From contig CANQPZ010000002.1 of assembly GCA_947625895.1 (NCBI GenBank), positions 1-61,614 of the forward strand: DNA of 61,614 nucleotides. Direction: 5' to 3'. Shown here in pieces: positions 1-61,614 of the stretch. Made by a program: the position numbers and the translations under genes. The stretch's first letter is position 1, and every line of letters begins with the position of its first letter. The notes beneath the pieces are model-generated. The model saw nothing but the letters and a program-made list of their open reading frames with translations. It was not told where the DNA came from and ran no database searches. Source of the stretch: an uncultured Clostridia bacterium. Its GTDB lineage: Bacteria > Bacillota > Clostridia > TANB77 > CAG-508.

Positions 1-324
1 AGAAGTCAAGCCCTCAGGTGCCGAAGATACTTGCGAGTTACCTTGCTGGGAAAATAGGTTGTTGCCAGTTTTTTTATGTTTATTTTTCGTTTTATATATA
101 GAAAAAAATCAGAGAACGAATAATAATATTTGTTTTGTGATTTTTTTTGCTTTAAATCTATAAAATACGATTAAATCAATATTTACAGCATTTTTAACTT
201 ATATTATAAAAACTTAAAAATCTTCTAAATTAGCAAGCTGTAATCAATATTTAATATTGAAAATATTGATTATTAAATTTGTTTAATATATTATACAAGT
301 ATGAAATTTTATAAGGAGATCAGT

Positions 325-1371
325 ATGTCAATTGAGCTTGATTTTGTAAAACAACTTACAACAACTAAAGAAACAAAAGAAGAAGCCGATTATATTAATA
401 AAATAACAATTAAAGAAAAATATAAATTATTAATAAATTCACCTTTTATTTTTAGTAAAAATCGTAGAGAATATGAAAAACTTGAAGATAAAATAAAACT
501 AACTTTTTCATATTTATGCTTACTAAAAATACTAGAAGATTATAGTGATGATTATGAATACGATAAAAAAGATATAAGAGATAAAGCTAGACAAATTTTT
601 GAGAGTGCAGAATCATATAAAGAAGTTTTAAGAGAAAAAAACAAAAGTAAATGTGAATATATAAATCCATATCAAAATTTATTGTTGGGAAACTCATCAA
701 CAAAGGTTGATATAATTCGTGGATATGAAAGACAAATAAAAGTTATCAATAAAATTTTAGAGCTTGAAATACCTAAAAAAGACATAGACCCCAAACAGAT
801 AATTGAATCATATGCTACATTTTTATTGCAAAAAATGTCTTTTGAGATACTAATGGATCCAATTCAAAAAAGAAAAATAGATGAAGAAATATTACTTAAT
901 TTTAATCCAAATCAAGAAAACCTTTATGTAAAAGAAGGAATAAATGATCTTTCTTATATAGAAGATTTAGATGAAAATATTTATAAAATGACAAATAAAT
1001 TTAATGACATAATAATGTTTCAAAAAATTGGTACATTAGCATATGGATTTTCATTTAAAGATACTTTTACACTTCAAAATTATAGAGTTAAAAAGATTTA
1101 TGTGAGTCTTGCAAACGAAAATGAAGAGCCAGCAGAAAAAGAATTTAATATATTTACATGTCTAGACATTTCAAAATTAACAAGTGACCAGGACTTTACA
1201 GCACTACATGCTGATATATTATTTTCAGACTTAAATCTTGAGATAGCTACTAAATGTAATGCAAGTTATATTGGAGAAATTGTTAAAAATAATAATGGTA
1301 AATATGATGTATATCATTATCAAGATAAACTTTGTGCATGCAAAGAATACAAAAAACTTTTAAGAATTTAA
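325..1371 (+). CDS. hypothetical protein, paralog A of a tandem pair (no family recognised)
   Basis: Long ORF (track 301..1371). AAGGAG at 313-318 lies 6 nt before ATG 325, so 325 is preferred over 301. Shares motifs with the next ORF: NFNPNQENLYV vs GFNPNQEKLFV, and C-terminal YIGEIV..GKYDVYHYQDKLCA vs YVGNIA..GEYTVKHDRDKVCL. Confidence 0.7.
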   Translation: MSIELDFVKQLTTTKETKEEADYINKITIKEKYKLLINSPFIFSKNRREYEKLEDKIKLTFSYLCLLKILEDYSDDYEYDKKDIRDKARQIFESAESYKEVLREKNKSKCEYINPYQNLLLGNSSTKVDIIRGYERQIKVINKILELEIPKKDIDPKQIIESYATFLLQKMSFEILMDPIQKRKIDEEILLNFNPNQENLYVKEGINDLSYIEDLDENIYKMTNKFNDIIMFQKIGTLAYGFSFKDTFTLQNYRVKKIYVSLANENEEPAEKEFNIFTCLDISKLTSDQDFTALHADILFSDLNLEIATKCNASYIGEIVKNNNGKYDVYHYQDKLCACKEYKKLLRI

Positions 1372-1390
1372 ATTTAGAAAGGAACAAAAA

Positions 1391-2632
1391 ATGAATTTAA
1401 AAATTAATTATATTGATTCTTTAATTAAAAATGGGTTAGGTAATGTAAAAACAGAACATTTATTATCAATTAGAAAACTAGATGAAAGATATAAAGTACT
1501 AGTTGATTCACTAGGAACAAAGCTTACTGGAACAAGTCCATTAGAGAAATTGGAAAATACGGTAAGACTTAAATTAGCATACTTAAGTATGAGATCAATT
1601 TTATTAGATAGTCTTGGAGAAAACGCTGATGCAGATAAAGTGGTTGAAAAATCTATAATAAAAGACATAGCAAAACAAGAAGAGTATGAAGCAAAAGAAA
1701 AAGCAGAAATAATTAGATCAAGAGTAGACCATAGTGCATATAAAGATTTAAAAGTTCAAAGACAAACACCAATGGAAACAATAAAATCAAATTATTTTCA
1801 ACAGTTAAAAACATTAGAAGAAGAATTGGATAATATGATAAATGATCAAAATTATGATAAAGAGGCTATTTCAGACTTACAATCATTATTTGAATTAATA
1901 AGTGAATCATATACTATGCTTTCAGACCCATTATATAAATTAAAAGTTGATGAAAAAGATTTTATGGGATTCAACCCAAACCAAGAAAAATTATTTGTTC
2001 CTGGTAACTTTGCAGATATAAGTTATGTACCAGCACTAAAGACAAAAGTGGATAAAAATGGAGAAGAACAAATTACAGTTTTATCATTTGATAATTTCCA
2101 AGGGGATACTACACAAGTAGTAAAAACAGGCGAATTAGGATTTGGAAGATTCAGACAAAGAAGTGGAAAAGTTACATATAGAGACTCTGATTTTTTAGAT
2201 GAATATTTAGTTATGAAATATTATGCTGACCCTAAATTAAGAGCTGAACGTAAGAAATTAACACAGCAAGAAGGAGCATTAACTCAGTGGGATGAAACAG
2301 GGGATAGGGAAATGTTTAGAATTTCTACAAATATAAATTATAACTTATTAAATAGTCCTGATGTTGATCCTGAATACGTAAAATACTATGTAAATGCACT
2401 ATTATCTACATATAATATGGAAGAAGCAATAAAACACAATGGAGGATATGTAGGAAACATTGCATTAACAAGAGACGGAGAATATACAGTTAAGCATGAC
2501 AGAGATAAAGTTTGTTTAGCACGAGAAATAAGCGAAGCTAGAAGAAAGAACTTAATACAAAATAGACCTTCTTTAGTAAGAATAGACAGAAGAAGAAAAG
2601 ATGAGTTTGATTTTGAAGGAGGAGATAGATAA
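1391..2632 (+). CDS. hypothetical protein, paralog B of the tandem pair
   Basis: 413-aa ORF starting 19 nt after the previous stop. Shares motifs with the 325..1371 product. Its stop (2630-2632) directly abuts the next ATG. Confidence 0.7.
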   Translation: MNLKINYIDSLIKNGLGNVKTEHLLSIRKLDERYKVLVDSLGTKLTGTSPLEKLENTVRLKLAYLSMRSILLDSLGENADADKVVEKSIIKDIAKQEEYEAKEKAEIIRSRVDHSAYKDLKVQRQTPMETIKSNYFQQLKTLEEELDNMINDQNYDKEAISDLQSLFELISESYTMLSDPLYKLKVDEKDFMGFNPNQEKLFVPGNFADISYVPALKTKVDKNGEEQITVLSFDNFQGDTTQVVKTGELGFGRFRQRSGKVTYRDSDFLDEYLVMKYYADPKLRAERKKLTQQEGALTQWDETGDREMFRISTNINYNLLNSPDVDPEYVKYYVNALLSTYNMEEAIKHNGGYVGNIALTRDGEYTVKHDRDKVCLAREISEARRKNLIQNRPSLVRIDRRRKDEFDFEGGDR

Positions 2633-3196
2633 ATGTCCAAAACAATGTGGAAACCTGGAACATTTGTATATCCTATACCAGCAGTAATGGTATCTTGTGG
2701 AGATATGAAAAACTCAAATATTATTACTGTTGCGTGGACAGGAATATTAAATAGTAATCCAGCAAAAGTATATATATCAGTAAAACCAACAAGGTTTTCA
2801 CATAAGATAATTTCTGAGAAAAAAGAGTTCGTTATAAACTTAACTACAAGGCAATTAGCTTATGCAACAGATTGGTGTGGAGTAAAAACAGGAGCAAAAG
2901 TAGATAAGTTTAAAGTAATGCATTTAACTAAAGAAAAATGTAATTTTGTTAAAGCACCAGCAATCAAAGAATCACCTGTTTCAATTGAATGCAAAGTAGA
3001 AAAAATAATAAAAATGGGTTCACATGATATGTTTGTGGCAAATGTTTTATCAATTGATGCGGATGAAAAATATATTGATTCTAAGGGTGCTTTTGACATA
3101 AGTAAATGCGATTTAATAGCCTATGCAAATGGCGGATATTATTGCTTAGGTAAAAAAATTGGAAAATTTGGATATTCAGTGAAAAAAAAGAAGTAA
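2633..3196 (+). CDS. flavin reductase-like (FMN-binding split-barrel) domain protein
   Basis: The N-terminal pattern MWKPGTFVYPIPAVMVSCGD...NIITVAWTG...NPAKVYISVKPTR is typical of the flavin reductase domain family. GGAGGAG lies upstream, and the ATG abuts the upstream stop codon. Confidence 0.65.
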   Translation: MSKTMWKPGTFVYPIPAVMVSCGDMKNSNIITVAWTGILNSNPAKVYISVKPTRFSHKIISEKKEFVINLTTRQLAYATDWCGVKTGAKVDKFKVMHLTKEKCNFVKAPAIKESPVSIECKVEKIIKMGSHDMFVANVLSIDADEKYIDSKGAFDISKCDLIAYANGGYYCLGKKIGKFGYSVKKKK

Positions 3197-3212
3197 AAAA
3201 ATGCTGAAAATA

Positions 3213-3241
3213 TTGACAATATACATGTTTTGTGATAAAGT
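3213..3241 (+). promoter_or_regulatory. candidate sigma-A promoter for rpmG-secE-nusG
   Basis: TTGACA (3213-3218), a 17-nt spacer, then TAAAGT (3236-3241) preceded by TGa (extended -10). Lies about 80 nt upstream of rpmG. Confidence 0.35.
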
Positions 3242-3321
3242 ATAACAGCATGATTTATTTCATGCTCACATCGTTAATTATAAATAAAAAACTTCACAAA
3301 AATTAAACGGAGGTGTAGTAG

Positions 3322-3486
3322 ATGGCTGCAAAAGGACCTAGAGAATCTATAACATTAGAATGTACAGAATGTAAAAGAAGAAATTACATAACAGAAAAAA
3401 ACAAGAGAAATAATACTGATAGATTAGAAATTGTTAAATATTGCAAATTCTGCAAAAAACGTACAACACACAAAGAAACAAAATAA
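3322..3486 (+). CDS. rpmG: 50S ribosomal protein L33
   Basis: Not in the ORF track (54 aa). I translated [54 protein letters not shown]. It has two CxxC pairs, GGAGGTG upstream, and the canonical position before secE-nusG. Confidence 0.9.
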
Positions 3487-3506
3487 TCCTTTAAGGAGGA
3501 ACCAAA

Positions 3507-3857
3507 ATGGCTAAAGAAACAAAAAATAAAGCAAATAATTCAAAGAAAGAAAAGAAAGAAAAAAGTACTTTCTTTAGAGATTTTAAGGCAGAACTAAAAA
3601 AAGTTACATGGCCTACTCCAAAGCAACTTGCAACTAAAACATCAATAGTTATTGCCATTGTAATTTTAATATCAGTTATTGTTTTCGTACTTGATACTGT
3701 ATTTGATAAAGGTTATGAATTTATTGTAACAGAATCAACAAAAAATAACCAACAAGAAAATGTTATAAATGTAGATGAATCTGAAATTAATACAGAGGAA
3801 GCACCTAGTGAATCTACTGAAGATACAACAGTAGATGCGGGAACAACAGCAGAATAA
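3507..3857 (+). CDS. secE: preprotein translocase subunit SecE with an acidic C-terminal extension
   Basis: FFRDFKAELKKVTWPTPKQL followed by a single TM helix is the SecE signature. Lies between rpmG and nusG. It carries about 45 extra acidic/Thr-rich C-terminal residues. Confidence 0.85.
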   Translation: MAKETKNKANNSKKEKKEKSTFFRDFKAELKKVTWPTPKQLATKTSIVIAIVILISVIVFVLDTVFDKGYEFIVTESTKNNQQENVINVDESEINTEEAPSESTEDTTVDAGTTAE

Positions 3858-3888
3858 TCTGTCGAATAATTTAAAAGGAGGCTAAGAA

Positions 3889-4425
3889 ATGTCACAAGCT
3901 GATACAAGCCTAGAACCAAAATGGTATGTAGTTCATACATATTCTGGATATGAGAACAAAGTAAAAACAGACTTGGAAAAGACAATAAAAAATAGAGAAT
4001 TAGAAGATTTCTTCTTTAATATCGTAGTTCCAATGGAAGAACAAGTTGAAATTAAAGAAGGTAAAAGAAAAACAAACTTGAAAAAAGTTTTCCCAGGATA
4101 TGTTTTAGTTAAGATGATTGTAACAGAAGAATCTTGGTATATAGTTAGAAATACAAGAGGAGTGACAGGATTTGTTGGCTCAGGAACAGATCCAATTCCA
4201 CTTACAGATGAAGAAATTAGAAATATGGGATTTGATGATGTTCCAGTTAATATAGACTATGAAGTTAATGACAATGTAAGAGTAATGAATGGACCATTAG
4301 AGAATTTTATTGGTGTAGTACAAGAAATAAATACAGAAAAGCATAAAGTAAAAGTTTTAGTTTCTATGTTTGGAAGAGAAACACCAGTAGAACTAGAATT
4401 TTCACAAGTGCAAAAAATTGATTAA
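3889..4425 (+). CDS. nusG: transcription termination/antitermination factor NusG
   Basis: KWYVVHTYSGYENKV...VFPGYVLVKM...RNTRGVTGFVG plus a KOW-like C-terminus. Synteny is conserved. Confidence 0.93.
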   Translation: MSQADTSLEPKWYVVHTYSGYENKVKTDLEKTIKNRELEDFFFNIVVPMEEQVEIKEGKRKTNLKKVFPGYVLVKMIVTEESWYIVRNTRGVTGFVGSGTDPIPLTDEEIRNMGFDDVPVNIDYEVNDNVRVMNGPLENFIGVVQEINTEKHKVKVLVSMFGRETPVELEFSQVQKID

Positions 4426-4455
4426 TAAGAGTATTTGATAAGGAGGTGCCCTTCA

Positions 4456-4884
4456 GTGGCAGAGAAAGAAGTAGTTAATGTAATTAAATTACAAATTGAA
4501 GCTGGTAAAGCAACACCAGCTCCACCAGTTGGACCAGCATTAGGATCTAGCGGTGTTAATATTATGCAATTCGTTAAAGAATTCAATGATAGAACAGCAA
4601 ATCAACCTGGAATGATAATCCCAGTTGTTATTTCTGTTTACAAAGATAAATCTTTTGATTTTATAACAAAAGTTCCACCAGTTGCTGTTTTAATAAAGAA
4701 AGCTTTAAAAATCCAAAAAGGATCAGGAAAGCCAAATACAACTAAAGTTGCAAACATAACAAAAGAACAAGTAAAAGCAATTGCAGAACAAAAAATGGAA
4801 GACTTAAATGCAGCTTCATTAGAAGCAGCTATGAGTATGGTTGAAGGTACAGCAAGATCTATGGGAATTGTTGTAGTAGACTAA
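4456..4884 (+). CDS. rplK: 50S ribosomal protein L11
   Basis: [22 protein letters not shown] is the L11 signature. AGGAGG at 4441-4446 favours the in-frame GTG at 4456 over the track start 4435. Confidence 0.92.
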
Positions 4885-4988
4885 TTATATGATTTAACAT
4901 AAGTTTAACTTATATTAAATAAATGCTTATAAAGCAAAAAAATATTGGGAGAGTACTAAAATACTCGATTGTACCAAAGGAGGATTTT

Positions 4989-5672
4989 ATGAAAAGAGGA
5001 AAAAGATATCAAGAATCTGCTAAATTAGTAGATAGCACAAAAGTGTATGATGCAAAAGAGGCTTTAGAAATTATTGAAAAAATGCCAAAGCCAAAATTTG
5101 ATGAAACAATTGAACTTCATGTAAAATTAGGTGTTGATTCAAAACATGCTGATCAACAAGTTAGAGGAACAGTTGTATTACCTAATGGAACTGGTAAAAC
5201 TCAAAAAGTTTTAGTATTTGCTAAAGGTGATAAAGCTAAAGAAGCTGAAGAAGCTGGAGCTGATTATGTTGGAGCAGAAGAATTAATACCAAAAATTGAA
5301 AAAGAAAATTGGTTTGATTATGACGTTATAGTTGCAACACCAGATATGATGGGTGTTATTGGTAGATTAGGAAAGGTCTTAGGACCTAAAGGATTAATGC
5401 CAAACCCAAAATCAGGAACAGTTACAATGGACGTTAAAAAAGCAATTTCAGAAATCAAATCTGGTAAAGTTGAATACAGATTAGATAAAACAAATATCAT
5501 ACATTTAGGATTTGGAAAAGTTTCTTTTGGAGCTGAAAAATTATTAGAAAACTATAAAACAATAATTGAAGCTATAGAAAAAGCTAAACCAGCAGCTGCA
5601 AAAGGACAATACATTAAAAGCGTATCAATTTCTACAACAATGGGACCTGGCTTATATGTAAATGAAAAATAG
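4989..5672 (+). CDS. rplA: 50S ribosomal protein L1
   Basis: [15 protein letters not shown]... is a typical L1 sequence. AAGGAGG lies just upstream of ATG 4989. The track start 4923 is an in-frame upstream extension. Confidence 0.92.
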
Positions 5673-5679
5673 AAAAATA

Positions 5680-5790
5680 TTAACCTAAGACAGTAGGCAA
5701 AAAAAGAAGTCCTACCGAGGTAAAAAAATGTGAAGTGTTATATAGATAAACTTCAATTTGCCTCGGTTGGCGAATTGAAGTTTTTTAATT
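5680..5790 (+). promoter_or_regulatory. ribosomal protein L10 (rplJ) leader with attenuator terminator
   Basis: A structured 150-nt gap lies between rplA and rplJ. CCTACCGAGG (5711-5720) can pair with CCTCGG (5761-5766). The alternative is the hairpin CTTCAATT(5751-5758)/AATTGAAG(5773-5780) followed by T6. This is the position and architecture of the Firmicute L10 leader. Confidence 0.55.
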
Positions 5791-5820
5791 TTTTAATTTT
5801 AATAAATAGGAGGTGTAATT

Positions 5821-6327
5821 TTGGCTAGCGAAGTTATTTTAAAACAAAAAGAAGAACAAGTAAAAAAATTAGCTGAAGAAATGCAAAAATCATCTTTAAT
5901 CCTTTTCACAGAGTACAGAGGAATTAATGTAACTGATGATACAACATTAAGAAAAAACATAAGAAATGCTAATGGTAAATACAGTGTAATTAAAAACAAT
6001 ATTACAAGAAGAGCTTTAGCAGAAGCTAAAATAGAAGGACTAGATGAAGAAATACTTACTGGACCTACAGCTGTTATCACAGTTGAAGGATCATACCTAG
6101 ATGCATTAAAAGCAATTTATAACTTTTCAAAAGATAATGAATTTTATCAAATCAAAGCAGGTGTGTTAGATGGAAAAGCAGTTTCTAAAGAAGAATTAAT
6201 TACACTTGCAAAACTTCCATCAAGAGAAGTACTTATTGCAAAACTTGCTGGATGCTTACTTGGAAACATTTCAAAACTTGCTGTTGCACTTGACCAAGTA
6301 GCAAAACAAAAAGAATCAGCAGAATAA
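5821..6327 (+). CDS. rplJ: 50S ribosomal protein L10
   Basis: L10-like sequence with a TTG start 7 nt after AGGAGGTG. Lies between rplA and rplL. Confidence 0.9.
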   Translation: MASEVILKQKEEQVKKLAEEMQKSSLILFTEYRGINVTDDTTLRKNIRNANGKYSVIKNNITRRALAEAKIEGLDEEILTGPTAVITVEGSYLDALKAIYNFSKDNEFYQIKAGVLDGKAVSKEELITLAKLPSREVLIAKLAGCLLGNISKLAVALDQVAKQKESAE

Positions 6328-6381
6328 TAAAATTAGAGTTGTGAACTTAATTCACTAAAAAAATATTAGGAGGATTTTATA

Positions 6382-6753
6382 ATGGAAAAAATAGAAAAAT
6401 TATTAGAAGAAATTGATAGCTTAACAGTTATCGAATTATCAGAATTAGTAAAAGGAATTGAAGAAAAATACGGAGTATCTGCAGCAGCAGTTGCAGCACC
6501 AGCAGCAGGAGCTGACGCAGGAGCTGGAGCAGCTGAAGAAAAATCAAGCTTCAACGTTGTATTAAAAGAAGCTGGAGCTAACAAAATTGCTGTAATCAAA
6601 ATCGTTAGAGATATTACAGGATTAGGATTAAAAGAAGCTAAAGACCTAGTTGAAGGTGCACCAAAAACAGTTAAAGAAGGAGCCAATAAAGACGAAGCTG
6701 AAGAAATGAAAGCTAAATTTGTTGAAGCTGGAGCTGTTGTTGAATTACAATAA
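6382..6753 (+). CDS. rplL: 50S ribosomal protein L7/L12
   Basis: Ala-rich hinge ([21 protein letters not shown]) and C-terminal [28 protein letters not shown]. Confidence 0.95.
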
Positions 6754-6774
6754 TTATTTATTAAAATAGAAAAA

Positions 6775-6806
6775 ATGCATGTCTATCAAAGACATGTATT
6801 TTTTTT
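6775..6806 (+). terminator. rho-independent terminator after rplL
   Basis: Stem CATGTCT/AGACATG (with flanking AT pairs) followed by T8. Confidence 0.7.
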
Positions 6807-6926
6807 ATGCATTTAATTATTTAATATAAGGCTAGAAAATATTATGTAAACATGTTATAATAAAAATATGCACAAGAGCATCTTATAAAAACCATTTTCT
6901 GTCACTTTAATAAGGGAGGGAATTCA

Positions 6927-8756
6927 ATGAAAAAACAGAAAAAAACATCAAATAATCTAATACGGGAGGTGATAAATCTTTTAGTTAAATTCTTCAAATC
7001 TTACGGACTTTCACATGAAATGATAAATATTCCTAAGAATTTAAAATTTATGGGATATAAAGTAGGTCTTATGAGTCTGGGAATCACTGTTGTTACTCTA
7101 ATATTCTCTTTTATGCTTAAGGCAACAAATACTCTTATAGAGTATAGGTTTATTTTACTGGGAATTATACTTTTTATGCTCTATCGTGGACAAGAAATTG
7201 TCAGGCAATCGTTCATTCTTTTTGAACAATCTGAAGGCGAGAAGTTTAGCTTGATCTTTGATGACGAGATAGTCTTTAGAGGTAGCCAGATAATAGGGAA
7301 AACTGCAAATCGTGTTTTAAAGTATGATGAACAAAACCAATTATACATGTTAATGTCAAATGAGTCTGTACTAAATACAATCAAAAACTACTTGAAGAAT
7401 TTTTGGCAACTGAAAGTACAACACATATTTGATCTTTGCGAAATGATTAGTATCATCATTATGTTAGTAGCTGCCATCATAACGAACACAAGCATAAAGC
7501 AAATTATTTTCATACCTATGATTTTTGCATTTGTAGCAATCTCTTTCTTCAGTTCGGCGTATATAAGTATGAATAGAGAAGTGTTTTACAAGATGCACAA
7601 AAAATTTAATAATGAGCAATCAATAATTGTTAATGATCTACTTCGAGTGCCTGCAATAGTAAATGCTGATTTGGAAATGAGAATAAATAAGTTCCAAAAG
7701 ACTGTGATAGAAAGCAATAAAAACGTTGTGAACTTTCATAAAAAATTGAATATATCACGGTTAGTGGTTACTATTATCGAAACATTTAGTCAGTATGGCA
7801 TAATAATAGTTTACCTACTCGGAGTTGAATGGAACAGTATTGATTTAGCAACCATAACTCAAATCACAGCTACACTTCTTATCGTTGAGACCGCATTAAG
7901 TCAAATTAGATCGATTGTGACTGTTTTGGAACGTCATAATGACAGATTAGTTACAATTGAATCAGAAGAAAAGGATTTGTCATTAATTTTAAATGTATAT
8001 AATACAGAATCTAAAAAGACTTCAACAGCTAAAAGAGTTGATGAGATAGAAATAAAGCCTTTTTCGATTCGGTATTTAGAAGAGTCAGAAAATGATAGAC
8101 CTTTCTCTTTAATATCAAACAAAATAATAAAAATTAGATCCGGTGAAATTGCTATTTTATATGGTCCATCGGGCAGCGGTAAATCAACATTCATGAAAAT
8201 GCTGACAGAAAGAATTAGACTAGAGAAAAGTACAGACATTCCAGCAACATCTAGATTCTTATTCTATGATGAAAAGTTACGATTTGGTAGTCTATGCATA
8301 TTCGAAGAATTATTCTGCTGCGAAGAAAATCCAGACCTGGCAAAAATGCAAAATATCCTAGAAAACATGCATTTATGGCATGAAATAAAGGCAAACTGCA
8401 TTGATGTCTGGAAATGGATGAAAGAAAAACAGTATGAGTCGTTATCGAATGGTCAGAAGCAGAGGTTAATAATAGCAAAAATGTTGTATTGGTTGGATGA
8501 CAACATTGATGTTATGGTCTTAGACGAATGCACTTCTGGATTAGATGACAAATCAGAACTGAGCGATGTAGCAGACGCAGAAAAAATTCTGGAATACATT
8601 GTAAGATTTGCTAATTCTGACAGAAAGCGAATAGTAATCATTTCGACACACCAAAACATTGACGGATTTAAGCAAAGAATAGCAAAAGAGTGTACAGCGA
8701 TTAGAAATCTGCAATTCGTGAAGGAAGGAGAATTGAACATAGTTAAAGAGATTTAA
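6927..8756 (+). CDS. orphan ABC half-transporter (N-terminal multi-TM domain fused to an ABC ATPase)
   Basis: Walker A GPSGSGKST, signature LSNGQKQR, Walker B VMVLDECTSGLDD and H-loop ISTHQ in the C-terminal third. The N-terminal ~330 aa contain several hydrophobic helices. Codon choice (CTG, CGG, TCG used) and GC are visibly higher than in the neighbours. Confidence 0.8.
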   Translation: MKKQKKTSNNLIREVINLLVKFFKSYGLSHEMINIPKNLKFMGYKVGLMSLGITVVTLIFSFMLKATNTLIEYRFILLGIILFMLYRGQEIVRQSFILFEQSEGEKFSLIFDDEIVFRGSQIIGKTANRVLKYDEQNQLYMLMSNESVLNTIKNYLKNFWQLKVQHIFDLCEMISIIIMLVAAIITNTSIKQIIFIPMIFAFVAISFFSSAYISMNREVFYKMHKKFNNEQSIIVNDLLRVPAIVNADLEMRINKFQKTVIESNKNVVNFHKKLNISRLVVTIIETFSQYGIIIVYLLGVEWNSIDLATITQITATLLIVETALSQIRSIVTVLERHNDRLVTIESEEKDLSLILNVYNTESKKTSTAKRVDEIEIKPFSIRYLEESENDRPFSLISNKIIKIRSGEIAILYGPSGSGKSTFMKMLTERIRLEKSTDIPATSRFLFYDEKLRFGSLCIFEELFCCEENPDLAKMQNILENMHLWHEIKANCIDVWKWMKEKQYESLSNGQKQRLIIAKMLYWLDDNIDVMVLDECTSGLDDKSELSDVADAEKILEYIVRFANSDRKRIVIISTHQNIDGFKQRIAKECTAIRNLQFVKEGELNIVKEI

Positions 8757-8817
8757 TCATTTTTTAGATTTTTGGAGGAAGATGCAATTAAGCATTTTGG
8801 ACAATTGAATACTGTTT

Positions 8818-8856
8818 AAGAATAGGAGGTTGTAATGCAACCTCTTATTCTTTTTA
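8818..8856 (+). terminator. rho-independent terminator after the ABC gene
   Basis: AAGAATAGGAGGTTG / CAACCTCTTATTCTT form a 15-bp stem (one G-U pair) followed by a T-run. Confidence 0.7.
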
Positions 8857-8990
8857 TAATTTAAAATAAAGATTTCTAGATATAAAAAATAAAAATATAT
8901 TGCCAAAAAAAATTATTATAGATATAATTATAATAGTTTTACAATCAAAACTTATGCATATTATAATTAATAAGTATTCGGGAGGGAATT

Positions 8991-10766
8991 ATGGACGAAC
9001 AAAATTTAAATAATGCTCCATCAGATGGAAAAAAAGATAATGAAAATCCATCTGTAGAAAATCCAGTAAATCAAAATACAACAACTGGACAAACAAACGT
9101 AAATAATAGTACAAAACCACCAAAAAAGAAAAAAGGAGTAGCTTTAAAAGTATTTATAGTACTATTAGTTTTAGTCATTGTTGCTGCTGTTGTCGTAGGA
9201 ATACTAATACTTACAGGAGTATTAGATATAAACTTAGACAAAAAGAGCAAAATGGAAGCTGGTGTATCACAATTAGTTGAATCTTATACTGCACCATTAG
9301 AAACTGTTTCTTCAACTGCACAAAATAATAATGCAGAAATGAAAGTTTTAAATAACTTATCATTAAATGCACCAGTAGAAGTTTCAACAGAAATTACAGG
9401 AACTGCAAACATTAATAGCATTTCTGGATTGACAACTAGTCAGAAAAAACAAGTAGATCAACTATGTGACTTATTAGATGATACTTCATTAGCATTAGAC
9501 TTTAAATATGATGGAAACAAACAAGCTTATGCAACAGTAAATGGAAAAGTTGAAGATGTAGAAGTGTCTGGAGAAGCTTTATATGATGGCAATCAATTTG
9601 GAATTAGATCAAAAGAATTAAACAACAAATGGTTAGTTGCAGATAAAGAACAACTTAAAGAAGGTCTTGAAGAAAGTCTAGAAGGACAAAATGTAGATGT
9701 TGATGAAATAAAAGAATATCTAGAAGATTATAAAGATCAATTATCAACAGTTAAAGATACTTTAAATATTGATACTAGTACACAAAATGAAATTCAAGAA
9801 AGATACAAAAATGTTTTAACTGAATATGTAAAAGATAAATCAAAAGAAATAGAATCAAAAAATACTAAAATAGAAGTTAATGGCAAAAATAAAAAATGCC
9901 AAAAATTATCTTTAGAATTAGATGATGATGATTTAAAAGATTTATTATCAAATTATATTGATACATTCGGTGATGATACACAATTACAAGGAATCATAAG
10001 AAGTATACTTGAAGAAATGGATACTATTGAGAAAACATCAAATAGTTATTACAGTTCAAACTATGCTAAACAATTTGACAATGCATTAAAGAGTTTAGAT
10101 TCATTAAAAGATACTTTAGATGACGCAGTTAAATTTGATGGAACAGTTACATTAATAGTATATGGAACATCTTCAGAAACATACAGAGCTGATATTATTA
10201 TTGATATTGATGATGAAAAAGTTGCTCTTGAAACAACATTTAACAAAAATGAAACAGTTACTAATATAAAATATGAAGATGAAGAAATGGCAGTACTTAA
10301 AGTATCATACGATACTAACTATGTTGATTACAGTTTAGATTTATCAGAAATTGCTAAAAAACAAAACATGGGAGATAGCTTTATAATAGATGTAAGATTA
10401 GAAGTAAATGGTGATGATTCATTAGTAAAAGTAAGCTATAAATTAGGTTCAGATTATGATTTTGCATTAACTGTAAAAGAAGATATCAATACAAATACAG
10501 ATAAAGAATATGATGGAAACTTATCAATATCTTTAGATGCTAAAGTTAAAGATATGATAGATGCAAACTTTGTAATAAATGCAAAAACAAGAATTTCTTT
10601 AGATACTGTTGTAATTCCTACAATTTCAGAAAATGAAAAAGTAGATGCAACTGATGAAGCTGCATACAATGCATATTTAACAGAAATGGAACCTAAGATT
10701 AGTGAATTAGGAACAAAATTACAAAATATCGAAATTATAAAAGAACTTATAGAAGAACAATTTTAA
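8991..10766 (+). CDS. membrane-anchored hypothetical protein (low-complexity N-terminus, one TM, large extracytoplasmic domain)
   Basis: 591-aa ORF. GGGAGGGAATT precedes the ATG. An N/Q/K-rich head is followed by VALKVFIVLLVLVIVAAVVVGILILTGV. No family recognised. Confidence 0.7.
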   Translation: MDEQNLNNAPSDGKKDNENPSVENPVNQNTTTGQTNVNNSTKPPKKKKGVALKVFIVLLVLVIVAAVVVGILILTGVLDINLDKKSKMEAGVSQLVESYTAPLETVSSTAQNNNAEMKVLNNLSLNAPVEVSTEITGTANINSISGLTTSQKKQVDQLCDLLDDTSLALDFKYDGNKQAYATVNGKVEDVEVSGEALYDGNQFGIRSKELNNKWLVADKEQLKEGLEESLEGQNVDVDEIKEYLEDYKDQLSTVKDTLNIDTSTQNEIQERYKNVLTEYVKDKSKEIESKNTKIEVNGKNKKCQKLSLELDDDDLKDLLSNYIDTFGDDTQLQGIIRSILEEMDTIEKTSNSYYSSNYAKQFDNALKSLDSLKDTLDDAVKFDGTVTLIVYGTSSETYRADIIIDIDDEKVALETTFNKNETVTNIKYEDEEMAVLKVSYDTNYVDYSLDLSEIAKKQNMGDSFIIDVRLEVNGDDSLVKVSYKLGSDYDFALTVKEDINTNTDKEYDGNLSISLDAKVKDMIDANFVINAKTRISLDTVVIPTISENEKVDATDEAAYNAYLTEMEPKISELGTKLQNIEIIKELIEEQF

Positions 10767-10785
10767 TAAAATTTGAAAATAAAAA

Positions 10786-10812
10786 ATACCTCTTTTAGAG
10801 GTATTTTTTTTT
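10786..10812 (+). terminator. rho-independent terminator
   Basis: ATACCTCT/AGAGGTAT stem followed by T9. Confidence 0.7.
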
Positions 10813-10931
10813 ATGATTAAAACTATTAAAAAGTATATTAAAATACGTTTTTTAGTATATCCAAACAATGAATAAATTCTTGACCTTGTTACAAAATAAA
10901 CATATAATAAAAAACAGAATAGGAGGTTAAT

Positions 10932-12047
10932 ATGGTTGACGAAAGAATAAAAAAATTAGCACATGGTCTAGTAAATTACAGTACAAGAGTACAACCACAT
11001 GAAAATGTCTTAATAGACTTAGTTGGAAGTGATAGTTATTTACTAGGTAGAGAATTAGTTAAAGAAGTATATCAGGCTGGAGGAAATCCATTTGTTAAGA
11101 TTGAAGATGAAAATTTAACACATGATATTATCAAAAATGCAAACAAAGAAATGTTAAATTTAATGAGAGAAGAAGAATTAGCTCAAATGAAAAAAATGGA
11201 TGCATATATTGCTGTTAGAGCATCTGGTAACATTTCAAGTTTAGTAGATATATCTTCATCTCAAATGGCAATGTATGAGACTGAATATAGAGAAGAAGTT
11301 TTAAATGAAAGAGTAAATAATACTAAATGGGTAATTTTAAGATATCCAAATGATTCGATGGCACAACTTGCTGGAATGAATACAGAAGAATTTGAAGACT
11401 TTTACTTTAAAGTATGCAACTTAGATTATGGAAAAATGGACAAAGCAATGGATAACTTAAAAGCTTTAATGGAAAGAACAGATAGAGTTCATATTGTTGG
11501 ACCTGGAACAGATTTATCTTTTTCAATCAAAGGTATGGGTGGAATTAAATGTTCAGGAAATATGAACATTCCAGATGGAGAAGTTTATTCTGCTCCAATT
11601 AGAGATTCTGTAAATGGAAAAGTTTCATATAATGCATTATCAACATATAGAAACTTTACTTTTACAAACATTGTATTAGAGTTTAAAGATGGAAAAATTG
11701 TAAATGCAACTGCAAATAATACTCAAAAAATAAATGAAATCCTAGATACAGACGAAGGAGCTAGATATATTGGAGAGTTTTCATTAGGAATAAATCCTTA
11801 TGTAACTAAACCAATGAATGATATTCTTTTTGATGAAAAAATTGCAGGAAGTTTCCACTTTACACCTGGTAGAGCTTATGAAGATATGAATAATGGAAAT
11901 GTATCAGCAATACACTGGGACTTAGTATGTATTCAAACACCAGAATATGGTGGTGGAGAAATCTATTTTGATGACGTATTAATAAGAAAAGATGGAAGAT
12001 TTGTAATACCAGAATTGGAATGCTTAAATCCAGAAAACTTAATGTAA
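10932..12047 (+). CDS. aminopeptidase, M29 (AmpS/PepS) family
   Basis: N-terminal RIKKLAHGLVNYSTRVQPHENVLID, plus the length and overall pattern of thermophilic-metalloprotease M29 aminopeptidases. Confidence 0.7.
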   Translation: MVDERIKKLAHGLVNYSTRVQPHENVLIDLVGSDSYLLGRELVKEVYQAGGNPFVKIEDENLTHDIIKNANKEMLNLMREEELAQMKKMDAYIAVRASGNISSLVDISSSQMAMYETEYREEVLNERVNNTKWVILRYPNDSMAQLAGMNTEEFEDFYFKVCNLDYGKMDKAMDNLKALMERTDRVHIVGPGTDLSFSIKGMGGIKCSGNMNIPDGEVYSAPIRDSVNGKVSYNALSTYRNFTFTNIVLEFKDGKIVNATANNTQKINEILDTDEGARYIGEFSLGINPYVTKPMNDILFDEKIAGSFHFTPGRAYEDMNNGNVSAIHWDLVCIQTPEYGGGEIYFDDVLIRKDGRFVIPELECLNPENLM

Positions 12048-12155
12048 AATATTAAAATGCAAACAATTTAATAATATAGGAATTAATTTTAATTCCTATA
12101 TTATTAAATAAATAAGGCAATCATCTAAAAATTAGTACAATTAGTGGAGATTTAT

Positions 12156-13007
12156 ATGGAAGATGATTTTGAAGATATTTATAAATGGACTAATGAAAGA
12201 ATAAAAAAAGAAGTTAGTTCATTAAAAGAATTAAAAAGAGATACAAGGCAAATAGAAGGACTAATAATAATATTAGTTCTAGTATGTATAATTATTTCTT
12301 TATATGCAGAAGCACAAATGGCAAAATATATTTTTATTACTGTTGCAGTATTAATGTTTATATTTTGTACAATATATTCATTTAAAAATGAAAGCAAAAT
12401 AATTGACAAGCAAAACCAATTTAGCGAAGTAGTATTAGCAGAATTAGCTGTGCATATAAAAGATGGATTTACATATGAAGAAAACGAAGAGGTATCAGGA
12501 AATTATTACATAAAATCAGGATTTAATAGAATATATAAAGAATTGAAATCTAAGGGTGTTATTTCTGGAACAAGGAATAATCATTCAATTTCAGTTTCAA
12601 ATATAATAGTCAAAGGTCAAAAATCAGAATTATTTAAAGGAATTTTTGCATATGTAACTTTAAATAAAGAGGTTGATGAAATTGATATTATGACTGTAAA
12701 TAGTAAAAACAATAAAAAAGAAAAATTTGAAATTCCTGATCAAAAATTATATTTATATGCAGAAGATGTTGGAAAAGCAAGAGAACTAATAACAGATGAA
12801 GTACTAGATGAATTAAAAAAGTTTAGGCAAAAGATAAACTTAAAATTTGAACTTATGATGAATAAAAATTTGTTATTCTTTAGATTTTTTGATAATGAAA
12901 TATTAACTAAACCACTTTCAAATAATAAACAAACAAAAGAATATGTATACAAATATTATCAAATTATTGAATTTCTAGCATATATTGCAGAGATAATAGA
13001 CAAATAG
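12156..13007 (+). CDS. membrane protein, possibly DUF3137-like
   Basis: GGAG lies 6 nt before ATG 12156 (the track GTG 12144 is less likely). Two TM helices are followed by a soluble domain. The family assignment is from memory only. Confidence 0.5.
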   Translation: MEDDFEDIYKWTNERIKKEVSSLKELKRDTRQIEGLIIILVLVCIIISLYAEAQMAKYIFITVAVLMFIFCTIYSFKNESKIIDKQNQFSEVVLAELAVHIKDGFTYEENEEVSGNYYIKSGFNRIYKELKSKGVISGTRNNHSISVSNIIVKGQKSELFKGIFAYVTLNKEVDEIDIMTVNSKNNKKEKFEIPDQKLYLYAEDVGKARELITDEVLDELKKFRQKINLKFELMMNKNLLFFRFFDNEILTKPLSNNKQTKEYVYKYYQIIEFLAYIAEIIDK

Positions 13008-13025
13008 ATAAAGAGGGAAAGTAAA

Positions 13026-13859
13026 ATGATAATATATCCAAAAGTAAGTATAGATGATTTTTCAAGTGAAGTAGAAGAAATTTTAAGAAAAAGTGAAGGT
13101 ATAGAAATACAGTTTTTTAACGAAAATGGAATAGCAGAAGAATTTAACTTTGAAAAAATGGTTAGAACATATAAGGAAAGATTTAACAATCTAAAAGAAA
13201 TTGTTATTCATCCACCATTATCAAACTACAACATAGAGTTGATAATGATGAAAAATGAAAAAATAGTTGAGAATCAACTTAAGAAACTAGTTCAATTATC
13301 TGAAGAATTGAACATAACTACAACATTTATATATCATACATATTGGACAAAAGAACAATTTGAAACAAGCGGATTAGCTGCAAAATTAAAAAAGTTACTT
13401 AAAATAATTGAGGGAAAAAATGCATATCTTTTAATTGAAAATTTATACATGATACTTGATGCTAAAAATAATTGTCCAGCATTAGAAATATGCAAATTTA
13501 TTGATCATGATAACTTAAGAATGTGCTTAGATACAACTCATATGCATTGCAAAGCCAATATTTCAAAACGTGATTTTAATGAAATGATAGAAGCAATATT
13601 AAACCCTAATGATTGTGAAAAATATGTTAGACAAATACATTTTGCAGCGGCATTGAATAATGATGGTTATATTGATAAAAGAACTCATGGAAGAGTACAT
13701 CCAAATATTGAGGAAACAAAAAAAGAAGTAGAATGGCTTAAAAAGTATAAAATGATTGATAAGCACTTTATTACTGAAGTAAGTGAAGATGATTATTATA
13801 CAAGAGTAGATCAAATTAAAGAAATAGAAATGTTAAACGAAATAAATAAAAACTTATAA
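13026..13859 (+). CDS. xylose-isomerase-like TIM-barrel protein (sugar phosphate isomerase/epimerase superfamily)
   Basis: Pattern VIHPP ... LLIENL ... CLDTTHMH ... IHFA is typical of the AP-endonuclease-2/xylose isomerase-like fold. Confidence 0.45.
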   Translation: MIIYPKVSIDDFSSEVEEILRKSEGIEIQFFNENGIAEEFNFEKMVRTYKERFNNLKEIVIHPPLSNYNIELIMMKNEKIVENQLKKLVQLSEELNITTTFIYHTYWTKEQFETSGLAAKLKKLLKIIEGKNAYLLIENLYMILDAKNNCPALEICKFIDHDNLRMCLDTTHMHCKANISKRDFNEMIEAILNPNDCEKYVRQIHFAAALNNDGYIDKRTHGRVHPNIEETKKEVEWLKKYKMIDKHFITEVSEDDYYTRVDQIKEIEMLNEINKNL

Positions 13860-13918
13860 GTTCTAAATAAAAAATGAAAGTAGAGATGGAGTCTATTTTC
13901 ATTTTTTATTTTTTAAAA

Positions 13919-14899
13919 CTATATAGAAAACTGCAAAATAGGAAAAACTTTTAAAATAAAAAACATTAAAGAAGCGGCACATATGCCACTAAAGATTTTC
14001 CCATATAAATATGGCTTTATTGATAAATCTGTTTTAGATATAATACTCCAAACTTGAAGTAAAACAGAAAGCCCACCAGTTCCAATCAAAAAAGACGTAA
14101 TAATCAAGTGAAGAAAAAGAGAAGTTCCAGGAATTGAAGAAATAAGCTTTATTCCTGTTGTGATTTCTAAAATACCTAAAACAGTATATTCGACCCATTG
14201 ATTATTAAATATTGATAAGATTTTACTTGTTTGAATCATTGAGATTATTATTGAAAAAACAATTATAAAACCACAAACAATGCTTAGAGTATTAAAAGCT
14301 TTTTTAATGCAGTCACTCAATATTTCTCCAAGAGATGAAAATCTAAGTGAAGATTCATCTGATATAATAGACGGATCAATACGATAATCAACTTTAAAAA
14401 AATGAGTGAATACAAAACCAGTGATAATACTAGCTAATATATTAACTCCTAAAAGCAAAAAACCAATTGTAGAATTCAAGTAAATGCTGCAGCCTATACT
14501 TCCAATAATAAAAAGAGGGCCTGCATTATTTGTAAAAATCAATAATAGATTAGCATCTTTAGCAGATATCTTTCCTTTTTCTCTTAAATTAGAAATAATT
14601 TTTGCACCAACGGGATAACCACTAATCATTCCAATTATAAAAGGAAAAGCAGAAATACCAGGCATTTTAAAAAAACATCTCATAATTCTTTCAAATTTAG
14701 CCGATAAAAGGTTTATTATTGAAGTATATGATAATAGTTCACTTACAACTAAAAATGGAAATAAACTAGGAAATATTGAATTTAAACATAGGTTTATTGA
14801 AGATTGTACTGCTAAAATATTAGAAGAAGAAAAAAACAATAAAAAAATTGCAAATAATATTATACAAAAAGTTAAAAAAATGTTACCAAAGTTTTTCAT
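13919..14899 (-). CDS. ylbJ: YlbJ-like sporulation integral membrane protein (nucleoside-recognition domain)
   Basis: LFPFLVVSELL, GISAFPFIIGMISGYPVGAKI and TNNAGPLFIIGSIG match the YlbJ family. The internal Met at 14899 is preferred over the track start 14953. Confidence 0.55.
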   Translation of the reverse strand: MKNFGNIFLTFCIILFAIFLLFFSSSNILAVQSSINLCLNSIFPSLFPFLVVSELLSYTSIINLLSAKFERIMRCFFKMPGISAFPFIIGMISGYPVGAKIISNLREKGKISAKDANLLLIFTNNAGPLFIIGSIGCSIYLNSTIGFLLLGVNILASIITGFVFTHFFKVDYRIDPSIISDESSLRFSSLGEILSDCIKKAFNTLSIVCGFIIVFSIIISMIQTSKILSIFNNQWVEYTVLGILEITTGIKLISSIPGTSLFLHLIITSFLIGTGGLSVLLQVWSIISKTDLSIKPYLYGKIFSGICAASLMFFILKVFPILQFSI

Positions 14900-14986
14900 G
14901 TTAAATAATATGCTATTGTCTATCAAATATGAACACATAAAAAAACTAGCCATAAATATAAAATTATTTATGGCTAGCTTTATTTA

Positions 14987-15283
14987 TTATTCAGAAAGAA
15001 TTAATTCATTGTACAAGTTTAGCAAAGTATATAATTCAGATTCTGAAGATAATTCATCAAAATTTAAATTATAAAATTCTATACAAACACCTTGATCTTT
15101 TTCGGAAAGATATTTTGTAGCATTATTTTTTAAATCTCTTACAGTTTTATATGCAAATTGAGGATTTTTAAGCTTAATCTTTTCAGTAAGAATATTTATT
15201 ATTTCGGAGCGAAGCATTTCAGCACAATAAGAATAATTTTGACTTTTAAAATTTAACTCAAAAATTTTTTTATTAAATGTCAT
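14987..15283 (-). CDS. hypothetical 98-aa protein, translationally coupled to the upstream 681-aa ORF
   Basis: ATG at 15283 is preceded by AGGAGG (15295-15300, minus strand). The track GTG at 15295 overlaps that SD. The start overlaps the upstream stop by 11 nt. Confidence 0.6.
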   Translation of the reverse strand: MTFNKKIFELNFKSQNYSYCAEMLRSEIINILTEKIKLKNPQFAYKTVRDLKNNATKYLSEKDQGVCIEFYNLNFDELSSESELYTLLNLYNELILSE

Positions 15284-17318
15284 GCTCAGAGTCACCTCCT
15301 ATAGGTGTTGGTTCATATTTATCATAACTATCGTTAGATTTTGTATATGCGACACCTGTTTCTAGATCTAAATATTTTACAACAAAATTACCTTTTCTTT
15401 TCTTAGATTTACTTGTAGTAGTATTATCATCATTTTCACACAAATGTTGAGGTGGAGCCTTAGGTGATAAGAAACCTAAGTGTGAAATCAAATTTGGATT
15501 ATCATATAATTCAGGATTTCTAGAAGCTTTCTTTATAATAGATTTATGCTTATCTGATAAAGGTGAAACTATATGAACAGGATATAATTTTCCTGTGTCA
15601 GGGTTTTTAAAATCTTCAGCACCAGCATAAATTGGAACTATAGCATTTCCATTTAAAGATTTTAAAAAGTCTATCAAAACTGATTTCTTTATATGGAATC
15701 TTACTGGAGAAGTAAGACCAGCATCAACACCGATTCCTATAATATTAGGTAATTCAACAGGAGAACCATCATAAGGTTTGTCTAATATAATACCAGCATT
15801 TGCAAAGTTATTTGTAGAATTTTCAATACTAGCAATTATAGAATTAATATTATAATCCTTCATTGAATAAGATGAATATATTGGATTAAATAATCTAATA
15901 TACCAATCTGCATCTTCTCGTATATCATTTTTTGAGTTAGGACACATCTTATCAAAAGTACTTTTATATTCAGCAGCATCCCTATTGTTCATTAAGTCTA
16001 TAAATGGCTCATATGAAAATCTAACAATTTTTTCTTCAACATTTGCATCATTAACATCAACAGCTTCTTTATTTAAAGCGTCTGCATCTGCATCTCTCTG
16101 ACATTTTTCTAAGAAAATGCATGCAGGTCTATAGAAAGTATTCATCTTAATAAGCATATCATTTACTTCTTCTTTAGATATATCAATTCTTTCACCTGCA
16201 ATTATTTTGTGTATGATATCGAAATGATCAACAGCAAACATGCCTTCAGAATATGTATCTAAAGATTTTATATATCTATTAGACCAAAAAGAATTAAGTG
16301 CAAGTAAACTTTCAATTGGCATACTTTTTGGAGAAGAAAGAGCATATTCTGAGTGTAATGTTTTTAATTTATCAACACTAACAACATCTTCCAAAGATTT
16401 ATTTATTCTCCAATTTTCTTGACCTTTTAGACTTGATAAAAACTGTAAATTAGCATTAGGACCTTCGCATAAAGGTAATGCATATTCAGGAAAACCTAAG
16501 GAAATCAATTGAGAAACTTCTGAAACTAAGAATCCCTTTAATTCACCTAAATCATCAAGATTTTGAACTGTTTTAGCAGTTGACCTTGCTAAGTCTTTTC
16601 TTAATAAATTTTCTAATATTTCAGAATCTGTAGAAAGATTTGCTTGAGATCCATAAATAAAGATTTTTGCATCATTTAAAAAAGCTTTTCTCTCTGAAGG
16701 TAGTTTATACCATGTAGAAAACTCTTTCATTTTTGCAATTTTCTTTGAAGGATCTAGAGATTTATCTGCTAATACATCAGCCACTTGAGGTAAAGAAAAT
16801 CTATCACCAAAGTAGAAAGATGAAAGTGGCTTAATATTCTCTTGTAATAGCTCATCAAAATTAACATAGTTTTCCGGTGTACCTTTCATATATCCTTCGA
16901 AAAAGTAATTAAAAAGTTCTCTTTTTGTATTATATAAATATAAAGATAAATATTCATCAAAAGAAGTACAATCAGAATAATGAAGTTTAGAAATATCATT
17001 ATATGAAGTTTTTAATTTTTCAGATAATTCTTTATATTTATCAGGGTGTGCCCTTAAATATTGATTTGCTATATATTCTATATATTCAGAAAAAACAAAT
17101 GAAATCTCAAAAACAGTTGTAGAGTAATCATCTATTTCCTGAAATAATTTTTCTTTCATTTCTTGTTCAGTTATTTCTGGATTTTCTTTTTTCATTTTAG
17201 ATAAACGATGAATAATTGAACGTAAATATTTATGAACATAATAAGCCTCGGTAGGCTTAGATGTAACCCTATCTTTAGCATGGTTTAAATTAATTTCAAA
17301 AAAAGTTGGTTTATACAT
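15273..17318 (-). CDS. large hypothetical protein (681 aa), no family recognised
   Basis: Uninterrupted 2-kb ORF. AGGAG lies 9 nt upstream of ATG 17318 (the track TTG 17324 is possible). Divergent from mfd. Confidence 0.75.
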   Translation of the reverse strand: MYKPTFFEINLNHAKDRVTSKPTEAYYVHKYLRSIIHRLSKMKKENPEITEQEMKEKLFQEIDDYSTTVFEISFVFSEYIEYIANQYLRAHPDKYKELSEKLKTSYNDISKLHYSDCTSFDEYLSLYLYNTKRELFNYFFEGYMKGTPENYVNFDELLQENIKPLSSFYFGDRFSLPQVADVLADKSLDPSKKIAKMKEFSTWYKLPSERKAFLNDAKIFIYGSQANLSTDSEILENLLRKDLARSTAKTVQNLDDLGELKGFLVSEVSQLISLGFPEYALPLCEGPNANLQFLSSLKGQENWRINKSLEDVVSVDKLKTLHSEYALSSPKSMPIESLLALNSFWSNRYIKSLDTYSEGMFAVDHFDIIHKIIAGERIDISKEEVNDMLIKMNTFYRPACIFLEKCQRDADADALNKEAVDVNDANVEEKIVRFSYEPFIDLMNNRDAAEYKSTFDKMCPNSKNDIREDADWYIRLFNPIYSSYSMKDYNINSIIASIENSTNNFANAGIILDKPYDGSPVELPNIIGIGVDAGLTSPVRFHIKKSVLIDFLKSLNGNAIVPIYAGAEDFKNPDTGKLYPVHIVSPLSDKHKSIIKKASRNPELYDNPNLISHLGFLSPKAPPQHLCENDDNTTTSKSKKRKGNFVVKYLDLETGVAYTKSNDSYDKYEPTPIGGDSEHDI

Positions 17319-17492
17319 ATACAAACACTCCTATTTAAACTTAACATAATAATTATAACATATTTTGCTAATTATTACAACAAAAGACATATAATGATTG
17401 AAACTAAATGAAAACTATGATATAATACTACTTCAGGAGAAAAAATGAATACTGTTTTTACATAAACATATAACTATATAAAGGAGAAAAAG

Positions 17493-20400
17493 ATGAATTC
17501 ACTTGTAAAAGTTATCCCAAATGTAAAAAAATATAAAGCATATATTGATGATGTAAAAAAAGAAGTCAATCCAATGCTTGTATCAGGACTTACTGACAGT
17601 GGAAAAATGCATTTGGCATATTCTACACATTTTTATACTGAAAAACCAATTTGTATAATTACATATAATGAGATACAAGCTAAAAAGATATTAAAAGATT
17701 TAAAATATTTTGAAGAAAAAGTAGATTTCTTTCCAAAAAAAGAGATATTTGCATACGATTATTTAGCTGAAAGCAAAGATGTATTATTTGATAGAATCCA
17801 AGTATTAAATAATATTATAAATAAAAAAAGCAAGATTATAGTAACTACAGTAGAAGCCATAATGCAACCAATGATAAGTAAAAAAGTTTTATATCAAAAC
17901 TCTTTAAAACTTAAAGTTGGACAAGAATTTGACTTGGAAAAATTGAAAGAAATATTAACAAAACTTGGTTATGAAAGATATGATCTAATTGAAGGAAAAG
18001 GTCAATTCAGTATTCGTGGTGGAATAGTTGATATAGCACTAGAAGAAAAAAGCGGAGTACGTATAGAATTCTGGGGAGACGAAATTGACTCAATAAGAAA
18101 GTTTAATATTTTGACACAACGTTCAACAGATATGCTTAAAGAAATTGAGATATATCCTGCTATTGAATATATTTTAGAAAATGACATAGATACTGTTTGT
18201 GAAAATATAAGAAAAAACAAATACGCTGGAGTGCTTGATGAAATTAGTGAAGAAGACATAACTCAAATAAAAGATGGAAATTATTTAAGCAAAATAGATA
18301 AATATTTTAATTGCTTTTATGATTCAATAGAAGGCTTTTTAGATTATATTGGAAAAGACTACATAGTCTTTTTAGATGAAGTTTCAAAAATTAAAGCTAG
18401 ATCAGAAAACATTATAAAAGATAATGAAAATGTTTTAAAAAGCTTAATAGAAAAGAAAAAAATTCCTATACAAATTTTACAAGAAGAAATTGACTATATA
18501 AAAATAATTGAAAAACTGAAGAAAAAACAAGTAATATACTTAGAAAATAAAGAAATTGGATTTACAGATATCCAAAGTATGCATGCAAAAAGAAACGGAT
18601 ATAGCTTTAGCTATAGGGAGGTCAACTTTTTTCGTAGTTCAATGGATTTACTGTTTGAGGAACTACAAAAAGCAAATAAAAACTCAAAACAAACAGTAGT
18701 CCTATGTGGTAATGAGGATAGTGTGAAAAAATTATCAGCATTACTAGAAGAAAAAAGTATAAAACATATAGTAGATTTAAAATTAAATAAAGACATAGTT
18801 CCAGGGGTAGTATCTCTTACAACTGGGACTATTTCCAATGGTTTTGAAAGCTTTGATTTAAATCTTTTAGTAATTACAGTTGAAGAAATGTTTTCTGGAA
18901 AAGAAAAAAAGAAAACAAGAATGACTCAAAGCTTTAAAGAAGGAGAAACTATAATTTTCTCTGACCTAAAAATTGGAGACTATGTAGTACATAGAACACA
19001 TGGAATCGGTGAATATATCGGGGTTAACACAATTAAAGCTGATGGAGTAACAAAAGACTATATTAAAATAAAATATAAAGATGGAGATATTTTATACGTT
19101 CCTACAAGCTCATTAGACAATGTCAGAAAATACATTGGATCAGGAGATGGTACTCCTAAAATAAATCGTTTAGGAAGCAAAGAATGGGAAAATACTAAAG
19201 CAAAAGTAAAAAATAACTTAAGAGAAGTTGCAAGAGAGTTAATAGAGCTTTATGCAAAAAGACAACATACCAAAGGATATAGTTTTTCTAAAGATACTAT
19301 TTGGCAAAAAGAATTTGAAGATAGTTTTCCATACACAGAAACAGAAGATCAACTAAGATGTATAGAAGAAATGAAAAAAGATATGGAATCAGAGAAACCA
19401 ATGGATAGACTTCTTTGTGGAGATGTTGGATATGGAAAAACAGAAGTCGCAATACGTGGAGCATTTAAAGCATGTATGGATCAAAAACAAGTAGCATATC
19501 TAGTACCAACAACAATTCTAGCTGATCAACAATATCAAGCTTTCAAAGAAAGAATGGAAAAATTTCCAATTAGAGTTGCTTTACTAAATAGATTTAAAAG
19601 CAAAAAGGAACAAAATGAAATTGTTAAGAAACTTGAAAAAGGTGAAATAGATGTCATAATTGGAACACATAGAATATTAAGTAATGATGTAAAATTTAAA
19701 AATTTAGGATTACTTATAATAGATGAGGAACACAGATTTGGTGTTAAAGATAAAGAGAAAATAAAACAATTAAAAAATAATGTTGATGTTTTAACTATGA
19801 CAGCAACACCAATACCTAGAACATTACATATGTCAATTTTAGGAATAAGAGATATGTCTGTTATTTATGAACCACCACAGAATAGAAAACCAGTACAGAC
19901 GTATGTTTTAGAGTATGATAATGAAGTTATAAGAGAGGCAATAACAAAAGAGTTAGAACATGATGGTCAAGTATTTTATTTATATAATAAAGTTGAATCA
20001 ATAGAAAGAAAAGCAAATGAAATTCAAGAATTAGTTCCTGAAGCAAAGATTGGAATTGCTCATGGAAAAATGTCTGGAAAAGAACTTGAAGAAGTAATGA
20101 AAGACTTTATAGATAAGAAAATTAATTTACTTGTTTGCACAACAATTTTAGAGTCTGGAATTGATATACCTAACGCAAATTCAATAATAGTTGAAAATGC
20201 TGATAGACTAGGATTAGCACAACTTTATCAAATTAGAGGAAGAGTTGGAAGAAGTGATAAACAAGGTTATGCATATATTATGTATAAAAAAGATAAACTA
20301 TTATCAGAAGTTGCAGACAAAAGACTTAAAGCAATTAAAGAATTTACTGAATTTGGTTCAGGATTCAAAATTGCAATGAGAGATCTTGAAATAAGGGGAG

Positions 20401-20948
20401 CAGGAAGCATTCTAGGAGAAATGCAACATGGACACATGGAGCAAGTCGGATATGATATGTATTGCAAACTACTAGATCAAGTTGTAAAAGAAATGAAAGG
20501 AATTCAAATAGAAGAAGAGATAGATGTTCAAATTGATTTAGATGTTTCAAGTTACATACCAGATGAATTCATTGAGGATTCAAATCAAAAAATTGAAATA
20601 TATCAAAGTATTGCACTTTGCAAAAATGAAGATGAAATTAAAGATATTGTAGACTCAATAATTGATAGATATGGGGATATGCCAACAGAAATTGAAAAAT
20701 TAATTGATATTGCAAGAATAAGAAATACTTGTAGAGAGAAAAATATTATTAAAGTAGCACAAAAAGAAGAAAAAGTAATATTCTATTTTGATGAGAAAAC
20801 GTTTAATTTTGATGTAGTTGATAAAATGATAAAACAATATGGAAGTAGAATAAAATTCTCACCAGCTAAAAATCCATACATAACATTTAAATTAAATGAA
20901 ATTAATGATATACTTAAAGAAGTAAAAGACTTTCTTAAAAATTTATAA
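17493..20948 (+). CDS. mfd: transcription-repair coupling factor
   Basis: 1151 aa. CarD-like module (GDYVVHRTHGIGEY), helicase motifs GDVGYGKTEV, DEEHRFGV and TATPIPRT, and a TRCF C-terminal domain. Confidence 0.95.
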   Translation: MNSLVKVIPNVKKYKAYIDDVKKEVNPMLVSGLTDSGKMHLAYSTHFYTEKPICIITYNEIQAKKILKDLKYFEEKVDFFPKKEIFAYDYLAESKDVLFDRIQVLNNIINKKSKIIVTTVEAIMQPMISKKVLYQNSLKLKVGQEFDLEKLKEILTKLGYERYDLIEGKGQFSIRGGIVDIALEEKSGVRIEFWGDEIDSIRKFNILTQRSTDMLKEIEIYPAIEYILENDIDTVCENIRKNKYAGVLDEISEEDITQIKDGNYLSKIDKYFNCFYDSIEGFLDYIGKDYIVFLDEVSKIKARSENIIKDNENVLKSLIEKKKIPIQILQEEIDYIKIIEKLKKKQVIYLENKEIGFTDIQSMHAKRNGYSFSYREVNFFRSSMDLLFEELQKANKNSKQTVVLCGNEDSVKKLSALLEEKSIKHIVDLKLNKDIVPGVVSLTTGTISNGFESFDLNLLVITVEEMFSGKEKKKTRMTQSFKEGETIIFSDLKIGDYVVHRTHGIGEYIGVNTIKADGVTKDYIKIKYKDGDILYVPTSSLDNVRKYIGSGDGTPKINRLGSKEWENTKAKVKNNLREVARELIELYAKRQHTKGYSFSKDTIWQKEFEDSFPYTETEDQLRCIEEMKKDMESEKPMDRLLCGDVGYGKTEVAIRGAFKACMDQKQVAYLVPTTILADQQYQAFKERMEKFPIRVALLNRFKSKKEQNEIVKKLEKGEIDVIIGTHRILSNDVKFKNLGLLIIDEEHRFGVKDKEKIKQLKNNVDVLTMTATPIPRTLHMSILGIRDMSVIYEPPQNRKPVQTYVLEYDNEVIREAITKELEHDGQVFYLYNKVESIERKANEIQELVPEAKIGIAHGKMSGKELEEVMKDFIDKKINLLVCTTILESGIDIPNANSIIVENADRLGLAQLYQIRGRVGRSDKQGYAYIMYKKDKLLSEVADKRLKAIKEFTEFGSGFKIAMRDLEIRGAGSILGEMQHGHMEQVGYDMYCKLLDQVVKEMKGIQIEEEIDVQIDLDVSSYIPDEFIEDSNQKIEIYQSIALCKNEDEIKDIVDSIIDRYGDMPTEIEKLIDIARIRNTCREKNIIKVAQKEEKVIFYFDEKTFNFDVVDKMIKQYGSRIKFSPAKNPYITFKLNEINDILKEVKDFLKNL

Positions 20949-20966
20949 TTTTGAAAGGAAATAGAG

Positions 20967-21752
20967 ATGTTAATAACAAGCAAAGATAATGACACTATAA
21001 AATATCTTAAAAAGCTTAAGGACAAGAAATACAGGGATCAAGAAAAAGCTTATATAATAGAAGGTATAAAACTTATCAAAGAAGCTATTCAAGAAAATCA
21101 AAAAATAAAATATATTATAGTTTGTGATGACTGTGCTCAAGAAGGAAATTTTGATAGTGAATTAAAATACGAAATTGCAAAATATGAATGTATATACGTA
21201 TCAGAAAAAATATTTTCTACATTAACAACAGTAGTAAATCCACAAGGTATTTTAGCTGTAATTGAAAAAGAAGAAAAAGATGAACAAATCGATTTCGAAA
21301 ACGATTTATTTTTGATTTTAGATGACATACAAGATCCCGGAAATATGGGAACTATCTTAAGAACAGCAGATAGCTTAAACCTAAAACAAATAATTGTGTC
21401 AAAGGGAAGTAGTGATGTTTATAATCCTAAGGTTGTAAGATCAACAATGGGAGCAATTTTCAGAGTAAAAGTAATTGAAAGTGACGATTTAGTAAAGACA
21501 GTAAAAGAAATGAAAAAACATAAAATAAAAATAATCACTACTAGTTTGCAAACAGAAAAAAGCATGTATGATATTTCATATAAAAAGTCAGCAATAGTAA
21601 TTGGAAATGAAGCAAATGGAGTATCAAAAGAGTTAATTGAATTGGCTGATGAAAAAATAAAAATTCCAATGCCAGGAAAAACAGAAAGCTTGAATGCATC
21701 AGTTGCAACAGCAGTTGTATTATATGAGGCAATGAGAGAAAAATTAAAATAA
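20967..21752 (+). CDS. TrmH/SpoU-family RNA 2'-O-methyltransferase
   Basis: SpoU motifs DDIQDPGNMGTILRTA, IVIGNEANGVS and IPMPGKTESLNASVA. Confidence 0.8.
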   Translation: MLITSKDNDTIKYLKKLKDKKYRDQEKAYIIEGIKLIKEAIQENQKIKYIIVCDDCAQEGNFDSELKYEIAKYECIYVSEKIFSTLTTVVNPQGILAVIEKEEKDEQIDFENDLFLILDDIQDPGNMGTILRTADSLNLKQIIVSKGSSDVYNPKVVRSTMGAIFRVKVIESDDLVKTVKEMKKHKIKIITTSLQTEKSMYDISYKKSAIVIGNEANGVSKELIELADEKIKIPMPGKTESLNASVATAVVLYEAMREKLK

Positions 21753-21762
21753 AGGAAGAAAT

Positions 21763-22038
21763 ATGGAAGAAGAATTAGAAGAAAAAATATTTTATAAAAA
21801 AGACTATGAAGATGTAAGACAATTACAAACAGCAGCTGAGGAATATGCAAAAGAAAAAAGAGCAGAGTACCCAGATTGTATGGTTAGTAAAGAATATTAT
21901 AAGAATGACAATATTTTAGTTAGAGTTACAACGATAAGACAAAGATATAAAACAGAAAGAATAATGGAAAAAGAAAAAATAAGACAATTAGAAAGAAGCT
22001 CTAGAGGAAGAGGCAGAGGAAGAGAAAGAAGTAGATAA
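21763..22038 (+). CDS. hypothetical protein with an Arg/Gly-rich tail
   Basis: 91-aa ORF 10 nt after the methyltransferase stop. C-terminal SSRGRGRGRERSR. Confidence 0.5.
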   Translation: MEEELEEKIFYKKDYEDVRQLQTAAEEYAKEKRAEYPDCMVSKEYYKNDNILVRVTTIRQRYKTERIMEKEKIRQLERSSRGRGRGRERSR

Positions 22039-22042
22039 TAAA

Positions 22043-22060
22043 AGCAGGTTTTAAACCTGC
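22043..22060. terminator. bidirectional terminator between convergent genes
   Basis: AGCAGGTTT/AAACCTGCT hairpin flanked by an A-run and a T-run. Confidence 0.6.
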
Positions 22061-22061
22061 T

Positions 22062-22610
22062 TTAATTTTTTTTATCATTTTCACTTGTAAGTAATTCTAA
22101 TATTTTTGGATAAATCTCAGTTGCTCTATTATTCCAATTATCAACTATAGCTTTTGCTTGTTCTTTTGAACCAGCATATGTTTGAACTTCAAATACTGTA
22201 TTGTTATTTTCTATTATCTTGCACTTAACATTAAAATTGTTTTCATCAATTGGAGTGTAGTCAGAAGAAATAGAAAATTTATCTTCAATTGTATCTAAAT
22301 TATCTTTAAGATTATTATCAACTTGTAATTTTAGTATTCCGGGAATCATATCTGCAGTAAGCTCAATAGCTCTTTTCCCTTCAGGAGTGATATTGTATAA
22401 AAGTTCATCATCTTGCTTATATGAAATAACATATTTATTTTCAATTAAATCTAATAAAAATTGTTGAAAATAAAAATAATTTAATTCAGTTATAGATGTT
22501 ATTAATTCTAAAAGAGCTTTTTGATTAATAGGCTTTCCGATTTTGTTTAAAATATATAAAACTAATAATTTATGTTCTGCCAAGCTTGAACTATCTTCAG
22601 CTAATTTCAT
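22062..22610 (-). CDS. DUF4364-like protein (winged-helix N-terminus)
   Basis: LAEHKLLVLYILNKIGKPINQKALLELI resembles the clostridial DUF4364 family. Assignment is from memory. Confidence 0.5.
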   Translation of the reverse strand: MKLAEDSSSLAEHKLLVLYILNKIGKPINQKALLELITSITELNYFYFQQFLLDLIENKYVISYKQDDELLYNITPEGKRAIELTADMIPGILKLQVDNNLKDNLDTIEDKFSISSDYTPIDENNFNVKCKIIENNNTVFEVQTYAGSKEQAKAIVDNWNNRATEIYPKILELLTSENDKKN

Positions 22611-22855
22611 AGTAAGTAATTCATTCCCTTCATAAAATTTATGGTAATTATAACATAATTTATATAAAAAAAATAGAGAAAGTCAAAAAATAGTCGAAAA
22701 AAGGCGACGAAAAAAGCTTTACAACAAGAGAAAAAGGTTTTAATATGTAATCATTAAATTGCAATTTATTTCAAAGAGGTTAAATCTAACCATTCAAAAT
22801 TTTTTAAATTCTAAAATTTCCCAATAATTTTAAAATAAAAAGAAAGGAGCACACG

Positions 22856-23380
22856 ATATATAAGAAGCGAAAAATAATAATAATTTTTATTATTTTTGTA
22901 CTAATCACAACACAAATATTAATTCCTTTATCATTTAGTTTTTCACCTAAAATTAAATACATATACAAAGATGTAGATAAAGACAAAAATGAAAAAGAAG
23001 AAATGATATGGAATATAAAAATACCAAAGATAGGACTAGATGCAAATATAATTGATGGCACAAGTCAAGATAATTTAAATAAATATGTTGCACACTTTGA
23101 AGAAAGCGCTTATTTTAAAGGAAACGTGTGCTTGGCAGCACATAACAGAGGATATGATGTAAATTACTTTAAAGATATAAAACTATTAGAAATTGGAGAT
23201 GAAATTATATATCAATTTAAAAGTCTACGATTAAAATACATTGTAAATAGTACAAAGATAATTAATGACACAGATATTTACGTTATAAATCCAAGTAAAG
23301 AAAACAAGATAACATTAATAACATGTGTTGAAAATGAACCAGAAAAAAGAAGATGTATTCAAGGAAGTTTAAAAATATGA
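22856..23380 (+). CDS. sortase-family transpeptidase, probable non-canonical (ATA) start
   Basis: Catalytic TLITC motif, AAHNRG and beta-barrel core. The track ORF starts at ATG 23003. The same frame is open from 22835 and encodes YKKRK plus the TM anchor IIIIFIIFVLITTQILIPLSF. AAAGGAG (22843-22849) lies 6 nt before ATA 22856. Confidence 0.6.
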   Translation: MYKKRKIIIIFIIFVLITTQILIPLSFSFSPKIKYIYKDVDKDKNEKEEMIWNIKIPKIGLDANIIDGTSQDNLNKYVAHFEESAYFKGNVCLAAHNRGYDVNYFKDIKLLEIGDEIIYQFKSLRLKYIVNSTKIINDTDIYVINPSKENKITLITCVENEPEKRRCIQGSLKI

Positions 23381-23393
23381 AAGGAAGAATGAA

Positions 23394-24614
23394 ATGAAAA
23401 TAAAGAAAATTTTAATAATTATGCTAGGAATAATTATGCTTATAAGTTCAAACTTTGTATATGCCACATTCAAGATAGATAAAGCAAGTCTATATAGTAA
23501 AGGAGAATGCAGTCCATTATTTAAAATTTCTACAAATGGAAATCCAATGACAATATCAAAAATATTTTATAGCTATAATGGAAAAGAATATCCAGCATAC
23601 TGCGTAAACAAAGAATTAGATGGAGTAGAAAAATTAGGAAGTTATGATGTCACTATTGAAGAAGCGGTTGAAAATCAAATGATTAGGAGAGCTATAATTA
23701 ATGGATATCCATATAAAACTCCTCAAGAATTAAATGTAGCAAATGAAGATGAAGCTTTTGCTGCAACAAAACAAGCGATATATTGCATATTATATGGATT
23801 TGATGCAAATAATTATGCAAGATATGTTCCAATAGGAGAAGCAGGAGAAAGAACACTAGCAGCAATAAAACGAATTGTTAATATTGCCAAAACAGACACA
23901 AGTACTAAGCCAAGCAGCCAAATAACTATAAAAGAAACTGGCAATTGGAAAGTAGATGATAAAGATAAAAATTATGTAAGTAAAGTTTTCCAAGTAGGAG
24001 CACAAGCAAATATTAAAGATTATACGATTACAATTAATAATGCTTCAAATAATGAACTAAAAGTTACTGATTTAAATGGAAATGAAATCACAAAAACTAG
24101 TGAAAAACAATTTAAAATAATGATACCACTAAGATCTTTAGAAAACGATGGAACATTTGAAATAAATATAAATGGAGAGGTGGCTACAATGCCAATTTTA
24201 TATGGAAAATCAGGAAATAGCACATCACAAAATTATGTATTAGCAGGTGATATATATGAAATTGGAAATGGAAATGCAAAAGTAAATTATTATAAAAATA
24301 GAAGTAAAGTAAAGATAATAAAAAAAGATAATGTAACAGGAAGAGAACTTGAAGGGATAAAATTTAGAATACTAAATGAAAATAATGAAGAAATATATAC
24401 TGATTTGATGACAGATAAAAATGGAGAAATAATCATAGAAGGTATATTACCTGGTAAATATTATTTAGAAGAAGTAGAAACAAAAGAAGGATATAAAAAA
24501 TTAAAAGAAAGAATAGAATTTGAGGTTAAGTTTAATGAAGAATTAGAGCTAGAAGTAATGAATGAAAAAATACCAGAAAAAACCATAAAAAAATTACCTG
24601 TTACAGGTATGTAA
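23394..24614 (+). CDS. surface adhesin with a thioester (TQXA-like) domain and a Cna-B/SpaA-type domain; sorting signal truncated right after LPVTG
   Basis: Signal peptide. YPAYCVNKE ... INGYPYKT ... ATKQAIY resembles the Cys-Gln thioester domain. KIIKKDNVTGRELEGIKFRI...GKYYLEEVETKEGY is a Cna-B-type fold. The ORF ends KKLPVTGM-stop, with no hydrophobic or charged tail. Confidence 0.7.
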   Translation: MKIKKILIIMLGIIMLISSNFVYATFKIDKASLYSKGECSPLFKISTNGNPMTISKIFYSYNGKEYPAYCVNKELDGVEKLGSYDVTIEEAVENQMIRRAIINGYPYKTPQELNVANEDEAFAATKQAIYCILYGFDANNYARYVPIGEAGERTLAAIKRIVNIAKTDTSTKPSSQITIKETGNWKVDDKDKNYVSKVFQVGAQANIKDYTITINNASNNELKVTDLNGNEITKTSEKQFKIMIPLRSLENDGTFEININGEVATMPILYGKSGNSTSQNYVLAGDIYEIGNGNAKVNYYKNRSKVKIIKKDNVTGRELEGIKFRILNENNEEIYTDLMTDKNGEIIIEGILPGKYYLEEVETKEGYKKLKERIEFEVKFNEELELEVMNEKIPEKTIKKLPVTGM

Positions 24615-24623
24615 AAGGGGAAA

Positions 24624-24653
24624 CCCCCGCAATAGAAAGATCAATTGCGGGGG
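24624..24653 (-). terminator. hairpin terminator of the 113-aa gene (minus strand)
   Basis: CCCCCGCAAT / ATTGCGGGGG is a perfect 10-bp stem with a 10-nt loop. On the minus strand it is followed by TTTCCCCTTTT. Confidence 0.55.
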
Positions 24654-24666
24654 AGACCCTGGAGCC

Positions 24667-25008
24667 TTATCCTGCTTTTCGCATAGTTTTCACGAGAGCA
24701 TCAAGCTCTTTCTGCGAGACATACAGCACCATCTTGTTCGCATATATCTGCAGCTTTTCCAGATCAGGCTTTTCTGCCTTGAGCGGATTTGCTGAATATG
24801 CTTCGACGGCCTTCTTGCATTCCTTCTCATACAGCCACTTCCTGGATGGATCGACACTGTTGAGTGACTCACCATACACAACGACTGTGTGATCAGCGTC
24901 TTTTGTTGTCGTACACTTCTGCTGCGAGATCAGCCGATGAATAGCCATTTGCCGGATGTCAGACTCCGTGGAGGAGAATCCGTTAATTGTTACCTTTCCT
25001 GTTGTCAT
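24667..25008 (-). CDS. hypothetical 113-aa protein in a GC-rich insert
   Basis: GGAGGTG lies 6 nt upstream of the ATG. The gene has its own promoter and terminator. About 45% GC against a ~27% background. No family recognised. Confidence 0.7.
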   Translation of the reverse strand: MTTGKVTINGFSSTESDIRQMAIHRLISQQKCTTTKDADHTVVVYGESLNSVDPSRKWLYEKECKKAVEAYSANPLKAEKPDLEKLQIYANKMVLYVSQKELDALVKTMRKAG

Positions 25009-25056
25009 AGTGACACCTCCATAACATAATGTAAAAAATTTTTGGTTACAACTATT

Positions 25057-25130
25057 ATTATATCATAAAATAGGCAGAATATCAACTAACTCAAAATTTA
25101 GTTGACATAATTTTAAAAGAGTAATATAAT
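25057..25130. promoter_or_regulatory. divergent promoter pair with a shared palindromic operator
   Basis: Plus strand: TTGACA (25102-25107), 17 nt, TATAAT (25125-25130). Minus strand: TTGATA (25085-25080), 17 nt, TATAAT (25062-25057) with a TGa extension. Inverted repeat TCAACTAA (25082-25089), N8, TTAGTTGA (25098-25105) overlaps both -35 boxes. Confidence 0.65.
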
Positions 25131-25185
25131 ATTACCACGTAACTATAAACAACATCCACATCTTTTAATGAAGGAGGGAACGCAT

Positions 25186-25410
25186 ATGAAGTTAACTACC
25201 ATTAATCCTAAAGATGTTGGAATCGCCTGCAGTTCCATTAGCGAATCCAAAGCATTAACTCTATTAGAAAGGAAAGAACCTTTTATTTTACGGTTAAGAC
25301 CTAGAGAGTTCTACAAGGATGTCAGCGCGGAAGATTTAAAGCAGGCCAAAAGGCTAAAGGACATGGGAATTTATGAGTGCTGGGAATTTTACGAACCTAT
25401 TGTTAAATGA
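25186..25410 (+). CDS. hypothetical 74-aa protein in a GC-rich insert
   Basis: AGGAGG lies 8 nt upstream of ATG 25186 (the track start 25168 overlaps the SD). About 40% GC. No family recognised. Confidence 0.65.
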   Translation: MKLTTINPKDVGIACSSISESKALTLLERKEPFILRLRPREFYKDVSAEDLKQAKRLKDMGIYECWEFYEPIVK

Positions 25411-25422
25411 TGGCCTATGAAA

Positions 25423-25454
25423 GAGCGGTAATATAAACGAATATATTACCGCTC
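25423..25454 (+). terminator. hairpin after the 74-aa gene
   Basis: GAGCGGTAATATA / TATATTACCGCTC is a 13-bp perfect stem with a 6-nt loop. The T-tail is weak. Confidence 0.45.
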
Positions 25455-25469
25455 ACTCTACTTAAAAAT

Positions 25470-26204
25470 TTAAGAAATATCTAATATTTTCTGTGCTCTT
25501 TCAATATCATTATTATCAGCAGTTCTCGTGTCAGCTAATTTATATTCTAAGCCTAATTCATCCCATTTAAATTTTCCTAAATCATGATATGGAAGCAATT
25601 CAACTTTTTCAACATTTGATAATGTAGAAATAAATTCTTTTAATTTTAACAGATCTTTCTCATCATTAGTATATCCAGGAATTATAACTTGTCTAATCCA
25701 CACAGGAATATTGTTTTTGTCCAAATATCTTGCAAAATCTAAATTATTTTTATTTGAAACTCCTGTCAATATTTTTGCTTTTTCATCGTCTATATGTTTT
25801 ATATCAAGTAAAACTAAATCAGTATATTTTAATAGTTCTGCAATATCATCGTTAATAGCCAAACTTCCAGCTGTATCAAGAGCTGTATGAATATTTAAAT
25901 TTTTTAATTCTTTAAATAAATTAAGTACAAATTTTGGTTGCAATAGTGGTTCACCACCAGAAACAGTAACACCACCGCCAGACGATTTCATATAAGGAAT
26001 ATATCTTTTTATTTCAGCAACAAGATCAGAAATTTTTGTTAAATTTCCTGTTTTAGTATCCCAAGTATCTCTATTATGGCAATAAATACACTTCAAAGGA
26101 CAACCTTGAACAAAAACCACAAAGCGTATACCAGGGCCATCAACAGTTCCGAAAGTCTCAATTGAATGAACATAACCTGTTATTTCTTCCATAAATTCCT
26201 CCAT
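25470..26204 (-). CDS. pflA: pyruvate formate-lyase activating enzyme (radical SAM)
   Basis: CPLKCIYCHN cluster, GGVTVSGGEPLLQ, and position downstream of pflB. The start is ambiguous between 26204 and 26192. Confidence 0.9.
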   Translation of the reverse strand: MEEFMEEITGYVHSIETFGTVDGPGIRFVVFVQGCPLKCIYCHNRDTWDTKTGNLTKISDLVAEIKRYIPYMKSSGGGVTVSGGEPLLQPKFVLNLFKELKNLNIHTALDTAGSLAINDDIAELLKYTDLVLLDIKHIDDEKAKILTGVSNKNNLDFARYLDKNNIPVWIRQVIIPGYTNDEKDLLKLKEFISTLSNVEKVELLPYHDLGKFKWDELGLEYKLADTRTADNNDIERAQKILDIS

Positions 26205-26261
26205 AAAAATAAGATAAAAGGTCCAAAACTTTAGTAGTTTGGACCACGTAAAAAGCCTAAT

Positions 26262-28496
26262 TTATATTCTTTCGTGAATAGTTCTATTTATAACATCAAG
26301 TTGTTGCTCTTTAGTTAGTTTAACAAAATTAACTGCATATCCAGAAACACGAATTGTAAGTTGTGGATATTTTTCTGGATGATTCATTGCATCAATTAAT
26401 AAATCTCTATTAAATACATTAACATTAATATGATGACTTAATTGAGCAAAATATCCATCAAGCAAAGATACAAGGTTTCTTATTTTTTGATTTTCTGCTT
26501 TTCCTAAAGCATTAGGAGTAATAGCAAAAGTATAAGATATACCATCTTCTGAATACTTATATTTTAATTTAGCTATTGTATTTAAAACAGCTAAAGCACC
26601 ATGAGTATCTCTACCATGTAGAGGATTTGCACCTGGACCAAAAGGTTCACCAGAACGTCTACCATCAGGTGTGCTTCCAGTATTTTTACCATAAACAACA
26701 TTTGATGTAATTGTCAATATTGATAATGTAGGTTTTGAATTTCTATAAGTTGTTTGTTTCTTTAATTTTTCCATAAACATTTTTTGAACTTCTACAGCTA
26801 TTGAATCAACTTTATCATCATCATTGCCGTATTTTGGAAAATCACCTTCAACTTCATAGTCTATAACTAAACCATCATCATTTCTAATTGGTTTTACTTT
26901 TGCATATTTAATTGCTGATAAAGAATCTGCTACAACAGATAATCCAGCAATACCGCAAGCCATTGTTCTTAAAATATCTTTATCATGTAAAGCCATTTCA
27001 ATAGCTTCATATGAATACTTATCATGCATATAATGAATGATATTTAATGCTTCAATATAAACTTTAGCAACCCAATCCATCATAGTTGAGAATTTTTCCA
27101 TAACTTCATCATAATCTAAATATTCTGAAGTAATAGATTCAAACTTAGGAGCAACTTGTTTTCCTGAAAGTTCATCTCTACCACCATTTATTGCATAAAG
27201 TAAAGTTTTTGCTAAATTAGCACGTGCACCAAAAAATTGCATTTGTTTACCAATTCTCATTGCAGAAACACAACAAGCAATTCCGTAATCATCACCCCAA
27301 TAATCTCTCATTAGGTCATCATTTTCATATTGAATAGAGCTTGTCTTTATAGACATTGATGCACAATAATTTTTAAAATTTTCTGGTAATCTTGTAGACC
27401 ATAAAACTGTTAAGTTTGGCTCTGGAGCAGGACCTAAAGTAGTTAATGTATGAAGAACTCTAAAAGAGTTTTTAGTTACTAATGTTCTTCCATCAATACC
27501 CATACCACCAATAGATTCAGTAACCCAAACAGGATCACCACTAAATAATTCATTGTATTCAGGTGTTCTTAAGAAACGAACCATTCTTAGTTTCATAACA
27601 AAGTGATCCATTATTTCTTGAGCTTCTGTTTCAGTAATTACACCATTTTTTAAATCTCTTTCAAAATATATATCTAAGAAAGTAGAAGTTCTTCCAAGAC
27701 TCATTGCTGCACCATTTTGCTCTTTTATTGCTGCCAAATATCCAAAATATGTCCATTGAACAGCTTCTTTAGCATTTGCAGCAGGTTTTGAAATATCAAA
27801 TCCATATTTTTCAGCCATGACTTTTAAATCTTTAAGAGCTTGAATTTGATCATGTATTTCTTCTCTTTCACGTACAATATTTTCAGTGAAATTATCAGAC
27901 ACTGTATTTGCAAAAACTCTTTCTTTGTCTTGTATTAAAGCGTCAACACCGTAAAGAGCAACTCTTCTATAATCTCCAATAATTCTTCCACGACCATATC
28001 CATCAGGAAGTCCTGTGATTATATGTGAGCTTCTAGCAGCTCTTATTTCAGGAGTATATGCTGCAAAAACACCATCATTGTGTGTTCTACGATAATTATG
28101 ATAAATATCTTCTAACTTATCTGAAACTTTATCTCCATAAGCTGCACAAGATTTTTCAACAATACGAATTCCACCATTAGGCATTAAAGCTCTTTTAAGA
28201 GGAGCATCAGTTTGTAAACCAACGATTTGTTCTATATCTTTATCTATATAACCTGCATCATGGCTTGTAATGGTAGATGCAATATCATTAGAAATTGCAA
28301 GAACACCGCCATTTTCAGTTTCCTTTTTATATAAATCTAAAACATCATCCCATAATTTTTTTGTATTTTTTGTAGCATCAGCTAAAAAAGATTCATCACC
28401 AGTATATGGTGTATAATTCTTTTGAATAAAGTCCCTTACATCTATTTCATTATTCCAAGAACCCTTATTAAAACTTTTCCATTCTTCAAAATTCAT
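26262..28496 (-). CDS. pflB: formate C-acetyltransferase (pyruvate formate-lyase)
   Basis: 744 aa. Glycyl-radical motif RVSGYAV near the C-terminus, active-site ACCVS, and typical PFL sequence throughout. Confidence 0.95.
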
Positions 28497-28693
28497 AAAT
28501 TATACCTCCCAAATAAAATTGCTATTATTATTTTTTGCATAAACTAAATAAAAATACAAAATTTATAAGCTTAACTAGTATAACATAAAAAATATCTTCA
28601 TACAACATAAAATATAGAAAAAAATACTATTGAAAAAAAAGTACATTTAATATAAAATACTACTATGATATTTTTGAAAGAAGGAATATAACA

Positions 28694-28798
28694 ATGGATA
28701 AGAGATCTTTAATAACAAAAATAATTGCAGGAATAATAATTGCACTAATGTTATTAGCTTCTGCTAGCACATTACTATACTTTTTACTAGCAAAATAG
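28694..28798 (+). CDS. possible 34-aa single-TM peptide upstream of cdaA
   Basis: Not in the track. Translates as MDKRSLITKIIAGIIIALMLLASASTLLYFLLAK. AAGGAA lies upstream, and the ORF ends 11 nt before cdaA. Confidence 0.3.
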   Translation: MDKRSLITKIIAGIIIALMLLASASTLLYFLLAK

Positions 28799-28809
28799 AA
28801 AGGAAAATA

Positions 28810-29718
28810 ATGAATATTTTTAAAATTGATTTAGAAAAATTTTATAATGAAAATATAATTTGGTATATTGAAAATTTAAAAAATCATCCACTTGATCTAT
28901 TTATGCAAATAGTTGATATACTAATAGTTTTATTCTTAATAGTAGCGACTTTCAGATCTATAAGACATACTAGAGCTAGTCAATTAGCAAAAGGTATTGT
29001 TATATTAGTCATAATAACCTGGTTATCAGGAATATTGCATTTATACATATTCAATACAATAATGACAGCTATTATGAATTGGGGAATTGTTGCTATAATG
29101 ATAATTTTCCAACCAGAACTTCGTAGAGCACTAGAACAATTAGGTACTAGTAAAGTTAGTAAATTTTTTGGAATAGATAAAAGTATTGAAATTAAAACTA
29201 AAGAAAACATTTATCGTATAGTTATTGCAGCAACGGAACTTGCAAAAACACGAACAGGTGCATTAATAGTAATCGAAAGAGATATAAAACTTAACGATAT
29301 TATTGAAACAGGAATTTTAATGGATTCAGAAATATCTCCACAATTACTTGTAAATATATTTGTACCAAGAACACCACTTCATGATGGTGCAGTAATTATT
29401 AGTGATAATAAAATAGCTGCTGCATCATGTATGTTGCCTTTGGCAGACGATAAAGATATTGCTAGAGAACTTGGAACAAGACATAGAGCTGCAATTGGAA
29501 TTTCTAAAGAAACAGATTGTATTGCTGTTGTTGTTTCAGAAGAGACAGGAAAAATTTCAATAGCCAAAGAAGGAACTTTAATTGCAGATGTTAAGGAAGA
29601 AACATTAAAGAAAATATTAATAAAATATTTAATTACAATTAAAGATATTGAACAAGAAAAGAAAGTAAAAGTAAAAAGACTTAAAAAAATATATAAGGAA
29701 AAAGAAAAAGAAGAATAG
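28810..29718 (+). CDS. cdaA: diadenylate cyclase CdaA
   Basis: Three N-terminal TM helices plus a DAC domain: GALIVIERD, HDGAVII, RHRAAIGISKETDCIAVVVSEETGKISIA. Has a Lys/Glu-rich C-terminal extension. Confidence 0.9.
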   Translation: MNIFKIDLEKFYNENIIWYIENLKNHPLDLFMQIVDILIVLFLIVATFRSIRHTRASQLAKGIVILVIITWLSGILHLYIFNTIMTAIMNWGIVAIMIIFQPELRRALEQLGTSKVSKFFGIDKSIEIKTKENIYRIVIAATELAKTRTGALIVIERDIKLNDIIETGILMDSEISPQLLVNIFVPRTPLHDGAVIISDNKIAAASCMLPLADDKDIARELGTRHRAAIGISKETDCIAVVVSEETGKISIAKEGTLIADVKEETLKKILIKYLITIKDIEQEKKVKVKRLKKIYKEKEKEE

Positions 29719-29747
29719 AAAAAGGTGGTCATCAAAAAGACCACCTT

Positions 29748-30602
29748 TTATAATTTCTCTTTAGGAATAAATTTGTAAACGGCTTCAGCAAAACCACCTT
29801 CTGAAGCTGAATTTTTTGTAGTATACTTTGCTACATCTTTAAGTTCAGTATATGCATTTGCAACTGCAATGCCAATTCCAGAATTTTTTAACATATCAAC
29901 ATCATTCAAATTATCTCCAATACTCATAACATCATTTTCATCTAAAGATAAATATTTTGTTAAAAATTTGATTGCACTTCCTTTATTAGTATTAGAAGGA
30001 GCAATTGATAGATATTCATATTCTTTATTCAAAATATTATCTTTATATTTGCCAAGTTTGGAAATTTTTATTACAGATACGTTTACATTTTTTGAAATTT
30101 CTTCTTTGACTGAATTTAAAGAAGTATTACTAGAAATAACAAATTGGTGAATAGGAAGATTATTTTTTTCAATATAATCTATTACGTTTTTGACAATTAC
30201 AAATCTATACTCAGAACTATTTTGTAACTTGAAATTGCGCAAATCGAGATATTGTAGCTTTTCAGTAATTAAAAGTTCATCACTATAAGCATGAACATGA
30301 AGATGATGTTTTTTAGCTATTGCAAAACATTTTTTTACATCTTCTAACTGAAGAAAGCTACTATAAATTTGATCACCTGTTTTTAAATTATAAATTTGTG
30401 AACCATTATTAAAGATTCCATATGAAGCATTAAATTTATCACATAAATTCTTACTTACAGAATAAGATTTTCCTGTACAAATAGCAAAATTTATATTATT
30501 ATTGTTCATCATTTTAATAGCATCATAATTTGCATCAGGAATATAATTATTCTCGCTAATGATTGTTCCATCTAAATCACTAGCAACTAATTTTATAGCC
30601 AT
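29748..30602 (-). CDS. Cof-type HAD-IIB family hydrolase
   Basis: LVASDLDGTI at the N-terminus and SIGDNLNDVDML near the C-terminus. Confidence 0.8.
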   Translation of the reverse strand: MAIKLVASDLDGTIISENNYIPDANYDAIKMMNNNNINFAICTGKSYSVSKNLCDKFNASYGIFNNGSQIYNLKTGDQIYSSFLQLEDVKKCFAIAKKHHLHVHAYSDELLITEKLQYLDLRNFKLQNSSEYRFVIVKNVIDYIEKNNLPIHQFVISSNTSLNSVKEEISKNVNVSVIKISKLGKYKDNILNKEYEYLSIAPSNTNKGSAIKFLTKYLSLDENDVMSIGDNLNDVDMLKNSGIGIAVANAYTELKDVAKYTTKNSASEGGFAEAVYKFIPKEKL

Positions 30603-30732
30603 ATGCGAAATCTCCTATAAATTTTTCACATTATATAATAAAAACATTAGAAAAGCAAACATTTTATGATATTTGATTGAACAAAAGAATTATGATAAAA
30701 TTAACTTTGAAATTGTATTAAAAGAGGAAAAG

Positions 30733-31542
30733 ATGAATATATATCCAAAAATAAATAAAGCAATAGAATATATAGAAAATAATCTTGAAGAAAAAATAGA
30801 ATATAAAAAAATAGCTCAGTTAATGCAAATGAATGAATATACTGTACAGACAGCGTTTTTAGTATTATGTGACATATCGATAGCAGATTATATCAGAAAA
30901 CGTAGACTTTCTAATGCAGGATACGATTTATATTCTACTAATGAAAGTGTCATAGATATAGCAATAAAATATCAATATACAAGTGCAACATCATTTTCTA
31001 GAGCATTTGAAAAATTTCATGGAATAAAACCGAGTGAAGTGAAAAAATCACCTAAAGGATTAAAAGTTTACTCAAGAATAAATTTTGATGAAAAAGAAGA
31101 GGAAAGAACAAGCATTGAATATAGTGTTATTGAAAAAGAAGAAATAATATTATATGGAAAAGGAATAAAGACTGATAACTCAAAAATAGGAAAAGATGCA
31201 CCTAGATTTTGGAGAGAAGAACAGGAAAAATATTTGGATAAGTATGGAGAATTTAACTATGGAATGACTTCATACACAGATGGATCAAGAAAATATTCGA
31301 ACAAATATTGGGTTCTTTATGATAAAGAAATTAATGATAAAGAATTTCAGAAGATTATTATACCAAAAAGTAAATGGATAGTTTTTAGAATAGACTCACA
31401 AGAGACTGAAGATATTCAAAGAATTACTGACAGATTTTATAAAGAATTTATTATTAGTGCAAAATATAAGTTCAGAGAATTACCAGAACTAGAATATTAT
31501 CACGATGATGTTACAGACCTTATGGTTCCAATAGAAGATTAA
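30733..31542 (+). CDS. AraC-family transcriptional regulator with a GyrI-like effector domain
   Basis: HTH_AraC region (IADYIRKRRLSNAG ... YQYTSATSFSRAFEKFHGIKPSE) followed by a GyrI-like C-terminal half. ATG 30733 is preferred over the track TTG 30673. Confidence 0.75.
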   Translation: MNIYPKINKAIEYIENNLEEKIEYKKIAQLMQMNEYTVQTAFLVLCDISIADYIRKRRLSNAGYDLYSTNESVIDIAIKYQYTSATSFSRAFEKFHGIKPSEVKKSPKGLKVYSRINFDEKEEERTSIEYSVIEKEEIILYGKGIKTDNSKIGKDAPRFWREEQEKYLDKYGEFNYGMTSYTDGSRKYSNKYWVLYDKEINDKEFQKIIIPKSKWIVFRIDSQETEDIQRITDRFYKEFIISAKYKFRELPELEYYHDDVTDLMVPIED

Positions 31543-31546
31543 GGAA

Positions 31547-31584
31547 ACTGACTTTTTTCTATAAGAAAAAGTCAGTCTTTTTTT
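31547..31584 (+). terminator. rho-independent terminator after the AraC-family gene
   Basis: ACTGACTTTTT / AAAAAGTCAGT is an 11-bp stem followed by a T-run. Confidence 0.7.
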
Positions 31585-31622
31585 GTCTAAATGTCGTATT
31601 ATTATGCTAGGAGACGAGTAAT

Positions 31623-33509
31623 ATGAAAAAGTATATTTCAGAAATTTTTTTTACAACAGATAATGCCGATGAAAATGAATGGCAAAAACTCATACTAGAA
31701 ATATCAAAACTAAATGGATTATTTAGAAGTTGGAAAATTTATATACAAGTTGAAAGAAATATTATTAGATATTATCTAGTCACAAGAAAGAAAATTCCAA
31801 CTATATTAAGTTGTTCAGGAAACTTTTTAATAAAAACAATATCACATTTCGATAAGATAAAAACTAATTTATCATTTTTATATTTAGTTACCAATAAAGA
31901 AAAAAATATTGTAGATATTTATGACAAAAATGAATCAAAATATAACTTAAACTTAAAACAAGTAGAAGTAAGAATAAGATCATTTAAAAAAGATAATTAT
32001 TTTTCACATACAAAATTGTATTTTGAAAATAAGAATGGTAGAAAGTGCAAAGCATGGGCATTGTTTTTTATACCCAATATGGGAATAAGTGTGGATTTTA
32101 GTAAACATACTAGATTTCTATACAGAAAAGAAGGAAGTAGATATCTAAAATTAGAAAAGTCAATGAGTCTATTTTCAAAAAAAGAGGGAGAAGAAAACTT
32201 ATTAGAAATAAATACATTCCCATATACAGATGAAAAATACTATTTAAATATTTTAAATTATGATTTTGATAAACATTCTTTAATTGTTGGAGCAAGCGGT
32301 ACAGGCAAATCTAAATTAATATCAAGCTTTATAAAAAATATTTATGATAATGAGATTCTTAGACAAACAAATAAAGTGATAGTAATAGATCCTCATGGCT
32401 CTTTAGAAAATGATATTGGTGGATTAGAAAATACAGAAGTAATTAATATGAAGGAAAAGGAAAATACTACTGATTTGTGGATTAATTCCGATGAAAATGT
32501 AAGTAGTAGTACAGAAATTATATTAACAATATTAAAAAGTATTTTTGGGGAACAATATAATTCAAAATTAGAAAGAGTTTTAAGGCATAGCGTATATCTT
32601 TTACTTAAGAAGAAACAATTAAATTTTGAAACATTGAGAAAATTATTAACATACACAGAATATAGAACAAAACTAATAAGAGAATCTGACGATATTGAAG
32701 ATCATATAAAAGAATTCTTTTTAACAGATTTTAATGAAATAAAGACTAAATCATATCAAGAAGCAATATCTCCAATTATTTCATTAATTGAAGAAATGCA
32801 AATGTTACCAGCTTTCCAAAATGAAGGAAAAAGATCAGTAGAAGAACTAATAAAGAACAACTTCTTAACATTATTTTCACTGGATCAAGCAGAATTAGGA
32901 GAAAAAGTTACTAAAACAATTTCTGGATTAATATTGGGAATAATTTTTAATTTAGTGCAAAATAAAAAATTTTATGAGCACATAATTCTTATTGTTGATG
33001 AAGTTGCTGTTGTAGAAAATCCAATATTAAGAAATTTATTATCAGAAGCAAGAAAATATAATTTGTCAATTATACTTGCCCAACAATATTTTGGACAAGT
33101 GAGCAAGGAACTAAGAGAAGCAATTTTTTCTAATGTAATGAATTATTATACATTTAGAGTTTCAAGAGAAGATGCAGTTATACTAAGTAATCACTTACAA
33201 ATGGAAATGGCAGTAAAAAATTCATATCATAATAGAGTTAAATTAATTACAGAATTGCCTAATAGAGATTGCATAGTAAGAATAAGTAAAGAAGGAAGAG
33301 TAATACCATCTTTTAGAGGAAGAACGTTAGATTTTACTCCAATACCAATTAGAAAAAATCAAATTATAAGTTCAAAAGAAGATAAAAATACAAAAGAAAA
33401 AGATATTGAATTAATAAAAGATGAAGAATTCAGCTTGGGAAAAACAATAGATCTAAGAGCACTTATGAATTCTCAATCAACAAGTAGGAGAAAAATAAAA
33501 TATGAATGA
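31623..33509 (+). CDS. soluble VirD4/TraD/HerA-like P-loop ATPase with an uncharacterised 215-aa N-terminal domain
   Basis: Walker A GASGTGKSK (nt 32289-32315), IDPHGS, Walker B ILIVDEVA, and ARKYNLSIILAQQYFGQ (TraG/TraD C-terminal-like). No N-terminal TM helices. Confidence 0.7.
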   Translation: MKKYISEIFFTTDNADENEWQKLILEISKLNGLFRSWKIYIQVERNIIRYYLVTRKKIPTILSCSGNFLIKTISHFDKIKTNLSFLYLVTNKEKNIVDIYDKNESKYNLNLKQVEVRIRSFKKDNYFSHTKLYFENKNGRKCKAWALFFIPNMGISVDFSKHTRFLYRKEGSRYLKLEKSMSLFSKKEGEENLLEINTFPYTDEKYYLNILNYDFDKHSLIVGASGTGKSKLISSFIKNIYDNEILRQTNKVIVIDPHGSLENDIGGLENTEVINMKEKENTTDLWINSDENVSSSTEIILTILKSIFGEQYNSKLERVLRHSVYLLLKKKQLNFETLRKLLTYTEYRTKLIRESDDIEDHIKEFFLTDFNEIKTKSYQEAISPIISLIEEMQMLPAFQNEGKRSVEELIKNNFLTLFSLDQAELGEKVTKTISGLILGIIFNLVQNKKFYEHIILIVDEVAVVENPILRNLLSEARKYNLSIILAQQYFGQVSKELREAIFSNVMNYYTFRVSREDAVILSNHLQMEMAVKNSYHNRVKLITELPNRDCIVRISKEGRVIPSFRGRTLDFTPIPIRKNQIISSKEDKNTKEKDIELIKDEEFSLGKTIDLRALMNSQSTSRRKIKYE

Positions 33510-34203
33510 TATAGAATCTTTAAAAATTGCATCAGAAGTATTTTTTAATATATTTCAAAAAGAAAATAATTACAGTCTAGATGAAATAAGAGAAAAATTT
33601 GCATTTGATGTGAAATTACCAAGGAAAGTAAAAGATAGTTTAACAGGTGAAGAAACCTGGACAGAAATGGAAAATGCGGAGTTATATATAAAACAAAGTA
33701 ACATGGATAAGTATGATGAAACAAGAGGTTGGATGATAAATAAAAGAAAAATCTCAACATTAGAAGATATAATAAAAATTTGGAAAAAAATAAATTATAT
33801 AACAACCGAAAGAATATATGATTCAGAAAATATACATAAAAGTGATACCATTTATAATTGTTCAAATATATATCATTCTACAGATTGTAGAGGAAGCAAA
33901 AATATATTATTTTCAGATGGATTAGCAGAAAGTGAAAATATGATAGCATCACAAAGAACAGCAAATTCAAATAATTGCATTAGAGTTGATGACTCGGGAA
34001 ATTGTTCAAACAGCTATAATGTAATATGTTCAGCAAAAATAACAAATTCATTTTTTATACAAGATTGTAATAGCCTATATGAATGCATGTTTTGTTCACA
34101 TATTTCTAACAGAAGATATTGTATTGCTAATATGCAGTTTGAACCAGATGAATATTTAAAAATAAAAAGAATAATAACAGATTGGATCACTAAAAAAGAA
34201 TAA
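33502..34203 (+). CDS. hypothetical Cys-rich repeat protein coupled to the ATPase
   Basis: The start overlaps the ATPase stop by 8 nt. Residues ~105-215 form a quasi-periodic S/N/C-rich repeat (..NIHKSDTIYNCSNIYHSTDCRGSKNILFSDG..NNCIRVDDSGNCSNSYNVICSAKITNSFFIQDCNSLYECMFCSH..). Confidence 0.65.
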   Translation: MNDIESLKIASEVFFNIFQKENNYSLDEIREKFAFDVKLPRKVKDSLTGEETWTEMENAELYIKQSNMDKYDETRGWMINKRKISTLEDIIKIWKKINYITTERIYDSENIHKSDTIYNCSNIYHSTDCRGSKNILFSDGLAESENMIASQRTANSNNCIRVDDSGNCSNSYNVICSAKITNSFFIQDCNSLYECMFCSHISNRRYCIANMQFEPDEYLKIKRIITDWITKKE

Positions 34204-34277
34204 TTTATTTTATTTCGTTTTAAAAATGTGATAGAATTTCTATACAATTAAAATCCAATAAAAATAGGAATTATATT

Positions 34278-34760
34278 ATGAAATACAAAATTAGAGAAAT
34301 CGAAGAAAAGGATAATAAAGAAATAGAAAATGTTATCAGAACATGTCTAATAGAATTTGGAGCAAACCATGAAGGTACAGCCTGGGCAGATCCTAATTTA
34401 GGAAGATTTTCAGAAATCTATAATACAGATGGAAATAAATACTGGGTAGCAATAGATGGAAAAGAGAAGATTGTTGGTGGAGTAGGAATTGGAAAATTAG
34501 AAGGAATAGAAGATGTATGTGAACTTCAAAAAATGTATTGCTTACCTGAAGCAAGAGGAACTGGAATAGCGCATGAATTAATCGGTAAGGCTCTAGACTA
34601 TGCTAAGAAATATTATAAAAGATGTTATTTAGAAACATTAGAAAATATGATAGCAGCACAAAAATTCTATGAAAAATATGGATTCGAAAGAATTTATAAA
34701 CCTTTGGTTAAAACAGAGCATTTTGCATGTGATGTAAGGTATATAAAAGAACTAAAATAA
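34278..34760 (+). CDS. GNAT-family N-acetyltransferase
   Basis: ELQKMYCLPEARGTGIAHELI fits the Q/RxxGxG/A acetyl-CoA motif. FYEKYGF at the C-terminus. Confidence 0.8.
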   Translation: MKYKIREIEEKDNKEIENVIRTCLIEFGANHEGTAWADPNLGRFSEIYNTDGNKYWVAIDGKEKIVGGVGIGKLEGIEDVCELQKMYCLPEARGTGIAHELIGKALDYAKKYYKRCYLETLENMIAAQKFYEKYGFERIYKPLVKTEHFACDVRYIKELK

Positions 34761-34780
34761 ATAATAAATGAGGTGAAAAA

Positions 34781-35200
34781 ATGTTAAATATTGAATATCA
34801 AGAAAACATAGAAGAAAAGTATTACAAAATTATTGATTCAGAATTCAATAAATATGCTGACAAAAATCAAATAATTTGCAACTACATTCCATTTGCATTT
34901 ATTGCAAAGGAAGACGACAAATTTGTTGGGATTATAACTGGAAATTCATATTACAAAGAAATACATATTAGCGATCTTATTGTTTTAGAAGAATACCGTA
35001 AAAAACATATTGGAAGCAAACTTGTTAAAGCTGTAGAAGAATATTATAAAGATAAAGGATTTGAAAATATTAATTTAACTACTTATGAATTTCAAGCTCC
35101 AGAATTTTATAAGAAATGTGGATTTGAAGTTGAATTTGTTAGAAAAAACGAGGACAATCCAAAACTTAATAAATATTTTTTAGTTAAATATTTAAACTAA
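34781..35200 (+). CDS. GNAT-family N-acetyltransferase
   Basis: ISDLIVLEEYRKKHIGSKLVKAVEEY and FYKKCGFE. Confidence 0.75.
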   Translation: MLNIEYQENIEEKYYKIIDSEFNKYADKNQIICNYIPFAFIAKEDDKFVGIITGNSYYKEIHISDLIVLEEYRKKHIGSKLVKAVEEYYKDKGFENINLTTYEFQAPEFYKKCGFEVEFVRKNEDNPKLNKYFLVKYLN

Positions 35201-35227
35201 TTATATTAAAGAGAAAATTTATAAAAA

Positions 35228-35256
35228 TTGAAAAAAACACTAAATCATGGTATAAT
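35228..35256 (+). promoter_or_regulatory. near-consensus promoter of the 140-aa orphan gene
   Basis: TTGAAA (35228-35233), 17 nt, TATAAT (35251-35256), preceded by TGg (extended -10). Confidence 0.6.
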
Positions 35257-35301
35257 ATATAATTAGCACCAATAATAATCCACCTTGAGAGGAGCAACAA
35301 C

Positions 35302-35724
35302 ATGGTACCTGAACAGAAAAACAGACTCGACATCCTGCAAATGAACCAAGCAATTTACAAAACACTGCAAACTAAAGAGAGGAAGGTAGATGGAGAAGAG
35401 ATATGTGACAAACATGCTAAAAGGATATGGCATGAAATAGAAAAAGAATTACTCTATTTAGCACATGATGGAAAACTTGTAAACTATCATGTTGCAAGTA
35501 TTGATCTTTATTCTGCAAGCAGAGTTATTGTCACATACCACAAGAAGAGTTCTGAAGAGTTAAAGTCTTACGATGTACCAAAGGAGGTAGACGCTAACAG
35601 GATTTTCATCCGTATGTGTCTATTAGCTGAAAAAGCTGGATTTAGTATGGCACCAAGTCATCAGCTAAGCTCCAGAGGAAGAATAACTTGGTGGATAAGA
35701 TTTGCCGATACTCAAGGCAAATAA
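35302..35724 (+). CDS. hypothetical 140-aa protein in a compositionally atypical single-gene cassette
   Basis: GAGGAG SD. About 38-40% GC with non-host codon choice (CTG, CTC, GAC, CAC). Has its own promoter and terminator. No family recognised. Confidence 0.7.
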   Translation: MVPEQKNRLDILQMNQAIYKTLQTKERKVDGEEICDKHAKRIWHEIEKELLYLAHDGKLVNYHVASIDLYSASRVIVTYHKKSSEELKSYDVPKEVDANRIFIRMCLLAEKAGFSMAPSHQLSSRGRITWWIRFADTQGK

Positions 35725-35733
35725 GCAAAAAAA

Positions 35734-35767
35734 GGACGGTAAAGTTAGCTTTGCCGTTCTTTTTTTT
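35734..35767 (+). terminator. rho-independent terminator of the 140-aa gene
   Basis: GGACGGTAAAG / CTTTGCCGTTC form an 11-bp stem (two G-U pairs) with loop TTAG, followed by T8. Confidence 0.7.
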
Positions 35768-35852
35768 GCTTATTAGAACGAACAGTCAGACTAGTTGACA
35801 TGATAAAATACATAATGTAATCTAGTATAGAAAACTAGATAAGGGGGGACTT

Positions 35853-36914
35853 ATGAAAGGTATAAAAATTGGAAATAAAGTTTCAAAATATCCAATCATT
35901 CAAGGAGGAATGGGAGTAGGAGTATCATTACATAAACTTGCTGGAAATGTTAGTAAAGAAGGTGGAATAGGAATTATATCTACAGCAGACATAGGATATA
36001 AAGAGAAAGATTTTAAAAATGATCCAATGCAAGCAAATTTAAGAGCAATTGGAAAAGAAATAGAAAAAGCCAGAGAAATAGCAGGAGAAGATAAAATACT
36101 AGGTGTAAACATAATGGTTGCATTAAAAAATTATGCTGAAATAGTAAAGGAATGTGTTAAACAAAAAATTGATCTAATAATTTCAGGAGCAGGAATTCCA
36201 AAAGATTTACCAGAGTATGTTAAAGGATCAAATACTAAGATTGCGCCAATAGTATCATCTCTAAGATGTTGCAAATTAATTGTGAAACACTGGATGACAA
36301 AATATAGTTACGTCCCAGATATGGTAGTAATTGAAGGACCTGAAGCTGGAGGCCATTTGGGATTTAAAGAAGAAGAATTAAAAGAAGAAAATAAACCTAA
36401 ATTAGAAGATATTACAACAGAAGTAGTAAATTATATAAAAGAAGTAGAAAAAGGTACAGGAAAAGAAATACCAGTAATAAGTGCAGGAGGAATTTGGAAC
36501 AGCAAAGATATAAAAAGATTTTTAGATTTAGGAGCATCTGGAGTTCAAATTGCAACTAGATTTGTAGCAACTGAAGAATGTGATGCTGATGTGAAATTTA
36601 AAGAAGCATATATAAATGCGAAAACAGAAGATATAAAAATTATTAAGAGTCCAGTTGGAATGCCAGGAAGAGCAATATATAATAACTTTATAAAAAATAC
36701 CGAAAGTTTAAAAAGAAATATTGAAAAATGCTACAATTGTATAAAGACTTGTGATATTAAGACAACACCATATTGCATAACAAAAGCACTAGTAAATGCA
36801 GTAAATGGAGATCTAGATAATGGATTAATATTTTGTGGAAGTAATGTTGATAAAATAAATAAAATTACAACTGTACATGATTTAATGAATGAATTAGTGT
36901 GTGATATTAACTAA
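35853..36914 (+). CDS. nitronate monooxygenase / FabK-like FMN oxidoreductase
   Basis: PIIQGGMGVGVS, VVIEGPEAGGHLG and ISAGGIW are typical of the NMO (2-nitropropane dioxygenase) family. Confidence 0.75.
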   Translation: MKGIKIGNKVSKYPIIQGGMGVGVSLHKLAGNVSKEGGIGIISTADIGYKEKDFKNDPMQANLRAIGKEIEKAREIAGEDKILGVNIMVALKNYAEIVKECVKQKIDLIISGAGIPKDLPEYVKGSNTKIAPIVSSLRCCKLIVKHWMTKYSYVPDMVVIEGPEAGGHLGFKEEELKEENKPKLEDITTEVVNYIKEVEKGTGKEIPVISAGGIWNSKDIKRFLDLGASGVQIATRFVATEECDADVKFKEAYINAKTEDIKIIKSPVGMPGRAIYNNFIKNTESLKRNIEKCYNCIKTCDIKTTPYCITKALVNAVNGDLDNGLIFCGSNVDKINKITTVHDLMNELVCDIN

Positions 36915-37034
36915 AAAATGTATAAGATGTAAAAAATTAAAAGCAAGTAATAATTGAAATTTACTTGTTTTTCTGCTATATTTTATTATAAATAACATGG
37001 GCAAAAAATAAATTATTTTTTCTTGGGAGATTAT

Positions 37035-37757
37035 ATGAACAATCAAATAGATGAACTTAAAAAATTAATAGATGAAAGTGATAATATAGTTTTCTTTGGA
37101 GGAGCTGGTGTATCAACAGAAAGTGGAATACCAGACTTTAGAAGTAAAGATGGACTATATAATCAACATTATAAATATCCTCCTGAAGAAATTTTAAGTC
37201 ACTCATTTTTTAAAAATAATACTGAAGAATTTTTTAGATTTTATAAAGAAAAATTAAACAGTCTAAAATATGAGCCTAACATTACTCATATCAAGCTTGC
37301 AGAACTTGAAAAAATAGGAAAACTAAAAGCAGTTATAACTCAAAATATAGATGGTTTACATCAAAAGGCTGGTTCAGAAAAAGTATATGAACTACATGGA
37401 AGTGTTCTAAGAAACTATTGTATGAAATGTAACAAATTCTATGATGCAGAGTATGTTTTTGAAAACAAAGAACATATTCCAAGATGTAGTTGTGGAGGAA
37501 TTATAAAACCAGATGTTGTACTTTATGAAGAAGGATTAGATGAAAATATTTTAGAAAACTCAATTAATGCGATACAAAATGCAGATATGTTAATTGTAGC
37601 AGGAACATCTTTAACAGTATATCCTGCAAGTGGGCTAATAAATTATTTTACAGGTAGAAATTTAGTTTTAATAAATAAAGATAGTACACCTTATGATAGT
37701 AGAGCAGATCTAGTAATAAATGAAAGTTTAGGAAAAGTATTCTCACAGATTATGTAA
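37035..37757 (+). CDS. cobB: NAD-dependent protein deacylase (Sir2/CobB family)
   Basis: GAGVSTESGIPDFRS, QNIDGLH, Zn-ribbon CxxC...CxC, IKPDVVLYEE. ATG 37035 lies after GGGAG. Confidence 0.85.
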   Translation: MNNQIDELKKLIDESDNIVFFGGAGVSTESGIPDFRSKDGLYNQHYKYPPEEILSHSFFKNNTEEFFRFYKEKLNSLKYEPNITHIKLAELEKIGKLKAVITQNIDGLHQKAGSEKVYELHGSVLRNYCMKCNKFYDAEYVFENKEHIPRCSCGGIIKPDVVLYEEGLDENILENSINAIQNADMLIVAGTSLTVYPASGLINYFTGRNLVLINKDSTPYDSRADLVINESLGKVFSQIM

Positions 37758-37774
37758 TAAAAATGGAGAAGTAA

Positions 37775-38461
37775 ATGACAGAGTTTAAAATAGCTAATAA
37801 AACTATAAATATTTATAATGAAAAAATAATAAAAATGACTTCGAAAAAAGTTCCTATAATCATTCATAATACTTTTAGCGGTAACGGAAAAGAATTGTGG
37901 GAAGAATGCATAAAAATTAATTGCAAAGATTTCATCTTGGTAAATATATCTAACATAAATTGGAATACTGAAATGACTCCATGGAAAATGAAATCATTAT
38001 ATAAAGATGGTTTTGAATACGAAGGAAAGGCAGATGACTATATTAAAGAGTTGACTTGCAAAATTATTCCAGAGATTGAAGAAAATCTAAACTACAAACC
38101 TTTATATTATGGGATAGCAGGGTATTCATTAGGTGGACTATTTGCAATATACGCATTATATAAGACTGATATTTTTTCAATAGCAATTTCGGGTTCCGGA
38201 TCCTTTTGGTACAGCAATTTTGAAAAATTTGTAAAAGAAAATAAGTTTTTAAAAATTCCAGAAAAAATATATTTATCACTAGGAAACAAGGAAAAAAATT
38301 CGAAAAACGAAATTTTGAGTAAAGTTCAAGATTGTACAGAAAATATTTACAATTATTATAAATCAAAAAATATTGATGTTTTTTATGAACTAAATGATGG
38401 TGGACATTTTAAAGATAGCTTTTTTAGAATTGCAAAAGGAATAAAAAACATTATTAAGTAG
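37775..38461 (+). CDS. alpha/beta hydrolase (putative esterase family)
   Basis: Nucleophile elbow GYSLGG. Size and pattern fit esterase-D/IroE-like proteins. Confidence 0.55.
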   Translation: MTEFKIANKTINIYNEKIIKMTSKKVPIIIHNTFSGNGKELWEECIKINCKDFILVNISNINWNTEMTPWKMKSLYKDGFEYEGKADDYIKELTCKIIPEIEENLNYKPLYYGIAGYSLGGLFAIYALYKTDIFSIAISGSGSFWYSNFEKFVKENKFLKIPEKIYLSLGNKEKNSKNEILSKVQDCTENIYNYYKSKNIDVFYELNDGGHFKDSFFRIAKGIKNIIK

Positions 38462-38482
38462 CAATTCATATAGGAGGTAAAA

Positions 38483-38905
38483 ATGGATAAGTTCAAAGAA
38501 ATAAGACCAATTGTGCTTGGAATAGTAAGAGATGGCAATAAAATATTAGTTAGTAAAGGATATGATAAAGTTAAAAATGAAACATTTTACAGATGTATAG
38601 GTGGTGGAATAGAGTTCCTAGAAAATAGTAAAGAAGCATTGAAAAGAGAATTCAAAGAAGAACTTGATATAGAAATTAAAGTAGGAGATTTTTTAGGAAT
38701 TTCTGAAAATATATTTACTTACAATGGAAAAAATGCACACGAATTAATACTATTCTACAATGTGGAAATACAAGATGGGGACTATAAGGAAAAATATCAT
38801 ATAGTTGATGATAATTCTGAATCGGATGCAGAATGGGTAGAAATAGATAGATTTTTAAATAAAGAATTTAAAATTTATCCAGAAGAAATGTTTAAATATT
38901 TTTAG
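38483..38905 (+). CDS. NUDIX hydrolase
   Basis: Nudix box GGGIEFLENSKEALKREFKEELDI. Confidence 0.8.
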   Translation: MDKFKEIRPIVLGIVRDGNKILVSKGYDKVKNETFYRCIGGGIEFLENSKEALKREFKEELDIEIKVGDFLGISENIFTYNGKNAHELILFYNVEIQDGDYKEKYHIVDDNSESDAEWVEIDRFLNKEFKIYPEEMFKYF

Positions 38906-38915
38906 GAGGTAAATT

Positions 38916-39233
38916 ATGGATAGTATTGAAATTGAAAATGCAAAGAAAAATTTAGAAAGTTGGTTAGCACATCCAAATGAATTAGGTAAAAGACCATCAA
39001 GTATAGAATATACTAATTCATTTAAAGATGAAGATGGAATTAACTGCATGATTTTTAAATATAAAAAATCAATGTTTGGGAAATGGCTATTAGGAATAGT
39101 TAGTGAATCAGGTACTTTTAGTGAAATGAAAGAATACAATAGCGCCACTGAAATAGAGGATGCAAAAGAAATATTAAATATGTTAAAAAATTATTGGAAA
39201 CAAAGAGCTAAAGAAATGCAATCAAAGCAATAA
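38916..39233 (+). CDS. hypothetical protein
   Basis: 105-aa ORF with AGGAGG upstream. No family recognised. Confidence 0.5.
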   Translation: MDSIEIENAKKNLESWLAHPNELGKRPSSIEYTNSFKDEDGINCMIFKYKKSMFGKWLLGIVSESGTFSEMKEYNSATEIEDAKEILNMLKNYWKQRAKEMQSKQ

Positions 39234-39292
39234 AAACTAACTAAAGCAGAATATTAAGATATCACAGTTTATGAAGAAAGAGATGAACTAAA

Positions 39293-40084
39293 ATGTTTGC
39301 AAATATAGGAAAATATAAACCTTGTGGAATGTTTACAACAGGACATTTTATATTATTAACAATAACATGCATTGGAATTATAATTGCGTTGAAATTCACA
39401 GAAAATAAAAATAGAGAGCAGGTACATAAAATAATTAAAAACTTAACAATTACTGCATGTATATTAGAAGTTATAAAAATTATATTTAATGTAAAGCAAA
39501 ATTCAATTAGAGCAATTAATACATATGTGCCACTTTATTATTGCAGTATATTAATATATGCTGGATTATTAAGTTCTTTTGCAAAAGGTGTGATAAAAAG
39601 AATAGGAGATGTATCTTTGGCAACTGGTGCAATAATAGGTGGAATAGTATTTTTATTATATCCATCAACATCATTACCAAATTATCCAGTTTTTCACTTT
39701 TTAAGTCTTCATAGTTTTCTATTTCATGGAATTATGGTGTACTTAGGAATATTAATTAATAAAACAAGATATATAGAACTTAAAAAGGAAGACTTAAAAT
39801 ATTTTGCAGGCTTAATTGGTGGAATGAGCATTCTAGCTGTAATTATAAATAACATCTTTGGTAGCAATTTAATGTTTATATCAGAGAATTTTCCAGGAAA
39901 TCCAATAGAAATGATATATAATGCTACTAATGGTGGATTTTTATTTACGACAATTATGATTGCTTTGCAAATGACATTACCATTTTATACAATTTTCTAC
40001 ATTCAAAAATTAGTGAGAGAATTTAAAAACAAACAAAAAAGTATTTCAGAACAAGCTATTACAAATAACGAAGTCAAAGTATAA
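39293..40084 (+). CDS. integral membrane protein, possibly YwaF/TIGR02206-like
   Basis: About 7 predicted TM helices. The family guess is from memory. Confidence 0.45.
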   Translation: MFANIGKYKPCGMFTTGHFILLTITCIGIIIALKFTENKNREQVHKIIKNLTITACILEVIKIIFNVKQNSIRAINTYVPLYYCSILIYAGLLSSFAKGVIKRIGDVSLATGAIIGGIVFLLYPSTSLPNYPVFHFLSLHSFLFHGIMVYLGILINKTRYIELKKEDLKYFAGLIGGMSILAVIINNIFGSNLMFISENFPGNPIEMIYNATNGGFLFTTIMIALQMTLPFYTIFYIQKLVREFKNKQKSISEQAITNNEVKV

Positions 40085-40164
40085 AAATCAAATGAAATAT
40101 AATTTATTTACAATTTATATAATTTTGTATAAAATACATTTTAGTATAAAAGTTGGAGGTTAAT

Positions 40165-40617
40165 ATGAAAGAATTTGATTTACTATGTAAAGAAGTAGAA
40201 GATTTAAGTGATGAAGAATATTCAAGTTTTTTAAGGGAAAAATCTTTAAAATTAATGGCAAACCTAAAATTAATTACTGATAATGGAATTGAAGGAGACG
40301 TAGCATTCTGCTCATTTATGATTAGCTCTGTTGTAGCTGATGGAAAATTATCAGAAGAAGAATATATTTTAATGCTACCTTTTTTACGTACTTTCTTTGG
40401 AAATGATACTAACTATGAGGAATGCAAAAAAACAATTAGTAAGTCATTAAAAGAAAATAAAGAACTAAAAGATACTGTAGATACAATGGTTGATATTTTT
40501 GGAATGCTATCAGATGAATTAAAAGATGATGCAATTATAGTATGTTTATTAATTTGTTCAGTAGATGGAAAAATTTCACATAAAGAGAAAAAATGGATTA
40601 AGCAATTAATCAAATAA
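40165..40617 (+). CDS. TerB-like (tellurite-resistance/DjlA N-terminal-like) protein
   Basis: Two DGK(L/I)S..E repeats: VVADGKLSEEEYILM and SVDGKISHKEKKWIKQL. ATG 40165 follows GGAGG. Confidence 0.4.
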   Translation: MKEFDLLCKEVEDLSDEEYSSFLREKSLKLMANLKLITDNGIEGDVAFCSFMISSVVADGKLSEEEYILMLPFLRTFFGNDTNYEECKKTISKSLKENKELKDTVDTMVDIFGMLSDELKDDAIIVCLLICSVDGKISHKEKKWIKQLIK

Positions 40618-40745
40618 TTTAAAATCAGAAAGTATATAACAAAATAAGTAGCAGAATTTATTTTGAGTAATAAGACTCGTGTGCAATAAAAAGTGCACGC
40701 GAAGTCTTTTTTTGCATATATGTAAAGCAGAGGAAAGAGGAAAAA

Positions 40746-41705
40746 ATGTTATTATCAATATTATTAATAATTGTTGGATTTGCACTACTAATAAAAGGAG
40801 CAGACTTCCTAGTAGATGGAAGTAGCGGAATAGCAAAGAAATTTCATATTCCAGAAATTATAATTGGATTGACAATAGTTTCAATAGGAACTTCAATGCC
40901 AGAATTGTTTGTAAGTTCAACATCATCATTAAATGGCTCATCAGACATGGCACTAGGAAATATAATAGGAAGCAATATATGCAACTTATTACTGATTCTA
41001 GGATTGTCTACTATCATTAGATCTGTAAAATTTCAAAGAGAGACAAGATTAATTGAAATACCAATGTGTCTTGCTATAACAATTATTTTTACAATATTCT
41101 GTAATACTTCTGGAACAATAACAAGACCGGAAGCAATTGCATTAATAGCATTATTTATATTGTTCTTATTGTACACAATAATTATGGGAAAGAAGGGTGA
41201 ACAATTCGATAAAGAAGATAATGAGCCTGAAGTAAAAACAGATGAAAAACAAATATCTATTTTCAAAAGCATATTATTTATCATTTTAGGAATTATTGGA
41301 CTTAAAATTGGAGGAGATTTAACAGTAGATAATGCTACCATAATAGCTAGAATGTTCAATATAAGTGAGAAAATAATAAGCCTAACAATTCTTGCAATTG
41401 GTACAAGTTTGCCAGAATTAGTAACTAGTGTTACAGCTGCAATAAAAGGAAATAGTGACATAGCTATTGGAAATATTATTGGTTCTAACATATTTAATAT
41501 ATTACTTATAATTGGTGTATCAGCTTTGATTTCGCCATTAGCATATAATTTTACTTATAATATACAAATGGGAATATTAATATTAGCAACTATAGTATTA
41601 TCATTATTCCCAGTTATTCCACCAAAAAATGAGATGAGTAGATTAAACGGAACAGTCTACCTAGCAATGTATATTGCATATATGGTAATTTTATTTGTGA
41701 TATAA
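40746..41705 (+). CDS. Ca2+/Na+ antiporter (CaCA/YrbG family)
   Basis: Duplicated alpha-repeats GTSMPELFVS and GTSLPELVTS, plus GNIIGSNI twice. Confidence 0.85.
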   Translation: MLLSILLIIVGFALLIKGADFLVDGSSGIAKKFHIPEIIIGLTIVSIGTSMPELFVSSTSSLNGSSDMALGNIIGSNICNLLLILGLSTIIRSVKFQRETRLIEIPMCLAITIIFTIFCNTSGTITRPEAIALIALFILFLLYTIIMGKKGEQFDKEDNEPEVKTDEKQISIFKSILFIILGIIGLKIGGDLTVDNATIIARMFNISEKIISLTILAIGTSLPELVTSVTAAIKGNSDIAIGNIIGSNIFNILLIIGVSALISPLAYNFTYNIQMGILILATIVLSLFPVIPPKNEMSRLNGTVYLAMYIAYMVILFVI

Positions 41706-41781
41706 TTAGAACAATGGAAATTTTATTAATATAAGTTTATAATATTATTATCTAATAATTTTTTTATAGTAAGAGGGAAAA

Positions 41782-42948
41782 ATGTATAATATAACAAATG
41801 CAGTAGAAGACGAAGAAAATGAAAATAATTATAAAAAAATATTAGTTCTTTCATGTGGGACTGGTGGAGGACATAATACAGCAGCAAAAGCTATTCAAGA
41901 AGAACTTCTTGAAAGAAACGTTAAAACAGACTTTAAAGAATACTTAGAAATAATTAATCCTAAGTTAAAAGAAAATATAAATAACTTATATATAAAAACT
42001 ACTAAAGGAAATGGAAAATTATTCAAAAGAGTATATAGGCTTGGAGAAATATATGAAAAAACAAAATTAAAATCACCAGTATACTATTTTAATAGTCTAA
42101 ACAAAAATAAATTATATGACTACATACAAGATAATGATTATAACTATGTAATTACTACACATTTATTTGCAGCACAAGCATTGACAGCAATAAAAAAAGA
42201 ACATGATATTCGTTTTATGCAAGTTGCGACAGACTATGTAAGTATACCATTTTGGGAAGAAACTAATCCTGACTATTTTGTTATTCCAAGTAAAGAATTA
42301 GAATCAGATTTTGTAAAAAAAGGCATAAGCAAACAAAAATTATTAGCACTTGGAATCCCTGTAAAAAAACAATTCAGAAAACAATATGATAAAAAAGAAA
42401 TGAAAAAACAATTAAAATTAGATATTAATAGAAAATATATACTAATTTTAAATGGAAGTATGGGATTTGGTAGTGTAGAAAAGCTTACTAAAAAATTATT
42501 AAAAAATATTAAAGATGTCACTTTTATTATTTCTTGTGGTAATAATAAAAAATTACTTGATTCATTAAATACAAAATATAAAAACGATAAAAGAATTATA
42601 GCACTTCCATTTACAAATGAATTAGGCAAGTATATGGCTATATCTGATGTCATACTAAGCAAACCTGGAGGATTAACATCAACAGAAATTGTATCAATGA
42701 GAAAGCCATTAATCCATATAATGCCAATTCCAGGTTGCGAAAATTATAATGCAAACTTTTTTGCTCAAAGACAAATGTCATTAAAGTGTGATAATATAGA
42801 TGAAGTAATAGATAATACAAAAAAACTACTAAATAATCCAAATCTACAAAATGAAATAACTGAAAATCAGAAAAAATATATATCAGAAGATACGTGTGAG
42901 AAAATAGCAGAAATTGTTCTAAACGAATTAGATAAAGGAATTGTATAA
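41782..42948 (+). CDS. glycolipid synthase-type glycosyltransferase (MGDG synthase/UgtP-like, GT28)
   Basis: ILVLSCGTGGGHNTAAKAI at the N-terminus and SKPGGLTSTE at the C-terminus. The stop overlaps the next start (TAATG). Confidence 0.7.
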   Translation: MYNITNAVEDEENENNYKKILVLSCGTGGGHNTAAKAIQEELLERNVKTDFKEYLEIINPKLKENINNLYIKTTKGNGKLFKRVYRLGEIYEKTKLKSPVYYFNSLNKNKLYDYIQDNDYNYVITTHLFAAQALTAIKKEHDIRFMQVATDYVSIPFWEETNPDYFVIPSKELESDFVKKGISKQKLLALGIPVKKQFRKQYDKKEMKKQLKLDINRKYILILNGSMGFGSVEKLTKKLLKNIKDVTFIISCGNNKKLLDSLNTKYKNDKRIIALPFTNELGKYMAISDVILSKPGGLTSTEIVSMRKPLIHIMPIPGCENYNANFFAQRQMSLKCDNIDEVIDNTKKLLNNPNLQNEITENQKKYISEDTCEKIAEIVLNELDKGIV

Positions 42949-43700
42949 TGGAAAAATATTTTGAAGAAGAAATAGAATTAGCACCAAATGAAGACGAAGA
43001 TGTAATTCATTTATATGAACCATTAGAGTTTAAAATAGACAAAGATTATGAATACATCAAAGAAGGAAAATTGTTTTCTTTTTTTTCTAACGTATTATAC
43101 TATGGAATAGCATTTCCTATTTTATATATTTTAGACAAGATAGTATATGACTTGAAAATAGAAGGAAAAGAAAATATAAAGAACTTGAAAACAGGTGCTG
43201 TTAGTGTGTCAAACCATGTTTTAGTTTTAGATTGCACAATGATAGGACTATCTTGGAAATTTAAAAAAGTATATTATACAACAAGAGAAGGAAGCTTTAA
43301 AATTCCTTTTGTAAGAAAACTAATAAAATTATTAAGAGCAATACCTATTCCTGATGATTTGGAATACAAAAAATATTTTATAAAAGAAATAGATAAAGCC
43401 TTACAAAATGGAAAAGTAATACATTTATATCCTGAAAAAGCACTATGGCCACGCTATGAAAAATTAAGGGAATTCAAAAAAGGCGCTTTTAGCTTTGCAG
43501 TAAGAAATGACGTTCCTATAGTTCCAATAGTTATAGACTTTAGAGAGCCAGAAGGAATAAGAAAAATATTTAAGAAAAGTAAAGATGTTACTGTAAAAAT
43601 ATTAAAACCAGTTAAAAATACAGATCAAAAATTAACTCAAAAAGAACGCGTAGAAAAACTAAAAGAACAAGTTCATAATGCTATGAGTGAAAATATGTAA
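42948..43700 (+). CDS. lysophospholipid (1-acyl-sn-glycerol-3-phosphate-type) acyltransferase
   Basis: HX4D motif SNHVLVLDC, plus FPEK..W..-type and PIVP motifs. Confidence 0.7.
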   Translation: MEKYFEEEIELAPNEDEDVIHLYEPLEFKIDKDYEYIKEGKLFSFFSNVLYYGIAFPILYILDKIVYDLKIEGKENIKNLKTGAVSVSNHVLVLDCTMIGLSWKFKKVYYTTREGSFKIPFVRKLIKLLRAIPIPDDLEYKKYFIKEIDKALQNGKVIHLYPEKALWPRYEKLREFKKGAFSFAVRNDVPIVPIVIDFREPEGIRKIFKKSKDVTVKILKPVKNTDQKLTQKERVEKLKEQVHNAMSENM

Positions 43701-43786
43701 TAATTATAAAAATGGAAAAACTTAATTTGTAAAATAAATTTTTAAATGATAATATAAATTAAACACATAAAAGAAAGGAGTTTTTT

Positions 43787-44167
43787 ATGAGTAGAGAATT
43801 AGTTTTAAAAAAATGCAATAACTGTGGAGCATTAGTAGAAGTCCTAGAAGATTGTAATTGTGAAGGATGCGGAATTATTTGTTGTGGAGAACAAATGAAA
43901 AAAATAGAAGCAAATTCAGTAGATGCAGCAGTTGAAAAACATGTTCCAAATTATGAAGTTGATGGAGATAAAATAATTGTAAAAGTTAATCATGTTATGG
44001 AAGAAGAACATTATATAGAATGGATTGCAATGGCAAGCGATAAAGGAATCTGTAAGAAATTTTTCAAACCTGGAGAAACACCAGAAACTCATTTTAAATA
44101 TATTCCTGGAAGTAAAATATATGCTTATTGCAATAAACATAGTTTATGGAGCAATGAAGTAAAATAG
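43787..44167 (+). CDS. dfx: desulfoferrodoxin (superoxide reductase)
   Basis: N-terminal desulforedoxin-like cysteines CNNCG...CC, centre II region EKHVP...HVMEEEHYIEWI, and C-terminal CNKH. Confidence 0.85.
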   Translation: MSRELVLKKCNNCGALVEVLEDCNCEGCGIICCGEQMKKIEANSVDAAVEKHVPNYEVDGDKIIVKVNHVMEEEHYIEWIAMASDKGICKKFFKPGETPETHFKYIPGSKIYAYCNKHSLWSNEVK

Positions 44168-44244
44168 AAATAATCAAGACAGATAAAATATCTAATATTT
44201 ATCTGTCTTTTTAAGATAATTACTAAAAAAGAGGAGGATTTTTT

Positions 44245-45219
44245 ATGTGCACAGCAATAACATATAAAACAAAAGACCATTATTTTGGAAGAAATTTAGA
44301 TTTAGAATATTCATACAAAGAAACAGTAACAATAACACCAAGAAATTATAAATTCAAATTTAGAAATGGAAAGGAAATAGATGAACATTATGCAATAATT
44401 GGAATGGCATATGTTGCAAACGATTATCCACTTTATTATGATGCCATTAATGAAAAAGGATTAGGAATGGCAGGATTAAATTTTCCAGATAATGCAGATT
44501 ATAAAGAAATAAATCCTGAAAAAGACAATGTTGCTCCATTTGAGTTTATACCATGGATATTAACACAATGTGAAAATATTGATGAAGCAAAAGAATTACT
44601 TAGCAGAATAAACATTGCTCAAATAAATTTTAGCGACAGCCTTCCAGCATCGCCATTACATTGGATTATTGCAGATAAAGATAGTTCAATTACAGTAGAG
44701 AGTGTTAAAGATGGATTAAAAATTTATGATAATCCAGTTGGAGTTTTAACAAACAATCCAACTTTTGATATTCAAATGTTTAATTTAAATAATTATATTG
44801 GATTATCAATAGAACAACCTGAAAATAATTTCTCAAAGAAATTAGATTTAAACTTATATAGTCGTGGAATGGGAGGATTAGGACTTCCAGGAGATTTATC
44901 TTCTGCATCAAGATTTGTAAAAGCTACATTTACAAAGATGAATTCTTTATCAGGAGATTCAGAATCTGAAAGTATTAGTCAATTTTTCCATATACTTGGT
45001 TCTGTTGAACAACAAAGAGGCTGTGTTCATATGGGAGAGGATAAATATGAAATAACAATATATAGTTCATGCTGCAATGTTGATAAAGGAATATATTATT
45101 ATACAACTTATGAAAACAGCCAAATTACAGGAATTGATATGAATAAAGAAGATTTAGATGGAGAAAAACTTGTTAGTTATGATCTAATAAAAGGTCAACA
45201 AATTCGTATGCAAAATTAG
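44245..45219 (+). CDS. choloylglycine (bile salt) hydrolase / penicillin V acylase family Ntn hydrolase
   Basis: MCTAITY.....FGRNLD has the catalytic Cys2. Length is about 324 aa. Confidence 0.85.
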   Translation: MCTAITYKTKDHYFGRNLDLEYSYKETVTITPRNYKFKFRNGKEIDEHYAIIGMAYVANDYPLYYDAINEKGLGMAGLNFPDNADYKEINPEKDNVAPFEFIPWILTQCENIDEAKELLSRINIAQINFSDSLPASPLHWIIADKDSSITVESVKDGLKIYDNPVGVLTNNPTFDIQMFNLNNYIGLSIEQPENNFSKKLDLNLYSRGMGGLGLPGDLSSASRFVKATFTKMNSLSGDSESESISQFFHILGSVEQQRGCVHMGEDKYEITIYSSCCNVDKGIYYYTTYENSQITGIDMNKEDLDGEKLVSYDLIKGQQIRMQN

Positions 45220-45293
45220 AAAAACATATAAATAGATTTTTAAAGTAGTGGGGTATATATTAAAATGAACCAATTTTAGTATATACCCCCTTA

Positions 45294-45322
45294 TTTACAA
45301 TATACCCTATAGGGTATATAAT
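45294..45322 (+). promoter_or_regulatory. cop operon promoter with a CsoR operator in the spacer
   Basis: TTTACA (45294-45299), 17 nt, TATAAT (45317-45322). The spacer holds the perfect palindrome ATATACCCTATAGGGTATAT (45300-45319), a CsoR-type TACCC..GGGTA box. Confidence 0.65.
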
Positions 45323-45341
45323 AACAATGGTGATGATAAAA

Positions 45342-45644
45342 ATGAATAAAGAATGTTGTGGGAAGAAAACTACAAAAAGAAGTGACGACGAGAAAAAGCT
45401 TATCAATAACAGATTAAATAGAATAGAAGGACAAATTAGAGGAATAAAGAAAATGATAGATGAAGATGCTTATTGTAATGATGTACTTATTCAGCTATCA
45501 GCTATTGAAAATTCAATAAAAAGTCTATCAAACCATGTCTTAGAAAATCACTTATACAGTTGCGTTTCAAGAGATTTAGAAAATGGGAAAATAGAAACGC
45601 TAGATGAAGTTGTAAGTCTATTTAAAAGATTTAATAAAAATTAA
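45342..45644 (+). CDS. csoR: copper-sensing transcriptional repressor CsoR
   Basis: RLNRIEGQIRGIKKMI..DAYCNDVLIQLSA...HLYSC (DUF156/CsoR). The start is chosen downstream of the predicted TSS. The alternatives 45327 and 45333 cannot be excluded. Confidence 0.8.
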   Translation: MNKECCGKKTTKRSDDEKKLINNRLNRIEGQIRGIKKMIDEDAYCNDVLIQLSAIENSIKSLSNHVLENHLYSCVSRDLENGKIETLDEVVSLFKRFNKN

Positions 45645-45665
45645 TAAAGAAAGGAAGATTTTAAG

Positions 45666-45878
45666 ATGAGTGAAAAAGTTATTAATGTAAAAGGAATGAT
45701 GTGTAATGGGTGCGAAAACAGAATTAAAAACGCACTTGGAAGCATGGAAGGAGTAAAAGAAGTTACAGCAGATCATAATACTGGAAAAGTAACAGTAAAA
45801 TATGAAGACAATGTAGAAGTAAATGCATTAGAACAAAAAATAGAAGATATTGGATTTGAAGTTGTAAAGGAAGATTAA
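45666..45878 (+). CDS. copZ: copper chaperone (HMA domain)
   Basis: GMMCNGCENRI metal-binding motif, 70 aa. Confidence 0.85.
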   Translation: MSEKVINVKGMMCNGCENRIKNALGSMEGVKEVTADHNTGKVTVKYEDNVEVNALEQKIEDIGFEVVKED

Positions 45879-45879
45879 A

Positions 45880-48093
45880 ATGAAAAAAATAATTTTATCA
45901 ATTGATGGAATGACATGTAGTGCATGTTCAAATGGACTTGAAAAATATTTGAATAAACAAGAAGGAATACAAAATGCGTCTGTTAATTTGGTAATGGCTA
46001 ATGCAACAATAGAATACAATGAAAAACTATTAAAATTAGAAGATTTAGATAGATTTGTTAAAGAAGCTGGATTTAAAAGTTTAGGTGAATTTAAGGAAAT
46101 AAAAACTGAAGCTAAAAGTAAAAAAGAAAAAATAAAATTTATTATTTTTACAATTTTAGCAATAGTCTTAATGTATATTTCAATGGGACATATGATTAAT
46201 CTACCAACAATTCCATTTTTAGATCCGCATATGTACACAAATAACTATATAATTTCATTACTTGTAATTACAATACTATTCATATTTTATGGGTTTGATA
46301 TTTTGAAAAATGGCTATAAAAATTTAATTCATAAAACACCTAATATGGATACATTAGTTGGAATAGGAGTACTTGCAAGCTTTGGATATAGCTTATACAA
46401 CATATATCTTGTATTCAAAGGATATAATCATAATGTAATGAATTTATATCTCGAATCAGCAGCTATAGTAATTTACTTTATAAAATTAGGAAGATATATA
46501 GATGGAATAAGTAAAGATAAAACTAAAGAAGCTATTCAAAAATTAGTTAAAATTACTCCTAATACAGCAGTTATAAAAGTAGACGGAATAGAAAAAGAAG
46601 TTACACTTGATGAAATTCAAAAAGGAGATATAGTAATTTCTAAAGCAGGAGAAAAAATTGCTGTAGATGGAGAGATAATTTCTGGAAAAGCACATTTAGA
46701 TGAATCTTTTATAACAGGCGAAAGTAAGCCTGCATCTAAAGAAAAAGGAAACAAAGTAATTGCAGGAAGCTTGAATTATGATGGTTATATTGAATATAAA
46801 GCTGAAAGAATAGGAAGAGAGTCAACAGTATCAGAAATTGTAAGACTAGTTGTAGAAGCAAGTAATACAAAAGCACCAATTGCTAAAATTGCAGATAAAG
46901 TAGCAGGAATATTTGTACCAGCAGTCATTTTAATTGCAATAGTTACATTTTTTGCATATCTAGCATTAGGTCAAGGATTTAGCACAGCCATAACAACTTT
47001 TGTTACAGTATTAGTAGTTGCATGTCCATGTAGCTTAGGATTAGCAACTCCACTTGCAATTGTTGTAAGTGAAGGACTATGTGCTTCAAATGGAATTTTG
47101 ATAAAGAAAAGTGAAATACTAGAAAATGCTACAAAAGTAAATACAATAGTTTTTGACAAAACAGGAACATTAACATATGGAACTTTAAAAATAGCTGAAG
47201 TGGTTAATTATGGAGACATAGAAGAAAAGGAATTACTACGATTAGCAGGAAGTATAGAAAATAAATCAACACATCCAATAGCAAAAGCTTTTAAAGACTA
47301 TTTGGAAGAGAACAAAATTGAATTTCTTGATGTTGAAAATTTTGAAAATATTGCAGGTTTTGGAATAATAGGAAAAATAAATGGTGAAGAAATTATATTA
47401 GGAAATTCAAAAATATTAGATAAATACCAAATAAAAAACGAACATTTAGAAGATGAAAAAAGATTAGCTGAAAATGGAAATAGCATAGTATATGTCATAA
47501 AAGATAAAAAAATTCAAGGCATAATTGGAGTAAATGATATTGTTAGAGAAGAAGCAAAAGATGTTGTTAAGATTTTAAATAGCAAAAATATTGATACAGT
47601 TATGCTAACTGGAGACAATGAGTCAACCGCAGAAAAAATAGCAAAAGAGATAGGAATAACAAAAGTAATATCAAATGTTTTACCATCTGAAAAAGCAAAA
47701 TTAATAAAAGATTTAAAAAACAATAATAAATTCGTAATGATGTGTGGAGATGGAATAAATGATAGTCCTGCCTTAGCTAGCTCAGATATAGGAGTAAGCG
47801 TCAATAGCGGAACAGATATAGCAATGGACTCATCAGAAGTTATATTAACAAATAATAATTTAAAAAGCATAATTAATCTTATAAATATTAGTAAAAGAAC
47901 AATTAAAAATATAAAACAAAATTTGTTCTGGGCATTTTTCTATAATTGCTTAATGATACCAATAGCTATAGGTGTACTAAAACCATTTAACATATCAATT
48001 AATCCTATGATAGCAAGTTTAGCAATGGTATTGAGTAGCATAACAGTTATTTTAAATGCATTAAGATTAAAAAGTATAAAAAATATAAAATAA
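45880..48093 (+). CDS. copA: Cu(I)-translocating P1B-type ATPase
   Basis: N-terminal GMTCSACS, then CPC (ACPCSLGLATP), DKTGTLT and GDGINDSPAL. Confidence 0.95.
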   Translation: MKKIILSIDGMTCSACSNGLEKYLNKQEGIQNASVNLVMANATIEYNEKLLKLEDLDRFVKEAGFKSLGEFKEIKTEAKSKKEKIKFIIFTILAIVLMYISMGHMINLPTIPFLDPHMYTNNYIISLLVITILFIFYGFDILKNGYKNLIHKTPNMDTLVGIGVLASFGYSLYNIYLVFKGYNHNVMNLYLESAAIVIYFIKLGRYIDGISKDKTKEAIQKLVKITPNTAVIKVDGIEKEVTLDEIQKGDIVISKAGEKIAVDGEIISGKAHLDESFITGESKPASKEKGNKVIAGSLNYDGYIEYKAERIGRESTVSEIVRLVVEASNTKAPIAKIADKVAGIFVPAVILIAIVTFFAYLALGQGFSTAITTFVTVLVVACPCSLGLATPLAIVVSEGLCASNGILIKKSEILENATKVNTIVFDKTGTLTYGTLKIAEVVNYGDIEEKELLRLAGSIENKSTHPIAKAFKDYLEENKIEFLDVENFENIAGFGIIGKINGEEIILGNSKILDKYQIKNEHLEDEKRLAENGNSIVYVIKDKKIQGIIGVNDIVREEAKDVVKILNSKNIDTVMLTGDNESTAEKIAKEIGITKVISNVLPSEKAKLIKDLKNNNKFVMMCGDGINDSPALASSDIGVSVNSGTDIAMDSSEVILTNNNLKSIINLINISKRTIKNIKQNLFWAFFYNCLMIPIAIGVLKPFNISINPMIASLAMVLSSITVILNALRLKSIKNIK

Positions 48094-48217
48094 ACTCTAA
48101 AAAGCAAGTGAATATAGCGATTTCACTTGTTTTTTAATGCTTAAGTATTGTATAATATAGTACTGTAAAGCATAAAAACAAATTAGAATTAAAATTTTCT
48201 TATAGAAGGAGAAAATT

Positions 48218-48970
48218 ATGTTAGATCAATTTTCTAGAACAGAATTATTAATAGGAAAAGAAGCAATAGAAAAATTAAATAATGCAAAAGTAGCTATATT
48301 TGGAATTGGAGGAGTAGGTTCTTTCGTCGTTGAAGGACTAGCAAGAGCCGGCGTTGGAAAATTCATTATAGTAGACGATGATAAAGTTTGCTTAACTAAT
48401 TTAAATAGACAAATACTTGCAACCCATAAAACTATTGGAAAAAATAAAGTTGATGTAGCAAAAGAGAGAATATTAGATATAAATCCTAAAGCATCAGTTG
48501 AAACATATCAAGAATTTTTCATGCCAGAAAGCAAAGAAATTATAGATGAAACAGTTAATTATGTAGTGGATTGTGTGGATACAGTAACAGCAAAAATCGA
48601 ATTAGTTGTGAGAACAAATAAACTTAATATTCCAATAATTTCATGTATGGGAACAGGGAATAAATTAGATCCAACGAAATTTGAAGTTACTGATATATAT
48701 AAAACTAGTGTATGTCCACTTGCTAAAGTAATGAGAAAAGAATTAAGAGAACGAGGAATAAAAAAATTAAAGGTTTTATATTCTAAAGAAGAACCAATAA
48801 AAATTGATGAGACATCAGAAAGTAGTTGCAAGAATGGATGCATATGCCCACCAGAAACTAAAAGAAAATGTACTATAAGAAATCAAGTTCCAGGTAGTAT
48901 ATCATTTGTACCATCTGTTGCAGGTTTGATTATAGCTGGAGAAGTAATTAAAGATATAATTGGAAAGTAG
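48218..48970 (+). CDS. tcdA: tRNA threonylcarbamoyladenosine dehydratase (ThiF/E1-like)
   Basis: FSRTELLIGKEAIEKL...GIGGVGS...DDDKVCLTNLNRQ. Confidence 0.8.
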   Translation: MLDQFSRTELLIGKEAIEKLNNAKVAIFGIGGVGSFVVEGLARAGVGKFIIVDDDKVCLTNLNRQILATHKTIGKNKVDVAKERILDINPKASVETYQEFFMPESKEIIDETVNYVVDCVDTVTAKIELVVRTNKLNIPIISCMGTGNKLDPTKFEVTDIYKTSVCPLAKVMRKELRERGIKKLKVLYSKEEPIKIDETSESSCKNGCICPPETKRKCTIRNQVPGSISFVPSVAGLIIAGEVIKDIIGK

Positions 48971-48978
48971 GAAAAGAC

Positions 48979-49851
48979 TTGGAAAAATATAAAGAAATTG
49001 AAAGAAGCATAATTACATATTATAGAAAAAACATTTGGCAAAAGTTTGTTAAGGCAATCACAGAATATGATATGATTCATGATGGCGATAAAATTGCTGT
49101 TTGCATTTCTGGAGGAAAAGATTCATTTCTAATGGCAAAATGTTTTCAAGAATTATTAAGTCATGGCAAAAAGAATTTTGATGTTGTTTTCTTAACAATG
49201 AATCCAGGATATAGTGAAGCAAATAAACAAAAAATTATATCAAATGCAAAGCTCTTAAATATTCCAATAGAAATGTTTGAAACTAGAATTTTTGAAGCGG
49301 TACAAAATATAGAAGATCATCCATGTTATATTTGTGCAAGAATGAGAAGAGGATATTTATATGAAAAAGCAAAAGAATTGGGTTGTAACAAAATTGCTTT
49401 AGGACATCATTTTGATGATGTTATAGAAACAATTTTAATGGGAATGTTTTATGGTGCACAAGTTCAAACAATGATGCCGAAAGTAATAAGCACTTCACAT
49501 CCAGGAATGGAATTAATAAGACCATTATATTTTGTAAAAGAAGAAAGCATAATAGCTTGGAAAGAAAGATTTGAATTAGATTTTTTACAATGTGCATGTA
49601 AATTTACAGAGGATTATACTAAAAATCATAATGAAAATGGAGAGTCTAAAAGGCAAGAAGTAAAACAATTAATTAAAGAATTAAAACATGTATATGATAG
49701 AGTAGATATAAATATTTTCAGAAGTGTTGAAAATGTAAATTTGGATACAATCATTTCATACAGAAGTCAAAGAAGCGGAACTAGTACACATTTCTTAGAC
49801 CATTATGATGCAGAACTAGAGAAAGTTAAAAAAATGAACAAAGAAAATTAG
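48979..49851 (+). CDS. PP-loop ATPase, TtcA-like tRNA 2-thiolation protein
   Basis: SGGKDS PP-loop, CYICARMRRG, GHHFDD. TTG start as in the track. Confidence 0.7.
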   Translation: MEKYKEIERSIITYYRKNIWQKFVKAITEYDMIHDGDKIAVCISGGKDSFLMAKCFQELLSHGKKNFDVVFLTMNPGYSEANKQKIISNAKLLNIPIEMFETRIFEAVQNIEDHPCYICARMRRGYLYEKAKELGCNKIALGHHFDDVIETILMGMFYGAQVQTMMPKVISTSHPGMELIRPLYFVKEESIIAWKERFELDFLQCACKFTEDYTKNHNENGESKRQEVKQLIKELKHVYDRVDINIFRSVENVNLDTIISYRSQRSGTSTHFLDHYDAELEKVKKMNKEN

Positions 49852-50015
49852 AAGTTGTACAGAACAAAAGCGGACATTTATACATGTCATACTATATAAA
49901 TTTATTGCAAAGTCAGCGTATTTGTTCTAAGCGCCAAATTTTTGATAAAAAATTTGTGTGCAAATTTGGCGAAGCCTTTCTATAATAGGAAATGCGGAGC
50001 ACTTTCCTATTATAG

Positions 50016-50047
50016 AAAAAACGTAGATTTTTATCTACGTTTTTTTA
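50016..50047. terminator. bidirectional terminator between the ttcA-like and tetR genes
   Basis: A5, ACGTAGAT, TTTT, ATCTACGT, T7. Confidence 0.7.
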
Positions 50048-50611
50048 TTTATTATCTTCATAAATACCAAGTGATTTTGCAGCTAAATTATAAATTAAAG
50101 TAGCAATATGTTCTGGAGTTTCTTTTGTACCGGAACTAATCCATTTTTTAATTATTTCAAGACTACCAGAGAAAAAATACATAAATACATAATCGGCATC
50201 AGATGCTGGCCCTTTGTTTAGAGTTTCAAGTTTTTCTTTAAAAAACATAATAGGAGCATTCATAATATTTTTTGAAATTTCTTCAGAAATATGATTATTG
50301 AATAATAATTTATATATTTTTGTATTTTCTTTTACAATAGATAAAAGTCTGCATAAAGGTTTAGTAATAGCATCTTGATCATTGTCATTTATATTTTTTA
50401 AACATTCTTCATTAGCTAATATTAATTCATGTTCAATATCAGCAAATACATCATATACATTTTCATAATATTTATAAAAAGTAGAACGATTTAATTCTGC
50501 CTTTTGGCATAATTCAGTTACAGTAATATCATACAAAGATTTTTTCTCTAATAGATCAATCATTGCCTCTTTAAAAAGTTTTTTAGTTAATTTAGTTCTT
50601 TGATTTTCCAT
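50045..50611 (-). CDS. TetR/AcrR-family transcriptional regulator
   Basis: HTH ITVTELCQKAELNRSTFYKYY. ATG 50611 is preceded by GGGAGG. The track start 50686 is an upstream extension. Confidence 0.8.
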   Translation of the reverse strand: MENQRTKLTKKLFKEAMIDLLEKKSLYDITVTELCQKAELNRSTFYKYYENVYDVFADIEHELILANEECLKNINDNDQDAITKPLCRLLSIVKENTKIYKLLFNNHISEEISKNIMNAPIMFFKEKLETLNKGPASDADYVFMYFFSGSLEIIKKWISSGTKETPEHIATLIYNLAAKSLGIYEDNK

Positions 50612-50789
50612 AAATATTGCCTCCCAAGTAATAACAACTTTAAAATAATTTGTTTTAATATCAACACTTTTTGATAAAAGTGTCACAAAAACAACATTTT
50701 AATATAAACTGTGTGTTGCAAAAACAACAGAATGTGGATAAAATATATTATACGCGATTGAACAGGAAAAGTAAAGAGGAGGATTACAC

Positions 50790-53700
50790 TTGAAGAAAAT
50801 AGCAGGCTTTATTGTAGAAAAAAGAAATATAATTTTTGCAATTACTTTTATAATTTTAATATTAAGTATTTTAGGAATGAGTAAAGTAACTGTAAATTAT
50901 GATATGAGTTCATACTTGCCAGATGATTCAAAAGTAAAAGCTGGAATGCATTTAATGGCAGATGAGTTTGGAGACATGTCAACGATAACAGTTATGTTTG
51001 ATAATTTAAGTCCAGAAGAACAATTAAGTAAAAAAGATGAGTTAGCGCAAATTAAAAATGTAAAAAGTGTTACATATGATCAAAATGATGAAAAATATCA
51101 GAAAGAAAATCACTCTAAATATGCATTAATAATTTCAGCAGATACTTATTCAGATGAGGCTAGAGATACATTAAATGCAATCAGAGAAAAATATGGAGAC
51201 TCTGCATATTTAAGTGGACCAGTTGTTGATAATGACTTAATGATAGACACACTTATGGAAGAAATTCCAATAATAATTGTTATAGCAGTTTTCTTTATAT
51301 TTATAATTTTATTTATTCTTTGTGATACATGGACAGAACCATTTTTGTTTATGATATGCATTGGAGTAGCAGTACTTGTTAATATGGGAACAAATGCACT
51401 ATTTGATTCAGTTTCATTTATGACATTTGCAATTGCAGCCCTATTACAGATGGGACTTTCTATGGATTATTCAATCATGTTAATGAATAGATATAATCAG
51501 GAAAAGAAAAATAATAAAAATGCAACAGAAGCAATGAAATCAGCATTAGCAAATGCCTTTGGAGCTATTTCAGGAAGCTCAGTAACAACAATAGTTGGAC
51601 TTTTAGCTTTAGTATTTATGAGTTTCAAAATAGGTGCTGATATGGGAATTGTTTTAGCTAAAGGAGTATTTATTAGCTTATTAAGTATATTTACAATTCT
51701 TCCAGGATTAATAGTTAAATTTGATAACCTAATGAATAAAACAAGAAAAAAATCTTTAAACTTTAATACAGATTTACTTATGAAGTTTGTTGGAAAAGCA
51801 AGATTTACTATAGTTCCAATAGCTTTAATTGCTGTAGCTTCATCTATTATGTATAAAGATAATTTAGACATAATTTATATAAAGAATTTTGACAATAAGC
51901 AACAAGAATATATTGATGGCATTTTTGGAACAGACAATCAAATAATATTAACATACAAGTCAAATGAAAAAGATGAAAATATAAATTCATTAATAGATTG
52001 GCTTGAGAATAACGAACATGTTAATTCAGTAACAGCATACACGAATACAATTGAGAAACAATACAACTATAGTGAAATTGCAGATGAAATTGATGTAGAA
52101 AAAGAAAAGGTAAAATTAATTTATCAATTATATAAAGATAAAGACAATACAGCAGCACACGAAAAAATCACTTTATATGACTTAATAGTATTTTTGGATA
52201 ACAATATAGTTTCAAATCCAGTATATACAGAACTTGCAAGTCAAGAAGATAAAGATAAAATACTAGATGCAAGAAAAGAATTAGAAGATGGAAAAATAAA
52301 GATTGCAGATGCTGAAAAAGAAATATCTAATGGAGAAGAAGAAATAAAAGCAAACGAAAAAAAGGTTTCTGATAGTGAAAAACAGCTTGCTTCAGCTAAA
52401 AAACAGTTAGATAATGCAAAAAGTGAAATAGAATCAAATGAAAAGAAAATTGCTGAAAGTGAAACACAAATAGCAGAAAATGAAGAAAAACTAGAAACAT
52501 CAAAACAAGAAATTGAAAAAGCAGAAAAAGAATTAAATTCACAGCTTGAAAGTTATGGAAGAGCAGGTGCTACAAAAGATGATCTTATACAACTAGAAGA
52601 AACACTTAGAAGTATGGGATTAACTGATGAAAGTGAATACATAAAATTATTAGAAAAAGCAATTTCTGCAATGGATCAAATTGAAACAGGAAAACAGCAA
52701 ATTACAACAGGAGAAGAACAAATAAAAGCAGCAAAAAAACAACTAGAAGTTGGAAAACAACAATTAGAAAAAGGAAAGAAAGATTATAGTGCAGGACTAA
52801 GTGAATATGAATCAGGAAAGAAACAGTTAGAAAATGGTAAAAAAGAACTAGAAGCTGGAAAACAAAAACTAGAAGATGGAAAAAATGAATTAAAAGCAAA
52901 TAAAAGATTATATGAAGTTCCAATGAGTGCAGAAGAATTATCAAAAGAAATGGAAATGAGTGTATCAAAAGTTAATGATATATTAGAATTTGTAAGAATT
53001 TTTGGAATAGATGTTGAACAAGATACACTTAGAGTTGAAGATGTTTTAGACTATGTATATGACGATATTCTTACAAATGAAACTTTTAGTCAGTCTATAA
53101 CAGAAGATGTTAAAGATAAATTAGATGATGGAAAGCAAAAGATAGAAGATAGTAAATCATTAATGGTGTCAGATAATTATAAAAGAATGATAATTTCCTT
53201 AGATTTACCAACTGAAAGTGATGATACATTTGCATTCATAAAATTACTTAATGAGAAAATTGATGGAACACTTGAAAATGAAAATTATTTATTAGGTGAT
53301 ACCACAATGGCATACGAAATGAATGAAGGATTTGTTGGTGAACTTAACTTTGTTACAATTCTTACAGTAATTGCTATATTAGTTGTCGTATTATTTACAC
53401 TACGTTCAATTCCAAGTTCTGTATTGTTAGTTACAATTATTCAGAGCGCAGTATATATTACAACAGCAATATGTGTACTTCAAGGAAAATCAGTAAATTA
53501 TGTAGCACTAATACTTGTACAATGTATTTTGATGGGAGCTACAATAGATTACGGAATCTTGTTTGACTGTAATTATAAAGAACAAAGAAAAGACAAAGAT
53601 AGATTTGAAGCATTGCGAATAGCAATGAAAAACTCAATAAAAACAATATTAACATCATCATTAATTTTATTTAACTGTTGTGCAACAGTAGGAATACTTA

Positions 53701-53849
53701 TGACACAAAAAGTAATTTCTCAAACTTGTACAATAATAGCATATGGAACTGTATGTGCAGTAATAATGGTAATATTCGTTTTACCAGCACTTACACTAAT
53801 GTTAGATAAAATATTAGTACATAAAAAGAATAAAAAAATCAGCAAATAA
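50790..53849 (+). CDS. MMPL/RND-superfamily transporter with a large coiled-coil (YhgE/Pip-like) insertion
   Basis: Two multi-TM blocks (N- and C-terminal) with MMPL-like sequence. The central ~200 aa carry KxLExGK-type heptads. TTG start follows GAGGAGG. Confidence 0.7.
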   Translation: MKKIAGFIVEKRNIIFAITFIILILSILGMSKVTVNYDMSSYLPDDSKVKAGMHLMADEFGDMSTITVMFDNLSPEEQLSKKDELAQIKNVKSVTYDQNDEKYQKENHSKYALIISADTYSDEARDTLNAIREKYGDSAYLSGPVVDNDLMIDTLMEEIPIIIVIAVFFIFIILFILCDTWTEPFLFMICIGVAVLVNMGTNALFDSVSFMTFAIAALLQMGLSMDYSIMLMNRYNQEKKNNKNATEAMKSALANAFGAISGSSVTTIVGLLALVFMSFKIGADMGIVLAKGVFISLLSIFTILPGLIVKFDNLMNKTRKKSLNFNTDLLMKFVGKARFTIVPIALIAVASSIMYKDNLDIIYIKNFDNKQQEYIDGIFGTDNQIILTYKSNEKDENINSLIDWLENNEHVNSVTAYTNTIEKQYNYSEIADEIDVEKEKVKLIYQLYKDKDNTAAHEKITLYDLIVFLDNNIVSNPVYTELASQEDKDKILDARKELEDGKIKIADAEKEISNGEEEIKANEKKVSDSEKQLASAKKQLDNAKSEIESNEKKIAESETQIAENEEKLETSKQEIEKAEKELNSQLESYGRAGATKDDLIQLEETLRSMGLTDESEYIKLLEKAISAMDQIETGKQQITTGEEQIKAAKKQLEVGKQQLEKGKKDYSAGLSEYESGKKQLENGKKELEAGKQKLEDGKNELKANKRLYEVPMSAEELSKEMEMSVSKVNDILEFVRIFGIDVEQDTLRVEDVLDYVYDDILTNETFSQSITEDVKDKLDDGKQKIEDSKSLMVSDNYKRMIISLDLPTESDDTFAFIKLLNEKIDGTLENENYLLGDTTMAYEMNEGFVGELNFVTILTVIAILVVVLFTLRSIPSSVLLVTIIQSAVYITTAICVLQGKSVNYVALILVQCILMGATIDYGILFDCNYKEQRKDKDRFEALRIAMKNSIKTILTSSLILFNCCATVGILMTQKVISQTCTIIAYGTVCAVIMVIFVLPALTLMLDKILVHKKNKKISK

Positions 53850-53921
53850 GAAAAAATACTTTATACACTAAGAGTCGAGTAGAAAAATAAATTCTATTCG
53901 ACTTTTTCTATTGTATTAATA

Positions 53922-53956
53922 TTGACAAGTGTTATAAACTGTTATATACTGTTATA
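53922..53956 (+). promoter_or_regulatory. promoter and operator of the gntR-ABC operon
   Basis: TTGACA (53922-53927), 17 nt, TATACT (53945-53950). TGTTATA occurs three times at exact 10-bp phasing (53930, 53940, 53950). Confidence 0.5.
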
Positions 53957-53971
53957 CATAAGGAGAGAAAA

Positions 53972-54346
53972 ATGAATTTAATAATAAGTAATAATAGCGA
54001 AACACCAATATATATGCAGATAAAAAATAAAATGAAAAATGCAATAAATACTAATGAATTAAAAGAAACAGAGGCTCTTCCTTCTGTTAGAAATCTTGCC
54101 AAAGACCTTAGAATAAGTGTATTGACTGTAAAAAAAGCATATGATGAACTTGAACAAGAAGGTTATATAAAAACTGTTCAGGGAAAAGGAAGTTTTGTTA
54201 TTCCAAGAAATAAAGAACTAGTAAAAGAGGAACAAATTAAAACTATTGAAGAACATATAGATAAAATTATAAAGATTGCCAAAATAACTGATATTAGTAA
54301 AGAAGAAATTATTGATTTGTTCAATTATTTATATGAGGAGGAATAA
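53972..54346 (+). CDS. GntR-family (YtrA-subfamily) transcriptional regulator
   Basis: LPSVRNLAKDLRISVLTVKKAYDELEQEGYI. The short 124-aa form is typical of YtrA. Confidence 0.85.
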   Translation: MNLIISNNSETPIYMQIKNKMKNAINTNELKETEALPSVRNLAKDLRISVLTVKKAYDELEQEGYIKTVQGKGSFVIPRNKELVKEEQIKTIEEHIDKIIKIAKITDISKEEIIDLFNYLYEEE

Positions 54347-54347
54347 G

Positions 54348-55205
54348 ATGGAAAACATTTTAGAAATTAAAAACTTATCTAAAAAATATGATGATTTTAA
54401 ACTAGAAAATATAAATTTAGAACTTCCTAAAGGAATGATAATGGGACTAGTTGGTGAAAATGGAGCTGGAAAAACTACAACAATAAGAAGTATTTTAAAT
54501 ATGATAAATGTTGATAGTGGAGAAATTAAAATTTTTGGTCTTGATACAAAAAAACATGAAAAAGAAGTAAAAGAAGATATAGGAATTGTTCTTGATGATA
54601 GTTTTCTTTCAGAATATTTAACTCCTAAAGATATAAATAAGATAATGAAAAAAATGTATAAAAATTGGGATGAAAAAATCTATTTTAATTATATTAAAGA
54701 ATTTGATTTACCAGAAAATAAAATCTCTAAGGGATTTTCAAATGGTATGAAAATGAAGCTAAAAATTGCAGTTGCACTTTCTCATCATCCAAAATTTTTG
54801 ATATTAGATGAACCAACAGCAGGACTTGATCCAGTTGCAAGAAATGATTTATTAGATATTTTTCAAGATTTTATCGAAGATGAGGAACACGGAATATTAG
54901 TTTCAAGTCACATAACTTCCGATTTGGAACATATTGCAGACTATATTACTTTTATAAATAAAGGAGAAATAATATTTAGCAAAGATAAAAATGAACTTAT
55001 AGATAATTATGGAATAGTAAAATGCACAGAAGATGAGTTTAAGAAAATAGATAAAGATGATTATTTGATGATGAAAAAAAGAAAATATGAATACGATCTT
55101 TTAGTTGAAAATAAGTCAGAATTTAAGAAAAAGTATGATATTGATGTGATAGATAATGCAAATATAGAAGAGATAATGGTAATGTATATAAAAGGAGGAA
55201 AATAG
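54348..55205 (+). CDS. ABC transporter ATP-binding protein
   Basis: Walker A GENGAGKTT, signature FSNGMKMKL, Walker B LILDEPTAGLD. ATG 54348 lies 1 nt after the gntR stop. Confidence 0.85.
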   Translation: MENILEIKNLSKKYDDFKLENINLELPKGMIMGLVGENGAGKTTTIRSILNMINVDSGEIKIFGLDTKKHEKEVKEDIGIVLDDSFLSEYLTPKDINKIMKKMYKNWDEKIYFNYIKEFDLPENKISKGFSNGMKMKLKIAVALSHHPKFLILDEPTAGLDPVARNDLLDIFQDFIEDEEHGILVSSHITSDLEHIADYITFINKGEIIFSKDKNELIDNYGIVKCTEDEFKKIDKDDYLMMKKRKYEYDLLVENKSEFKKKYDIDVIDNANIEEIMVMYIKGGK

Positions 55206-55850
55206 ATGAAAATAATTGAAGGATTGATGATAAAAGATTTTTTAAATGTAAAAAGTTATCTGAAAATTTTCATGTTAACTTTAATGATTTTTATATTTTT
55301 CAATACTCAAATGCTAACAATATTTTTTCCACTTTGCCTTGGAATGGTTGCAATTAGTAGCTTTAATTATGATGAGTTAACAAAAGCAAATAGATTCATT
55401 TTGACATTACCAGTAAACAAAAAAGAAATAATTAGAGCAAGATATTTATATATTTTTATTATGACACTTTTAGGATTTATACTAGGATTTACATTAACAA
55501 GTCTAATTCAAATTGTAAAACAAGATTCTACTTTCAATGTTATGCAAAATTTATTTACATCAGCAGGAGCTTCTATAGGAATGATGTTACTACAATCTTT
55601 TGAAATTCCAATTATGTATAAATTTGGAGCAGAAAAGGGAAGAATTATTCAAAGCATTGGAATCATTTTAATAATGCTAACAATTTCTGGAATTGCTACT
55701 TTTTTAATTAAAATATTAAACATTTCTTTAGTCACATTTTTAGAGATGTTAGAAAATTATATAGTTTATATAGCTCTTGTAATTATTGCAATCTTATATA
55801 TTTGTTCATACATGCTATCCATAAAAATTTATAAAAAAATTGAAGTATAA
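55206..55850 (+). CDS. ABC-2-type membrane protein
   Basis: About 6 TM helices. The start abuts the ATPase stop. Confidence 0.6.
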   Translation: MKIIEGLMIKDFLNVKSYLKIFMLTLMIFIFFNTQMLTIFFPLCLGMVAISSFNYDELTKANRFILTLPVNKKEIIRARYLYIFIMTLLGFILGFTLTSLIQIVKQDSTFNVMQNLFTSAGASIGMMLLQSFEIPIMYKFGAEKGRIIQSIGIILIMLTISGIATFLIKILNISLVTFLEMLENYIVYIALVIIAILYICSYMLSIKIYKKIEV

Positions 55851-55914
55851 AGTAGTATAAAAATCTATAATTATATGTTAAAATATTCTCATAAATTATA
55901 GAGAGGTATAAAAT

Positions 55915-56610
55915 ATGAATATTAAAATTTTACAATTATTTGATGGAGCAAAAGAAGCTACAGGATTAGCTGTTATAATCGACGTTTTTAGAGCTTTTAC
56001 TGTTGAACCTTATATTATAAATAATAGAGCAAAGAAATTAATTCCAGTAGGAGATATGCAAATAGCATATGACTATAAGGAACAGAATGATGATTGCGTA
56101 TTAATTGGTGAAAGAAGAGGAATAAAATTACCTGGATTTGATTATGGAAATTCACCATCACAAATAGAGAATGTTGATTTCTCTGGAAAAACTGTTATAC
56201 ACACAACTAGCTCTGGAACACAAGGAATTGCTAATGCAATAAATGCTGAGGACATAATAACAGGAAGCTTTGTAAATGCAAAAGCGATTGTTAAATACAT
56301 AAAACAGAAAGGTTATGAAGATGTATCACTTGTATGCATGGGAAATGGAGGATTAACAGAATCAGATGAGGATACATTGTGCGCTAAATATATAAAAGAC
56401 TTGTTAGAAGGCAAAGAAGTAGCAATAGGAAAAGAATTAGAAAAGCTAAAAACTACTGCAGCAACGAGATTTTTTGATGATAAACTTCAAGATATTTTCC
56501 CAGAAAGAGATTTTTACTTATGCACTGAAATTAATAAATTTAACTTTGTTTTAAAAGTTAAAAAGGATGAAAATGGAATGAATTATATAAAAAAGATAGA
56601 AGTAGTATAA
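55915..56610 (+). CDS. 2-phosphosulfolactate phosphatase (ComB) family protein
   Basis: VIIDVFRAFT near the N-terminus, plus the length and pattern of the ComB family. Confidence 0.6.
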   Translation: MNIKILQLFDGAKEATGLAVIIDVFRAFTVEPYIINNRAKKLIPVGDMQIAYDYKEQNDDCVLIGERRGIKLPGFDYGNSPSQIENVDFSGKTVIHTTSSGTQGIANAINAEDIITGSFVNAKAIVKYIKQKGYEDVSLVCMGNGGLTESDEDTLCAKYIKDLLEGKEVAIGKELEKLKTTAATRFFDDKLQDIFPERDFYLCTEINKFNFVLKVKKDENGMNYIKKIEVV

Positions 56611-56771
56611 AAACCAAAAGAAGAAACTATTTAGTTTCTTCTTTTTTTCCTGTTATATAAAGAGAAAATAAATGAATAAACGAGATCAACAAAAAGTTGA
56701 AATATGATGAGTTTTAGTATATTATTTATGTATTAAAAAATAATCTACAACTGATAAAACGGAGATTACAA

Positions 56772-57572
56772 ATGGAGTATTTTTGGTACATAATTGCATC
56801 AATAGGTGCAGGAGTTGGAACTGGTCTTGCAGGACTTTCAACAGCAACAGTTATAGTTCCAATTTTAATTGTTCTATGTCCTTCTTTTGGAATAGAAGGT
56901 GGGGTATACCAAGCAACTGCAATTGCTTTAGCAGCAGATGTTTTAGGTTCAGCATTTACTGCCTATATATATGCTAAGAATAAAAATATAGATTTAAAAA
57001 GAGGCTCTATTGTGCTGGTGTGTGTAATAATTATGAGCATAATAGGAAGCATAATAGCAGCCTTAGCTGGAAATATTGTTTTAGGAACAACAACATTGTT
57101 TCTTACACTACTAGTAGGAATAAGATTTTTAGTAAAGCCAGACTCAACAGAAAGAGATATCTATAAGGTTGGAGCAAAGTTTTCTAAATTTGATATTATA
57201 GGCTCATTGTTCTTTGGAATATCAATAGGATTTGGAATTGGATTTATTGGCTCTGGTGGTGGAATGACAATGCTTCTAGTATTTACAATCCTTCTAAAAA
57301 TGGAAAGAAAAAAAGCTGTTGGAACTAGTACATTTATTATGACATTTACAGCACTTATTGCAGCAGTCAGCCATATGATTATAAATCCATCAATAATTTT
57401 AGAAAAATGGAATGTATTATTAACTTGCATTATAACAACTACAATTGCATCTGCATTATCAGCAAAATTTGCAAATAAAGTAAGTGATAAGGTTGTAGGA
57501 CTTACTACTGGAGCTGTACTAACATCATTGGGAATCTTCTTATTATTTTTGCATTATAGAATGTATATTTAA
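56772..57572 (+). CDS. TauE/SafE-family (DUF81) anion exporter
   Basis: 8-TM protein with duplicated G-rich helices (GAGVGTGLAGLS and GFIGSGGGM). Confidence 0.65.
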   Translation: MEYFWYIIASIGAGVGTGLAGLSTATVIVPILIVLCPSFGIEGGVYQATAIALAADVLGSAFTAYIYAKNKNIDLKRGSIVLVCVIIMSIIGSIIAALAGNIVLGTTTLFLTLLVGIRFLVKPDSTERDIYKVGAKFSKFDIIGSLFFGISIGFGIGFIGSGGGMTMLLVFTILLKMERKKAVGTSTFIMTFTALIAAVSHMIINPSIILEKWNVLLTCIITTTIASALSAKFANKVSDKVVGLTTGAVLTSLGIFLLFLHYRMYI

Positions 57573-57597
57573 ACATAAAGCTAAGGAGAAAATATAA

Positions 57598-58089
57598 ATG
57601 AAAAAAGCTTTAATTATAATAGTTGTATTAATTATTCTTCTAGTACTAGGATTTTTAATATGGAATTCTAAGAATAAAGAAAGTGTACAAGTATCAAATC
57701 AAGATTATTCTGAAAATGTAGTAAATTCGGAAAACACAGCTAATACAGAGGTGGATAAAAACATGAAAGTAATAATAAATAATAATGAATATGAAGTAAA
57801 ATTAGAAAATAATGAAACAGTTAACGATTTATTAAAAATACTACCACTTGATATAGAAATGAAAGAACTAAATGGCAATGAAAAATATTTTTACTTAGAT
57901 GAAAATTTAACATCAAAACCAGTAGTACCAGAATATATAAACAGTGGAGATATAATGTTATACGGAGATAATTGTCTTGTTGTTTTTTATGAAAGTTTTA
58001 AAACAAATTATTCTTATACAAAAATAGGACATATAGATGAATTGCCAAATTTTGATAATGGAAGTGTAAAAATAACTTTCACAAAATAG
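57598..58089 (+). CDS. cyclophilin-like fold protein with an N-terminal membrane anchor
   Basis: LENNETVNDLLKILPLDIEMKELNGNEKYFYL...GDIMLYGDNCLVVFYESF matches the cyclophilin-like family as I remember it. Confidence 0.5.
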   Translation: MKKALIIIVVLIILLVLGFLIWNSKNKESVQVSNQDYSENVVNSENTANTEVDKNMKVIINNNEYEVKLENNETVNDLLKILPLDIEMKELNGNEKYFYLDENLTSKPVVPEYINSGDIMLYGDNCLVVFYESFKTNYSYTKIGHIDELPNFDNGSVKITFTK

Positions 58090-58101
58090 AAAGAGGGAAA
58101 A

Positions 58102-58974
58102 ATGGAATTAATTAAAGTTGGAGAAAAAACATATTACATTAAAAATCCTACTAATATTGGAATTTACAAAGTAGATGAAGAAAATGTATATTTAATAGAT
58201 TCTGGAAATGATAAAGATGCAGGAAAGAAGATATTAAAAATAATTGATGAGCAAGGATGGAAAGTAAAAGGAATAATTACTACACATGCAAATGCTGATC
58301 ATATTGGAGGAAATAAAGTTATACAAGATAGAACAGGTTGCAGTATATTAGCTAACAAGATAGAAAAATCTATCACAGAAAATCCTATTTTGGAACCAGC
58401 CCTTTTGTATGGCGGATATCCTTTCAAAGATATAAGAAATAAATTTCTACTTGCAAAAGAATCAAAAGCAATCGAAATTGAAAGCAATTTACCAGAGGGA
58501 TTAGAATATATAAATATTAAAGGACATTTCTTCGATATGATCGGAATCAAAACAAGTGATGATGTATATTTTTTAGCAGATTCACTTTTTAGTGAAGAAA
58601 CAATTACCAAATATCATCTATTCTTTATATATGATGTTAGAGAATATTTAAATACACTAGATTACTTAGAAACGTTAGATGGAAAATTATATATTCCATC
58701 ACATTGCGAAGCAACAGATGATATAACTAATTTGATAAAAGTAAATAGAAATAAAATAAATGAAATCTCAAATAAAATATTAGAAATATGCAAAGAAGAA
58801 AAAACATTTGAAGAAATCTTAAAAGAAATATTTGAAGTATATAATCTAATAATGAATGCAAACCAATATGTATTAATTGGTAGCACAGTTAAATCTTATC
58901 TATCTTATTTAAATGAAGAAGATAAATTAACATATGAATTCAAAGATAATAAAATGGTTTGGAAACAAAAATAA
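58102..58974 (+). CDS. MBL-fold metallo-hydrolase
   Basis: THANADHIGG (HxHxDH-type motif) plus a downstream His. Confidence 0.7.
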   Translation: MELIKVGEKTYYIKNPTNIGIYKVDEENVYLIDSGNDKDAGKKILKIIDEQGWKVKGIITTHANADHIGGNKVIQDRTGCSILANKIEKSITENPILEPALLYGGYPFKDIRNKFLLAKESKAIEIESNLPEGLEYINIKGHFFDMIGIKTSDDVYFLADSLFSEETITKYHLFFIYDVREYLNTLDYLETLDGKLYIPSHCEATDDITNLIKVNRNKINEISNKILEICKEEKTFEEILKEIFEVYNLIMNANQYVLIGSTVKSYLSYLNEEDKLTYEFKDNKMVWKQK

Positions 58975-58992
58975 AATACGGAGTAATATATA

Positions 58993-59727
58993 ATGAGAAA
59001 CATAAAATTGATAATTGAGTATGATGGGAAAGGCTTTAATGGATGGCAGAAACAGCCTAATAAATTAAATATTCAAGGTGAAATTGAAAGAGCAATTGAA
59101 GAAATAACAGGAGAAAAAATTGACTTAATTGCATCTGGAAGAACTGATGCTGGTGTACATAGTTTAGGACAAACAGCAAACTTTAAAACAAATTCCAAAA
59201 TAGAAATTGAAAAGTTTGCAAAAGCAATAAATTCAAAATTAAAGAAAAGTATAGTAATAAAATCAGCAGAAGAAGTAGATGAAAGATTTCACAGCAGATA
59301 CTCAGTAAAATCTAAAACATATAGATATGTAATAAACAATTCTGAAAATGGAAGTGCAATATATAGAGGATTAGAATATAACATTTCAAATAAATTAGAT
59401 TATAAAAAAATGAATGAAGCAATAAAATATTTTGAAGGAGAACATGACTTTAAAGCATTTAAGGCAAGTGGAACAAGCAGTAAAAGTAGTGTTAGAAAAA
59501 TATTAAAAGGCGTTGTAAAAAAAGAAGGAGAAAGAATTATAATAGAACTTACTGGAACTGGATTTTTATATAATATGGTAAGAATAATTTCAGGAACACT
59601 AGTAGATGTAGGACTTGGAAAAATAGCTCCAGAAGAAATTACAAATATTATTGAATCAAAAGATAGAAAAAATGCAGGCAAAACATTACCTGCTCATGGA
59701 CTTTTCTTAGTTAAAGTAGAGTACTAA
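58993..59727 (+). CDS. truA: tRNA pseudouridine(38-40) synthase
   Basis: YDGKGFNGWQKQ and GRTDAGVHSLGQ (catalytic Asp). Confidence 0.92.
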   Translation: MRNIKLIIEYDGKGFNGWQKQPNKLNIQGEIERAIEEITGEKIDLIASGRTDAGVHSLGQTANFKTNSKIEIEKFAKAINSKLKKSIVIKSAEEVDERFHSRYSVKSKTYRYVINNSENGSAIYRGLEYNISNKLDYKKMNEAIKYFEGEHDFKAFKASGTSSKSSVRKILKGVVKKEGERIIIELTGTGFLYNMVRIISGTLVDVGLGKIAPEEITNIIESKDRKNAGKTLPAHGLFLVKVEY

Positions 59728-59785
59728 AATCACATTTTTAAGCAACAGGAATATGATATATAAAAACTTTCTAAAGGAGATACAT

Positions 59786-60169
59786 ATGAATGATATTTTA
59801 CTTTTATTCTTTGCATTACCTGTTGCAATAGCTATTCTTTCAATAATTGGTCAAACTTTAATCAATAGTCCAATAAAAATAGCAGGTATCACATTTTCTA
59901 TACTGCTAATAATTACTTTTTCGGTAGCAGACGAATCATTTCTGATATACACTATTTTATATACTATTCTTTCATATGCTACTGCATGGATAACTTCACT
60001 ATGGATGAATAATCAAGATGAGGATAATTGTTTAAATCAATTAATACGCGCGACAAATGCGGAAAATTTGCTAAATATGCAAAACACAACAAGTTCTCAA
60101 AACACAATCAATCAGTCAAATAATATAAATAATACTAATAACAGTTGTAATTGTAGAAGAAGATTTTAA
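59786..60169 (+). CDS. small membrane protein with an N/Q-rich tail
   Basis: AAGGAG lies 7 nt upstream of ATG 59786. Three TM helices. Confidence 0.5.
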   Translation: MNDILLLFFALPVAIAILSIIGQTLINSPIKIAGITFSILLIITFSVADESFLIYTILYTILSYATAWITSLWMNNQDEDNCLNQLIRATNAENLLNMQNTTSSQNTINQSNNINNTNNSCNCRRRF

Positions 60170-60272
60170 AGGACGTTAAAATAACGTCCTTTTATTTATA
60201 TTTAGCAAATAAAGTCTTTAAAAAGTTCTCAAAATATGTTATAAAAATAATATGATTTTTAAGGAGTAACAT

Positions 60273-60509
60273 ATGAGACTAGATAAATTTTTAAAAATGA
60301 GTAGAATTATAAAAAGAAGAAGTGTTGCAAATGAAGTTGCAGACAATGGAAGAGTAAGCGCAAACGGCAAAATTGTAAAAGCAAGTTATGAAGTAAAAGT
60401 AGGAGACATAATGGAAATACAATTTGGAGATAAAATATCAAAATTTGAAATTTTATCAATACCAAAAGTAGAAGGAAAAAACATATCAGAAATAATTAAA
60501 TTATTATAA
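60273..60509 (+). CDS. S4-domain RNA-binding protein (YabO/RqcP-like)
   Basis: MRLDKFLKMSRIIKRRSVANEVADNGRVSANGK is an S4 fold. 78 aa. Confidence 0.7.
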   Translation: MRLDKFLKMSRIIKRRSVANEVADNGRVSANGKIVKASYEVKVGDIMEIQFGDKISKFEILSIPKVEGKNISEIIKLL

Positions 60510-60625
60510 AAAGGCAATCTTTTAGATTGTCTTTTTTCAAGCTTAAAAGCTTACTTAAAAAGAATCATATTGTTGATAAAATGAACAAAATATGATATAA
60601 ATATCTCATAAAAAAGGAGAAAAAT

Positions 60626-61614
60626 ATGCCTGACTTTGTACACTTACATGTCCATAGCGAATATAGTTTGCTAGATGGAATGAGTAGAATAAAAGATTTA
60701 CCAGTTAGAGCAAAAGAGCTAGGAATGAAAGCAATAGCTCTTACTGATCATGGTGTCATGTATGGCGCTGTAGATTTCTATAAAGAATGTAAGAAAAATG
60801 ATATTAAACCAATTATCGGATGTGAAGTTTACGTTGCACCAAGAACAAGATTTGATAAAGAACCTAATCTAGATAGTGGTTACAATCATTTAATTTTGCT
60901 TGCAAAAAATAAAACTGGTTATCAAAATTTAACAAAGTTAGTATCTTTATCATTTATTGATGGATTTTATTATAAACCACGTATAGATCTTGAAATACTT
61001 GAAAAATATAGTGAAGGACTAGTATGCTTAAGTGCATGTTTAGCTGGAAGTTTAAGTCAAGCATTAATTCAAGGTAATCAAGAAAAAGCAGAAGAAATTG
61101 CTCTTTGGCATAAACGAGTATTCAAAGACGATTATTATATAGAAATTCAACATAATGGATTAAGACAACAAATTGCTATAAATCAAAAACTAATAGAACT
61201 TGCAAGAAAACTTGATATTCCACTAGTTGCAACAAATGATTCACACTATCTAAAAAAAGAAGATAGTTATTTCCATGAAGTATTATTATGTATTCAGACG
61301 GGAAAAAGAATGTCTGATGAAGATAGAATGAGATTTGAAACTGATGAATTTTATATTAAATCACCAGAAGAAATGGCTGATTATTTTTCAGAATTTCCAG
61401 ATGCAATTGAAAATACTGTAAAAATAGCAGAAAAGTGTAATTATGATTTTGAATTTGGTGTTACTAAATTACCAAATTATGATGTGCCAGAAGAATATGA
61501 AACACATGCTGATTATTTTAAACACTTATGCTATGAAGGAATTAAGAAAAGATACGGAGAAAATCCATCTAAAGAAATAATGGATAGACTAGAATATGAA
61601 ATATCTGTTATTGA
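60626..61614 (+). CDS. dnaE: DNA polymerase III alpha subunit, 5' part (runs off the window)
   Basis: PHP domain FVHLHVHSEYSLLDG...ALTDHGVMYG...GCEVY. Not in the track because there is no stop inside the window. Confidence 0.9.
   Translation, partial: MPDFVHLHVHSEYSLLDGMSRIKDLPVRAKELGMKAIALTDHGVMYGAVDFYKECKKNDIKPIIGCEVYVAPRTRFDKEPNLDSGYNHLILLAKNKTGYQNLTKLVSLSFIDGFYYKPRIDLEILEKYSEGLVCLSACLAGSLSQALIQGNQEKAEEIALWHKRVFKDDYYIEIQHNGLRQQIAINQKLIELARKLDIPLVATNDSHYLKKEDSYFHEVLLCIQTGKRMSDEDRMRFETDEFYIKSPEEMADYFSEFPDAIENTVKIAEKCNYDFEFGVTKLPNYDVPEEYETHADYFKHLCYEGIKKRYGENPSKEIMDRLEYEISVI

Follow-up and report, generated by a model that had tools for sequence, protein, structure and literature searches.

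Replacement-type flexible genomic islands occupy the same locus in all strains and carry equivalent but highly divergent content between near-identical ones, with sharp borders and an excess of synonymous divergence in the genes next to them; exchange has been ascribed to homologous recombination in the flanks, and the diversity to frequency-dependent selection (Lopez-Perez, Martin-Cuadrado & Rodriguez-Valera 2014; PMC4033161). In their classical form, these islands encode exposed surface structures that are phage targets (PMC4033161). The islet described here lies at positions 24613-25465 of the window (the whole stretch of 61,614 nucleotides that was analysed), and resembles such islands in that its core gene, g113, keeps a constant locus between core genes, with divergent content and sharp borders. 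It departs from them in that the g113 unit is a single gene cassette of ~0.4 kb rather than a multi-gene cluster, in that the product is apparently cytoplasmic, only the neighbouring adhesin being a surface protein, and in that all g113 alleles are homologous and their composition is persistently foreign across the clade. On balance, we favour the reading that this segment is how the window carries an old islet, small and confined to one lineage, which consists of one-gene units and whose function we infer.

The base composition of the islet sets it apart from its surroundings. In 200-nt windows, GC is 0.23-0.24 up to 24599 and jumps, directly past the stop codon of the adhesin gene, to 0.465-0.495 over 24600-24999; it drops to 0.27 over 25000-25199, where the promoters lie, then reaches 0.32-0.395 across the 74-aa gene, g74, and regains the background of at most 0.29 from 25400. 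In 300-nt windows, the islet is the top GC peak of the 61.6-kb window (z = 5.5). The GC content of g113 is 0.47 (vs 0.27), and GC3 reaches 0.54 in g113 and 0.39 in g74, against a mean of 0.14 (sd 0.035) in 46 long open reading frames of the window. The codon-similarity index deviates likewise (z = -9.3 for g113 and -6.2 for g74), and rare codons (for the g113 figure, those that host genes use at fewer than 3 per 1000) account for 27% of the codons of g113 and 15% of those of g74, vs 2.3% in host genes. A preliminary description had reported an abrupt GC rise after the stop codon, and both the sliding GC and the codon scans agree with it: the composition looks foreign, and its GC and codon statistics are unlike those of host genes. 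The islet sequence is repeated in three independent assemblies (L001, L002 and L031) with at most one base difference, in the terminator hairpin, and is real. Inspection of open reading frames revealed neither an integrase nor a transposase around it, and a repeat scan gave no direct repeats of note at its flanks, as had been described. The features of the islet and its borders are as follows.

24595..24614, plus strand: 3' end of the TED/SpaA adhesin gene (whole gene 23394..24614), coding for ...KKLPVTGM-stop
24624-24653, no strand: GC-rich hairpin CCCCCGCAAT...ATTGCGGGGG, an inverted repeat between the convergent adhesin and g113 genes
24667..25008, minus strand: g113 (gA), open reading frame of 113 aa, core gene of the islet
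25014..25020, minus strand: GGAGGTG, Shine-Dalgarno sequence of g113, with 5 nt between it and the start codon ATG, as read from the sequence
25057..25085, minus strand: g113 promoter, TTGATA-17-TG-n-TATAAT, 11/12 in the promoter scan
25079..25108, no strand: inverted repeat ATATCAACTAA-N8-TTAGTTGACAT, spanning both -35 boxes; candidate operator
25102..25130, plus strand: g74 promoter, TTGACA-17-TATAAT, 12/12 in the promoter scan
25173..25178, plus strand: GGAGGG, Shine-Dalgarno sequence of g74, with 7 nt between it and the start codon ATG, as read from the sequence
25186..25410, plus strand: g74 (gC), open reading frame of 74 aa, optional second unit of the islet
25423..25454, no strand: 13-bp perfect hairpin GAGCGGTAATATA/TATATTACCGCTC, an inverted repeat 3' of g74

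The adhesin carries Pfam TED (1.4e-11) and SpaA (2e-17) domains, and the conserved 3' end of its gene bounds the variable block on the left, the identity cliff beginning just past the stop codon. On the minus strand, the bases that code for LPVTG make up a small hairpin with a T-run behind it. The GC-rich hairpin at 24624-24653, after which TTTCCCCTTTT comes next on the minus strand, lies within the low-identity block of the sliding comparison, and most lineages carry a hairpin of other sequence at its position; it is probably a two-way terminator that belongs to the variable cassette. The hairpin at 25423-25454, kept in L003, is probably the terminator of g74, just ahead of the pflA stop codon (25470). 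An alternative start at 25168, giving an 80-aa form of g74, overlaps the Shine-Dalgarno sequence and is not used by the homologues. Each islet gene is its own transcription unit, with a sigma-A promoter, a strong Shine-Dalgarno sequence and a hairpin. Thus, the divergent 113-aa and 74-aa genes with strong Shine-Dalgarno sequences and the two near-consensus sigma-A promoters of the preliminary description are confirmed, as are hairpins at both ends, neither of which scored as canonical in a simple terminator scan.

A g113 homologue was found between the thioester-adhesin gene and pflA in every flanked locus recovered, from about 17 lineages (L003-L010, L012-16, L018, L019 and L021-28), and adhesin identity falls as low as 46% across the lineages bearing the islet. 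Most of these loci were fetched via g113, and the absence of an empty site is drawn from L006, which was fetched via the adhesin alone and also has g113 at the site, from L003-5, and from 34 adhesin-anchored contigs of one species. Among these 34 contigs, which represent two adhesin variants, g113 is present in 32/32 that are long enough, and no empty adhesin-pflA junction was seen in this adhesin-anchored, g113-independent sampling; an exact look-up of the adhesin of the window returned the same strain only. In 17/17 lineages the adhesin ends in LPVTG[M/K]-stop, the LPVTGM form having no membrane anchor, and because this end is common to all of them, the adhesin of the window is not truncated. 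The earlier idea of an insert into an intact LPXTG gene is contradicted by these data, since the same site is occupied in all relatives and the adhesin end is unchanged. Across all lineages, g113 has a GC content of 0.38-0.47 and a GC3 of 0.36-0.54 (flank GC3 is ~0.12), and neither blastn, tblastn nor four IMG/VR scans detected relatives of the islet on phages, plasmids or viral contigs. The islet would accordingly be an old, lineage-specific locus in a clade of low-GC (~27%) gut Clostridia, with the thioester-adhesin/sortase genes on one side and pflA on the other, rather than a recent insertion. Of the horizontal acquisition proposed earlier, the foreign-looking composition stands, but it comes without an empty site, a mobility gene or a mobile carrier.

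Within this fixed position, g113 is extraordinarily variable. Conspecific strains with flanks that are 97-100% identical carry g113 protein alleles that are 55-87% identical, and one species holds at least six g113 allele classes (56-87% identity). The dS of pflA, the dS of the adhesin and the amino acid identity of g113 are, respectively, 0.07, 0.34 and 60% between the window and L003, 0.04, 0.04 and 55% between L013 and L015, 0.006, 0.06 and 61% between L010 and L019, and 0.03, 0.07 and 82% between L018 and L019. In four conspecific pairs, the pS of g113 is 0.6-0.96, with a dN/dS of 0.05-0.25. Sliding comparisons show cliffs from 97-100% to 40-65% nucleotide identity exactly over the open reading frame plus hairpin, and the borders of the cassette are the adhesin stop codon and the 5'UTR/promoter of g113; unlike the open reading frame, the g113 promoter region is 83-92% conserved between the window and L003. 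Between L012 and L013, the g113 block is ~97% identical but the block of gB, a third gene described below, is 55-65% identical, and the cassettes therefore shuffle independently. Six contigs of different sample origin that bear adhesin variant P0032 share one g113 allele (98-100% identity), and variant P0033 has its own allele, identical in both contigs compared. By these alignments, g113 exists as many deeply diverged allele classes that are stable within lineages, and it is a replaceable cassette, its open reading frame plus terminator being swapped between near-identical strains. Between the window and L003, dS is 0.52 for the sortase, 0.34 for the adhesin and 0.07 for pflA, with smaller differences in other pairs; the raised sortase and adhesin dS of the first pair may correspond to what is described for replacement flexible islands (PMC4033161).

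A search of 1.84 billion representative proteins, with a profile built from two sequences only that may miss distant relatives, placed g113 in a family of 24 cluster representatives, 23 of them beyond the window's own cluster. Residues L26, C32, G46, R56, W58 and K92 are invariant in the family. AlphaFold2 (AF2) gave a poor model from a two-sequence alignment (pLDDT 66), and the 24-sequence alignment was used instead; the resulting model is a confident alpha/beta domain (pLDDT 90.7, pTM 0.76) with no structural match in PDB or BFVD, which carries out for g113 the structural check suggested earlier. Neither g113 nor g74 matches Pfam, NCBIfam, PHROG, PADLOC or PDB, and the same Pfam-to-PADLOC result holds for the 24 g113 family members; the two proteins are thus the orphans that had been described. 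Having no signal peptide, hydrophobic or membrane segment (GRAVY -0.54), g113 appears to be a soluble, cytoplasmic protein. Its reading frame is maintained over alleles of 28-60% identity, and its dN/dS of 0.05-0.25 goes with saturated dS; it is protein-coding and, by these measures, under purifying selection, and it represents a new protein family unrelated to anything described. Some candidate members were rejected: P0028, a surface protein of 1617 aa, matched spuriously in 6 stretches because of its repetitive make-up; P0017, P0008 and P0023 are g113 open reading frames over-extended by gene calling, not distinct proteins; and an extra 97-aa gene in L021 has only weak N-terminal similarity (hhalign probability 6.7%) and was not accepted as a paralogue.

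Homologues of g74 lie at the equivalent position in L003-5, L012-15, L020, L022, L026 and L028, and are missing from 7/17 lineages (L006, L008, L010, L016, L018, L019 and L021). A third, unrelated small orphan gene, gB, stands between g113 and g74 in L012-15, L022 and L028 and is not in the window. By dS, g113 and g74 evolve very differently: g74 is not hypervariable and its dS resembles that of the flanks, although it too is GC-rich. An assignment of g74 as an excisionase/HTH_17-type protein was discarded, as 8 g74 family members gave no HTH family match at E up to 1, and a PDB profile search gave chance-level matches only. Elsewhere in the window, at 35302-35724, lies another autonomous orphan gene whose codon usage is odd; in pairwise comparison, gA, gB, gC and this orphan are mutually unrelated. 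The islet defines three unannotated small-protein families, gA, gB and gC, none of them related to anything described.

In this reading, the islet consists of one-gene units, with g113 present in every lineage recovered and g74 and gB optional. The identity cliffs suggest that the cassettes are exchanged through homologous recombination in the conserved flanks, and balancing (frequency-dependent) selection may preserve the alleles, as it would in flexible islands of the replacement type. The likeliest role of g113 would be that of a highly expressed cytoplasmic strain-specificity factor in biological conflict, perhaps in toxin immunity, or perhaps in shutting out or detecting phages or mobile elements; loss of gB in the window may have put the g113 and g74 promoters back to back and so produced the partly palindromic region between them. 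That g113 is a strain-specificity or conflict protein is probable on its pattern of variation, and a conflict-type role, in line with the preliminary description, fits such extreme allelic variability. No partner gene of g113 (toxin, receptor, phage or other) was identified.

The GC-rich, rare-codon composition of g113, retained despite saturated synonymous divergence, is outside what cassette exchange would explain. A two-state decay model under host bias predicts a GC3 of 0.13-0.37 after so much divergence, and of 0.18-0.37 for a dS of at least 1.3 with starting values of 0.5-0.9, and the observed alleles are at 0.36-0.54; a check for GC-to-AT decay among polarised substitutions within allele groups had too few sites. 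Perhaps, then, the composition is actively maintained by selection at the nucleotide or mRNA level in a genome with a GC3 of 0.12, because rare codons throttle translation or make it depend on rare tRNAs, or because the message or DNA is thereby protected from AT/AU-directed nucleases. The anomaly would then be functional and not a remnant of transfer, which is compatible with the cassette islet. We consider this unlikely, although several observations are in its favour: alleles with saturated synonymous divergence all keep a GC3 of 0.36-0.54 where decay predicts 0.13-0.37, more than a quarter of g113 codons (27%) are host codons used at fewer than 3 per 1000, searches of the 1.84 billion representative proteins and of the viral, plasmid and phage sets gave no higher-GC carrier, and the orphan at 35302-35724 has odd codons as well. 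Against it, Rfam finds nothing, and alleles do not share conserved synonymous sites, which speaks for no particular RNA structure. An unsampled reservoir of mid-GC alleles would account for the same facts, and the two-sequence profile search may have missed distant relatives. A stronger version strikes us as improbable: here g113, with a new fold and with GC-rich, rare-codon coding kept by selection, would determine specificity in a strain-recognition or immunity system not yet described.

It is also conceivable that the islet is what domestication has left of an old mobile element, which may likewise have brought in the adhesin and sortase, and that its small proteins now regulate or assist these two, with a variability that tracks adhesin evolution. 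Gram-positive conjugative elements are known to carry thioester adhesins and sortases. LPXTG-bearing TED adhesins are reported from conjugation operons (PMC8092201). Moreover, g113 always adjoins the adhesin gene in convergent orientation, the adhesin is fast-evolving between species, and distances of g113 and the adhesin are correlated (Pearson 0.73). Within species, however, the adhesin is 94-99% identical and g113 55-87%, so there is no co-variation at that scale. The adhesin and sortase also have a host-like GC content (0.22-0.28), g113 is convergent with the adhesin gene and not upstream in the position of a regulator, and conjugation genes are absent nearby, and we judge this origin decidedly unlikely.

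The preliminary description had favoured a recent 0.85-kb horizontal insert that truncates the LPXTG gene and acts as an autoregulated two-gene switch through a shared palindrome, a model that is very unlikely and largely refuted. It would suit the foreign look of GC and codon usage, the orphan status of both proteins, and the presence of two near-consensus promoters in divergent orientation whose -35 boxes are covered by one palindrome. Against it, the islet is at one site in all relatives, even at 46% adhesin identity, the adhesin ends in LPVTG[M/K]-stop everywhere, and there are no mobility genes or mobile carrier. An obligate two-gene switch is contradicted by the absence of g74 from 7/17 lineages, by gB separating the pair in others, by the separate transcription units, and by the wide difference in how g113 and g74 evolve; the co-occurrence of the two genes holds in some lineages and fails in those seven.

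As for the palindrome itself, it is a perfect 8-bp repeat, TCAACTAA-N8-TTAGTTGA, with core arms at 25082-25089 and 25098-25105 that can be extended to 11-nt arms (25079-25089 and 25098-25108, 91% complementary). Four of the eight base pairs of each arm are the two facing -35 boxes, the window has 103 perfect 8-bp inverted repeats with a spacer of at most 12, and shuffling the 177-nt control region yields such a repeat in 8.4% of shuffles; the palindrome is within chance expectation. Elsewhere, it is 6 bp in L003, a different and offset one is found in L020, and it is absent in L026 and L006; ATATCAACTAA is also present upstream of g113 in L006. The palindromic operator proposed earlier does cover both -35 boxes with a perfect repeat, but it is unconserved and at chance level; it may or may not bind a regulator, and an operator role is only possible.

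GC-biased local hypermutation of the g113 transcription unit, which would produce both high GC and saturated synonymous divergence, is extremely unlikely. The variable block does roughly coincide with the transcription unit, from 5'UTR to terminator, and within one allele class the dS of g113 (0.16) exceeds that of its neighbours (0-0.055). However, contigs of one adhesin variant, drawn from many independent samples, carry one allele at 98-100% identity, L001, L002 and L031 match the window, g74 is GC-rich yet not hypervariable, and no reverse transcriptase, deaminase or repeat template was found nearby; we set hypermutation aside because alleles are stable across samples. Finally, that the GC-rich stretch is a structured RNA and not protein-coding is hardly credible, even though high GC is typical of such RNAs in AT-rich genomes: Rfam gave none at gathering score and only weak, chance-level matches at E up to 1, and g113 has a reading frame that persists although allele identity is only 28-60%, invariant residues, a dN/dS of 0.05-0.25, a confident AF2 model, and a strong Shine-Dalgarno sequence at the correct spacing.

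These findings illustrate that a compositional "island" need not mean a recent insertion, this one being a fixed, clade-wide locus with alleles swapped between strains. The hosts are common human and animal gut Clostridia, and the locus adds three unannotated small-protein families, one of them with a confident predicted fold that is unmatched in PDB and BFVD. It also poses a puzzle, as saturated alleles at a GC3 of 0.4-0.5 in genomes at 0.12 require that donors have escaped sampling or that composition itself is selected. If g113 is indeed a strain-specificity or immunity factor, it would provide a simple new marker of, and handle on, the ways in which strains of uncultured gut Clostridia compete or resist phages.

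Other known systems share parts of this pattern. Prophage morons and other autonomous single-gene units have their own promoter and terminator, an atypical composition, and no relation to their neighbours, all of which is true of the islet genes. Unlike morons, the islet is outside any recognisable prophage or mobile element, has no phage, plasmid or viral relatives, and keeps a fixed position between core genes throughout the clade. Type II toxin-antitoxin modules and repressor/effector switches similarly pair two small genes with a dyad in the control region, but the islet genes are divergent and independently terminated rather than an operon, g74 is often absent, no toxin-antitoxin or defence model matches the islet proteins, and the dyad is unconserved.

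Immunity proteins of polymorphic-toxin, bacteriocin and CDI systems, orphan ones included, are small, soluble and strain-polymorphic, often odd in composition, and unannotated. Indeed, g113 is likewise small, soluble and extremely polymorphic, with an odd composition and no family annotation. It differs in having no adjoining toxin gene or variable toxin tip, in lying convergent with and not downstream of an adhesin whose C-terminus is conserved within species, and in retaining invariant residues in all alleles. The staphylococcal agr and Bacillus comQXP pherotypes are ancient allele classes spread across clonal backgrounds, with abrupt borders in a conserved locus. Although g113 is a single cytoplasmic protein without signal peptide, processing enzyme or receptor kinase, it shares with agr and comQXP deep allele classes that cross clonal backgrounds and abrupt borders within a conserved locus.

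There is a genuine islet between the thioester-adhesin stop codon and pflA (window 24613-25465), one of greater interest than the usual kind but unlike what had been proposed. Rather than a recent insert or a two-gene switch, a clade-wide replacement cassette holding a single gene from a new protein family sits there, accompanied by two optional orphan neighbours. The preliminary description had read the sequence correctly: on re-reading, both divergent ORFs and their Shine-Dalgarno (SD) sequences were confirmed, as were two promoters matching at 12/12 and 11/12 positions, a palindrome and a pair of hairpins, and the islet sequence is reproduced in independent assemblies. Its units are probably strongly expressed. 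The small genes concerned are as follows.

24667-25008, minus strand: g113 (gA), 113 aa
25186-25410, plus strand: g74 (gC), 74 aa
L013 7589-7813 and L008 2748-2972 (related loci): gB, a third small gene, also found in L012, L014, L015, L022 and L028

The islet had been taken for a recent insert, yet it occupies the same place in all fetched loci, which come from gut metagenomes (human, rabbit and others), despite identity across lineages falling to 46% for the adhesin, 60-77% for pflA and 84% for pflB. The common gene order is pflB, pflA, g74 and the third small gene (both optional), g113, adhesin and sortase, followed beyond the sortase by DUF4364, SpoU methylase and mfd, and a g113 homologue is present in each lineage. 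Because g113 itself had served as the bait for most loci, additional sampling was done through the adhesin, which gave L006 as well as 24 and 10 contigs for two adhesin variants of one species. A 99-aa g113 homologue was found in 32 of these 34 contigs, that is, in every contig of sufficient length, and no empty site (adhesin and pflA without g113) occurred among L006 and those 32. Genomic context is the decisive evidence against recent insertion. In one species (L010 4574-7749, L019, L032-L038), pflB lies divergent from pflA, an arrangement that is a local inversion of pflB; the window and the majority of other lineages have the two genes co-directional.

The adhesin (window 23394-24614; also L003-L028) is a thioester-domain/SpaA protein that ends in LPVTG(M/K)-stop in 17/17 lineages (LPVTGM in the window, LPVTGK in L006), and the absence of a tail is therefore conserved rather than insertion damage in the window strain. 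With the sortase motif at its extreme C-terminus and no hydrophobic segment or charged tail, it is unusual for a sortase substrate. In the sortase ORF (window 22844-23380), the N-terminal membrane segment is preceded by no ATG, GTG or TTG start codon; in-frame KEHTIYKKRKIIIIFIIFVLITTQ follows a good SD (AAAGGAG), where a start would need ATA or ACG, and the first canonical start (23003) yields a 125-aa protein without an anchor. Sortase homologues are 169-185 aa long with an ATG start.

The proposed two-gene switch does not agree with co-occurrence among the loci. Depending on lineage, one to three small genes lie between the adhesin and pflA: g113 is found in all lineages examined, often without g74, which occurs in the window, L003-5, L012-15, L020, L022, L026 and L028, and gB, where g74 also occurs, sits between g74 and g113. 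gB encodes about 74-84 aa on the g113 strand, with its own SD and terminator and the motif (T/K/C)GxxLSxS..xxxIxxG..A.....A...FG..F..V.P..., and is itself hypervariable (55-65% nucleotide identity between L012 and L013, with identical neighbours). The three genes form mutually unrelated orphan families. Judged by gene content, g113 and g74 are no obligate pair, and the islet is modular.

A shared palindromic operator had also been suggested. A palindrome does cover both -35 boxes, but half of each arm consists of those facing boxes; palindrome-type repeats number 103 in the window, shuffling the 177-nt region yields one in 8.4% of cases, and by itself this palindrome is not beyond chance expectation. 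The window, L003 and L020 share the 16-nt spacing of the -35 boxes, while the sequence between them varies (an 8-bp dyad, 6 bp and another, offset dyad, respectively); no dyad lies between the boxes in L026, and L006, which lacks g74, has only the g113-side half. Since gB is missing from the window, the g113 and g74 promoters stand back to back there, and an operator common to both is possible in this lineage, although conservation gives it no backing. A motif found by eye, TTGTAACC, lies in the g113 5'UTR just downstream of the -10 box; it is shared by the window lineage (25030-25050) and the distant L013 lineage (about 7905-7925), the remaining leader being different. Elsewhere in the window, 5666-5795 is a ribosomal protein L10 leader (RF00557, 63.4 bits), the sole Rfam family at gathering score.

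Both proteins had been called orphans, and the searches agree. Neither matched Pfam, NCBIfam, PHROGs or PADLOC, and a word-indexed search of 5.8 billion proteins returned only g113 and one 58%-identical protein, and g74 and one 89%-identical protein. For g113, HMMER run in full against 1.84 billion cluster representatives gave 25 matches, among which P0028, a spurious repeat protein, was dropped. The remaining 24 represent the real family (the window's own cluster being represented by P0004), with members of about 90-130 aa, the motif RLIxxQKCxxxKD..HT..YGxDxNxLDxSRKWLYE...RIxANKxVLYVNxxEL and invariant L26, C32, G46, R56, W58 and K92; none of the four databases gave a recurrent match to them. 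AlphaFold2 on the 24-member alignment produced a confident model (pLDDT 90.7, pTM 0.76) with a predicted order of helix, beta-hairpin, two helices, strand and helix, and Foldseek matched this model to nothing in PDB (best E 1.2) or BFVD (best E 0.46); the sequence profile likewise found nothing in PDB. Neither protein is a member of any known family. The L021 islet has an extra 97-aa gene upstream of its g113, whose N-terminal 28 residues are weakly g113-like (hhalign E 0.005, probability 6.7%) and which may be a decayed tandem duplicate.

Four strain pairs carry very different g113 alleles between near-identical flanks.

Divergence of g113 and its flanking genes in strain pairs
Window and L003: pflA dS 0.07; adhesin dS 0.34; g113 60% aa identity, dS 1.26
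L013 and L015: pflA dS 0.04; adhesin dS 0.04; g113 55% aa identity, dS saturated
L010 and L019: pflA dS 0.006; adhesin dS 0.06; g113 61% aa identity, dS saturated
L018 and L019: pflA dS 0.03; adhesin dS 0.07; g113 82% aa identity, dS 2.5

The dN/dS of g113 (0.05-0.25) places the protein under purifying selection. Sliding-window identity falls in cliffs from 97-100% to 40-65%, the drop setting in directly past the stop codon of the adhesin gene and ending close to the start codon or 5'UTR of g113, with the promoter region conserved. Between L012 and L013 the g113 block (ORF plus terminator hairpin) is about 97% identical but the gB block is divergent, so the cassettes change independently; g74 is not hypervariable, having a dS similar to the one seen in its flanks. 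Within one species, g113 falls into six or more allele classes (56-87% identity), and within-species allele distances (0.40-0.45) approach those between species (0.5-0.65). Contigs from many samples that share an adhesin variant agree in their g113 allele at 98-100% identity; the alleles are therefore old and stable, which rules out ongoing hypermutation as their source. The L012 pflA (about 1376-2092) differs from that of L013 (74% protein identity, dS 0.65), unlike the identical sortase and g74 and the 98%-identical adhesin, and looks like a separate recombination import beginning within pflA.

The abrupt rise in GC noted earlier is evident in 200-nt windows, from 0.23-0.24 to 0.465-0.495 immediately past the stop codon (24612-24614), with 0.27 in the intergenic promoter region, 0.32-0.395 across g74 and background again ahead of pflA; the islet is the top GC peak of the window (z = 5.5). 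Codon usage also departs from that of host genes: GC at third codon positions (GC3) is 0.54 in g113 and 0.39 in g74 against a mean of 0.14 in 46 long ORFs, the codon-similarity index gives z = -9.3 and -6.2, and rare codons account for 27% and 15% against 2.3%. All three small genes are GC-elevated (GC3 0.29-0.54), and g113 homologues are GC-rich in every lineage (0.38-0.47 versus 0.22-0.31 in flanks). A simple two-state model (equilibrium GC3 0.12, starting values 0.5-0.9) predicts decay to 0.18-0.37 once each lineage has accumulated 0.65 substitutions per synonymous site (a pairwise dS of 1.3) and to 0.12-0.15 once it has reached 1.25. The alleles nevertheless retain 0.36-0.54, and their divergence was therefore not neutrally accumulated in these hosts. 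Either they were drawn from an unsampled mid-GC pool or selection acts on their composition. Such a pool left no trace in IMG/VR, phages, plasmids or the 1.84 billion representatives, the last searched with a two-sequence profile that possibly missed distant relatives. The persistent GC and codon anomaly is a puzzle. A second odd orphan in the window, a 140-aa ORF unrelated to g113 (35302-35724; GC about 0.37, codon index z = -4.9, rare codons 10%), has no Pfam match, was found only in same-strain contigs, and carries a promoter-like site (TTGAAA-17-TGgTATAAT) of its own, together with an SD and a hairpin terminator with a T-run.

The islet thus consists of autonomous one-gene units replaced cassette-wise at a fixed site, with deep, stable allele classes and a conserved soluble g113 fold, an evolutionary description that we hold with considerable confidence. 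The g113 cassette would be swapped by homologous recombination within conserved sequence, namely the 3' end of the adhesin gene and the promoter region, and its alleles may be maintained by balancing selection. It is tempting to speculate that such selection on a cytoplasmic protein reflects conflict or recognition, perhaps immunity to a variable toxin, or a part in sensing or excluding phages or mobile elements; this functional part is doubtful, a guess because no partner gene for g113 was found. In its pattern, g113 resembles the replacement flexible genomic islands, whose published description includes homologous recombination as the route of exchange and elevated synonymous divergence at their borders (PMC4033161).

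What the first reader, a model, noticed from the sequence alone, without database searches (positions are those of the whole stretch)
31623..34203. Soluble VirD4/HerA-like ATPase coupled to a Cys-rich repeat protein, with no conjugation genes nearby
The 628-aa protein combines an unrecognised 215-aa N-terminal domain with a TraD/VirD4/HerA-type P-loop core (GASGTGKSK, IDPHGS, ILIVDEVA, ARKYNLSIILAQQYFGQ). It lacks the N-terminal TM helices of coupling proteins. It is also not next to any relaxase, VirB4 or other T4SS gene. Its stop overlaps by 8 nt the start of a 233-aa protein. The C-terminal half of that protein is a quasi-periodic Ser/Asn/Cys-rich repeat with at least 9 Cys in about 100 aa, possibly a beta-solenoid or metal-binding array. 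HerA/FtsK-like ATPases paired with a small effector are a recurring theme in anti-phage systems. This two-gene module has its own terminator upstream and could be an undescribed example. It could equally be a conserved housekeeping pair of unknown function.
Basis: partly seen in the sequence, partly recalled or inferred. Interest (0 to 1): 0.65.

Follow-up and report, generated by a model that had tools for sequence, protein, structure and literature searches.

The report
Conserved orphan ring-ATPase plus repeat-protein pair
Two overlapping genes encode a soluble HerA/VirD4-like ATPase and a protein of a previously unnamed repeat family; the pair is always found together in small-genome gut bacteria, CPR bacteria and (expanded) DPANN archaea, is not part of a conjugation system or a mobile element, and its function is still unknown.

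Summary
ORFs 31623-33509 (628 aa) and 33502-34203 (233 aa) overlap by 8 nt. The first is an intact, soluble FtsK-HerA-superfamily ATPase with an unrecognised ~200-aa N-domain. The second has nine Cys and ten 12-residue Asn-ladder repeats, and matches no Pfam, NCBIfam, PADLOC or PDB entry.

The pair is strictly linked: the ATPase lies directly upstream in 155 of 155 informative loci, and 148 of 155 junctions overlap or are within 20 nt. The two proteins co-diverge (r = 0.87). The partner evolves as slowly as neighbouring housekeeping genes. Flanks are ordinary chromosome. No T4SS, relaxase or integrase family recurs, and there is no partner homologue in plasmid, phage or viral collections.

Carriers are reduced-genome gut Bacillota, Saccharibacteria and other CPR-type lineages. 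Micrarchaeota hold tandem arrays of 2-16 partner domains, usually beside an orthologous ATPase.

In the gut clade an AraC-GyrI regulator and a sequence-conserved inverted repeat precede the pair.

Best reading: a regulated, chromosomal ATPase-partner complex of unknown cellular function, probably acting on DNA. It is not a T4SS remnant, and context does not favour a defence system, though that is not excluded. It appears undescribed.

The parts
30673..31542 (+). AraC-family HTH plus GyrI-like/Cass2 effector-binding regulator (289-aa ORF from a TTG start; homologues align from about residue 21, so the true start may be the ATG at about 30733)
   Evidence: Pfam HTH_18 3.1e-15, Cass2 7.3e-9, GyrI-like 6.7e-8. 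Directly upstream on the same strand in 50 of 69 informative species loci, and nearby in 7 more. It is the only recurrent neighbour family in the censuses.
31547..31576 (+). Sequence-conserved inverted repeat ACTGAC-N18-GTCAGT followed by a T-run: terminator-like hairpin of the regulator gene and candidate operator for the pair's promoter
   Evidence: Flagged as terminator-like on both strands. Unique in the window, with 0.00 expected by chance. Found at a single site per locus in 38 other loci. A relaxed form is present in 65 of 68 loci with the AraC gene and 7 of 54 without. It starts a median 9 nt after the AraC CDS and ends a median 51 nt before the ATPase ATG.
31577..31622 (+). Short leader with -10-like TATTAT (about 31597-31605) and AGGAG ribosome-binding site (31609-31613)
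   Evidence: Read directly from the sequence. TATAAT-like hexamers lie at a similar distance after the inverted repeat in many related loci. Promoter function is inferred, not shown.
31623..33509 (+). Soluble FtsK-HerA-superfamily P-loop ATPase, 628 aa. N-domain aa 1-205 (31623-32237, no known family). Core aa ~206-520 with Walker A at 32289-32315, Walker B at 32985-33008 and a helical insertion at about aa 293-400. Basic, low-confidence C-terminal tail
   Evidence: Pfam TrwB_AAD_bind and DUF87. AlphaFold model pLDDT 74.6. Foldseek matches to HerA 4d2i (5.7e-13), TrwB 1e9r (2e-11), VirB4 and DndH-C. No TM segment, and catalytic motifs conserved from Bacillota to Micrarchaeota.
33502..34203 (+). 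Partner protein, 233 aa, of a family with no name. N-terminal alpha/beta domain (aa 1-92), ten 12-residue Asn-ladder repeats (aa 93-212 = 33778-34137) and a C-terminal helix (aa 215-230). Universal residues are F197, I208, N210, Y218 and K222
   Evidence: No Pfam, NCBIfam, PADLOC or PHROG match. 997 close homologues and 1,068 clusters at 50% identity. AlphaFold is confident for aa 1-140 only. No PDB fold or sequence match. Periodicity. Universal residues.

Best explanation
The two genes encode the subunits of one conserved, chromosomally inherited ATP-driven complex.

Shown:
- The ATPase is a soluble, catalytically intact member of the FtsK-HerA superfamily, with a family-specific ~200-aa N-domain.
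- It is always encoded immediately upstream of, and usually overlapping, a protein of a new family: an alpha/beta head, ten 12-residue Asn-ladder repeats and a C-terminal helix.
- The two proteins co-diverge.
- The pair sits in ordinary chromosomal contexts in reduced-genome gut Bacillota and in Saccharibacteria and other CPR-type lineages. Micrarchaeota carry tandem arrays of single- and double-domain partner paralogues, usually next to an orthologous ATPase.
- In the gut Bacillota clade an AraC-GyrI-type regulator and a sequence-conserved inverted repeat lie just upstream.

Inferred:
- By analogy with HerA and TrwB, the ATPase forms a hexameric ring that uses ATP to translocate or remodel a polymer. 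DNA is the most likely substrate, given what its structural relatives act on and its basic charge (pI 9.1).
- The partner self-associates. The natural tandem fusions in archaea argue for domain-domain contact. It would dock on the ring as an adaptor, gate or processing subunit, in the way NurA, Sir2 or DUF4297 sit on HerA.
- In the gut clade, expression is switched on when the GyrI-like domain of the regulator binds a small molecule, acting through the inverted repeat that abuts the promoter.

The cellular process served is not established. My best guess is a stress- or ligand-induced DNA transaction such as repair or processing.
For: Linkage:
- ATPase directly upstream of the partner in 80 of 80 species-representative loci and 75 of 75 informative metagenomic loci spanning 24-54% GC.
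- 148 of 155 junctions overlap or are within 20 nt; the commonest are -8 nt (48 loci) and -4 nt (27 loci). Identities of the two proteins correlate at r = 0.87, and the partner is the more conserved in 126 of 130 loci.

ATPase:
- Fold matches to HerA, TrwB, VirB4 and DndH-C at E 1e-9 to 1e-13.
- Walker A, DPH, Walker B, SE[AT]RK[FY]N and QY..Q motifs conserved from Bacillota to Micrarchaeota, and no TM segment.
- Archaeal neighbour ATPases align over aa 36-554 or 208-571 at E 1e-38 to 1e-43.

Constraint and context:
- Conserved synteny with PFL, CdaA and HAD genes in the nearest genomes. Partner identity is 91/88/67% against PFL 95/91% and CdaA 94/86/61%.
- Censuses of 296 flanking genes find only AraC/GyrI recurrent; the rest is scattered housekeeping. 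In Saccharibacteria locus L077 the pair lies between ribosomal protein genes.
- No partner homologue in 72,556 plasmids, 50,697 phage records or IMG/VR contigs. The ATPase gives only remote core-level hits there.

Archaeal arrays:
- Adjacent ATPase in L081, L083, L164, L165 and L168. A nearby transcription factor of the HTH_10, AsnC/MarR or TrmB type in L081, L083, L164, L167 and L168.

Regulator and inverted repeat.

The 12:6 Sir2-HerA architecture is taken from the PDB entry title returned.
Against: - No experiment, expression data or complex model is available. Only DNA runs from rabbit gut hold the locus.
- The partner has no recognisable catalytic, DNA-binding or known interaction domain. 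Its repeat region is modelled with low confidence (pLDDT 45-55).
- Hexamer formation, the substrate and partner docking are all inferred by analogy with relatives at only 11-17% identity.
- The partner tree suggests some inter-phylum transfer: Saccharibacteria-type loci nest within or next to the gut Bacillota clade. Variable paralogue arrays (2-16 domains) occur in Micrarchaeota. Both features are also compatible with a conflict system.
- Some archaeal partner genes have no ATPase within 10 kb (L166, L167, L169).
- Whether the pair is core or patchy within its clades could not be measured.
Confidence: 0.5

Rival explanations
1. It is an anti-phage or anti-plasmid defence system of the HerA-plus-effector type, like Sir2-HerA or DUF4297-HerA. 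The partner would be a new effector or sensor that the ATPase ring assembles or activates upon infection.
For: - The ATPase matches PADLOC mad8 (3.1e-16) and, partially, HerA defence models.
- Its structural neighbours include Sir2-HerA and HerA-DUF4297 defence complexes.
- A two-gene ATPase-plus-small-partner layout is typical of such systems.
- There are hints of inter-phylum transfer.
- Partner paralogue number varies in Micrarchaeota, and one array carries an AbiE insertion.
Against: - The partner has no PADLOC hit even at E <= 1.
- No restriction, integrase, transposase or other defence family recurs among 296 flanking genes.
- It is absent from phage, plasmid and viral collections.
- The partner is more conserved than the ATPase and about as conserved as PFL or CdaA, in stable synteny.
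- The PADLOC HerA hits cover only about 100 residues around the Walker A motif.
- The nearby Sir2 gene (37023-37757) is 3.5 kb away and is not conserved with the pair.
Confidence: 0.2
2. The ATPase acts on the partner itself. It would assemble, disassemble, unfold or export a polymer made of the repeat protein, for example a bactofilin-like cytoplasmic filament or a cargo delivered to another cell. No nucleic acid would be involved.
For: - Some FtsK-like ATPases handle proteins, for example T7SS EssC (established knowledge, not tested here).
- The partner is repeat-built and probably self-associating. Natural tandem double-domain fusions and multi-paralogue arrays suggest a heteromeric structure.
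- The universally conserved residues cluster at the C-terminal cap and helix, as expected for a polymerisation or docking interface.
- Carriers are small-genome organisms, many of them thought to depend on other cells.
Against: - Neither protein has a signal peptide or TM segment, and no membrane channel gene is linked.
- The closest structural relatives of the ATPase act on DNA.
- Only one of several archaeal arrays lies near pilus-type genes.
Confidence: 0.15
3. It is a degenerate remnant, or a detached coupling protein (T4CP), of a type IV secretion or conjugation system.
For: - Pfam TrwB_AAD_bind scores above its cut-off, with a weak TraG-D_C match.
- TrwB is among the best fold matches.
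- Orphan VirD4-like genes located far from virB4 are reported to be common in Patescibacteria (PMC12102498).
Against: - There is no N-terminal TM anchor.
- No VirB4, relaxase or other T4SS family appears in the window ORFs scanned or among the families that recur in 296 flanking genes.
- Catalytic motifs are invariant, so the gene is not decaying.
- The partner is absent from plasmids.
- The same pair occurs in Micrarchaeota.
- The two orphan T4CP-like genes of S. epibionticum ML1 are 921-1019 aa and lack a partner-like neighbour, so they are a different kind of gene.
Confidence: 0.05
4. The Cys-rich partner is a metal (Zn or Fe-S) binding, storage or delivery protein, and the ATPase loads or unloads it.
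For: - The partner has 9-16 Cys per protein in the close clade, and archaeal double-domain proteins have up to 30.
- A C195-x2-C198-x-H200-x6-C207 cluster is invariant among the 60 close homologues.
- NCBI names one archaeal homologue a 'zinc ribbon domain-containing protein'.
Against: - In the wider family Cys positions swap freely with Ser. C198, H200 and C207 are each lost in several members, and archaeal domains have Ala at position 207.
- Some members have only 4-6 Cys.
- The periodic Cys/Ser positions fit small residues in a solenoid core.
Confidence: 0.05

Closest known systems
HerA (archaeal HerA-NurA) and bacterial HerA-effector complexes (Sir2-HerA, DUF4297-HerA)
   Same: - The best fold match is S. 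solfataricus HerA (4d2i, E 5.7e-13), and Pfam DUF87 scores above its cut-off.
- It is soluble, with an N-terminal extra domain followed by a RecA-like core carrying a helical insertion.
- It is encoded together with a dedicated partner protein.
   Different: - Identity is only 11-15%.
- The N-domain is not recognisably a HAS barrel by sequence.
- The partner is not NurA, Sir2 or DUF4297, and belongs to no named family.
- There is no Mre11-Rad50 linkage and no defence-island context.
Type IV coupling proteins (TrwB, VirD4, TraD)
   Same: - Pfam TrwB_AAD_bind scores above its cut-off.
- TrwB fold match at E 2e-11, TM about 0.55 on the target.
- There is a helical insertion between Walker A and Walker B, like the all-alpha domain.
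   Different: - No TM anchor.
- No T4SS, relaxase or conjugative element nearby.
- A ~200-aa soluble N-domain takes the place of the anchor.
- It is always paired with the repeat protein, and it also occurs in archaea.
Orphan VirD4-like 'T4CP homologues' of Patescibacteria (PMC12102498)
   Same: They are chromosomal VirD4/TrwB-like ATPases encoded far from virB4 in CPR genomes, and the authors suggest they have been exapted for other functions.
   Different: - That study describes no partner gene.
- Whether its 5,713 homologues include this family was not tested.
- The two examples checked here (S. epibionticum SEML1_0142 and SEML1_0293) are much larger and lack the partner.
Beta-solenoid repeat proteins (pentapeptide-repeat proteins such as Qnr/MfpA, hexapeptide LbH proteins, 12-residue insect antifreeze coils, bactofilins)
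   Same: - It has short tandem repeats with an Asn ladder and small core residues.
- A C-terminal helix follows the repeats, as in Qnr/MfpA (comparison from memory, not tested here).
- There are weak, non-significant Foldseek hints to LbH acetyltransferases.
   Different: - The period is 12, not 5, 6 or 18.
- No Pfam repeat family matches even at E 0.1.
- It is not consistently acidic (pI 4.8-9.6), so DNA mimicry has no support.
- It is cytoplasmic, so disulfide-braced coils are unlikely.

Membership tests
Type IV coupling protein (VirD4/TraD/TrwB) | FtsK-HerA-type nucleotide-binding domain with intact Walker A and Walker B motifs | tested here: met
   Pfam TrwB_AAD_bind scores 35.5 bits against a 20.5-bit cut-off. 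TrwB fold match at E 2e-11. Motifs invariant.
Type IV coupling protein (VirD4/TraD/TrwB) | N-terminal transmembrane anchor | tested here: not met
   Maximum 19-residue hydropathy is 1.28, against 2.64 for the CdaA TM control. The range across 50 homologues is 1.09-1.88.
Type IV coupling protein (VirD4/TraD/TrwB) | Genetic association with a T4SS, relaxase or conjugative element | tested here: not met
   No such family in the window ORFs scanned or among the recurrent families of 296 flanking genes. The partner is absent from plasmids, and the ATPase gives only 22-29% identity core hits there.
HerA helicase/translocase | RecA-like core of the HerA/DUF87 type | tested here: met
   Pfam DUF87 scores 34.2 bits against a 23.2-bit cut-off. 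HerA 4d2i is the top Foldseek hit at E 5.7e-13.
HerA helicase/translocase | N-terminal HAS-barrel domain | tested here: inconclusive
   The N-domain (aa 1-160) is modelled with confidence as beta-rich with two helices. HerA alignments span more than 500 columns, but with rmsd 13-16 Å. There is no sequence match to any family or PDB chain.
HerA helicase/translocase | Operon partner NurA (with Mre11-Rad50 in archaea) | tested here: not met
   The partner has no Pfam or PDB similarity to NurA. The neighbours are unrelated genes.
HerA-effector defence systems (Sir2-HerA, DUF4297-HerA) | Adjacent Sir2 or DUF4297 effector gene recognised by defence-system models | tested here: not met
   The partner has no PADLOC match at E <= 1. 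The Sir2 gene 3.5 kb downstream is not conserved with the pair.
HerA-effector defence systems (Sir2-HerA, DUF4297-HerA) | Protection against phage or plasmid | not testable with these tools
   This needs a challenge experiment.
MADS (PADLOC mad8) | The ATPase matches the mad8 model and sits with the other mad genes, including a methyltransferase | tested here: inconclusive
   mad8 matches at E 3.1e-16 over the P-loop core only. Pfam shows the neighbours are AraC, GNAT, HAD and NMO genes, with no methyltransferase. The neighbours were not scanned with PADLOC.
Pentapeptide or hexapeptide beta-helix repeat families (for the partner) | Repeat period of 5 (or 6/18) and a match to the family profile | tested here: not met
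   The dominant period is 12. No Pfam repeat family matches at E <= 0.1. There is no significant PDB fold match.

The most novel reading that the evidence does not exclude
The pair is the bacterial, minimal form of an undescribed ATP-driven machine shared by CPR bacteria, DPANN archaea (where the partner has diversified into arrays of up to 16 domains) and genome-reduced gut Firmicutes. On this reading a ring translocase works with a new beta-solenoid-like oligomer in a cellular process that these small-genome, partner-dependent organisms retain or exchange among themselves, rather than in defence or conjugation.
Probability: 0.3. Interest if true: 0.8.

Novelty: new variant of a known kind. 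Interest (0 to 1): 0.62.

Why it matters
CPR bacteria, DPANN archaea and reduced gut Firmicutes keep very few genes, so a strictly linked, strongly constrained pair that recurs across them is likely to matter for their biology. Neither protein has a name or a described function.

The finding gives a concrete two-gene unit to test. For the gut clade it also gives a candidate regulator and operator. It defines a new protein family of about 1,000 clusters at 50% identity, with no Pfam model. It may also account for some of the 'orphan T4CP homologues' recently counted in Patescibacteria.

If the complex acts on DNA, it would add a new partner class to the HerA/FtsK translocases. If it turns out to be a defence system, it would be an unusually conserved one with a new effector fold.

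Tried and rejected
- **Fixed 6- or 12-domain stoichiometry in archaeal arrays.** The first four ATPase-linked loci gave 12, 12, 6 and 6. Further loci gave 6, 16 and 4. I rejected this as a rule; copy number is variable.
- **DNA-mimic partner.** pI is 5.4 in the window protein and ranges from 4.8 to 9.6 across the family, so there is no charge support.
- **Obligate zinc site C195/C198/H200/C207.** It is invariant only in the close clade and is not conserved in the wider family or in archaea.
- **Fitness data from the S. epibionticum Tn-seq study.** Its two TraD/TrwB-like genes are different, larger proteins without the partner, so the study is not informative here.
- **Named family or solved structure for the partner or the ATPase N-domain.** Pfam, NCBIfam, PADLOC, PHROGs, PDB sequence profiles and Foldseek found nothing significant.
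- **Expression evidence.** Only rabbit-gut DNA runs hold the locus.
- **Literature.** Searches for a described HerA/VirD4-plus-Cys-rich pair in CPR or DPANN found none.
- **Automatic terminator scoring of the intergenic regions.** My own heuristic failed because the hairpin arms themselves contain T-runs. I replaced it with pattern searches.
- **MutY as a functional neighbour.** It appeared six times in the census. Judging by gene size and locus coordinates, those cases seem to come from one sub-clade; this was not formally tested. I treated it as local synteny.
Full report
**1. Checking the observation**

The window is low-GC DNA (27%) whose sequence is held only by rabbit-gut metagenome runs. 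ORFs 31623-33509 (628 aa) and 33502-34203 (233 aa) exist as described. They overlap by the 8-nt string ATGAATGA, and each has an AGGAG ribosome-binding site.

The larger protein matches Pfam TrwB_AAD_bind (E 6.8e-9) and DUF87/HerA (E 3.6e-8). Both scores are above the curated cut-offs, and both matches begin at about residue 203. The first ~200 residues match no Pfam family and no PDB sequence. There is no hydrophobic segment of TM strength: the maximum is 1.28, against 2.64 for the CdaA control.

The smaller protein has nine Cys between residues 120 and 207. It shows a clear 12-residue periodicity: autocorrelation is +0.56 at lag 12 against a background near -1, averaged over 60 homologues. 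This resolves into ten rungs (aa 93-212), with Asn at rung position 6 and conserved polar residues at positions 11-12. A hairpin followed by a T-run at 31547-31576 separates the pair from the upstream gene.

**2. What the proteins are**

An AlphaFold model of the ATPase (pLDDT 74.6) has three parts: a confident beta-rich N-domain (aa 1-160), a P-loop core with an all-helical insertion (about aa 293-400), and a poorly ordered basic tail. Foldseek against the PDB returns S. solfataricus HerA (E 5.7e-13), TrwB (2e-11), HerA-NurA, Sir2-HerA, HerA-DUF4297, DndH-C and VirB4, all at 11-17% identity. It is therefore a member of the FtsK-HerA superfamily that cannot be assigned to any one named family.

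The partner matches nothing in Pfam, NCBIfam, PADLOC or PHROGs, in PDB sequences, or in PDB folds. Its model is confident only for aa 1-140: an alpha/beta head and the first four rungs, with one strand every 12 residues. It is at pLDDT 45-55 for the remaining rungs.

**3. Linkage and distribution**

The partner has 997 close homologues of constant length (about 232 aa), all unnamed. A scan of one genome per GTDB species found relatives in 109 species. In all 80 loci fetched, the ATPase gene lies immediately upstream.

A profile search of 1.84 billion representative proteins found 1,068 clusters, including many ~525-aa proteins with two tandem copies of the domain. A metagenome scan with a diverse profile returned 246 relatives. 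In 75 of 75 loci with enough upstream DNA the ATPase is again directly upstream, over a GC range of 24-54%.

Across all 155 informative loci:
- 148 junctions overlap or are within 20 nt; the commonest are -8 nt and -4 nt.
- The identities of the two proteins to the window proteins correlate at r = 0.87.
- The partner is the more conserved of the two in 126 of 130 cases.

This is the signature of two subunits made in fixed proportion.

Carriers fall into four groups:
- MAGs labelled Clostridia, Bacilli, Tenericutes or Erysipelotrichaceae, with 23-34% GC. One closed chromosome is 1.49 Mb.
- Four loci labelled Saccharibacteria or Nanosyncoccus, with 40-50% GC.
- A Dojkabacteria protein.
- Many unnamed environmental contigs.

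The double-domain proteins come from Candidatus Micrarchaeota. There the family forms tandem, often overlapping arrays of single- and double-domain genes. An orthologous DUF87/TrwB ATPase is adjacent in 5 of 8 loci examined, with E 1e-38 to 1e-43 to the window ATPase, and one alignment extends into the N-domain. A transcription factor (HTH_10, AsnC/MarR or TrmB type) lies within or beside the array in five of them: L081, L083, L164, L167 and L168. The catalytic signatures of the ATPase are conserved from Bacillota to archaea.

**4. Context: neither conjugative nor mobile, and not a defence island**

The window around the pair encodes pyruvate formate-lyase and its activase, CdaA, a HAD hydrolase, two GNATs, a nitronate monooxygenase-type protein, Sir2, Mfd, a bile-salt hydrolase and transporters. 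No T4SS family appeared in the ORFs scanned.

I called genes in all loci and ran Pfam censuses of flanking genes. For the 80 species loci these were the nearest upstream and downstream genes. For the environmental loci they were the nearest and second-nearest on each side, capped at 150. Among the 146 flanking genes of the species loci, the only recurrent families were AraC HTH (44 members) and Cass2/GyrI-like (35 and 23 members). The rest were scattered housekeeping genes such as PBPs, MutY, nitroreductase, LiaF and ribosomal L7/L12. Among 150 flanking genes of the environmental loci the picture was the same: AraC/GyrI only in low-GC loci, and otherwise EF-Tu, SmpB, ParB, signal peptidase and the like. 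The census tool lists only the 25 most frequent of the 85 and 171 families detected, so rare families cannot be excluded. No relaxase, VirB4, integrase or restriction family recurs.

In Saccharibacteria locus L077 the pair lies between ribosomal protein genes. The partner has no tblastn match in 72,556 plasmids or 50,697 phage records, and no relative in IMG/VR with either profile. The ATPase gives only remote core-level matches in these collections.

Against the three nearest genomes the pair sits in conserved synteny and evolves like its neighbours. Partner identity is 91, 88 and 67%. PFL is 95 and 91%. CdaA is 94, 86 and 61%. The ATPase is 82, 79 and 61%.

An unsupported NJ tree places the environmental lineages basally. 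Saccharibacteria-type sequences fall at the base of, and in two cases inside, the low-GC gut clade. This hints at some inter-phylum transfer.

**5. A regulator and a conserved inverted repeat**

In the low-GC clade an AraC-HTH plus GyrI-like regulator lies directly upstream on the same strand in 50 of 69 informative loci, and nearby in 7 more.

When I aligned the intergenic regions by eye, nearly all of them contained the same inverted repeat, ACTGAC...GTCAGT, followed by a T-run. The exact pattern occurs once in the 61.6-kb window, where 0.00 matches are expected by chance. It occurs at a single site per locus in 38 other loci. A relaxed form is present in 65 of 68 loci with the regulator and in only 7 of 54 without. 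It starts a median of 9 nt after the regulator's coding sequence and ends a median of 51 nt before the ATPase start codon. Where another gene is inserted between the two, the repeat stays with the regulator gene.

It looks like a terminator, but terminator stems are not normally conserved in sequence between species whose proteins are only 50% identical. I therefore propose that it also serves as the regulator's operator, abutting the -35 region of the pair's promoter. That is an inference. No transcript data exist for this locus.

**6. How it most likely works**

Shown:
- an intact, soluble ring-type ATPase;
- an obligately co-encoded, co-diverging partner from a new family;
- chromosomal and strongly constrained;
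- a nearby transcription factor in the gut Bacillota clade and in several Micrarchaeota loci;
- natural tandem fusions and multi-paralogue arrays of the partner domain.

Inferred:
- The ATPase forms a hexamer like HerA and TrwB, and translocates or remodels a polymer. DNA is the most likely substrate, given its relatives and its basic charge (pI 9.1).
- The partner self-associates, following Rosetta-stone logic from the fusions. It would dock on the ring as an adaptor, gate or processing subunit, in the way NurA, Sir2 (12:6 in PDB 8uae, title) or DUF4297 sit on HerA.
- In the gut clade, a small-molecule ligand of the GyrI-like domain switches the module on.

The residues conserved across 84 bacterial proteins and 58 archaeal domains are F197, I208, N210, Y218 and K222, at the last rung and the C-terminal helix. 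These are candidates for a docking or oligomerisation interface. The Asp/Gln/Arg stripe along the rungs is specific to bacteria.

I put 0.5 on this overall picture. Within it, about 0.35 goes to the specific claim of a DNA transaction.

**7. Rivals**

- **HerA-effector defence system (0.2).** It fits the architecture, the PADLOC mad8 and partial HerA hits, the hints of transfer and the variable archaeal arrays. It is not supported by the flanks, by the conservation pattern, or by any effector signature.
- **A protein-directed machine acting on a partner polymer (0.15).** It fits the repeat and fusion evidence, but no channel or export signal is present.
- **T4SS remnant or detached coupling protein (0.05).** It fails three defining features.
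- **Metal-handling role (0.05).** It is weakened by the free Cys/Ser interchange and by the absence of any universal Cys.

**8. Comparison with what is known, and novelty**

A 2025 survey counted 5,713 VirD4-like 'T4CP homologues' in Patescibacteria genomes, only 148 of them near virB4. It suggested these genes have been exapted for other functions, but described no partner (PMC12102498). The two such genes in the genetically tractable S. epibionticum ML1 are larger and lack the partner, so the published Tn-seq data do not bear on this pair. I found no paper describing the partner family or the pair.

I rate the finding as a new variant of a known kind: a HerA/TrwB-type ATPase module with a new N-domain and a new partner family. 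There is a real possibility that it represents an unrecognised machine of small-genome prokaryotes.

**9. Dead ends**

- An apparent rule that archaeal arrays hold 6 or 12 domains failed on further loci, which gave 16 and 4.
- DNA mimicry has no charge support.
- The CxxCxH...C cluster is clade-specific.
- No RNA data are available.

Noticed in passing
window 31547-31576 (and the equivalent position in L001-L080 and six metagenomic loci): The inverted repeat ACTGAC-N-GTCAGT plus T-run is conserved at the sequence level across species whose proteins are only ~50% identical. It is unique in the window and tied to the 3' end of the AraC-GyrI regulator gene. It looks like a terminator, but is probably also a protein-binding site.
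   Followed up: yes
L081 3380-13503; L083 8001-17356; L164 10001-14622; L168 6906-20675: Micrarchaeota carry tandem, often overlapping arrays of 5-9 paralogous genes of the partner family, mixing single- and double-domain forms, for 6-16 domains per array. In L081, L083, L164 and L168 an HTH regulator and a DUF87/TrwB ATPase lie within or next to the array. In L165 an AbiEi/AbiEii pair is inserted between partner genes.
   Followed up: partly
L047, L062, L074, L077 (40-50% GC), compared with the low-GC loci: Loci labelled Saccharibacteria carry partners 52-54% identical to the window protein. In an unsupported NJ tree they fall at the base of, or inside, the gut Bacillota clade. This suggests inter-phylum transfer within gut communities.
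   Followed up: partly
window 37023-37757: A Sir2-family gene lies 3.5 kb downstream of the HerA-like ATPase, which recalls Sir2-HerA defence systems. It is separated from the pair by five genes and co-occurs with it only in the closest relative (L001). It is probably an ordinary deacetylase sitting next to the GNAT genes.
   Followed up: yes
window 15273-17324 (-) and 8991-10766 (+): Two large ORFs (683 aa and 591 aa) have no Pfam match at E <= 0.01, apart from one sub-threshold HBM hit (E 0.006) for the 591-aa ORF.
   Followed up: no
window 35302-35724: This 140-aa ORF with no family is only 68% identical to its L001 counterpart, whereas neighbouring genes are 86-95% identical. It is either a fast-evolving small protein or a miscalled ORF.
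   Followed up: no
window 23394-24614: A protein with a thioester domain (TED) and a SpaA-type prealbumin-fold domain, which is a probable covalent surface adhesin.
   Followed up: no
window 5666-5795 and 44245-45219: A ribosomal L10 leader (Rfam RF00557, 63.4 bits) and a choloylglycine/bile-salt hydrolase gene. The latter fits a gut origin. Bile salts are also a plausible ligand class for the neighbouring GyrI-type regulator.
   Followed up: no
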